A stretch of DNA of 45,281 nucleotides, taken from Octopus bimaculoides. Lineage: Eukaryota. The position numbers were made by a program, and so were the translations under genes. Position 1 is the stretch's first letter. Every line of letters begins with the position of its first letter. This document shows, in pieces, positions 1 through 45,281 of this stretch. The DNA lies in assembly GCF_001194135.2 (NCBI RefSeq), contig NC_068994.1:29938876-29984156 (forward strand). Direction: 5' to 3'. Below the pieces are notes generated by a model. That model was given only the letters and a program-made list of their open reading frames with translations, was not told the DNA's origin and made no database searches.

Positions 1-227
1 CGATGTTGGGGGGACAAACACAGATACACAACATATACACACATACATATATATATATACATATATACGACGGGCTTCTTTCAGTTTCCATCTACCAAAT
101 CCACTCACAAGGCTTTGGTCGGCCCGAGGCTATAGTAGAAGACACTTGCCCAAGGTGCCACGCAGTGGGACTGAACCCGGAACCATGTGGTTCGTAAGCA
201 AGCTACTTACCACACAGCCACTCCTAC
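1..227 (-). mobile_element. tRNA-head SINE, family A (5' part; runs off window start)
   Basis: Reverse complement of 858-1079; I count 6 mismatches over the first ~165 nt. Same internal (TA/TG) microsatellite. Confidence 0.85.
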
Positions 228-854
228 AGCTGAATTATTCAAATTTTATCAGAAAAATAAATAAAAGTGGTTAGATATTCACCACGAACTTCTCCATTGA
301 TTAAAAATTTTAGTAATTCAAAAACTTTCCATTGTATGGTCATCCAGATTTCACAGACAGGGAGAGGAAAACTATTTGGGATATTTTGGTGTTTTATTAA
401 AATTGATAATTTCAATAAAATTATCATGAAAGAACATCTCAGTAATAACATAAAAAATAGAATCCTGGAAGAATAAATGAATTATCTCTTCTAGTTTAGA
501 ATGATGAACATATTAAGCTGATGGCTTCCACTTTTAGTCAAAAATTGCCACATAGCATTAATGACACCAAATATTTTGGTTTCATGTTTAATTCTACTCC
601 AGATTCAGCACTTTGAGAGCTAATCATAGAAACAGTTAACAGTTTGATATATTGATTTTAAAGAGAAAACAATACATATGTATGTATGCATGTACGTACG
701 TACATATGTATGCATGTATGTATGCATATCATATTTAAAGCAGATATACTGTTGAAGGCCTGAAAGCTGCAGTATCTGTCTCAATTTCTTTTGCAGACAT
801 TTACTGTAATTTTCAAACTCTGCTTTAAATATGATATAAAAATTGCTATACATA

Positions 855-1019
855 GGCGTAGGAGTGGCTGTGTGGTAAGTAGCTTGCTCACCAACCACAT
901 GGTTCCGGGTTCAGTCCCACTGTGTGGCACTTTGGGTAAGTGTCTTCTACTATAGCCTCGGGCCGACCAAAGCCTTGTGAGTGGATTTGGTAGACGGAAA
1001 CTGAAAGAAGCCCGTCGTA

Positions 1020-1056
<37 letters not shown>

Positions 1057-1250
1057 TTGTGTTTGTCCCCCCAACATCACTTGACAACCGATGCTGGTGT
1101 GTTTACGTCCCCGTAACTTAGCGGTTCGGCAAAAGAGACCGATAGAATAAGTAGTAGGCTTCCAAAGAATAAGTCCTGGGGTCGATTTGCTCGACTAAAG
1201 GCGGTGCTCCAGCATGGCCGCAGTCAAAAAGACTGAAACAAGTAAAAGAG
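855..1250 (+). mobile_element. tRNA-head SINE, family A, near full length and young
   Basis: A-box-like TGGCTGTGTGG and B-box-like GGTTCAGTCCC, internal (TA)n(TG)n, 3' end GACTGAAACAAGTAAAAGAG. About 10 further copies or fragments in the window. CpGs retained. Confidence 0.85.
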
Positions 1251-1270
1251 TATACTGTTTGCCTCACTGA

Positions 1271-1272
<2 letters not shown>

Positions 1273-1314
<42 letters not shown>

Positions 1315-1332
1315 ATGCATATGTGTGTGTGT
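1273..1332. repeat. (TG)n microsatellite
   Basis: Seen directly. Confidence 0.95.
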
Positions 1333-2539
1333 GTTCTTAGATTTACCATGTTAAAATGAAAAGATACTGCAAATATTGTGGAAGTAATTTGGAAAAAATC
1401 TGTAAATGACTAAATGTTAAAAATCTACCAGTCTATAGCACTACTGCAGTTATGGTTGGTTTATACAAGTGATATTCAACAGAAATGAATATGAAAGATG
1501 CACAGTTATTTTTGTAAAGTACTATAGCACTTCCCTCAATATGGTTGGAATGTGTGCTGTCGATTTGCTCAGTCTTTTCTGGCTCAATTCACTGTTGACA
1601 GAATCAGAAAATGTTGTTTTAATCTTATCTGAAACTTAATACACAACATGCTTGGAGATTAAATTCAAACTGCTGATGCAAGAGGTGATGAAAGGCAAGT
1701 GCTACTTAAAATTTTAACTTCTAAATATTTTGGTTTTGTTTGGGTTTTGGAACAAAATTCATATTCAAATTGACCAGGTTCAGAAACATGAACTTTCATA
1801 ATGTTGAATGCAATTTAAAAACGTTTGAATATTATTTTTTCAGCAGTCAAGAATCATTGACCAGCAAATCACTTGAAGTTGGGTTGAAACTATATGATAA
1901 ATAGTATATTCAAGTGGAAAGATGCTCCCAGAAAGAAACAAATGCCAAGTGAAAAAAGGAAAAAAAAAAACTCCAAGGATTTATGCAACAGAAGAAATGG
2001 GAATAATGAAATGAAAGAGACTTGGATTCAAAAATTGGATTTCTTTAAAATGCTAGAAGGGTATCGTTTGACTCAAATGAAAGCAACGGCATTGACAATA
2101 CAAATATCTCAGAAAAAAGTTACATGAATCTCAGAGAGTTTTATATCTTTAATGAAGATGGATTTATGCTCAACAAAGAAATCTTTGATAGTTCTAAAGA
2201 AAAGTCATTGAGATTTCATATTTCTAAAACTGGGGAACTTTTCATGTTTGTTGTTTAATATTAGATGAAAATACTTCCCAAAATTTTAAAGTTACTACTC
2301 ATATAGCATTTGACAGCCATTAGAGATCTTTGAAAAACCCGAAATAGATCTTATGGTATTTTCATGCCAGTCTTAAGGCTTATGGCAACCTGGGTAAGCT
2401 GAATTTTGGTCTCATAACATGTATAACTTAAGAAATTTTTGACCACAAGTAAAAATTGTGAATGTAGAAATAAAGTGTCTATCATGCATGCAGGTACCTG
2501 CCAATTGTATGAAAAGGCTTTGAGTTCAGGTCAATCGCA

Positions 2540-3520
2540 TACTATTGAGGGCAACATTTCTACTGTAGTGTGTGTGCTGGCCTCAAGCAACACAGTGCTT
2601 GAACCCACACCAGGTGTTCTGGCTGCTCTCCATTTCAAGCATCCAGACCCTCTGGTAGATATTAAGGATTTCTAAATCCTTGACTATGACACAGTTTTGG
2701 CCACATCCAATGATAATCTAGCTACTGCATTGAGATCCTTCCCTGAGAGCAGTAGTGGTGGAGTAGATAGTTTGTGACCCATCCACCTCAGAGGTTTAAT
2801 CTCACCACACACTGCTGAGATAGTGCTTGCACTAATCCATCACTACTCTAACAGACAGTCTTCTTTGAGCAGACCACCCCCACCATGCCCAAGATCTTCT
2901 GTTCTCAGCCAAGCTGACTGCACTGAAGAAGTACAAAGGCATCCATCTGATAGTCATGGACAATGTCTTTTGATGACTTGTGGCCAGGATAGCATATAGA
3001 TCAGTCAGGGATGACTTGAGTGAAATACTATGCCCTGTCCAGCTGGGGGTGGGAGTTATGTGGATGTGAGGTTGCTGCCCATGTAGCCAGAGATTACATA
3101 AGCGTATGCTTCCCTCCTGCTGAAGCTGAATATAAAAAATGCCTTCAGCAGCATTAGGTGAGATCACATTATGGAGATGTGTATAAGACATACTCCCTCA
3201 GTACACTCACTTGCATACCTCTCCTAGGGATCACCCAGAACACTCATGGCTGCTGACAACAGAAGTGCTTCTTCCACAGGTGTCCAGCAGGTTAACCCTC
3301 TTCGTTCATTCCTTTTTGCATTGGCTGTATGTTACCCAATCAGTCCACTTGCCCTTCAGTGTCTGACACCTGGATAATGCAACACTGGGTGACTCAGCGG
3401 AGTCTGTAGTTGGGGACCTTCAGCAGGTTATCCCAGCCCTAAAGCTTCTTGGGCTTGAGATCAACCCATCCAATTTGAAAGTGGTAAACATAAGCTGTGG
3501 TGAAGCTGAATTCCAAATAA
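2540..3520 (+). mobile_element. Fossil non-LTR retrotransposon RT, CRE-clade-like (RLE type)
   Basis: Across frameshifts: IEGNISTVVCVLASSNTVLEPTPGVLAALHFKHP; LRSFPESSSGGVDSL*PIHL (2730-2789); LFSAKLTALKK; PVQLGVG (3034-); GCEVAAHVAR; KLNIKNAFSSI (3123-); GVQQVNPL (3279-); HLDNATLG (3367-, decayed YLDD); GLEINPS (3451-). Confidence 0.75.
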
Positions 3521-3851
3521 GTTAAGGACATGTCAGATAATGTAGACCTACATAGCCTTGAAAGACAGAATATGTATGACTGGTGTGCCTTTGTGTGTGT
3601 TGGGCACTTGGGTTGACTGGGAATTTCATAACAATCTGATTTTTAGAATAATCAATAAATGAACACAAATGATCAGTGATCATATCCTTTATTAACTTGA
3701 ACACAACTGCCAACCACCACGAAAAAACCTGCAAGAAATAGCAGCCAAATCTCACACAAGTCGCACACTACCATCTTTCATGTATTTTGTGTTTTTTAAT
3801 AAAAGACACACTCGATATTGTAGTCCCATATATATATTAGAATACTATATA

Positions 3852-3962
3852 NNNNNNNNNNNNNNNNNNNNNNNNNNNNNNNNNNNNNNNNNNNNNNNNN
3901 NNNNNNNNNNNNNNNNNNNNNNNNNNNNNNNNNNNNNNNNNNNNNNNNNNNNNNNNNNNNNN
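3852..3962. other. Assembly gap (111 N)
   Basis: N run. Confidence 1.
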
Positions 3963-4045
3963 AAAGCTGCAAAGACATCACAAAAACTGTTACTCAGAGT
4001 AACTGATACTCTGAGTAACAGTTTTTGTGATGTCTTCGCAGCTTT
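3963..4045. repeat. Near-perfect inverted repeat: 39-bp stem, 1 mismatch, 5-nt loop
   Basis: AAAGCTGCAAAGACATCACAAAAACTGTTACTCAGAGTA-actga-TACTCTGAGTAACAGTTTTTGTGATGTCTTCGCAGCTTT; only 3971/4037 is unpaired. Confidence 0.95.
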
Positions 4046-4125
4046 ATTAATAAAGCATATTACTCTACCTCTGGTATTCGAGTACTATTTTTTCCACCTT
4101 GTTTCACATTTATGTGCTTACTCTG

Positions 4126-4167
<42 letters not shown>

Positions 4168-4228
4168 CAAAAGATAGGATAGTCGAGATTGGAACTGCAC
4201 ATTCAAATGACCTGGGACTAAATAACTG

Positions 4229-4435
4229 TTTCTAAAATAGGCACAAGGCCAGAAATTAGGCAGGAGAGAGTGAGTGGATAAAATCGACCCAATACTTGAT
4301 TGGCAATTTACTTTATCGACTCCAAGAGGACTTCAGGCAATGTTGACCTCAAGAGATTTGAACTTAGAATGTAAAGAGTTGGAAGAAATACAAGGCAATT
4401 TGTCTGACTACCGATTTTGCCAATCCACTGCCTTT
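4229..4435 (-). mobile_element. SINE family B, diverged copy
   Basis: Reverse complement matches the family B layout (GTTCAAAT..GAGGTCAAC..GTCGATAAA..GGCCTTGTGCC). Confidence 0.7.
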
Positions 4436-4443
4436 TTAGAGCT

Positions 4444-4862
4444 ACGACAATAACAATAAAATGTTATTCATTGAAACAGTGGCACCACCACAACACCGAC
4501 TAATGCCAACATGTCTATCACCACCATCACCACCACCACCACCGACTAAAACAAGCGCTGCTACCACCACCACCACCACCACTACCACTATCATCATCAT
4601 CATCACTATACAACTACAGCAATAACAGCAAAAATGTCATTCATCGAAACGACAAGTGCCACCGCATTTATCAACACCGAACTAATACCACAACTGCCAT
4701 CGCTAACACCATCACCACCATCATTATTACACGACCACAATGATAACAAAAATGTCATCGTTCAATGAAACGGCAACATGCCACCGCCACCCCGTCTTAA
4801 CACCACAACGATCATTGCCATCGCTATTTGCACCACAACCACCACCATCAATACTACCATCT
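4444..4862. repeat. Degenerate 3-unit minisatellite embedded in (ACC/ATC/AAC)n
   Basis: Motif CAAT..AAAATGT(T/C)AT..TGAAAC..GCCACC recurs at about 4448, 4620 and 4738. Confidence 0.6.
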
Positions 4863-5009
4863 TATAATCCACCCCGTCGGGTAGTGAAGAGATGACCCAC
4901 AACGTTGATTGCCAAATGTTTGAAAAGTACGAATGGGATGGATTACGTCCCCCTTTTTTCCTTAGTTGCTCTACTCTCTCCTTCTATCGAGTGTTCCTTC
5001 AACTACCAT

Positions 5010-5290
5010 ATACCTGTGTATGTGTGTATGTCTGTGATTATGCATGTATGTATGTGTGCATGTGTCAGTGCGCGCTCGCGTATATGCGTGTGCGCGCGCT
5101 CCTTTGCCAATGGAATATATAGTTGCCTTGTTCGCCTAGCTCCCTGGACGTATTGTAGCAGATCCGAAGGGCGGATACCATAACTGTCTTTATCTCAGCC
5201 TCCAGTTTCCTCTTGTTCTTCTTTTTATTCTTCCTGTTTCCTTTTTTTCTTCTTATTTCTTTTCTTTCTTTTTTATACATCTTCCTTTAA
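5010..5290 (+). promoter_or_regulatory. Candidate CpG-rich promoter region (possibly for the ZF gene)
   Basis: GCGCGCTCGCG..TGCGCGCGC (5070-5099), CCAAT 5107-5111, GGGCGG 5169-5174, pyrimidine tract 5200-5290. No transcript evidence available. Confidence 0.3.
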
Positions 5291-5584
5291 TTTAACTGAA
5301 CCACCCGTTGTTAAAAGATACCCCGAATACTATCTCACACACACACAGCCAACCACCCCTGCTTCCTCGAGCACCAACGTCCCCACCATCATCAATTTCG
5401 TTGCTCCTTCCGCTGCCGTCGCCGCCTCTAAACAAACTCCTAACGAAAACGATTACAACAATCACGATCCCAACTGCCACCACCACAACAACAACAATAA
5501 GGAGATGCTGAATATGGAAGAATCATTTTTATTGTTGATAGCAAAGAATTACAACGGCATTTGATATGGAGCAAGGTTGGATTT

Positions 5585-5586
<2 letters not shown>

Positions 5587-5618
<32 letters not shown>

Positions 5619-5707
5619 GTCTGTCTGTCTGTCTGTCTATCTATATATCTATCTATCTTATCCCTACATTTTACATATACTGGATAATGTTCATAAGCAC
5701 ATACACA

Positions 5708-5740
<33 letters not shown>
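5587..5740. repeat. Compound (TATC)n(TGTC)n and (TG)n microsatellites
   Basis: Seen directly. Confidence 0.95.
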
Positions 5741-5743
<3 letters not shown>

Positions 5744-7182
5744 AAGTACATATCGCACCAATATATTTTTAACCGTGTTTAGAGACAGATACCTGCATTG
5801 TGTATGCATAAACGGGTTTCTCTTGACATCCCGATTCAGTCATTCTTGTCCATACAATGTATGTGCGTGTATGTATATGTATGTATGTGTTTATGGTGCC
5901 TAGCAGTGTTCCTAGTTTGTATATAGACCTATACGCAAGAAACGCACACACTCACACACGCACAAACACAGGTGCGTATCTCAATGCAGATGGATCTCGA
6001 TCTGTCATGCTCTTCTCCTACCTCTCTCGCTCCTTTCTCTCTCTCTCTCTATATATATATATTCCCCTCTCTATTTAATCACATACACACATTAACACGT
6101 TTATGTACATGCAGATTTTGTTATTTTTGTTTACTTCAGTCCGACGTAATGCAAGGTATCGTTGTTATAGCTGTTTAGCCCCAGGACAACTCGTAACGAA
6201 CAGACCCATCAGTATTATATGACTTGCACATCTTACAGTTAGGAATTAAATAAATGTCTTTTATTTTCTTTCAATTGTCCTTTATCTAAGACTATACCAT
6301 CCAATGTAATAATATTCGCTACCGTTTTCGAGTCAGTAACGTGTGGTTTAAATTGAACTTCAATATTTCAAATAGTTCGTATAACCACGTAGGGGTTTCC
6401 TCGTTATACGTTTCTATGTATGTATGTATGCATGTATGTATGCATATATGCATGCATGTATGCATGGACTTATAAAAGCTTGGCTGAATGAATGAATAAA
6501 AGCTATTTAAAAAGTACGTACATAAGAGTGCGAGTCATATAGTAAAATGAATACTTCTATACTTCAGGGTAAGTACAGGGTATCTGACTTATGTCTTTGT
6601 ATTTTGTCATTCATCCCACAGATAGGTTATATAAATATATTCACATACACACACATACGCACACGTGTATAAAACGCATGTGTGTGTGTGTGGATTCGAG
6701 TGTCATACAAGACGAACGGGTGGATGTATTGGAACTAAACTAGAATGTTACACCGAGAAGGTGGCTGTTACGAACAAATGCGGGTAGGTTGTTGGATGCT
6801 GGTGTCGCAATCATACGCACTAACCTAATCATATATTTACCCATATACATCCATGTGTGTAGGTGGGTGTGTACATATATATATATATATATAGATATAT
6901 ATATATATATATATACATACATACATATATACATACATACATACATACATACTTATTTACCCGTCTACACAAATATATATATATATGTATATAATTAAGA
7001 CTGAAGTGGGGTGTGTATTTATATACATATATAAATAAATACATATGTATGTATGAAAGTTTCGATCTGCTTTTTATAAATTTATGTCGTTTAGCATTGT
7101 ATATCCTGGTGTTTTCATTCATGCATATTTCATGCATACATACATGTGTGTAAATGTATGTGTGTGTATGTATGTATGTATG

Positions 7183-7222
<40 letters not shown>

Positions 7223-7553
7223 CGCGCGTATGTACTATACATACAAATTATACATATTTACTAAACGAAAACGCAATAAATCCAAGGTAAAGAATAATCA
7301 CACCAACTGTTCGCATACATGTATATTCCTTCACATGTCTTGTACGTGTGTATGCGTATGTTGTGTGTGTATTTGTGCATACAGCATAACACACATGGTT
7401 GTGTATAAATTGAACGCTGATAGAATGTGGTATCGTCCCTATTTTACTACTCAGAGTCCCAACGAACTGCAACTAATTATATACGCTGTTTTAATAATGG
7501 AAAGTTGGATGACTGAAGAATTCATCAAGCCATCACTTTTCCCCGCTTTCTAC

Positions 7554-7585
<32 letters not shown>

Positions 7586-7849
7586 GTGTATCTATCTGCC
7601 TACATGTCTGTCTGTATATCTATCTAAATAATGTATGATAGATGAAAAGGGTGGGCGGACAAACGAATGGAAGTGTGAATGCATAGTTGGATTGCTAAGA
7701 AGAACGAGGTGGATAGATCGCTAGGTGGATGGATTGGCAGGGATATGTAGTTTTTCTTTTCCATTAAGGCGGGTGGATTGATGAAATCGTTAAACCATTG
7801 GACAAAAAAATCCTTGTAGCATTTATTTGCAGTCTTTTTCTGCATTTTT

Positions 7850-7915
7850 ATCCCGCCGAGGTCAACTTTACCTTTCATCCTACGGGGTCGATAAAAATAA
7901 AGTATCATTACCATC
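7850..7915 (+). mobile_element. SINE family B fragment, CpGs retained
   Basis: CCCGCCGAGGTCAACTTTACCTTTCATCCTACGGGGTCGATAAAAATAAAGTA. Confidence 0.75.
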
Positions 7916-8179
7916 GTTAATTTTATAATATTCTTATAAAGCATCCTAATATAAGAAATCATTTGTCATTTGAGCATGGTACTTTGTTATTGCATTGTAA
8001 CCTATGCAGGTATTTAGGCCACATATTCTGGAACAAGTTTGTATTTTAAGATACCAGTACTTAACTTCGGAAAGATAAAAATATAATCAACCCTAGTGAA
8101 ATTTGAGTTAACATAAAGAGATGTAACTAAATGTTTCACACAGACGAACTCAAACTGGAAGAGGAGACGGGTATAATAG

Positions 8180-8335
8180 ATTATATCGGCTTCATTATTT
8201 GACTGGTACCTTGTTTTATCGACTCTGGGAGAATGTAATACAAAGTTGACCTCGAAAGGATTTGAACAGAGAACGTAAATGGCTGTATTTAAATACTACG
8301 AATTATTTTGTCCGATTCTACCAATCCTTTGCTAT
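8180..8335 (-). mobile_element. SINE family B fragment, diverged but CpGs retained
   Basis: GGTACCTTGTTTTATCGACTC..AAAGTTGACCTCG..TTTGAACAGAGAACGTAAA is the reverse complement of the family B core. Confidence 0.65.
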
Positions 8336-9226
8336 CATATAATAGTGAAGATCATTGCAAGAGAACTACGTGAACCAAAAACATCTCGATGTTCATGGGT
8401 TTATAGACAAGGAAATCCAGACCTCCTTGAACTATGGACTCGATTTGTAGTGTCGGCTACTATAAATAAATCTGACCAAATCTTTTCCCGTATTGTTCTT
8501 GGTTATCCGTCGTTGTTGTCTTCGGCTTCCTTACTTCCGAAGTTTGCTATATCGAAGTTTCAGTTGACTAGAAAGTCCAATTTTTGCATGAAACACGACC
8601 ACACAAGTTGTACTTGGTTATCTATAAAAAAAACCAAGTTGACATTTTTTTTATGAAGTCACACTGGCACCTAATAAAACTGGAAATGATGGTGAATTTG
8701 AAAGTTTGGTAAAGAGACTATGAGGACATTGAGTGATCGATCATATTAGGATTTTGGAAGAGGGGAAAGGTTAAGAGGAGCCTCTACTCCACAGGGAAAT
8801 TGCTACAAAAATTTCCTTGACTCTTACGCTAGCGTGTTAAAGACGATATCTTATTCTGTATAATGATGTAGTATTAGATATATGTTGCCTGAAAACGAAT
8901 GGAACGCTTTTGATGATATATTAGCTCAATCCGGGTCAAATAAATAATAATGGATTTCTTACAAAATTTGTGGTGGAGAGGAGTAAATTGATATAGCTTT
9001 GGTATATATTTTAATGAATGAATGATAGGCACAATGTCACTCGGCTAAAAAGACAGACGCTCAACCCAATTTGCAAAGACACAAGACTAAACCTCGAACC
9101 ATCTGGATAATTTTTCTATATGGTTGCTCAACCTGCTACAAATAGCAGTCAAATCTCCATCAAATTACATCCTGCTGTCTTTATTTGTTTATTTATTTCT
9201 TTCTCTCTCTCTCTCTCTCTCTCTCT

Positions 9227-9393
9227 NNNNNNNNNNNNNNNNNNNNNNNNNNNNNNNNNNNNNNNNNNNNNNNNNNNNNNNNNNNNNNNNNNNNNNNNNN
9301 NNNNNNNNNNNNNNNNNNNNNNNNNNNNNNNNNNNNNNNNNNNNNNNNNNNNNNNNNNNNNNNNNNNNNNNNNNNNNNNNNNNNNNNNNNNNN
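9227..9393. other. Assembly gap (167 N)
   Basis: N run. Confidence 1.
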
Positions 9394-9470
9394 TAGTTAA
9401 TAACTCTCTCTCTAATGCTTGTAACTGTTGCTATAACAGTTATAAGCATTAGAGAGAGAGTTATTAACTA
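9394..9470. repeat. Near-perfect inverted repeat: 36-bp stem (one G-T), 5-nt loop
   Basis: TAGTTAATAACTCTCTCTCTAATGCTTGTAACTGTT-gctat-AACAGTTATAAGCATTAGAGAGAGAGTTATTAACTA. Confidence 0.95.
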
Positions 9471-9629
9471 GACTACCCTTGACCCGTTGGGTCACCGGGG
9501 AACTGAGTTTCCCAGCAATGGAGTTTTGCTTCGTGGGGTTTTTTTTCTTTCTTTTCCAGGTTATTTCGCATGCTTTCAACGAATGTGACATCGAAATCAC
9601 GTGTAAACGGCTCCTTTCCTCAGAAAAGG

Positions 9630-9748
9630 AAAGATTTGGCTGCTATTTCTTGCACGGCCTGTTACCACGTAACAGCTATTTCGAGTCCTTTATTGCAAAT
9701 AGCTGTTATAAGGTAGCAGGGCGTGCTAGAAATAGCAGCCAAATCTTT
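9630..9748. repeat. Long foldback: about 52-bp in-register stem, about 14-nt loop
   Basis: AAAGATTTGGCTGCTATTTCTTGCACGGCCTGTTACC pairs with GGTAGCAGGGCGTGCTAGAAATAGCAGCCAAATCTTT; the inner TAACAGCTATTT/AAATAGCTGTTA is perfect. Confidence 0.9.
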
Positions 9749-10578
9749 GGAGGTGAGATACATTGAATGCACTCGAAAAAACCATTTCACACTGAGGTTA
9801 CGAACTGTCTTTTACGAAATATTTACCGTCTTTTTAAAGTCATTTTCACTTTAGAACATTTTTTTAATATGCCAAAAAAAAAATTTGTAACGGTATCCTC
9901 TTAAAAATTTTTAAAAACATTGAAATATTGTCTGTTTAAAGAAAACTAAAATATAAATACTCACTGTACAAACAACTTACATTTTTGAAATCACATTCAC
10001 TTAAAATATTTCTAAATGATTAAAATATTGTGTTTAACAAAAGCAAAAATAGAAACATTTACTGTAAAAAAAAAATTGTATTTTTTCGTTATCAACTCAT
10101 TGTCTAATAGAATGATAAAAGTTTCTACCCTTTCAAGATGAAGATTGTTTTCGGAACATTTCCCCATTATGCACCGTTTTGGGTATTTGTACCCCGAAAA
10201 TCTCTAGTATCTCGAAAATCACTTTACCGATTTACGCGAAGCTTGTTTCATTCTGTTCGTATTAACATTTCAGGGTAAACTTAATTCTTAGTATTTTCCC
10301 ATTATGCCCCAGTTTGGCTGAGTAACATTGGAATCAATCAATATTCAAACTGACTTTTAATGCATTATAGATAGATTATTGATTAAATCTGATCAGTATT
10401 TCACAAGTGTTTATTTGATCAAGCAAATCACCACCTGCCAGGTGAGATTAACAGCTCAGAACGGAATTGGCTACTATAACTTAGATACTGGAGGACATTT
10501 AGTCCGGTACTCTACTGATTGCTTTCTGCAATATATATATTGTAGGAGCAAAGCAGGTATAGTCGAGTTAATTAACCC

Positions 10579-10745
10579 NNNNNNNNNNNNNNNNNNNNNN
10601 NNNNNNNNNNNNNNNNNNNNNNNNNNNNNNNNNNNNNNNNNNNNNNNNNNNNNNNNNNNNNNNNNNNNNNNNNNNNNNNNNNNNNNNNNNNNNNNNNNNN
10701 NNNNNNNNNNNNNNNNNNNNNNNNNNNNNNNNNNNNNNNNNNNNN
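10579..10745. other. Assembly gap (167 N), apparently inside a minus-strand family B SINE
   Basis: N run; both flanks carry minus-strand family B motifs. Confidence 0.9.
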
Positions 10746-11039
10746 TCATCCCATCCATTTACTGGTGCTTGTTTTATCGACCCAAGTGGGTTCTGAACTC
10801 AACATAAACGTGCGAACAAAATTAAAATAAAATTTTTAAGTTGCTTGTTTTGGAAAGTATAGATAAATTGAAGATATACTGGAAGATGAGGAAGGAAAAT
10901 GGTTGCATAGCGAGTTTTTTTTTTTTTTTACCGATTATTTATATACTTCTTTAAATAACTAAAAGATAATGAGAATTTTTAGTCCAAAAAGTGATCGAAT
11001 TAATAAGAATCGGGAAAATAAAACTAGTGAAGTATCTGT

Positions 11040-11310
11040 CGTTTATAGCCCAAGGTAATTTGTAGGACTGATCTATGATTAAAGGCATTCTAGCCACGGC
11101 CATCCCGTCTATTTTTCTTGAAGTCCATTGAGTATCTACATGGTCCAAATTGTCCAATTTTTAAGAAGGTAAGATGTGATTTGATGGATGTTTGGTTACT
11201 ATTTCTTGCAACCGGGTTGACAGTGTAAAGGCCCTTTCACTGACTCAAGATATTTAGCTGCTATTTCTAGCTAGGTGCATGGCAACGTTGAAGCTTCTCT
11301 TGTTAGCTAA
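11040..11310 (+). mobile_element. Dispersed repeat family E (unclassified; core GATTTGGCTGCTATTTCTAGC)
   Basis: Related pieces at about 3731-3770, 6170-6310, 21510-21670, 31515-31650, 35630-35720, 38510-38590 and 39920-40040. Confidence 0.55.
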
Positions 11311-11854
11311 AAATAAGTGTGTGTAAAGAGAAAGGATTCCGACGTTGGCGGTACAGCACTTCTTCGAAGAAAAGACGTAATTTATTTTAAATCTGTTTTA
11401 TCTTAAACTAACAGTTTATATCCTAAGACAAACTATCTCTAGCTGTTTAGGGATGACATAACTAGATGTGGTGTGCTTTAATAAGAATAGGGGAAAAAAT
11501 ATTGTATCAATTGTTGTTGTTGTTGGCCGTAGGTCAGCTCTGATTGAACAGGATTATTAAAATCATCCCAACATCGACGAAAAAGGCAAATTTCCTACAA
11601 TTTAGGACAACATTGGGATCTTTTTCTAATTTTTTACACCTATCAGAATTGTTTCAAATTTTCTATATTGATGTAGTTTTGCATACCGATGACGAAAATT
11701 GCATTCAGTTTCTCTAGAAACTAAAAATAGTCTCCTTCCTTTCTTTCTATGACAGTGGGATGTGACTTGAGGAAATTAGGCTTGGGTCAACTTTGCCTTT
11801 CACCCTCTACCAGTCATTGTGATCGTTTTGACATTGTTTTGATATTCCTATGAA

Positions 11855-12071
11855 GAGAAGGCGACAAGCTGGCAGAGTCGTTATCACGCCGGGCAAAATG
11901 TTTAGCAGCATTTCGTCCGTCTTTACGTTCTGAATTCAAATTCCGCTGAGATCAACTTTGCCTTTCATCCTTTGGCGGGCGATGAAATAGGTACCATTGA
12001 GCACTGGGGTCGATGTAATCGACTTAACCCCTCTCCCGAAATTTCAGGCCTTGTGCTTATTGTAGAAAGGA
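11855..12071 (+). mobile_element. SINE family B, full length, with 13-bp target-site duplication
   Basis: A-box-like TGGCAGAGTCG and B-box-like GAATTCAAATTCC. ATATTCCTATGAA lies at both 11842-11854 and 12072-12084. 13 CpGs by manual count. Confidence 0.9.
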
Positions 12072-12744
12072 ATATTCCTATGAAACATCCTTATATAATA
12101 AATATGATTATAATAGAGGACTATGTCGAAGCTCCCTTGTTCTATAGTTCATGACAGCGTTAAATAACTTTACCGTGAAACGTCATGTACTAATATTTAT
12201 CACCAAAGACTACATTAAAATTATGGGTGCCTAATGTGGCTGAACGAACAACACAACGTTCTTAAAATTTAGCCTTGATCTGACCACTTTTTCTCCATTT
12301 CAGTCTGTATATGGAATAGTAGAAGGACAGGCATGGATGTAATGTTAAGGATTTCCTTTTGCAACTGTTTGGTTTGGGTTTCGACCTTATTGTGTGGTAC
12401 CTTCGGCAAGTATCATGCAACATAGGACCAAATCCTTTTGAACGAAATTTAGTAAACAAAAACCGCGTCGGCGTTTATTGGCTGAACTATGATTGGATAA
12501 AAGGCTATCCATCAGCACTTTTAACACCGCCACCTAACATTTGGGTACCTTTGGGTGAGGGTCCACTTTGTTGCTAGTATTCAGGCTAGGTCTTTGATCT
12601 GTCCATAACTTACTTCCCGCTGGTCTTGGAGATCTTTAAAAACATTAATAGTGCTGAAAAATATGCCTCCTTCCCCTAAAAGATAAAGCTTATGCTTAAG
12701 AAAGCTATTGTTGCTGATGGTAATGATGTTGATATTAATATTGT

Positions 12745-12780
12745 TTTATTCTTTTGCTTTTCTTTTCCTGTTTCTTGCAG
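12745..12780 (+). promoter_or_regulatory. 3' splice acceptor of the ZF coding exon
   Basis: TTTTATTCTTTTGCTTTTCTTTTCCTGTTTCTTGCAG|GTG: long pyrimidine tract plus CAG, 41 nt upstream of the ATG. Implies an upstream non-coding exon. Confidence 0.75.
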
Positions 12781-12821
12781 GTGATCCAGTTTCAAGATAA
12801 TATCAAACCCTTAAAGCCATC

Positions 12822-15351
12822 ATGCAACCTGCTGCTACCAACTTAAAGGTTCCTGCGCCCGGCAGCACATTCACACATTCAAATGACTTCAAAAACAACA
12901 GTGGTGGTGAAAGTGATGATGATAGTATTGATGGCAATACTGATGGTGTTGGTAATGGCAGTGGTGGCGGNNNNNNNNNNNNNNNNNNNNNNNNNNNNNN
13001 NNNNNNNNNNNNNNNNNNNNNNNNNNNNNNNNNNNNNNNNNNNNNNNGGTGGTGGTGGTGGTGACGGTGGTGGTGGTGGTGGTGATGGTGGTAGTGGTGT
13101 TGTTGATGGTACTGGTGATAGTGTTACTGGTGGTAATGGCAGTGGTGGCGGTGATGGTGGTGGTGGTGGTGGTGGCGATGGTGGCGGTGGTGGTAGTGGT
13201 GATGGTAGTAGTGGCAATGGTAGTGGCAGTGGAGTTGGTGATGCTGCTGCTGCTACTGCTGGGCCATCTCCAACTCTCTCACCCCCTACAATTTCCAGCC
13301 CTCCTAATTTGCAACCTGGTGCACCTACTTCTCCACAGAACAGTCACTCTTCCTCATCATTATCACCTAGCAATAGAGACAGTAGCCCTAGCAGCAATCC
13401 CAAAGTCATGTACTCTATGCCATCAATGTATTCCTCAGTAGGAGCATCTATGCCAATGGGATTAAACAACAACCAACATCAGCTACTCAACAGCTTCTTC
13501 AACCAGGATTTCTACTCTGGCCAGTCTCAGTCAGGAGCCACATGTTCTTCCACTTCCTCTATGCTTGGTTTACCAACAAGCATGATCTATCCATCTGAAC
13601 ACTACACTAAATGTTATCGTCGGAGTTTCAATGAACGGAAGCCTTATAAATGTGAAGTTTGTCGGAAAGGTTTCTCACGAAGAGTAAACCTAAACAATCA
13701 CGAAAAAGCCCCAACAGGGGAAAAGCACTTTTACTGTGAATATTGTAAAAAAGCATTTGCACAGAGGGCTCACTTAAAAACTCATGAATTAACCCATACT
13801 GGAATTAAACCTTACACCTGTTCATATTGTGGCAAGATGTTTGCACAGAGAGCCAACTTTGATAACCATCGGAGAATACACACAGGAGAAAAACCATATC
13901 ACTGTAATTTCTGTGAGAAGTCTTTCTCACAGCAAACCAACCTAGACAACCATGAACGAACACACACAGGATTGAAACCTTACCGCTGTGAATTCTGCTC
14001 CAAATCTTTTTCTCAACGTACTAACTTAGATAACCACAAACGTATCCATACCGGTGATTTGTTTCGTTGCTCATTTTGTTCAAAACCTTTTACACAACAG
14101 ATAAATCTACGTAACCATGAACGCATTCATACCGGCGAGCGACCATATGCATGTTCTTACTGCCCCAAAGCATTCTGCCAACAAACAGAACTTAAGAACC
14201 ATGAACGCACACACACAGGAGAGAAACCATTTATCTGCTCTATTTGTATGAAAGCATTTAGTCAGCAAGGTAATCTGAAAATACATATGCGAATACACAC
14301 AGGAGAAAAGCCATTTGTGTGTGATATCTGCTCCAAAGCATTTAGCCAGCGTACTAATCTGGACAATCATAGACGTATTCACACAGGAGATATGTTTAGA
14401 TGTAGCTTCTGCTCAAAAGAGTTCAGCCAACGTGTTAACTTGCGTAATCATGAACGCATACACACAGGAGAGAAGCCATTTAATTGCTCTGTTTGTTCAA
14501 AGTCATTTAGCCAACAGGGAAATCTCAAGAACCACTTGAGGACGCACTCTGGTGAGAAACCTTACAGCTGTGAACTGTGTGGGAAATGTTTTGCTCAGCG
14601 GACCACATTAGATAATCATTTACGAAGTCATGCCCTTGCTGCAGCAAAGCAACAAGCTGCTAGAGCTGTTCCAAACAATTCACTTGTAACAAATACTACC
14701 AATCCTATCAACAACAACAACAGCAGTAGTAGTGGTGGTGTTGGGGTTGGGGTTGGGGTTGGTGTTGGTGTTGGTACCAATAATGCCAGTAATAACAACA
14801 ACAGTAGTAATACCACCAACCACAGTCGTTCTAATGCAAACCATCCCCATAGCAACCATGGTCCTCCAGATAACCAAGCTTTTAACAAGTCCTTCAACTG
14901 TGATATCATTGTTCCAACACCTCCTATATCTAACCGGGGTCTGTCTGGGATGGGCGAAAACTCCAACTACAACCACAGCACAGGGGGAAATCATAATAAA
15001 AACAGCCTTAAGAGTTCCGACACCAACCAATCACAACCATTGAGCCATCCTCATCACCAATACTCCTCTCCCCACTTCCTCTCACACTCCACACACCCAC
15101 TGCGTTCACATATAGACGATGACCGCAATCTGCGGGAGTCACAAACAGGGGGATTCCGGCTGCAGCCACCTGCTGTGTCCTCCTCGTGGCTAAACTCTGC
15201 CTACTTGCAGGAGATGCCTGCAAGCTGGGAAAGTAACTACTTGTGGTCAAGAGGTTTTCCTATTGCCCCAATATCATCCAGTGGATGGAATAATGTCACA
15301 GCTGGCCTCTCATGTGGGAGAAAACTGAACAGATCCAGAGATCTTTGCTGA
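12822..15351 (+). CDS. Multi-C2H2 zinc-finger protein (12 fingers), probable transcription factor; CDS spans an N-gap
   Basis: ATG 12822 in GCCATCATG context with an in-frame TAA at 12798. MQPAATNLKV...GNGSGG leads into the gap (12971-13047) and resumes as poly-Gly in the frame of ORF 12883-15351. C-x2-C-x12-H-x3-H repeats with TGEKP-type linkers; TGA at 15349-15351. No KRAB, BTB, SCAN or ZAD domain recognised. Confidence 0.92.
13645..14631 (+). other. Tandem C2H2 array, fingers 1-12 (finger 1 lacks its last His)
   Basis: Helices (-1..+6): RRVNLNN, QRAHLKT, QRANFDN, QQTNLDN, QRTNLDN, QQINLRN, QQTELKN, QQGNLKI, QRTNLDN, QRVNLRN, QQGNLKN, QRTTLDN. Confidence 0.95.
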
Positions 15352-16908
15352 TCCATGTCATCCATTGTGAAGTGTCCATGTTAGAGATGGTGATGGTATC
15401 TAACAGATTTTTGTGGCATTTGTCAACCCTTGTCTTATTTTCATACACATGCATACACATCTACTTACAAATACATGCATGTATAAATATATATTCATTC
15501 ATACTCACTCACATGCATGTATGTAAATATACATAGACACACATATCAGTACATACACACATCCACACATGTACAATCAATGCATACATACATTAGAACA
15601 TATACTTATTGATTCATCCACACTGATCAGTACACTATATACACACGCATATGCACGCACGCACACATACACACACACACACACATATTCATTCACATGC
15701 TCCAATACACACATATTATATACATTTATTTTATGAGTGCATTTGTCTTGCAATATGTATACATACACACAAGTATGCACTTAGTGATGTTTTGAGCTGT
15801 CCATTCTTATTTGTTTAACATATATATATGTATGTGTGTGTGTGCGTGTATGTATGTATGTATGTATGTATGTACAGCACTCACACTCTTCAAGACCTTC
15901 ACTCTTTCTCTCTCTCCTGCCACCTGGACCACCAGTAACTAACCCTTCCAATTAGATGTTCAGCCCTCCATTGTTGGTTGCAACATACCTGTATCATCAC
16001 AGATCTGTGAAGTCCTTCTTTTAGGCAGTCTACCATGCTGTTGGGAGTTAGGAACTTGTAGCTCAATACCAGCACTACATAGTGCAATCTTCTAATTACC
16101 TGGGTAATACTGTATGTCATTTGAAGAACCTGTTTCATGGAATTATTTCGATGCCTGTCTTATAATGGTATCCCTATGACAGGCTGCAAACCCAGCATTT
16201 CAAAAACTTCATGTCTGCTTTTATCTTCATAAGTTTAGGTTCACATTTCTGAGGTGTAAGTTGCAATTGATAAAAAGTATATATGCATATATATATAAAT
16301 GGGGGGGGGGGAGAGAAAGAGAGAGAGTTTGTATTTATCCATTTGTTTAACATCCATTTCTCCATACTAGCATGAGCTGGACAAATACATACAACTGAGG
16401 CATTTTTTCATCAGTAGATGCCATTCCTATCACTATTCTTTATCAGTTTTGAAGCAAGGGATTTTTTATTCCACACATCTTTGAAAGGAAAGAGCTAGCA
16501 AATGATTTGTTGACTGGGAGTGCCAAGAAAACACCATTTTTGGCTCAAAATTTTTCATGTGAAAGAAGGAATCCAAGCATTCACACTGACATAAACACAC
16601 ACATTTCAAACATGTGGGTATGTGTATGTGAATGTATGTATATGCATATAAATACATACATACATACATACATATATAACAATATAGCTACCATTTACCA
16701 ATTTCACTCTTAGGGCATTGATTGGCCTGAGGCTACTGTAGAAGTTACTTGCCCTAATTTGGTATGCATTAAGATAGAAATCAAGAATACATAGTAACAA
16801 AGTGAACCCTCTATTCACTGATGAATGTTGTCTCTGATGAGTTCATCAGCAATGTAACAGCACTAGCCCTGTAAGAGTTTTGTTTTTAAATATATTATAT
16901 ATATAAAC

Positions 16909-16944
<36 letters not shown>

Positions 16945-17439
16945 TACTCACCCACCCCTCACACACACATATTCTCTCACACAAACACACATATGTTCAT
17001 GTACACACAACTTACATCTCTGAAACCTGAATGTGTGTAGATATATTTAAATATTTCACTATTGTAAATAACATGATATTGGTCAGTTGCTGCTTCAGCA
17101 CCAATTCTAATTACTCAACAACAAACATAGACCAATTCCTAACAAACTGTCACATTAGTTGGGGCCTGATCTCAGCTAATATTTAGAAGTGTTTAGATCA
17201 TTCATAATTATGAAATAGATATTATGGGTAACTCTTAGACTGTGGATTCACAGATGAAATGATTTGCAGTATTTAGTTCCATTTCTTTACATTCTGTATT
17301 CAAATAACACCATCCTTCTGGGGCCAATATTATTAAAATACTAGCCTATTATTAGAGTCCAGTATTATTGACTTTACCCCTCCCCTGCAAATTTGAGGTC
17401 TTAGAAATCATAATCATTATTATCTTTCATTTTTTCCTT

Positions 17440-17615
17440 ATTTCAGTCATTGAACTGTGACCATGCTGGGGCACTGCCTTGAAGAGTTTTAGCAAATTGA
17501 TCCAAGTACTTAATGATTTTCCCCATAAGTCTGGTAGTTATTCTATCAGTCTCATTTTTGCTAAATAGCTAAGTTACAGGAACATAAATATATCAACAGC
17601 AGTTGTCAAGCAGTG
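17440..17615 (-). mobile_element. SINE family A, 3' half, decayed
   Basis: TTTCAGTCATT..CCATGCTGGGGCACTGCC..GTTGTCAAGC is the reverse complement of the 3' half of 855-1250. Confidence 0.7.
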
Positions 17616-17647
17616 TGTAAGATGAGAAACACAGACACACTGACATT

Positions 17648-17678
<31 letters not shown>

Positions 17679-17683
17679 ATATA

Positions 17684-17786
17684 NNNNNNNNNNNNNNNNN
17701 NNNNNNNNNNNNNNNNNNNNNNNNNNNNNNNNNNNNNNNNNNNNNNNNNNNNNNNNNNNNNNNNNNNNNNNNNNNNNNNNNNNNNN
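17684..17786. other. Assembly gap (103 N)
   Basis: N run; followed by a + strand family A 3' end (17787-17840). Confidence 1.
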
Positions 17787-17864
17787 AGGCAGTGTTCCAG
17801 CATGGCCACAGTCAAATGATGAAATAGATAAAAGAATTAAAGAAATATATATATATATATATGA

Positions 17865-18012
17865 ATGTGTGACAATCTATCAAATTCACTTACAAAGCAA
17901 TGGTCAATCTGAAGTTATAATAGAAAACACTTGCCCAAAGTGCTGCGCTTTGGAACTGAATCCCAAACCATGTGATTGCAAAGTTAGCTTCTTAACCATA
18001 TAATCATGCCTG
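17865..18012 (-). mobile_element. SINE family A, 5' part, decayed
   Basis: AACACTTGCCCAAAGTGC..GAACTGAATCCCAAACCATGTG matches the family A head. Confidence 0.65.
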
Positions 18013-18605
18013 AGAAATTCTCTCACTCAGTTCCTTTTGTTTTTTTCTATCTTTCTAGCATCTGTTGTATTCATTTTACATATGATATCCATTTTTGTCC
18101 CCTGTGTAGTTAGATTGCTTTTTCTTATTGTTGACCACTCAAAAATGAAAGTAGAATCTATCATCAGTCAGGTAAATAGAACTAAGTTGTCCTTGCTTGG
18201 GTACATAACACAAGAGGTTGTATCATCTATGGAACTTATGAACCATATGAACATGCATATGCACACACATACACATATATGGTCATTAGTTTACTGCCAC
18301 TTCTAAATATATGTGTGTGTGTGTATCAATGATAAATATATACATATATTAATATACGGTCATCATATATATTTAGGTGTTTGTGCATGTGTGTTTGCAC
18401 ATCTGCAAATATTGGCTATCAATTCTATATCCATAGATGAAAATTAGCCATACAAGCTGAAATTCTGAGTTGGGTTGATTAGTCGCAAATTAAGAATAAA
18501 TTAAAGCAAAGAACTGGAGTTTATGGGATTATCTTCAATTCTTTCATTACAATTATTTCCATACAACATGGAAAATACATTTCATGAATATTGATATTAA
18601 TATAT

Positions 18606-19048
18606 AAGGTGGTGTGCTTGGTAGAGTTGTTAGCTTTGCCAGGCAAAATGCTCAGCAGAATTTCGTCTGTCTTTACATTCCCAGTTCAAATTCTGGTAAG
18701 GTTGACTTTACCTTTCATCCTTTTGGAATCAATAAAATAAGTACCAATTGAGCAGTGGTGTCAATCTAATCGACCTATCCCTCCCCCAAAATTGCTGGCC
18801 TTGTGCCAAAACTTGAAAGCAATGTGAATATATACAGCAGTAAGCTGGTGGAATCATTAGCATGCTGGGTAAAATGCTTAGTGGAATTTCATTATCTTTA
18901 CATTCTGAGTTCACATTCTGCCAAGGACGACTTCACCTTTCATCCTTTTGGGGGTCAATAAAATAAGTACCAGCTGAGCACACTGGAGTTGATGTATTCA
19001 ACTTAACCTCTCCCCAAAATTGCTGGCCTTGTATCAAAATTTGAAACC
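18606..19048 (+). mobile_element. Two head-to-tail SINE family B copies
   Basis: Copies at 18606-18820 and 18835-19048, both ending GCTGGCCTTGT..AAAA(C/T)TTGAAA. Confidence 0.85.
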
Positions 19049-19112
19049 AGTATTAATTTGAATATAATGAATTCATAACATTATTATAATGTATGTGTAT
19101 GTATATATATAT

Positions 19113-19487
19113 GGAGGCGCAATGGCCCAGTGGTTAGAGCAGTGGACTCGCAGTCATAGGATCACGGTTTCGATTCCCAGACTGGGCATTGTGAGTGCTT
19201 ATTGAGTGAAAACACCTAAAGCTCCACGAGGCTCCGGCAGGAGATGGTGGTGAACCCTGCTGTACTCTTTCACCACAACTTTCTCTCACTCTTACTTCCT
19301 GTTTCTGTTGTGCCTGTAATTCAAAGGATCAGCCTTGTCACACTGTGTCATGCTGAATATCCCAGAGAACTACGGTAAGGGTACACGTGTCTGTGGAGTG
19401 CTCAGCCACTTGCACATTAATTTCACAAGCAGGTTGTTCCGTTGATCAGATCAATTGGAACCCTCGTCGTCATAAGCGACGGATTGC

Positions 19488-19494
<7 letters not shown>
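19113..19494 (+). mobile_element. tRNA-derived SINE, family C, full length, inserted in (TA)n
   Basis: A box TGGCCCAGTGG 19123-19133, B box GGTTTCGATTCC 19166-19177, about 300-nt body, terminal stem-loop CGTCG-tcataag-CGACG and (CAA) tail. Confidence 0.8.
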
Positions 19495-19537
<43 letters not shown>

Positions 19538-19559
19538 TGTGTGTGAAAAAAGGTCATAA

Positions 19560-19757
19560 GGCCAGTTTCCCAGATTCTATAACATAGCATGGCATATATA
19601 TTGCAGGATTACTCATTTTTGCCAGCTGAATGGACAGGAGCAACATGAAATGAAGTATTTTGCACAAGAATACAATGCATTGTCCAGTCCAGGAATTGAA
19701 ACCACAATCTTATGATCCTGAGGGCAATATCTTAACCACTAAACCATATGCCTCTAC
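19560..19757 (-). mobile_element. tRNA-head SINE, family D
   Basis: Core TGGAC(A/T)GGAGCAAC(A/T)TGAAATGAAGT shared with 32625-32833; related to 37718-37997. Confidence 0.65.
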
Positions 19758-19951
19758 ATATACTATATATATATAATAATATATGTACTTTTATCTATGT
19801 AAACCATGTGCATCTCTTCAGACTTAATTTCAAAAGTAACATTATTTTGGAAACTTAGTCTGAAGAAATGGTTTATATAAAAAAAATATATGTTTATTAT
19901 GATATTATAAATTCGTTATATTCATATTGATATTAATATTTCTGTTCATGA

Positions 19952-20162
19952 GAAGGCAGTGAGCTGGCAGAATCTTTAGCATGCAGGGCAAAATGCTTAG
20001 TGACATTTCATCTGTCATAATGTTCTGAGTTCAAATTTCACTGAGGTCAACTTTCCTTTTCATCCATTCAGAGCTGATAAAATTGGAACCAGCATTGGGG
20101 GTCAATGTAATATAATTGACTTACCCCACTCTCCTGAACTTGCTGTTTCCAAATCTGAAATC
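19952..20162 (+). mobile_element. SINE family B with 17-bp TSD (1 mismatch)
   Basis: AATATTTCTGTTCATGA 19935-19951 and AATATTTCTCTTCATGA 20163-20179. No CpG left. Confidence 0.85.
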
Positions 20163-20663
20163 AATATTTCTCTTCATGAAATGTATTTCTCATGTTGTAT
20201 GGAAACAACCGTAACTAAAGATAATACCATAAATTCCACTTTTTCATTTAATATGTGTGTGCATGGTCATTTGTTCATCATCATTTAAGCTTAATCAAAT
20301 CTTAATTACTAAACTTAAACAAGAGTAAATATGTTTGTGGTCTATATTAGTGATTTGATTCTGTATATAACAAAAGTTGCAATATTTTTATAGTATTGAG
20401 TGAGAACTGCTGATATTCTTTAACTGTCATTATATAATATCACCTCCTTCTCCCTTTATTCTTTGTTTGATGATCTCTTTGATATGGTATTGCTACACAC
20501 TGATTGTAAATGGAATATTACTGCCCTCTGCCAATCTTCCTTTGAAAGGATAATCTACCCTCAGTATATTTCTTGAATGTGCATTATTCTCATAAAGATG
20601 ATCCTCAGTCTATAATATTATATATATGTATCATCACTAATATATAATATTATATATATTTGT

Positions 20664-20984
20664 AAGGTGGTGAGCTGGCAGAATCATTAGCAGGCTGGCT
20701 GAAATGCTTAGCTGCATTTCATCCTTCTTCATGTCCTGAGTTCAAATTCTGCCAAGGTGAACTTTGCCTTTCATCCTTTCAGGGTCAATAAAATAAGTAC
20801 CAGTTGCATACTGGGGTCGATCTAATTGACTCTGATCTCCCCACCCCCACCCACAAAAAAAAAAAATTTGAGCCTTGTGCCTAGTGTAGAAAAGAATAAA
20901 ATAAGTACCAGTTGAGTACTAGTGTCAATGTAATCGACTTACCCTTCCTCCAAAATTGCTGGCCTTCTGCCAAAATTTGAAGCC
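20664..20984 (+). mobile_element. SINE family B plus a second 3' half
   Basis: Full copy followed by a repeated AAAATAAGTACCAGTTG..TTTGAAGCC segment. Confidence 0.8.
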
Positions 20985-21199
20985 AATGTGTATATTTGTC
21001 ATCACTAATATACAATATTATATTAAAGTGTCATCAGTTGTATATAATCTAGAGAGTCACTGCCACCACACATTTCCTCACTGGAAAATAATTGTGATTT
21101 CATAAGGTAATTCCACTCACCATTTTGTATATATTTAGTGAAATCTGACTCCTTTCTTTAAGAGGACATTTACATGTCTTTCAGCTGTCACCGGTGATA

Positions 21200-21247
<48 letters not shown>

Positions 21248-21438
21248 CGTTCCCTCTTTGTCTCTCTCTCTATTTTTCTATCTATCTATCTTTCCTTAGT
21301 CAATGTTCTCCATACACAAAATAAAGTTTGCAGTCATGCATATCCTCACCCATATATGCCTATACATCACACACACACATGCATTTTTGTAGTACGACAA
21401 AATTGCTCAATATACATACATACATATATGTATGTGTG

Positions 21439-21507
<69 letters not shown>

Positions 21508-22073
21508 GAGGGAGCCCCTTTGTGGTACTTAGTCTGTTAGAAATAACAGCCAAATTCCCCCCAATCACACTATTGTCATTGGACAACATGGTCTCTGATT
21601 TGCAAAAAGGTACCAATCTCATGCCTAGAACATCCTTGATCATAGGTCTACTGAATCAGAGCAGACAAAACAAACAAATGTAGAACATCAATGGTGTGTA
21701 ACACTACACAAGTCTTGTGATGTTACTTAGCTATATGTAACACAACAAGATCCTTTTTACATGCATACACACACACATAAACATAAGAGCATATAGAAAT
21801 ACATATGTATACCTATATATATACTAATCAAAGTGTACAGTATTATATGCCCACTACAGCCAATCTTCCAAATCAGTTTTGCACTAGGGGTTCAACAGTG
21901 TTTGGTAACAGCCCAATTATGTAACCCTGTGCTCTTCAGAGATGGTAGTTATATATATATATTTGCACATTCACACATGTATGTACATACACACATACAA
22001 GCATATACATACACATACATTCATCTTTTTTGGTCAACTGTACTACATGCCCTTTTTATATGTTTCACTCTTT

Positions 22074-22288
22074 AAGGTGGTGAGCTGGCAAGATCATTTG
22101 CATACCAAGTAAAATGCTTAGCAGCATTTTGTCCATCTTTACGTTGAATTCATATTCCGCCACGGTTGACTTTGTCTTTCATCTTTTCGGGAGTTGATAA
22201 AAATAAGTACCAGTCAAGGAATGCAGTCGGTTTAATCGACTTAGCCCCCTCCATCAAAATTAATGGTCTTGTGCCAAAACTTGGAATC
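22074..22288 (+). mobile_element. SINE family B
   Basis: AAGGTGGTGAGCTGGCA head; GTCTTGTGCCAAAACTTGGAATC end. Confidence 0.85.
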
Positions 22289-22885
22289 AATATTTGTCTC
22301 ACTCATTCATTGTTGTTGTTGTCCTCCATTGTACTGTCCACTACTTCAGTGATGTTTCCCCATCAGTGGCACACCCAGAAAAGTAGTTCTCCAGACTTTA
22401 ATAAGGTGAGATTATATTGATTCTGCTCCAACCCAGGTATTATTCCATGTCATCTCACTTCATTCTGCCAATATATATATATATACATATACACAAATAC
22501 ATACATACATATATATATATAATTTACTTATGGAATTTATTTATCAATACGGTTGTACATTGGGTAAATGTGTTTGAAAGTTGTGGTTTCTTTGGTTTGT
22601 TTGTTCCCAAACAACACTTATTTTAGTGCTGTTGGCACCGCCGGATTGAATGGTACTGCCCAGATGTCGAAACCATAATGATATCTGTGAGGTAGTTGAT
22701 GATGGAGGCATGTTGGAATGTTGGTATGGCTGTGGAATAGTATTATAGTACATCCTTTTGATATATATGTACACACACACACACAGATATAGGCAAATCC
22801 AAGAACAAAAAAAAGTCAACTGGATATACACTGAATATATTAGACTGATGCTCAGCGAAAGTTTTAGATGGAAACAGGAGTGGAA

Positions 22886-22916
22886 ATGATATTTTGAGCA
22901 TGGCTCTTCATCAGAG
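22886..22916 (-). ncRNA. Decayed hammerhead-ribozyme-like motif (Penelope-type)
   Basis: Minus strand reads CTGATGAA-GAGC-CAT-GCTC-AAAATATC. CTGATGA and stem II are intact; the GAAA element reads AAAA. No convincing stem I. Confidence 0.3.
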
Positions 22917-23000
22917 AGACAGAAAAGTCTAGATTAGAGGAAAAGAAGTAAAGGGTAGATAGTTAGGAGAAAAGCACGTGATATGTATGCATGTATACGC

Positions 23001-23162
23001 ATATTAATCAAAGTATACAGTATTAGATCCATCACAGCAAACCTTATCAATCGGTTTTACACTAGATATTAAATAGCCACCCTTTTAGCTAATACCTAGT
23101 GCAAACCCAGTTGGTAAGATCTACTCAAATGGATCTGTAATACTGTATACCTTGATTAATAT
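23001..23162. mobile_element. MITE-like foldback element with about 65-bp imperfect arms
   Basis: ATATTAATCAAAGTATACAGTATTA..ACACTAG pairs with CTAGTGCA..TAATACTGTATACCTTGATTAATAT. A solo left arm lies at 21822-21887. Confidence 0.65.
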
Positions 23163-23246
23163 ACCCACTCTATTGGCAAATATACAAGTGCCTATTTTTT
23201 CTGAATCATCAATTCTTAGAAGACTATGTGTATATATATGTGTATG

Positions 23247-24534
23247 TCATCATCATCGTTGTTTAATGTCCGCTTTCCATGCTGGCATGGGTTGGACGGT
23301 TTGACTGAGGACTGGTGAGCCAGAAGGCTGCAACAGGCTCAATCTGATCTGGCAAAGTTTCTACAGCTGGATGCCCTTCCTAATGCCAACCACTCCAAGA
23401 ATGTAGTGGGTGCTTTTACACAAGGGCCAGTCAGGTGGTTCTGGCAACAACTATGCTCAAAGGCAACGATCACGCTCAGATGTACTTTTAATGCTCTACA
23501 GGCACGAGTGCTAATCAGGTGATACTGTCATCGGCCACGTCAGCGATTTTGATTTGATTTGATTTGATTTTACTTGCCTCAATAGGTCTTCGCAAGCAAA
23601 GTTTATTGTCCAATGAATGAGGGGTATTCATAGGTGGGCTGGTTACACCACTGGCATAGGCCACAGGCTATGGTCTCAGTTGGCTTGTCAGGTCTTCTCA
23701 AGCACAGCATATCTCCAAAGGTCTCGATCACTAGTCATTGCCTCAGCAAGGCCCAATGTTCAAAGGTCGTGCTTCACCACGTCATCCTAAGTCTTCCTGG
23801 GTCTACCTCTTCCACAGGTTCCCTCAACTGCTAGGGTGTGACACTTTTTCACACAGCTATCCTCATTCATTTGCAACACATGACCATAACAGCGCAGTCG
23901 TCTCTATTGCACATCACATCTGATGCTTCTTAAATCCAACTTTTCTCTCCGGGCACTTACACTCTGTCGTGTATGCACACTGACATTACACATCCAGAAT
24001 AGCATACTGGCTTCATTCCTTGCAAGGTTACACATGTCTTCAGCAGTCACGGCCCATGTTTTATTGCCATGTAGCATAGCTGTTCGTACACATGCGTCAT
24101 ATGGTCTACCTTTTACTCTGAGCGAGAGGCCCTTTGTCACCAGTAGAGGTAGGAGCTCTCTGAACTTTGCCCAGGCTATTCCTATTCTAGCAGCTACACT
24201 TTCAGAGCATCCACCCCCGCAACTGACTTGGTCCCCTAGGTAACAGAAGCTATCAACTACTTGTAGCTTTTCTCCTTGGAATGTGACAGAAGCTGTTCTC
24301 ATTTTCAGTGTTCATAGTGCCTGAGCATTTGCCACATACAAAAACTATCTTCCCAGTTAGCCTTCTCTTGATATTGCTGCACCTCTTATGTGTCCATAGC
24401 TTACACTGGGTACATCTTATGGAGTTTCTACCTACACCTTTTCTACAGATCAAGGAGGGCCATCTACCTGAAGGGATTTGTTGTTTGTCTACCTTCCTAC
24501 TTATTAAGACTTTGGTTTTAGCTAAGTTGACTCC

Positions 24535-24535
<1 letters not shown>
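23247..24535 (-). mobile_element. 5'-truncated RTE-clade LINE (ORF2 C-terminus, 3' UTR, (GAT)n tail), pseudogenised
   Basis: VNLAKTKVL, C/H-rich insert, VDSFCYLGDQ, RIGIAWAKFREL, YDACVRTAMLHG..TW, Q*RRLRCYGHV, GRGRPRKT*DDVV, DRDLWRYAV. One frameshift near 24290 and several stops; CATCATCATC tail at 23247. Confidence 0.9.
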
Positions 24536-24583
<48 letters not shown>

Positions 24584-24634
24584 ACTTCTTTCAGTTTCCA
24601 TCCACCAAATCCATTTACAAGGCTTTGGTTAACC

Positions 24635-24701
<67 letters not shown>

Positions 24702-24813
24702 TACATACATGTGTATATATAAATATATATATACACACATACATGTGTATATATATATATAAATATATATGTACACATACATACATGTGTATATATACAT
24801 ATATATAAATATA

Positions 24814-24847
<34 letters not shown>

Positions 24848-24850
<3 letters not shown>

Positions 24851-25005
24851 TCATTATTTAACGTCCGCCTTCCATGCTGGCATGGGTGGGACAGTTTAAC
24901 AGGAGCCAACTAGGCAGAAGCCTGCACCAGACTTCTGTGACTGTTTTGGCAGGATTTTTACAGCTGGATGCCCTTCTTAACACCAACCACCCAGCAGAGT
25001 GGACT
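24848..25005 (-). mobile_element. RTE LINE 3' UTR fragment
   Basis: TTTAACGTCCGCCTTCCATGCTGGCATGGG..CAGCTGGATGCCCTTC matches 23255-23400. Confidence 0.8.
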
Positions 25006-25452
25006 AATATATATATTCATACATACATACATATAGACATTCAAATATGTGCCATGGCCACCCTTAGTTATTTCTCTTTACTCATTCTTGTTTAGATTGT
25101 GCAAATTATTCAGTCCATATATATGTTCTACTCTTTTTGTATATATCTAAGTTTGTTGCTTAGTTGTACAACTGTTGTGCTGATATGCCTATTGAACCAG
25201 AAACACATGTCCACAATTGTTTTCTTATCTCCAGACAATAATGAACCTGTCCTTTTTCTTAATGGCATGTCAACTTTGGGGAATGCTTGAATATTGAGAT
25301 TATCTCCCCTCGTCATATGGACCTGGTGGTCTCTGTTGCCATTTGGTAATTATGACACATCCTCTAGAAGCAGAGACAATTGAAATAAATCTAAAATTGA
25401 GTTTGTATGGGATTTGATATACTTGCTTTTGTCTATCTGCCCATATCTTTTA

Positions 25453-25843
25453 TCATTTACTCGTTTCACTCATTAGGCTGCAGCCATGCTGGTGCACCAC
25501 CTTGGGGGATTTTAGTTGAACTAATGGACCACAGTACTTATTTTCTTTTTAAGTATGATATTTATTCTATAGGTATCTTTTGCTGAGCTGCTAAGTTACT
25601 GGGATGTAAACACGCCAACATCAGTCCTCAAGCAGTAGTGGGGAACAAGCACAGTCACAAAGACACACACACACATGCAATGGGCTTCTTCCAGTTTTTG
25701 TCTACCAAATCCACTCACAAGGCTTTGGTTGGCCCAAGGCTATAGTAGAAGACACTTGCACAAGGTGACATGCAGTGGAATTAAACTTGGAATCATGTGG
25801 TTGTGAAGCAAACTTCTTACCACACAACCATGCCTGCACCTAT
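25453..25843 (-). mobile_element. SINE family A, full length, CpG-decayed
   Basis: Colinear reverse complement of 855-1250. Confidence 0.85.
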
Positions 25844-25845
25844 AA

Positions 25846-25899
<54 letters not shown>

Positions 25900-26855
25900 A
25901 CACACATACAATACATACATCCATATAACACATACATCCATATAATTCTTATCATCATTGCTCCCATTGCTTTGCTTTCTTTTTTATCTATATCTTTTTA
26001 CTATGCTGGCATAGATAAAGCTGATCTGTTTCAACACAGTGTCTCACCATTTGTCAAGGCCCCTCATTATCTAATACACTGACCATACTATATTGCCACT
26101 TGCTATAGCAATAAGCTTTGAGCTGGTTCACAGATCAGAGGGGAAAAGAAGATTTTTTTGTTGTCACACAAGTCATATAGGCTTCGCTTAAGTCCTAAGT
26201 CATATAGCTGTGGCATAGTTTTAATGGCTTGCTGCCCTACCTATCACCAACTACTTTATAGCATGGATTGGTTGTATTTCATAACTTAGGTATGTATGTA
26301 TACACACAACGGTACAGACACATATAGCAGGCATCTGCCACCATATATATGTATGTGTATCTTTATATATATCTAATATATAGATACAATTAAACCTTGG
26401 GAGAGGTTTAATTGTATTTCTTTCAACACACGTATCCACATCAAGAATCTTGCACACGAAATACACATACGAAATAATATATAGATGTCATGAAATTATA
26501 AACTTTGAGAGAATAAGGGATATTTCTTTTTCCTTTTTTTCTTTTAATGGTCCGTGAAGTACAAATAAAGCTATGAATATATTGGGTGCATACACATAGA
26601 TACATATATACAACAACATAAAGCATATACCATATACAGAACAGATCTGTGATCTTGGCAATCCTGGTGCTCTTTATCTACTCACTTTTCTCTCTCTCTG
26701 TATATATATGTGTGTGTATGTGTCACTTTCTTTCTGTGTATCTTTCCTTCTCTCTACTACATACAGACATACTTTCATTCAAAACTAAACAGATTATTCA
26801 CTCATATGCATACATATACATATGCAAACATATATATATGTGTGTGTGTGTACAT

Positions 26856-26920
<65 letters not shown>

Positions 26921-27014
26921 GCGAACATAAAATCTCTTACTCTCTTGCACGCACATTCATGTTTCTATTTGCATGAGTGTGTGTATATACACATACCAAC
27001 AGAGGGCAAAATGG

Positions 27015-27263
27015 CTTGTGATATTTGGTGCATCTCTTTATGGTCATAGTTTAAATCTTACCAAAGTCAGCTTCATTGTTCATCTTTCTGGGATCAATAG
27101 AATAATTACTTGTCAAGTTCTGGGCTAGTGGAGTGATTAATAAATTCTAGTCAAGTAATGCTGGGGGGGTCAATAATTACTCACTTAATGAGGGTGAGAG
27201 AACATAATCAAGTATTTCCTTTAAACAAACATTTTATGGTTTTGTGCCTATGTTAGAAATTAT
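27015..27263 (+). repeat. About 250-bp direct repeat, copy 1 (copy 2 at 28090-28336)
   Basis: Long identical blocks, e.g. TCAAGTATTTCCTTTAAACAAACATTTTATGGTTTTGTGCCTATGTTAGAAATTAT. Confidence 0.9.
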
Positions 27264-27442
27264 ATATGTTTGTATATCTATATACACATGCACACACGGA
27301 TATACATCTATATACACATACATCTATTTATGTTTGTATGTACATGTGTCTGTATATATTTGTAACATACCCATTTGTCTGTGAATTCATTGTTCCTAAC
27401 TCCGCCTCCTAAATTTTAACAGCCGGTCCGCTATGGCCTAAA

Positions 27443-27550
27443 TTCTAATAAAACCCTGATAAAATATACTCATTCTAATAAAATGATAAAATTTAACCAT
27501 TTCTAATAAAACTTATCCATTCTAATAAAATTTAACCATTTCTAATATAA
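27443..27550. repeat. TTCTAATAAA minisatellite
   Basis: Four perfect units and one variant. Confidence 0.8.
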
Positions 27551-27655
27551 ATGGCTTATAAAAACTGTTTAAAGAATTTATTAACATCATTCAGTATAGA
27601 TAGTTTTATAAATCTATTTTGTCTTCATTTTCTCTAACTGCTTTTAAGATAAGGG

Positions 27656-28865
27656 AAAGTGACAAGCTGTCAAAATCGTTACCACTTTGGACAAAATGCT
27701 TAGCAGCATTTCTTCTGGCATTTTATGTTCTGAGTTCAAATACTTCCAAGACTGATATTGCTTTTCATCCATTCAGGGTTCATAAAATAAAGTAACAGTC
27801 AAACACTGTGGTTGATGTAATCAACTTACCCCCTCCTTTTACCTAAAATTGTTGGCCTTGCACCAAAACTTGAAATCATTAAGAGAAGGGGATAGCTAAT
27901 TATATCAATCTTTATTCTTGATTCATATTTCATTTTATCCTTTTGTGGGTTGATAAAATATGGTACAAATCAAGGACTGGGGTTGATGTAATCAGCTAAC
28001 CACTTTTCCTCAAAATAGCTATCGTTGAGCTTAAATTAGAAATAATTATATTTACTATTATAATGTGGATTGGTAGAACCAGTAGAAGACTTGTGATATT
28101 TGGTGCATCTTTTTATGTTCTTTGTCCAAATCTTACCAAAGTCAGCTTCATTGTTCATCTTTCTGGGATCAATAAAATAATTACTTATCAAATTTTGGGC
28201 TGGTGAAATGGTTAATAAGTTCTAGTCAAGTGATGCTGGGGGTCAATAATTACTCACTTAATGAGGGTGAGAGAATATAATCAAGTATTTCCTTTAAACA
28301 AACATTTTATGGTTTTGTGCCTATGTTAGAAATTATTATTATCATTATCATTATTATTACTATTATTATTAAGGTGGTGAGCTGGCAGAACCGTTAGCAC
28401 ACTGGGCAAAATACTTAGTGGTATTTCATCTGTCTTTTCGTTCTGAGTTCAAATGCTTTTCATCCTTTCAGGATCAATAAATTAAGTACCACTTACGTAC
28501 TGGGTTTGATGTAATCGACTTAATTCCTTCCCCCAAATTTAAGGCCTTGTGCTTCCAGTAGAAAAGATTATTATTATGATAAAGACAGTGAATTGGTAGA
28601 ATCATTAGCATGCTGGACAAAATGCATAACAGCATTTTGTCTGTCTTTACATTCTGAATTTAAATTCTGCTGAGGTCCACTTTGCTTTTCAGGGTTGATA
28701 AAATAAGTTGATGTTATCAACTCATCCTCTTCCACAAAATTGCTGCCCTTATGACAAAATTTGAAACTATTATCATCATTATTACTATTCATTTAACTGA
28801 TTTATCTATGTATATGTCATATCTCGGCTCCATCCCACAACTTAGAGATGCCACACTTTCCTGAA

Positions 28866-28904
<39 letters not shown>

Positions 28905-30956
28905 CATTATTATTATTATTATTATTATTATTCTTATTATTATTATTATTAAGGTTGTGAGCTGGCAGAATTGTTAGCACACCAGGAAAAATACTTAGCA
29001 GAATTTTGTCCATCCTTACATTCTGAGTTCAAATTCCGCTGAGGTTGACTTTGCTTTTCATCCTTTTGGGGTCGATAAATTAAGTACCAGTTGAGTACTG
29101 GGGTCGATGTAATCAACTATCCCCCTCCCCCAAATTTCAGGCCTTGTGCCTACAGTAGAAAGGATTATTATTATTCCTATAACTGATTTACCTATATTTA
29201 TGTCATGTCTCAGCTCCATCCTACAGCTTAGAAACACAACACTTTCCTCAATATTATTATTATTAAAGTGATGAGCTGGCAAAATTATTAGTATGCCAAA
29301 CAAAATGCTAAGTGGTATTTCATCTGAATTCAAATTCCACTGTGATTGACTTTGCCTTCCATCCTTTTGGGGTTTGATGAAGTAAACTAATAGTTTAGCA
29401 CCAGGGTTGATGTAAACAACTAACCCCTCCCACAAAGTTTCAGGCCTTGTGTCTATAGAAGAAAGGATTATTATTATTATTAAGATCAAAAGTTAGCAGA
29501 ATCATTAGCACACTGAACAAAATGTTTAGTAGCATTTCTTCTGTCTTCATGTTCTAAGATCAAATACCACCGAGATCAACTTTGCCTTTCATCCTTTCAA
29601 GATCAATGAAATAAGTACCAGTCAAGTACTGGCATTGATGTAATTGATTATCCTCCTCCTCCAAAATTTCAGCTCTTGTGCCTATAGTAGAAAAGATTAT
29701 TATTGTTGCTGTTGTTCTTATATAAAAGGGTGACAGATTAGTTAAATTTGTATAAAAGATAGTACTAAATATCTCCAAATATTTAGTTATGACTCTACAT
29801 GCTAAGCTCAAATTCCACTGGATTCTGCTTTGCTTTTCATCCTCTCAGAGTTGATAAAATAAAGTACTTGTGACGTACAGGGGATGATTTCATCATCTTA
29901 CCCTACCCACAAATTTATGGCTATATGTCTCCATAAGAAATTACATGTAGTGAATTGGCAGAATCAGTGCATCAAACATTTTGTCTGATGCCTTGAAATA
30001 TTTCACTTCCATCTCTTTACATTCTTAGTTCAAATTCACATAGATGTCAACTTTGCCTTTCATCCTTCTGAGATCAACAAAAGAAGTACCAAACAAGTAC
30101 AAGGATTAACTGAATTGAGTAACCCTTTCCTCCAAATTTCAGGTCTTGTGCCTAATTTGAAACAATTACTGTTATTATTATTGTTATTATTATGAATAAC
30201 AGCAATAAGCTGGTAACAAAATGTTTAGTAGCATTTCTTCCAGCTCTTTACTTCTGAGTTCAAATGCACCAAGATCAACTTTGCCTTTCATTTTTACAGG
30301 GTTGATCAAATAAGTACCAGTTGAACACTGGAGTTGATATAATTCACTTGCTCCTTTCCCTAAAATTGCTGGCCTTGTGCCAAAATTTGAAACGATTATG
30401 ATTGGCAGCAATTACAGAATTTCATCATTACATTATAAAGTCTCTCATCCATCTGCATTCTTAGTTGAAATCATTTTCTCCCTGGGATTAATAAAATAAT
30501 CAGGAGTAGTTAATTTTAATATCAACTCCATTGATTAGACTCATTTCATAACATATGTCAGAATATTTATATAGAATTTAACTATAAGAACAAAGGCATT
30601 AGAGCAGCAGACAAAGTGCCTTGCAATATTTGTTCCAACTCTTTATCTTCTGTGTTCAAATCCCACTGAGGTCAATTTTGCCTTTCATCCTTTCAAGGTT
30701 GATAAAATAAAGTACCAGTCAAGTACTGGGTTCAGCAGTATCCATTAACCTGCTACCCTCAAAATTGCTGGCCACATGACTATATTTTAAAAATTGTTAG
30801 TATGTCAGACAATGCCACTTTACATTCTGAGTTCAAATTTGCCTTTCATCCTTTTGTGGTTGACAAAGTACTTGTCAAGCATTGGAGTCAATGTAATCAA
30901 CTAACCCTCACTTGCTCACAAAATCTCAGGCCTTGCGCCTTCAGTAGAAAGAATTA
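27656..30956 (+). mobile_element. Head-to-tail array of about 13 SINE family B copies joined by (ATT)n
   Basis: Copies start at about 27657, 27935, 28090, 28371, 28582, 28951, 29266, 29482, 29728, 29948, 30200, 30590 and 30795; all + strand. Confidence 0.85.
28867..28950. repeat. (ATT)n microsatellite, about 28 units
   Basis: Seen directly; abuts the next SINE head. Confidence 0.95.
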
Positions 30957-31997
30957 TAACACACCCCAACAGGCTATATAGATATTTTGTCTGTCTTATT
31001 GCTGTTATTTACATTTTATTCATTCACTTCTGACAGAAATGAAGTTGCAATATACAAAAGGCTACACACACAGAATCAACTGTGTTTGACTGGCTGAGGC
31101 ATAGCTATTCTTTTTCTTTCACCCTTTAGTTTGGAGAGAAAGCAGTGCCCCTGATCCTTTACAGGGTCTCCAAGACTTGTAGGAGTGGGGAGGAAGATAT
31201 CCCCAAACCAGAGACCTGGCCCCAATGTGTCATGTGGTAGTGTTAAACTGTGAAACAAATTGAGTTTGTCACTCAAAGGATGAGAGGAAGGAGAAAGACA
31301 GCAAAAGAATTTTAAACTTACAGTATTGGCATTTTTCTTTCACCCAAATTTATGGAATTTTATTAAGAAAATATTCTAATTTCTAATAATGATTTCTTAT
31401 ATTGGCACAAAACCATTTTCATTTTTAATAATAGCAAACTTTAAAAAGTTCATACAAATAACCATCGCTAACACCTGAATTTAAAATATTTTTCTGTCAA
31501 TAAGTCCTTTAACATGTTAGAAATACCAGCCAAATGTTTCTTATATCGTACAAAGATATGGACATATTGGCTAGTGCATCCTATCATATGGTCATGACTG
31601 GAATGACTTTCATATTAGGCTTGCTCTTTCGATGGTGTCCAAGATCTAAACAACAATATTGAATCATTTTTGTCTCAAGTGCCAAAATGTTTTTAAATCA
31701 CCAGAATTAATGACTTGTTCATGTGAAGTAAACATGACTTTCAGATGGATTAGTGAAAACCAGAGAGTCACTACACAGAGATATGTATGTGTGTGTGCGT
31801 GTGTATATATATATATGTGTGTGTGTGTGTATGCTTGTTTTTATGCCTAGTTGAAGAAAAACACCTTAACATTAATTGAAGGATCACTAAATACCTTTGA
31901 ATATCACATATATTTTAATTTTACAAAGGCACCTAAAGCCAAAACTTTGAAGTCACTCTCAATCTTTTACTTGTGAAAAATATATACATACACACAT

Positions 31998-32043
<46 letters not shown>

Positions 32044-32624
32044 AGAATAAGCAGCATATTGGATTGTCTTTGATTTTCTTGAAAATTCTTTAATACTGAA
32101 TACATAAGTGATTATCTGAAAAAATAACTTTTAATACTATTAAAGCTAGGTACAGACACTATTGGAGGAGGGTTATAATAACTGTGTGTTATTGCAAAAC
32201 TTAAATGATTGTCATTGACTTTGTATATTAGAATTACAATATATATATATACCACTTAACAGCTTTCCCTCTTTAAGTTAGCAGAAATCAGCAGCATGTG
32301 TCTGAAGCCAATCTATAGGCGTATGCTGAATTTAATAGGTTGCTTCAGTCTTTTAACCCTTGTGTTATGGGTCTTGACCAATCATGGTGAGGACTAAAAT
32401 TGAACCGAGTACTTAGCTAGCAACAACTCTTTCATTATCCATTTATCATTTGTTTGGAAAGGAAATAAACCTTTGGAATTCATTTGTATTCAATTACTAA
32501 CATTAAAACATATGGCTACAAGTTTCAACATATTCTCCTTGACTTGTTAATTGAATCAACCTCTATAAATAACTGGTTCTTATTGACTTTTATGACATTT
32601 CTGTTTACAATATACTGTAAGTCC

Positions 32625-32833
32625 TGAAACTCAAAGAGCCAGTTTCCCAGGTTCCATGGGGCATAAGTGACTAAGATCAGAGGGCTACTCATTTACAACT
32701 GAGTGGACTGGAGCAACTTGAAATGAAGTGTTTTACTCAAGAAACACAATATACCACTGAGTCCAGAAATTGAAAAAAATGATCTTGTGATAGTGAAAGT
32801 AACACATTCTAACCATGTGGCCATGTGCTTTCA
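32625..32833 (-). mobile_element. tRNA-head SINE, family D
   Basis: GAGTGGACTGGAGCAACTTGAAATGAAGTG core; colinear with 19560-19757. Confidence 0.7.
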
Positions 32834-33524
32834 CTTAAAATACTCAGAGATGAAATTAAATAATATACAATGGTCAGTGAAGGACTTTATTATTTCTGTA
32901 CTCCGTTCAAACTGAATCCACTTTGGTACTCTATCAGTAGAATTTGGGAATACAAAACCCTGGTATTTCTGCTTCTTACCATTGCTAAACTGCATGGCCA
33001 AATTTGAACTCTTCACTGCAAGTAAACAAAGCAATTATGAATTATCACCTAATTAGCAGTAATAGCAGTATGTTGGTGTAAATGCTTCAGCTTATAGTAT
33101 TAACCCATTAGCATTCAGATTACTTTATTTATTCATATTGTTTTGAATTAATTATACATTATCATGTAGCTTTGATATTTTGATAATGTATTTGTTTACT
33201 TTCAAAATGACGTTGAAGGGTAGTTGTGAGAGGCCTGATCTGATCAGTTTCAACATAAAACAGATAGAATATTTGCACCTGATATGGCTGGTTTGAATGC
33301 TAAAAGGTTAATCTTGTTCATCTGGGATCAAATTCTGTTAGAATTCACTTTTGCCCTTTGCCCCTTCTTGGCCAATAACATAGGTAGCAGTGATTTATTA
33401 AACATCAGACATATTGCCTTACTGTATTCAGTCTAGCTCTCTACACTTTCAGGTTCATATACCACTGAGATCAAGTTTGCATTTCAAAGGGAATAAGTTG
33501 AGTACCAATATTGTAGGGGCCAGT

Positions 33525-33578
<54 letters not shown>

Positions 33579-33990
33579 GCTAGCTAGCTATTTTGTGTCT
33601 TCTCTTCATAGAAAATCGAGTGTGGTCAAACCTAGAGAAGAATGGGCTCTGCCAGGTTTTTTAAAAAAAAGAGCTAAAACATGCCATGTCATAACAGTCC
33701 AGCTACACCGCCATTAGGAGTTGAGGCATCAATACTAGACAAAGTGAGACTCCTCTTTAATAAAATATTACCTTGCCATGGGTCCAAAACAAGATAGTTC
33801 TAAAAAGCAGTAAACTGCACCTACTCATGATACCGATTTGCATCAAGTTGGAGTGAACCAGTGATAGTTTTAATTATTTTGGTTCTGAATGATCCCCACT
33901 TTGGTCATAAATACAACACTATATCTGTTCAACACAGTCTGTTGCACCTCTATAAGGTGTAGTTGTTTGAAATTGATAAATGTTCAGCAC

Positions 33991-34163
33991 ATTTCTAATA
34001 AATTAATCAGAATTTCTAATAATCTAATAATTCTAATAAATTAATTAGAATTTCTAATAACTATTCAAAATTTTATTAATTTATTAGGAATATATTAGAA
34101 TATATTACAATTTCTAATAATTCTAATAAACATGTTAAACAAAATAAAATCTATTCTAATAAA
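33991..34163. repeat. TTCTAATAA minisatellite with units in both orientations
   Basis: About 8 TTCTAATAA-like units plus several T(T/A)TTAG(A/G)A inverse units. Confidence 0.75.
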
Positions 34164-34880
34164 TATCCAACTGAATGTTGTAGAAAAATCCAAATTAGAT
34201 GTGACATTATCATCATAACCACCACCATCATAATCAACATCATTATCCTCATAATCGCCATCATTATCATCATCACCACTATCATCATCACCATCATCAC
34301 CATTATCATCATCATTATTATTGTGACAGCTGCATCACTGCTACTACTACTGCAGGTGCTAAATATCATTTGGGAAATGCTATAGCATCTCACCCACACA
34401 GCTCCCCTTTTTGAGAATTTGAAGAACTTGTAGACAGCCTTGAGGAAAAGCATAAATGTCATCACTTCTCTCCTTGTTTTTTCCTCTCTTCTTTTGCTAT
34501 ATTACTACATTAATTTAGAAAATTGCTGCAACTACTACTACTACAACTTATCCAAACCAACGAGGAAGCCCTCTGTGTCATTGCTTGATCTGCTAAAAGT
34601 GGCTGTCAATCAAAGTTCCCCTCAAATCACATCATCATTATCATCCACTTCTCAATGTTTGCATGGGTTGAATGAAATTTTGTTGAGATAGGTTTTCTAT
34701 GGCTGAATGCTCTTTCTGTCATCATCCCTCACTTGTGTCAAACTAAGGTAGTATTTCCCCATGGCCAGACATGTTTTCATGAAGATTAGGAATAAAGAAC
34801 ACCACCTTCATGACAGTTACATTCATTTACAACAATCATGTAATATCCAAACAAAGTGAAAGTAACATGCACACACAAAA

Positions 34881-34915
<35 letters not shown>

Positions 34916-35350
34916 NNNNNNNNNNNNNNNNNNNNNNNNNNNNNNNNNNNNNNNNNNNNNNNNNNNNNNNNNNNNNNNNNNNNNNNNNNNNNNNNNNNNN
35001 NNNNNNNNNNNNNNNNNNNNNNNNNNNNNNNNNNNNNNNNNNNNNNNNNNNNNNNNNNNNNNNNNNNNNNNNNNNNNNNNNNNNNNNNNNNNNNNNNNNN
35101 NNNNNNNNNNNNNNNNNNNNNNNNNNNNNNNNNNNNNNNNNNNNNNNNNNNNNNNNNNNNNNNNNNNNNNNNNNNNNNNNNNNNNNNNNNNNNNNNNNNN
35201 NNNNNNNNNNNNNNNNNNNNNNNNNNNNNNNNNNNNNNNNNNNNNNNNNNNNNNNNNNNNNNNNNNNNNNNNNNNNNNNNNNNNNNNNNNNNNNNNNNNN
35301 NNNNNNNNNNNNNNNNNNNNNNNNNNNNNNNNNNNNNNNNNNNNNNNNNN
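34916..35350. other. Assembly gap inside (TA)n
   Basis: N run flanked by (TA)n on both sides. Confidence 1.
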
Positions 35351-35388
<38 letters not shown>

Positions 35389-35420
35389 TGTATGCATATA
35401 TATATGTATGTATGTGTTTA

Positions 35421-35580
35421 ATGACAGGCTTCTCTCAGTTTTTGCCTATCAAATCTGCCCACAAGGTTTTGTCAGCCCAGGGCTATAACAGAAGACACTT
35501 GTCCAAGATTCCACAAGTTCTGGGATTAAGCCCAGAACTTGTGGTTGGGAAACAAACTTCTTACCACATATACATGCCTA
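35421..35580 (-). mobile_element. SINE family A, 5' part
   Basis: GACAGGCTTCT..CACAAGGTTTTGTCAGCCCAGGGCTATAACAGAAGACACTTGTCC. Confidence 0.7.
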
Positions 35581-36103
35581 CTTTTAAAATAAAATAAACA
35601 GAATGGAAACATTAGATCAATGTATATAGACCGAGATGCACAATGTTTTAACAAAGCATGGGATGGTCATGATTGGAATGCCTTTAATCATAGGTCTTCT
35701 CAATTAGGACTGGTTTATAGTTAAGAAACAATTACTACTTATCACCATCAATACCCATCATTGTCATCATCATCATCACCATCATCATCATCATAGTGTG
35801 GCTGATCTTTTCCAAGGATGTATTAATAAAATATTGCCTTATCTGCTCAAAAGAACAAACACGACACAGATGTACACACACACATGTATCCAGTCATTCA
35901 TTCATAAATACATACAATACACACACAGAACAATATGCACAAACTTGTATGTCAACATTCATAAATACACACATTTGTAAGCAGTTCACATATACACTCA
36001 CAAATGTCATTAATATATACATTATAATAATCATTCTAATATTTTCAATTTTTTTTTTTTAATATTCCCATATGCATATATATGTTTATAGTATGTGTTT
36101 TTG

Positions 36104-36191
<88 letters not shown>

Positions 36192-36872
36192 TACATACAT
36201 AAAACTACACAGGTTATGTGTATTTAATCACAAGAAAGGCAGTACAACTGGCTGACTTGGACTGCAAAAGCTCCCATCTAGCTGTTTTTTCCACAACTAA
36301 TCAGGTGCCAGGTGCTTTACTGTTTTGAGTTCAAACCCCACCTAAGTGGACTTTAATTTTCATCCTTGTATTGTTGAGAATATAAAAGACCAGCCCTGAA
36401 CTGGCTTTGATTCTGTTGACCATAGTTAATGCTGCCCTGTGAAACATGGCATAGTGCCTGATCAAAAGTAGTTTTTATTTAACCTATCTTTGTACATGCT
36501 TTCATTCATACATGAGAACATTGAAATATTCCATCCTTTTGACCAAAATAATTTCCACCACCACCTCCACACCTACCCATCCTTATTCATCATTGGTTGT
36601 CAATTAATTAACATTCCGACTATTTTAATTGGCTGATGATATATGTATGCCAGCCAATGAAATCGCAATGTTTCCAATCATATGTTTCCAGCCTTACACT
36701 TCTATCTAATATTACGCTTCCAAATTCTAATAACTGATTGTCATTTGTCTCATATATAACCATTTGTGGTTTGCTGAAAAAATGTTTCAAGGATGATATT
36801 ACGTAGACCTGTGTAGAAATTTATCAACTTCTAATATTTGAAAATATAAAAAAAAAAAACAATCTTTACACA

Positions 36873-36906
<34 letters not shown>

Positions 36907-37717
36907 TGTGTATATATATGTACATATATATATATACTTATATGTATGTATATATATATGTACACATATTCACAAACATATACATACATATGCATATATA
37001 TTATTTATACACATATATATAGATATGTATACATATATATGTATATATATGTGTGTGTCTGAAGAACCAACCAACTGGTTGTCTGTTGTCTAATAAATCT
37101 GCTGCCTGCCATTTAATTTTTTGTTATAATTGTTTAATTGTTTGTTATTATTGTCTAATTTGATGAAAGCCATTTCTTGAAATATATAATTCTTCACCAG
37201 CAAATTAACAATGTTTCAGGATCTTATTCCACTCAGCTGTGGATACAGTATCCCCCTCTCTAATACTGCATCCAATGTGTGAGCGAGTGAAAGAATTACT
37301 AGTAGAAGTATCCCTCATGAGGTAGCTACTTCTAACAAAAGGATAGAGTGTAGAAGCCCATTCGGTGTTATCCTGTCGTCCATAGAATTTAAGTGATAGC
37401 AAGCATTTTATAATTTAATTTATTTCAATTTGGCATGCAAGCAAAGCAACTCATATTCAAACAAAAACTTTATGACTAATGGAAATACAGAGCTTATCCA
37501 GGATCAGTAAGCCACTGGTACTCCCCATAGGCAAAATGAAAAACACAACCACCAAGAAATTTAGTGTTCACAGAAAGTAAACAAAACTTTAAATGTTGAT
37601 CAGATTATCAATATTCAAGATTTTACTTACAAATAGTTTAAAAAAAAAGGAACATGTTGTGATTGTAAATTGTTCAAAACTCTTGAGTTGATTTACCTAC
37701 AATAATAGTTTGAAGTG

Positions 37718-37997
37718 AAGATGTGCAACCTTGTGGTTAGAACATTGCACTTACAGTTATGAGATTATGGTTCCAAATTCTGGACTGAGCAGTTTATTGC
37801 ATTCTTGAGTAAAACATCATTTCACACTTACTCAAGTTCACTCAACCGAAAATGAGTTCTCACAGTATCTGAGAAACTAACTCATTGACAGACTGGCATC
37901 TCATTCAGAGCAGAGCATTATAATCTCAGACACTTTTATACACCATGAAAACTGGGTTAATCTTTGACTTTATGAGTTCTGGAGCCCATGACAGACC
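37718..37997 (+). mobile_element. tRNA-head SINE, family D, old copy
   Basis: TGTGGTTAG..GGTTCCAAATTC head; TTCTTGAGTAAAACATCATTTCAC core. Confidence 0.55.
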
Positions 37998-39015
37998 TTA
38001 GTAGAGTTTCAACTACTTCATTATTAGAGCTAGTCCATGTTGAAAAGGAGAGTATGTTGCCTATCAGAGAGGAGCAAGTATGAGCAAAAGAAAGGTAACA
38101 GGGGAGTGATAAGGAATGGTGTTTGTTTGAATCCAGACCTTCCAGATTGCTGGATTAATACAGCCTGATCATTAGATTCTGTAACAAGCAAGCTTTCTAG
38201 TGGTTTTATATATTAAGTCACAAAAATGATGAGAATCTAAATGAGGAACTAGTCTTAAGAATGTATAGTACTATTTTAGGGGTGGACAATACTCAGAATT
38301 TAAAAAAAAAAACCCATTGATTGAACTCATTACTACTGTAATGTTTAAGAAATGAACTAAGGAAAATGAATAGACACACATACATGAAGGAGTGTCAACA
38401 TGGTCATTTGACATGCTAAAAATAGAAACCAAATTCATTTCAAATTGCACCATAAAGTCTTGAATAAATGAAGAGAAGAACACTGGACAGTGAATTTTTT
38501 AATGTATAAAAGGACAGGGTGGTCATTGTTGGAATATCTTTGATTATAGGTCTGTTTGATCAGACCAGAGCTGATGTCAGCTAAACAACATATGAATTCA
38601 AATGAAATTATCTCCCTTCAGATAAAATCCTGATAAATTTGTGACATGTTAATGAGAAATCCTTGTCTTAGTTAAGGAAATTAAAATCATTGGTTAGTAA
38701 AACTCCTTTCATAAATTTATGAAGTTAAATAATTCCTATAAATGTCTTGTATCAAACAGCTTACTTTTGATGGCAAACTTATGACCAAAGGCATACTACC
38801 CATAATCATCTATACCCAAGACTTTATTACCTGTGGAGTTTCAGTTTATGTACTCCCAAATTTGTATATATTTGAACTCTGATATTTTGGTAATTATATG
38901 TATTCAAACCTACTGATTACAAACAGGCAAAATATTTTTGAATCCTTGACCCCAGACATTAACCCAAAATGTTAAACCATAGCCTTAAACCTTAACACTA
39001 ACTTTAAACCCTAAT

Positions 39016-39406
39016 CATCATCATTTAGCATCTGTTTTCCATGCTGTCATGGGTTAAACAGTTTGACTAGAACTGGTATGCTGGAGAACTGCACCAGGCT
39101 CCAGTCTGTTTTGGCCTGGTTTCTACATTTAGATGCCCTTCCTAACACCAACCACTCCACAGTATACCTGGTGCTTTTTACATGTCACCAGCACAGGTGC
39201 CTTTTGTGTGTCACTAACACAAATGCCTTTTGTGTGTCAGTGACACTGGCTATGACTGTGATTTCACTTAGCTTGATGAGTCTTCTCGAGCACAGTAAAT
39301 CAGCAAAAGTCTCAGTCACTTGTCATTGCCTCTGTGAGATTCAGCATCCAAAGATCATATTTCACCACCTCATCCCATGTCTTCCTGGGTCTACCTCTTC
39401 CACAAG
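39016..39406 (-). mobile_element. RTE LINE 3' fragment
   Basis: Minus strand encodes CGRGRPRKTWDEVVKYDL..LTEAMTSD*, then the 3' UTR and (GAT)n. Confidence 0.85.
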
Positions 39407-41242
39407 AACAACTTGAGATAATCCTAAACCTTAAACCCTAATATCTACAGAACAGAGAACCCTAATAGTACATATAAACTAAATTAAATTTCTTTGTGTA
39501 TTATTAATTTTTAGTGCACATGTACAAAAACCCAAGCGAACAGGACTGTCAAGTATATATTTTGAAAAATTTGTTTCAAATCATAAGGCCTAGGATTCTG
39601 TATATTTCTGACCTTATCTCAGGTTGTTCCAAGCTTTGCAAAGAAAATTAGGTTGACAGAAACTGTGGAAGAAATTTAGGTGGATTCAGAACCAACTTAG
39701 CAGCATTATAGGCCCCTTGGTAAATCATTGCAATTAGGCTCTATAGTATTTATTTACTGACAGCAAGTCACAGCATACATAGATCAGAATTGGACCCCTA
39801 GACCCAAAAGGCCCCTAGTGTGCCCAAGCCTTAAGACAGCACTGGGTGGATTATACTTGTAATTGGAAAGGGATCAATCTTGTCACTCTTAGTTATCCAT
39901 TGGATTACATTGTTAAATCACCCTCAACTGAGCCGACCTATGATCAGACATAACAGCCTGATTAGCCATCTTAATGTGTCCTGTCCCTTTTTAAGGTGTT
40001 ATTTGAAGTTAACTGATTATTTCTAGCTGATCAAACCTTATACAAACTAGCTGAACCTGTGAATATTTCACGGAATTAATGGTAAACTTATTTCTGAAAA
40101 CTTTATCCAAAAGACTTGAAAGCATAGCCTGTGTTATGTCTGTATGGAAAGATAGTCACTCATCTGCTACTAACTGAAAAGTGAAAGAAATTGGAAAACG
40201 TTGATTACTTAATATATTTTATATACTTTATGCATAATTTTATAGATTTAATGCATAGCACTCATAAAATAAATATTCACTCTTATTTTTCCATTTTCCC
40301 CATAAACGGAAAATATATCCCATACATATGATGCAACTTTAAGTTAAATTGCATATATCTGCCATGTAAATAAGCATGAATATTTCACAGAATTACACTT
40401 ATGCGCATGTGTTAAGTGATAGGTGATATAAAAAACTTAGTTAAATTTTAAAAAGAACACTTTTCACTATGCATGCACTGCTGTCACCTCCATCATCTTC
40501 TCTCTCTTTCTCCTCTCTCTCTCTCTCTCTCTCCCCTTTCTCTCTGCCTTTCTTTAATCTCACCATCAGAACATCACCCCTCTGCTAAAATTACATTTCT
40601 AACTCTCTTTCTCTATATCACTACCTTCAACTAACTTTTTTAACCACATAATAAATATTACGTTCCCCCCACCACACGTCATGAATGCTCTTTTTCTCTC
40701 TCTGTCTTTTCTCTCTCCTTCTCTCTGTCTCACTCTTCACCTTATCCTCTTTTTCTCTTTTTTTCTTTCTCCTCTCTTTCCCTTCAACTAATCACTTGAA
40801 AGTGTTACAATTACATTCCCTCTACCTTATGTCATGGATGCTTCTCTCTCTCTCTTTTTCTCTTTCCCTCTTTTTCTCTAATCACATGAAAGCATTACCA
40901 ATTGGCTAAGTAACATAATGACAAGCAGAATTATTATAGTATAATACAGCAATTTCATAGTACTGTTGAATAAACCTTGTCAACACTAACATAAGAACTA
41001 TCCATGGAGAGAGTCAGGTATCACAAAATATTGGTAAACAGAATATTAATAAGTTCTCAGCAAATAAAATCGAAGTCACAGTTTCAGTTCCTTTTCATAA
41101 ACGTCTTCAGGAAAGAAATTCCTAGCCCCTTCCACTAAAACCAGCAAGACTTAATCTGTCATTAATTAATGGATACCTATCTTAATGAAACACCAAGCAA
41201 AAATACATTTATTAGCATCTTCATCATTGATGATGCAATTAG

Positions 41243-41734
41243 TTTGGTCATGTGATGCGTATGGTTGAGGACAGCTGTGTAAAGAAGTGCTGAGCTCTAA
41301 TTGTGAAGGGCACCTATGGAAGGGGTAGACCCAGGAATATGTAGGACAAAGTGGTGAGAAAAAAGGCCTTTGGATATTGGGCCTCACTGAGGAAATGACA
41401 AGGGATCAGGAGATGTAGCAATTTGCTGTACATAAAAAGACACGTCAAGCTAAGTAAAATTGCTGTCTTCCACACATACAGGCTTGTCCTTTCAGGTGCC
41501 AGGGCCACATAAAAAGCACCTGTGCCAGTACTGCATGAACACACCTGTGCCAGTGTTGCATAAATGCATCCATGCATGTAAAAAGCACCCAGCACACTGT
41601 TTTTGTGGTTGGCATTAGGAAGGGCATCCAGCTGTAGAAGCCATGCCACAACAGTCTAGATAGCTCCCAGCTGGCCAGCTCCATTTCAAACCATCCAACC
41701 CATACCAGCATGGAAAATGGACGTTAAACTGATG
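41243..41734 (+). mobile_element. RTE LINE 3' fragment
   Basis: FGHVMRMVEDSCVKKC*..GRGRPRNM*DKVV, then a 3' UTR ending CATGGAAAATGGACGTTAAA. Confidence 0.85.
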
Positions 41735-41944
41735 TACACTTTTCCAGCTTTTCATGGATCAGATGAAATTTGTTGAAGCAGATTGTTAGTGGTCAGATGC
41801 CCTTCCAGTTACCAACCATCACCTGTTTCCAAGTTAATATTTCTTATGGACAGACACATTTTCCCCATACTCCACAGCAGAAATGTTATGGCCACTCCCC
41901 TTGATGAAGTGTATTGGCCTACAAGAGTCTTATGCCAATGTTAT

Positions 41945-42130
41945 GTAAAAAGCACTCATGTCAGTGCCATATGTGAGCACTTGTGTGGTATCATGAAAAG
42001 CACCCAGCATACTCTGTAAAGTGGTTGGCGTTAGGAAGGGAATTCAGTCATAGAAATCATACTGAATCAGACTGGAATCTGGCGCAGCTCATGCCAGCAT
42101 GGACAAGAAATGTTGATAATGATGATGATG
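41945..42130 (+). mobile_element. RTE LINE 3' UTR fragment with (GAT)n tail
   Basis: AAAAGCACCCAGCATACTCTGTAAAGTGGTTGGCGTTAGGAAGGG..GATGATGATG. Confidence 0.7.
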
Positions 42131-43107
42131 AAGGCCAAGCCAAAATGCTTGCAACAGAGTAGACTTCACTAAAGACACTCAAAGTGCCTTTAGTAAAATC
42201 AACTGGATGCTTGGGTGTGATAAACCAAGAAATGGATTAAGTCTAGTCCCATCTTATACCTTCATTTTTATGGATTCAATAAAAAAAAAAACAGTAGCTG
42301 TCAAGTACTGGAACTGATTTAATTCACTATACCTGCCAACAAAATTTCTGACCTGTATAAGAAATGAATTGCTTATACTTCTTTGTTCAAGTTTAAGGTG
42401 AGGGAGAAAAAAATAATCACACCCAGTTTGGTTGTTTAACCTACCTATCCTTTGCTATTTCTTTCTTTCTTCCATTATACTTGCTTTTGCTAACAGCCCC
42501 AGAACCTAATGTAAATTACTATATGGAGATGAAATTTTTATCTTACTAACACTGTTTTAGGAAGACAGTTTTATCAAAAATTCAAAGTAAAACATGGAAC
42601 TGTATTACTGTGAAGACATAACTTGAATTCAAATCCTGTTTCAGTCAACATTCATTCCTGCACCAGTGATAAAATAATCATCAAGATTACATTGAGATTA
42701 AATCAGTTAACTATAATCTTCCCTTAGAAAGATATCAATATTTATTATCCTATAAAACATGAAGTGTGGATAATGAAGAATTGGAAGATATTGGACAATA
42801 TACCTTGTGATATTGAGTTATATCACTTAAAATTTCCAAATACAAATCTGTCAGAGCCAACTTTTCCTTTCATCCTATGAGGGTTGATGAAATAAAACTT
42901 CAATAAAATAAATATTCAATAAGAGTATAAATCTATTTTGATCTCATTAACCATAACAATTCATCCCCTTTTCAAACATTCCCAGGTCCCTTTGAAGGGT
43001 TCCCCATGAATCTAGGTGATTAATTGCATCATCAACACTAGAGGTGCAGTCTGTCGGCAAAAGTCATATATTGTTGATTTGGGTTTAAAATGCTTACACA
43101 ACAACAT

Positions 43108-43445
43108 AGAAGGTATGACTGTGTGGTTAAGAACCTCATCTTGCAACCCCATGGTTTTGGGTTCAGACCCATGGCATGGTACCTTGAGTGTCTTCTACTA
43201 TAGCACCAGGCCAATCAATGTTTTGTAAGTAAGTTTGGGAGATGAAGATGTGTTTGTCTGCCCTACATGCTTGACCTCTGATGTTGGTTTGTTTGTGTCT
43301 CCAAAACTTACTCATTCAGCTAAAGACACCGAAAGACTAAGTAACAGACTTTCAAAAAATAAGTATTAGGGTCAATTTGTTTGACAAACCCTTCAAGGCA
43401 GTGCCCCAGCATGGCTGTAGTCCAATGACTTAAACAAGTACAAGA
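43108..43445 (+). mobile_element. SINE family A, old full-length copy
   Basis: Colinear with 855-1250. Confidence 0.7.
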
Positions 43446-43543
43446 ACAGTGAAAAACCAGTTAAACAATAACATCTAGCTCTTCCAAGCCTTTAGTAGAA
43501 CCCACTCTATGGCAAGTATCTGGGTAAGATCTATATTCTTTTG

Positions 43544-43740
43544 TTCTTTTACTTATTTCAGTAATAAGACTGTGGCCATGCAGGGGCACTGCTTTGAAGA
43601 ATTTTGCTCGATTGAATTGACCTTTTTTATTTTTGTTTAAGCATGGTACTTATTCTATCAGTCTCTTTTGCTGAACTACTAAGTTCTAGGGATGTAAACA
43701 CAAAACCAGTTGTCAGACGGTGGTGAGAGACAAACACATA
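43544..43740 (-). mobile_element. SINE family A, 3' half
   Basis: TTCTTTTACTTATTTCAGT..CCATGCAGGGGCACTGC..CTATCAGTCTCTTTTGCTGAAC. Confidence 0.7.
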
Positions 43741-43755
43741 AAGAATAACACACAG

Positions 43756-44100
43756 TACTTTGGGCAAATGTCTTCTTCTATAGCTTCGGACCCAACCAAA
43801 GCCTTGTGAATGGATTTAGTAGACAGAAACTGAAAGAAACCCATCATATGTATGCATGTGTCTTTATGTCTGTGTTTGTCCTCCTACACCACTTGACAAC
43901 TAGTGTCGGTGTATTCATGTCCCCATAACTAAGCAGTTCAGCAAAAAGAGGCCAATAGGATAAGTACCAGGTTTTAAAATCTGATGGGATAACTACCAGG
44001 CTTGAAAAAAAGTCCTGGGGTTGATTTGTTCAATTAAAACCCTTCAAAGTGGTGCCCCAGGATAGCCACAGCCAAATGACTGAAACAAGTAAAAGATTAT
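43756..44100 (+). mobile_element. SINE family A, 5'-truncated
   Basis: Ends GACTGAAACAAGTAAAAGA at the gap edge. Confidence 0.75.
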
Positions 44101-44102
44101 AT

Positions 44103-44773
44103 NNNNNNNNNNNNNNNNNNNNNNNNNNNNNNNNNNNNNNNNNNNNNNNNNNNNNNNNNNNNNNNNNNNNNNNNNNNNNNNNNNNNNNNNNNNNNNNNNN
44201 NNNNNNNNNNNNNNNNNNNNNNNNNNNNNNNNNNNNNNNNNNNNNNNNNNNNNNNNNNNNNNNNNNNNNNNNNNNNNNNNNNNNNNNNNNNNNNNNNNNN
44301 NNNNNNNNNNNNNNNNNNNNNNNNNNNNNNNNNNNNNNNNNNNNNNNNNNNNNNNNNNNNNNNNNNNNNNNNNNNNNNNNNNNNNNNNNNNNNNNNNNNN
44401 NNNNNNNNNNNNNNNNNNNNNNNNNNNNNNNNNNNNNNNNNNNNNNNNNNNNNNNNNNNNNNNNNNNNNNNNNNNNNNNNNNNNNNNNNNNNNNNNNNNN
44501 NNNNNNNNNNNNNNNNNNNNNNNNNNNNNNNNNNNNNNNNNNNNNNNNNNNNNNNNNNNNNNNNNNNNNNNNNNNNNNNNNNNNNNNNNNNNNNNNNNNN
44601 NNNNNNNNNNNNNNNNNNNNNNNNNNNNNNNNNNNNNNNNNNNNNNNNNNNNNNNNNNNNNNNNNNNNNNNNNNNNNNNNNNNNNNNNNNNNNNNNNNNN
44701 NNNNNNNNNNNNNNNNNNNNNNNNNNNNNNNNNNNNNNNNNNNNNNNNNNNNNNNNNNNNNNNNNNNNNNNNN
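44103..44773. other. Assembly gap (671 N) between tail-to-tail SINEs
   Basis: N run. Confidence 1.
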
Positions 44774-44774
44774 T

Positions 44775-44973
44775 GTAAAATCTTTTACTTGTTTCAGTCA
44801 TTTGGCTGGGGCACCACTTTGAAGGGTTTTAGTTGAGCAAAATCGACTTCGGGACTTTTTTTTTTAAGCCTGGTAATTTATCCTATCGGTCTCTTTTTGC
44901 TGAACTGCTAAGTTATGGGGATGCAAACACACCAACACTGGTTGTCGAGCGGTGAAGGAAGACAAACACACAC
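44775..44973 (-). mobile_element. SINE family A, 3' half
   Basis: TCTTTTACTTGTTTCAGTCATTTGGCTGGGGCACCACTTTGAAGGG..CTATCGGTCTCTTTTTGCTGAAC. Confidence 0.8.
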
Positions 44974-45281
44974 ATCTACAGAAACATCTGCAGAAATGCC
45001 AGACCTGGGAATTCACAGTACACATCAGGACAACACAGCAGAAGAGGGGCAACCTTAGAATCTCTGAGGCCATCCTCATACATTAAAGGAAACCAAATAT
45101 CAACAACAGAAGAGAGTTACAGGAAGCTAACTGGTTGCTAGAGCAACACCTTTCTGCACAAGTCCACTCCACACATGCACATCGGCAACATTCATTAATT
45201 TCTTGAAAATGGGATCATAATCCCAAAATATTGAATGCAAGGTGAGTCTACGTTAATTCATATATTTGTTTTCTTGTGATT

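What the first reader, a model, noticed from the sequence alone, without database searches (positions are those of the whole stretch)
13645..14631. Zinc-finger array with near-uniform Q/N/N recognition residues predicts an (NAA)n reader, possibly of (TAA)n SINE tails
Seen: 11 of 12 fingers have Q at -1, 9 of 12 have N at +3 and 10 of 12 have N at +6, which is unusually homogeneous. Established: in the C2H2 code Q(-1) and N(+3) each specify adenine (engineered modules QRANLRA=AAA, QSGNLTE=CAA, QSSNLVR=GAA; QRAHLER=GGA resembles finger 2). Inference: the protein would read a trinucleotide-periodic A-rich run such as (TAA)n or (AAA)n. (ATT)n, i.e. (TAA)n on the other strand, is the tail and joint sequence of the family B SINE that fills 18.6-31 kb. 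This could be a KRAB-less microsatellite or SINE-tail surveillance factor. Proximity to the SINE array is not itself evidence, since this SINE family appears abundant throughout the window.
Basis: partly seen in the sequence, partly recalled or inferred. Interest (0 to 1): 0.7.

Follow-up and report, generated by a model that had tools for sequence, protein, structure and literature searches.

The report
Conserved cephalopod zinc-finger gene, predicted A-rich reader
The window holds an intact gene from an old cephalopod-only zinc-finger family whose DNA-contact residues are almost all Gln/Asn/Asn and are kept by selection, which points to an A-rich DNA target but argues against a role specific to octopus SINE tails.

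Summary
At 13645-14631 there are 12 tandem C2H2 units, 11 canonical plus a first unit that lacks the second His. The counts are Q at -1 in 11/12, N at +3 in 9/12 and N at +6 in 10/12. In 3,341 fingers of 227 unrelated ZNFs the Q/N/N triple occurs at 0.27%; here it is 7 of 11.

The uniformity is not recent duplication: synonymous codons between fingers match at chance level (0.445 vs 0.448).

The gene (probable CDS 13408-15351) belongs to a family of at least 21 paralogues on one chromosome of a 2.34-Gb genome, inferred to be Octopus bimaculoides. The family shares an N-terminal MY..P.MY motif, one-residue-short TGD(L/M)F linkers and a Trp-rich C-terminal motif, and it also occurs in cuttlefish.

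In four deep orthologue pairs of paralogues, contact residues are 95-100% conserved while non-finger sequence is 33-55% identical.

Asn and Gln read adenine at all three contact positions, so the code predicts poly(A)-like sites rather than (TAA)n. The SINE-tail idea is not supported: the signature predates the octopus SINE expansion, shows no arms-race pattern, and most SINE tails in the window carry at most four ATT units. Binding itself is untested.

The parts
12749..12781 (+). Polypyrimidine tract ending in ...ttcttgcag: candidate 3' splice acceptor in front of the coding exon
   Evidence: Read directly from the sequence. Inferred; no transcript evidence.
12822..12970 (+). First ATG after the candidate acceptor. 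It opens a Gly/Asp/Ser-rich frame that runs into the assembly gap and could be an N-terminal extension.
   Evidence: The frame differs from the main ORF at the nominal gap length, so this is unresolved.
12971..13047 (.). Assembly gap of 77 N
13048..13232 (+). (GGT)n-type microsatellite, open in frame with the main ORF. It is either 5' leader or a low-complexity N-terminal extension.
13408..15351 (+). Most probable coding sequence: 647 codons plus TGA, in a single exon
   Evidence: The ORF 12847-15351 is the only long ORF in the window. The start MYSMPSMY matches the N-termini of family members (P0157 MYSMPSMY, P0059 MYPVQPMY, P0123 MYSFQPVF). In paralogues the NCBI proteins equal the genomic single-exon ORFs (P0059 807 aa vs L012 810 aa; P0252 688 aa vs L014 690 aa).
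13408..13431 (+). N-terminal family motif MYSMPSMY
13645..13734 (+). Unit 1: non-canonical C2H finger (CEVCRKGFSRRVNLNNHEKAP) followed by linker TGEKH. The second His is replaced by Pro and there is a conserved His at the usual Pro position of the linker.
   Evidence: The same arrangement is present in paralogues L011, L016, L018 and L020 and in L031 from another species.
13735..13797 (+). Finger 2, QAHT
13819..13881 (+). Finger 3, QANN
13903..13965 (+). Finger 4, QTNN
13987..14049 (+). Finger 5, QTNN
14050..14067 (+). Short linker TGDLFR, 6 residues instead of 7
   Evidence: Six-residue linkers make up 22.5% in the family and 1.65% in the background.
14068..14130 (+). Finger 6, QINN
14152..14214 (+). 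Finger 7, QTEN
14236..14298 (+). Finger 8, QGNI
14320..14382 (+). Finger 9, QTNN
14383..14400 (+). Short linker TGDMFR, 6 residues
14401..14463 (+). Finger 10, QVNN
14485..14547 (+). Finger 11, QGNN
14569..14631 (+). Finger 12, QTTN
14632..15153 (+). Low-complexity Asn/Ser/His-rich tail, including a (GTTGGG)n coding repeat at 14732-14775 that encodes GVGVGV
   Evidence: no Pfam family
15154..15291 (+). C-terminal family motif FRLQPP..SSWLNSAYLQEMPASWESNYLWSRGFPIAPISSSGWNN. Invariant residues are W (15226-15228), W (15244-15246) and R (15250-15252).
   Evidence: The structure model has low confidence (mean pLDDT 58, pTM 0.16, one short helix), so this is probably a linear motif and not a folded domain.
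28867..28951 (+). Context only, not part of the gene: the longest (ATT)n array in the window, lying between SINE copies. A second array lies at 28332-28371.

Best explanation
This is an intact, single-coding-exon gene for a member of an old C2H2 zinc-finger family restricted to coleoid cephalopods.

Shown:
- The protein has an N-terminal MY..P.MY motif, one non-canonical C2H unit, 11 canonical fingers joined mostly by TGEKP-type linkers, two one-residue-short TGD(L/M)F linkers that split the array into blocks of 4, 4 and 3 fingers, and a Trp-rich C-terminal motif.
- The near-uniform Gln(-1)/Asn(+3)/Asn(+6) pattern is an ancestral family trait.
- It is held by purifying selection. It is not a by-product of recent finger duplication and not an arms-race signature.

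Inferred:
- The array binds double-stranded DNA in the major groove in the canonical way. Each Q/N/N finger reads adenines, so the preferred site is a long A-rich run on one strand. The code gives roughly 5'-AtA AAA AAA | AAA nAA ACA AAA | AAA AAA AAA tGA-3', read from F12 to F2.
- Probably only one or two of the blocks engage at a time.
- The disordered C-terminal motif would recruit a partner that acts on transcription or chromatin.
- Because the contact residues are conserved between octopus and cuttlefish, the target class must be something shared by coleoids, such as A-tracts, A-rich simple sequence or an A-rich regulatory element. It cannot be a lineage-specific transposon.
For: Domain content: 12 PF00096 stretches and nothing else.
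Family size: at least 21 paralogues with the C-terminal motif, all on contig C14.
Restriction: only 7 cluster representatives among 1.84 billion proteins carry the motif. Those with names are Octopus or the cuttlefish Acanthosepion (Sepia) pharaonis.
Family-wide pattern in 284 paralogue fingers: Q(-1) 73%, N(+3) 60%, N(+6) 45%.
Age of the duplications: synonymous codon identity between fingers is 0.445 against 0.448 random; between the window gene and its closest paralogues it is 0.437-0.443 against 0.410-0.432.
Contact residues versus non-finger sequence in deep orthologue pairs: P0059/P0019 (octopus/cuttlefish) 53/56 vs 55%; P0263/P0131 40/40 vs 40%; L028/P0157 28/28 vs 48%; L020/L031 57/60 vs 33%.
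Tree: three Octopus-Sepia pairs sit in different parts of the family tree, and the window gene is on its own branch.
Code: adenine is read by Asn or Gln at any of the three canonical positions (PMC12264921); QRANLRA = AAA and RKDNLKN = AAG (PMC7317221).
Linkers: canonical TGEKP-type linkers, and the best structural matches are DNA-bound poly-ZF proteins (ZNF568, Aart, CTCF, PRDM9).
Against: No binding data exist for any family member.
Code-based predictions for natural poly-ZNFs are right only in a small minority of cases (5% matched ChIP-exo motifs) and often give homopolymers as artefacts (PMC10547256).
Long A:T runs have a narrow minor groove, and known ZF proteins read them in non-canonical ways, for example Zfp568 and SALL4 through thymine methyl contacts (PMC12264921).
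The effect of the short linkers on register is unknown.
No 33-bp A-run exists in the window; the longest A-run is 12 nt and the longest T-run 15 nt.
The orthologue of this exact gene was not found, so its own conservation is inferred from paralogues.
The window's protein was not found by exact look-up, so annotation and expression are unknown.
Confidence: 0.55

Rival explanations
1. The protein is a (TAA)n / (NAA)n reader whose biological targets are the (ATT)n tails and joints of the abundant octopus SINE, so it acts as a KRAB-less repeat-surveillance factor.
For: Q(-1) and N(+3) give xAA per finger. SINE copies with ATT-type 3' ends and two long (ATT)n arrays are present. If N(+6) is made non-specific, the best-scoring 33-mer in the window is the (ATT)n array at 28904-28936. 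Octopus ZNF motifs as a whole are predicted to be enriched in TE consensus sequences (PMC10547256).
Against: N(+6) is itself an adenine reader, which favours AAA over TAA. With that setting the best site is a purine-rich tract at 5239-5271 and not a SINE tail. Contact residues are 95-100% conserved between octopus and cuttlefish-level orthologues in the family, while SINE dominance is octopus-specific (PMC9068888). There is no diversification of contact residues of the kind expected under a TE arms race. Most SINE tails in the window carry at most 4 ATT units.
Confidence: 0.12
2. The protein is a conventional transcription factor with a unique, non-repetitive target. Only a few fingers (for example F2 QAHT, F7 QTEN, F8 QGNI, F12 QTTN and their neighbours) give specificity, and the Q/N/N fingers add affinity or act as spacers. 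The homopolymer prediction would then be an artefact of the code.
For: Predicted motifs seldom match measured ones. Spacer fingers and partial use of arrays are common, as in CTCF ZF8, TFIIIA and Zfp568 ZF2. The non-QNN fingers keep their array position in the closest paralogue (QAHT; QTEN aligned with QTDN; QGNI with QGNV). Cephalopod C2H2 duplicates are reported as nervous-system-expressed regulators (PMC12513265).
Against: The Q/N/N residues are themselves conserved as strongly as the zinc ligands' neighbours over deep time. That is hard to explain if they make no base contacts.
Confidence: 0.22
3. The array's main ligand is not double-stranded DNA. It could be A-rich RNA such as poly(A), or protein partners.
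For: Gln and Asn can also read adenine in RNA. Some paralogues carry fingers with Phe at +2/+3 (NQFFLKNH) that look unsuited to base reading. There is a weak zf-C2H2_jaz match.
Against: TGEKP-type linkers and H-x3-H spacing are the hallmarks of DNA-binding poly-ZF arrays (established knowledge). The best structural relatives are DNA complexes. The jaz hit overlaps ordinary C2H2 hits on the same finger.
Confidence: 0.07
4. The homogeneity has no functional meaning. It would reflect recent tandem duplication or gene conversion of one finger, or the locus would be a decaying pseudogene.
For: Fingers 5-6 and 9-10 are 78% identical as a two-finger block. Unit 1 has lost a zinc ligand. The exact protein was not found in the protein collection.
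Against: Synonymous sites between fingers are fully randomised, including the F5-F6 / F9-F10 block (19 identical codons against 18.0 expected). The 647-codon frame is intact, with both terminal family motifs. The C2H form of unit 1 is conserved in five paralogues and in another species, so it is not decay.
Confidence: 0.04

Closest known systems
Cephalopod C2H2 zinc-finger expansions (Albertin et al. 2015, cited from memory; Albertin et al. 2022, PMC9068888; Holzinger et al. 2025, PMC12513265)
   Same: Multi-finger C2H2 genes in clusters of paralogues, with no KRAB. Holzinger et al. describe a minority class of 'cephalopod-specific' clusters that contain both octopus and squid sequences, and this family fits that class.
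   Different: The published work classifies by phylogeny and expression. It leaves binding sites as an open question. In the texts I read I found no description of this subfamily's uniform Q/N/N helices, short linkers or terminal motifs. Most expansions are described as lineage-specific and recent, whereas this family has one-to-one octopus-cuttlefish orthologues.
KRAB-ZNFs of tetrapods and FiNZ-ZNFs of fish (TE-targeting poly-ZNFs; Wells et al. 2023, PMC10547256)
   Same: Long tandem C2H2 arrays, clustered paralogues, and a short conserved non-finger module that could recruit an effector.
   Different: There is no KRAB or FiNZ domain. Contact residues are the most conserved positions here and not the most variable, and they are stable across roughly the octopus-cuttlefish split.
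Engineered adenine-reading modules (QRANLRA = AAA, RKDNLKN = AAG, QSGNLTE = CAA; Barbas sets) and the designed protein Aart (PDB 2I13)
   Same: Q at -1 and N at +3 in an xxNLxxH helix. N at +6 occurs in an ANN module. Aart is among the best structural sequence matches.
   Different: Those are single modules selected in a Zif268/Sp1 framework. Here 7 such fingers are strung together in a natural protein, with non-canonical short linkers. Behaviour on long A-tracts is untested.
Natural C2H2 proteins that bind A:T-rich DNA: ZNF384/CIZ/Nmp4 on poly(dA:dT) (from memory), SALL4 ZF6-7 and Zfp568 ZF5-6 (PMC12264921)
   Same: The predicted target class is A:T-rich or homopolymeric DNA.
   Different: SALL4 and Zfp568 read thymine methyl groups with small or hydrophobic residues and not with Q/N. 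No sequence relationship beyond the generic finger was seen or tested.
Thrips zinc-finger proteins P0130, P0140, P0143 and P0146 (Megalurothrips, Frankliniella, Thrips)
   Same: 8 of 9 fingers have Q(-1) and N(+3), so uniform xAA-type arrays exist outside cephalopods.
   Different: Position +6 is T/K/R and not N. They lack the cephalopod terminal motifs. Whether the resemblance is convergence or distant homology was not tested.

Membership tests
C2H2 zinc-finger proteins (Pfam PF00096 / PF13465) | Tandem C-x2-C-x12-H-x3-H units with the conserved Phe and Leu | tested here: met
   12 PF00096 stretches, E = 6e-60. A regular-expression scan finds 11 canonical units. Unit 1 lacks the second His.
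C2H2 zinc-finger proteins, DNA-binding poly-ZF type | TGEKP-type 7-residue linkers between fingers | tested here: met
   8 of the 10 linkers between canonical fingers are TG(E/I/L)(K/R)P-type or SGEKP; 2 are 6-residue TGD(L/M)FR.
KRAB-ZNF | N-terminal KRAB domain (PF01352) | tested here: not met
   No PF01352 hit at E <= 0.1 in the regions flanking the fingers, or at E <= 0.01 in the whole translated ORF. The name 'KRAB' on two cuttlefish records is the source's label only.
TE-surveillance ZNFs (arms-race type) | Fast turnover of contact residues between orthologues or paralogues, and lineage-specific gene birth | tested here: not met
   Contact residues are 95-100% conserved in four deep orthologue pairs of family members and have the lowest entropy in the array. 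This could not be tested on the orthologue of this gene itself.
TE-surveillance ZNFs (arms-race type) | Binding to a transposon sequence in vivo | not testable with these tools
   Requires ChIP or CUT&Tag.
Coleoid family defined here (MY..P.MY ... W-rich C-terminal motif) | C-terminal SW(E)(N/S)NY(L)W(S/P)RGFP motif with invariant W, W and R | tested here: met
   Window residues SWESNYLWSRGFP at 15223-15261; alignment of 21 sequences; genome search.
Coleoid family defined here (MY..P.MY ... W-rich C-terminal motif) | N-terminal MY..P.MY motif, short TG(D/E)(L/M)(F/Y) linkers, and helices dominated by Q..N..N | tested here: met
   MYSMPSMY at 13408; two short linkers; helix signatures.
Coleoid family defined here | Presence in both Octopodiformes and Decapodiformes | tested here: met
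   Acanthosepion pharaonis records P0122, P0126 and P0127. P0019 is about 99% identical to P0122 over the regions the two share.
(NAA)n / poly(dA) reader (functional class) | Measured preference for A-rich trinucleotide-periodic DNA | not testable with these tools
   Only a recognition-code inference is available.
ZNF384/CIZ/Nmp4 family | Sequence orthology to ZNF384 | not tested
   No ZNF384-named protein appeared among the listed hits, but no direct comparison was made.

The most novel reading that the evidence does not exclude
Coleoid cephalopods carry a conserved family of at least 21 members per genome that reads simple sequence: poly(dA:dT) or A-rich trinucleotide-periodic DNA. It would do so through arrays of near-identical Gln/Asn/Asn fingers arranged in short-linker-delimited 3-4-finger blocks. 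A previously undescribed Trp-rich C-terminal linear motif would couple such DNA to a chromatin or transcription effector. This would be a class of poly-ZNF kept by purifying selection for roughly the age of the octopus-squid split, not by a transposon arms race. In octopods the (ATT)n SINE tails could have become secondary, near-cognate targets.
Probability: 0.25. Interest if true: 0.6.

Novelty: new member of a known kind. Interest (0 to 1): 0.38.

Why it matters
Cephalopod genomes hold thousands of C2H2 genes whose DNA targets are unknown, and the literature names this as the next open question (PMC12513265). This family gives a concrete, easily tested case. The contact residues are uniform enough that the code makes one clear prediction (A-rich DNA). 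They are also conserved enough that the usual transposon arms-race explanation can be set aside.

If binding is confirmed, the family would show that part of the cephalopod ZNF expansion is an old system for reading simple sequence or A-tracts, and it would provide a new effector motif to study. If binding is not confirmed, it becomes a clean natural counter-example to the recognition code.

For the scan itself, the main result is a correction.

Tried and rejected
1. Finding the orthologue of this exact gene.
- The database search over the finger region was swamped by long vertebrate poly-ZNFs.
- The search over the C-terminal tail returned nothing, probably because of low-complexity words.
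- The search over the N-terminal part returned only paralogue-level cephalopod hits.
- Exact look-ups of five candidate start sites found nothing.
3. Nei-Gojobori dS between fingers gave pS = 0.98, which is saturated and not usable. I replaced it with the codon-identity test.
4. The idea that unit 1 is a recent decay was rejected, because the same C2H form is conserved in paralogues and in another species.
5. The C-terminal motif as a folded domain was rejected: AlphaFold2 on a 21-sequence alignment gave mean pLDDT 58 and pTM 0.16, so no fold search was run.
6. Rfam and tRNA scans of the window found nothing, so the SINE head is not recognisably tRNA-like to these tools.
7. The GC dip at 44-45 kb is an N gap and not an A-rich tract.
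8. Albertin et al. 2015 is not in the held library. Statements from it rest on memory or on papers that cite it.
Full report
**What is there**

The window is a 45-kb piece of contig C14 (60,576,134 bp) of a 2.34-Gb genome. An NCBI Octopus bimaculoides protein (P0059) lies on a contig of exactly that length, and its sequence equals one of the paralogous loci. I therefore take the genome to be O. bimaculoides; this is an inference.

The only long open frame in the window is 12847-15351 on the + strand. It crosses a 77-N gap (12971-13047) and a (GGT)n microsatellite (13048-13232). The frame upstream of 13408 may be open only because such repeats contain no stop codons.

The sequence MYSMPSMY at 13408 matches the N-termini of related proteins: P0157 MYSMPSMY, P0059 MYPVQPMY and P0123 MYSFQPVF. 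In paralogues the annotated proteins equal single-exon genomic ORFs. I therefore take 13408-15351 (647 codons) as the probable coding sequence. A pyrimidine tract ending in AG at 12749-12781 and an ATG at 12822 leave a possible N-terminal extension that the gap makes undecidable.

**Checking the observation**

The helix signatures (-1,+2,+3,+6) are:

| Finger | Signature |
|---|---|
| F1 | RVNN |
| F2 | QAHT |
| F3 | QANN |
| F4 | QTNN |
| F5 | QTNN |
| F6 | QINN |
| F7 | QTEN |
| F8 | QGNI |
| F9 | QTNN |
| F10 | QVNN |
| F11 | QGNN |
| F12 | QTTN |

Unit 1 is not canonical. It reads C-x2-C-x12-H-EKA-P, so the second His is missing, and alone it scores below the Pfam cut-off (22.7 against 25.2 bits). 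This is not decay. The same form, with a conserved His in the following linker (EKH/DKH), is found in paralogues L011, L016, L018 and L020 and in L031 from another species.

**Is the pattern more than chance?**

- In 3,341 fingers of 227 unrelated ZNFs returned by the searches, Q(-1) is 27%, N(+3) 18% and N(+6) below 7%. The Q/N/N triple is 0.27%. This set is biased towards the query.
- Here 7 of 11 canonical fingers are Q/N/N.
- Per-position entropy is inverted relative to ordinary ZNFs. The three contact positions are the most variable in the background (3.6-3.8 bits) and among the least variable here (0, 1.28 and 0.87 bits), below several scaffold positions.

**Is it just recent duplication?**

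No. Fingers are on average 58.5% identical in DNA. Where two fingers share an amino acid they use the same codon in 308 of 692 cases (0.445). The expectation for random synonymous choice with this gene's codon usage is 0.448.

Even the most similar two-finger blocks, F5-F6 and F9-F10 (78% amino-acid identity), show 19 identical codons against 18.0 expected. The duplications are therefore old, there has been no recent conversion, and the uniformity is maintained at the protein level.

**The family**

- The last 103 residues find at least 21 places in the same genome, all on C14, each in a long open frame. Two of them lie 13 and 52 kb beyond the window's end.
- Fetching them shows a common plan: the MY..P.MY start, arrays of 7-26 fingers, and a C-terminal motif ..RLQ..SSW...YL.EMP.SWENNYLWSRGFP....W.N.. 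with invariant W, W and R.
- Across 284 paralogue fingers, Q(-1) is 73%, N(+3) 60% and N(+6) 45%.
- Six-residue linkers of the form TG(D/E)(L/M)(F/Y)x make up 22.5% of family linkers against 1.65% in the background. In the window gene they follow F5 and F9 and cut the array into 4+4+3 fingers.
- An exhaustive HMMER search of 1.84 billion cluster representatives with the C-terminal piece found only 7. Those with names come from Octopus or the cuttlefish Acanthosepion pharaonis.
- Neither flank has a Pfam family. A structure model of the C-terminal motif has low confidence (pLDDT 58, one short helix), so it is more likely a linear interaction motif than a domain.

**Conservation of the contact residues**

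I could not retrieve the orthologue of this exact gene (see tried and rejected), but four family members have deep orthologues.

| Pair | All residues | Outside finger cores | Finger cores | Contacts (-1,+2,+3,+6) |
|---|---|---|---|---|
| P0059 (octopus) / P0019 (cuttlefish) | 69% | 55% | 92% | 53/56 |
| P0263 / P0131 | not tabulated | 40% | not tabulated | 40/40 |
| L028 / P0157 | not tabulated | 48% | not tabulated | 28/28 |
| L020 / L031 | not tabulated | 33% | not tabulated | 57/60 |

- P0019 is about 99% identical to the A. pharaonis record P0122 over the regions the two share.
- L020 is the window gene's closest paralogue by finger order. In the L020/L031 pair the synonymous sites are nearly saturated.
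- A tree of the C-terminal region places three Octopus-Sepia pairs in different parts of the family. The window gene is on its own branch.
- The window gene is as far from L031 (68% in finger cores) as from L020 (69%). Its lineage is therefore at least as old as that species split (inference).
The opposite is seen in the family.

**What the residues predict**

A recent structural review states that adenine is recognised by Asn or Gln at any of the three canonical positions (PMC12264921). The engineered modules QRANLRA = AAA and RKDNLKN = AAG appear in a published table (PMC7317221).

With N at +6 read as adenine, the prediction is AAA for seven fingers. Overall, reading F12 to F2, it is about 5'-AtA AAA AAA | AAA nAA ACA AAA | AAA AAA AAA tGA-3'.

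In a deliberately simple code matrix:
- With N(+6) read as adenine, the best 33-mer in the window is a purine-rich tract at 5239-5271 (- strand).
- The (ATT)n array at 28904-28936 becomes the top site only if N(+6) is made non-specific.

This matrix only illustrates the logic and is not evidence of binding. Wells et al. found that predicted motifs matched only 5% of measured KZNF motifs and that predictions often come out as simple repeats or homopolymers (PMC10547256). Known ZF proteins read long A:T runs in non-canonical ways.

**The SINE link**

A SINE family with the head ..GGTGGTGAGCTGGCAGAA.. and the 3' end ..GGCCTTGTGCCAAAATTTGAAAC followed by ATT-type units does populate about 18.6-31 kb. 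Two long (ATT)n arrays sit at SINE joints (28332-28371 and 28867-28951).

Three points count against a link:
- Of ten recognisable 3' ends in the window, none carries more than about four ATT units directly.
- SINEs dominate octopus genomes and LINEs dominate squid genomes, with rapid, largely genus-level TE turnover (PMC9068888). The Q/N/N signature is shared with cuttlefish.
- The family shows purifying selection on its contact residues, not diversifying selection.

SINE tails may be incidental near-cognate sites in octopus, but they cannot explain why the signature exists.

**Conclusion**

- The gene is a member of a coleoid-wide C2H2 family, a known kind of gene whose subfamily features I did not find described in the papers I read.
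- The most likely mechanism is canonical major-groove reading of A-rich DNA by blocks of Q/N/N fingers, with a C-terminal linear motif recruiting an effector. The binding step is inferred, not shown.
The (TAA)n specificity and the SINE-surveillance role are not supported.

Noticed in passing
window 13651-13734; also L011, L016, L018, L020, L031: Unit 1 is a conserved C2H 'three-ligand' finger (CxxCRKGFxRRxNLxNHE..P/S/A). A conserved His sits at the Pro position of the following linker ((E/D)KH(F/Y)(Y/F)C), which would give an H-x9-H spacing. It may still bind zinc through that His or fold without it. In the paralogue L023 the same unit is a normal C2H2 finger.
   Followed up: partly
window 14050-14067 and 14383-14400; family loci L011-L030: One-residue-short linkers TG(D/E)(L/M)(F/Y)x recur every 3-4 fingers in the family (22.5% of linkers against 1.65% in other ZNFs). 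They always follow a Q.N(N/D/S)-type finger or an NFFI finger and precede an L/Q-I-N-N or NFF finger. The arrays therefore seem to be built from 3-4-finger super-repeats.
   Followed up: partly
L014, L017, L019, L021, L024, L025, L026 (paralogues on C14 at 3.5-5.1 Mb): Many paralogues alternate ordinary fingers with an odd type, NQFFLK(N/I)H. It has Asn at -1 and Phe at +2 and +3 (47 of 284 fingers), which looks unsuited to canonical base reading.
   Followed up: no
L031 462-2216 and 2137-2580 (also L032-L035): In another cephalopod the orthologue of paralogue L020 has its finger array and its C-terminal motif in two overlapping reading frames. The same arrangement is seen in five independent Logan assemblies from different runs. 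This is either a real frameshift in that species or a shared assembly effect.
   Followed up: no
P0130, P0140, P0143, P0146 (thrips proteins): Thrips ZNFs of about 550-580 aa have Q(-1)/N(+3) in 8 of 9 fingers, with T/K/R at +6. Uniform xAA-type arrays therefore also occur in insects.
   Followed up: no
G000:C14 29,996,851-30,000,809 and 30,036,110-30,040,092 (L030, L023): Two further family members lie 13 kb and 52 kb beyond the window's 3' end on the opposite strand. Other members cluster at 3.4-5.1 Mb, 22.3 Mb, 29.1 Mb, 31.8 Mb and 44.6 Mb of the same chromosome. No match was reported on any other contig.
   Followed up: partly
window 13048-13232 and 14732-14775: There are microsatellites inside or abutting the reading frame: (GGT)n giving poly-Gly/Asp, and (GTTGGG)n giving GVGVGVGV. 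The first borders an assembly gap.
   Followed up: no
window 23904-24636 (- strand): Two adjoining open frames of 135 and 127 aa lie here. The second has a weak PHD-finger match (E = 5e-5, just under Pfam's cut-off). They sit among SINE copies and (TA)n arrays and look like a fragment of a larger mobile element, but no reverse-transcriptase family was hit.
   Followed up: partly
window 3.8-4.0 kb, 9.2-9.4 kb, 10.6-10.75 kb, 12971-13047, 17.69-17.8 kb, 34.9-35.35 kb, 44.1-44.8 kb: There are many N gaps. The apparent GC minimum at 44-45 kb (0.133) is caused by a gap of roughly 650-700 N and not by A/T-rich sequence.
   Followed up: yes
P0122, P0126 (Acanthosepion pharaonis records): The source names these family members 'KRAB'. 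The pre-computed Pfam lists of the orthologous full-length proteins P0019 and P0059 contain no KRAB family. The label looks like an annotation-transfer artefact.
   Followed up: partly
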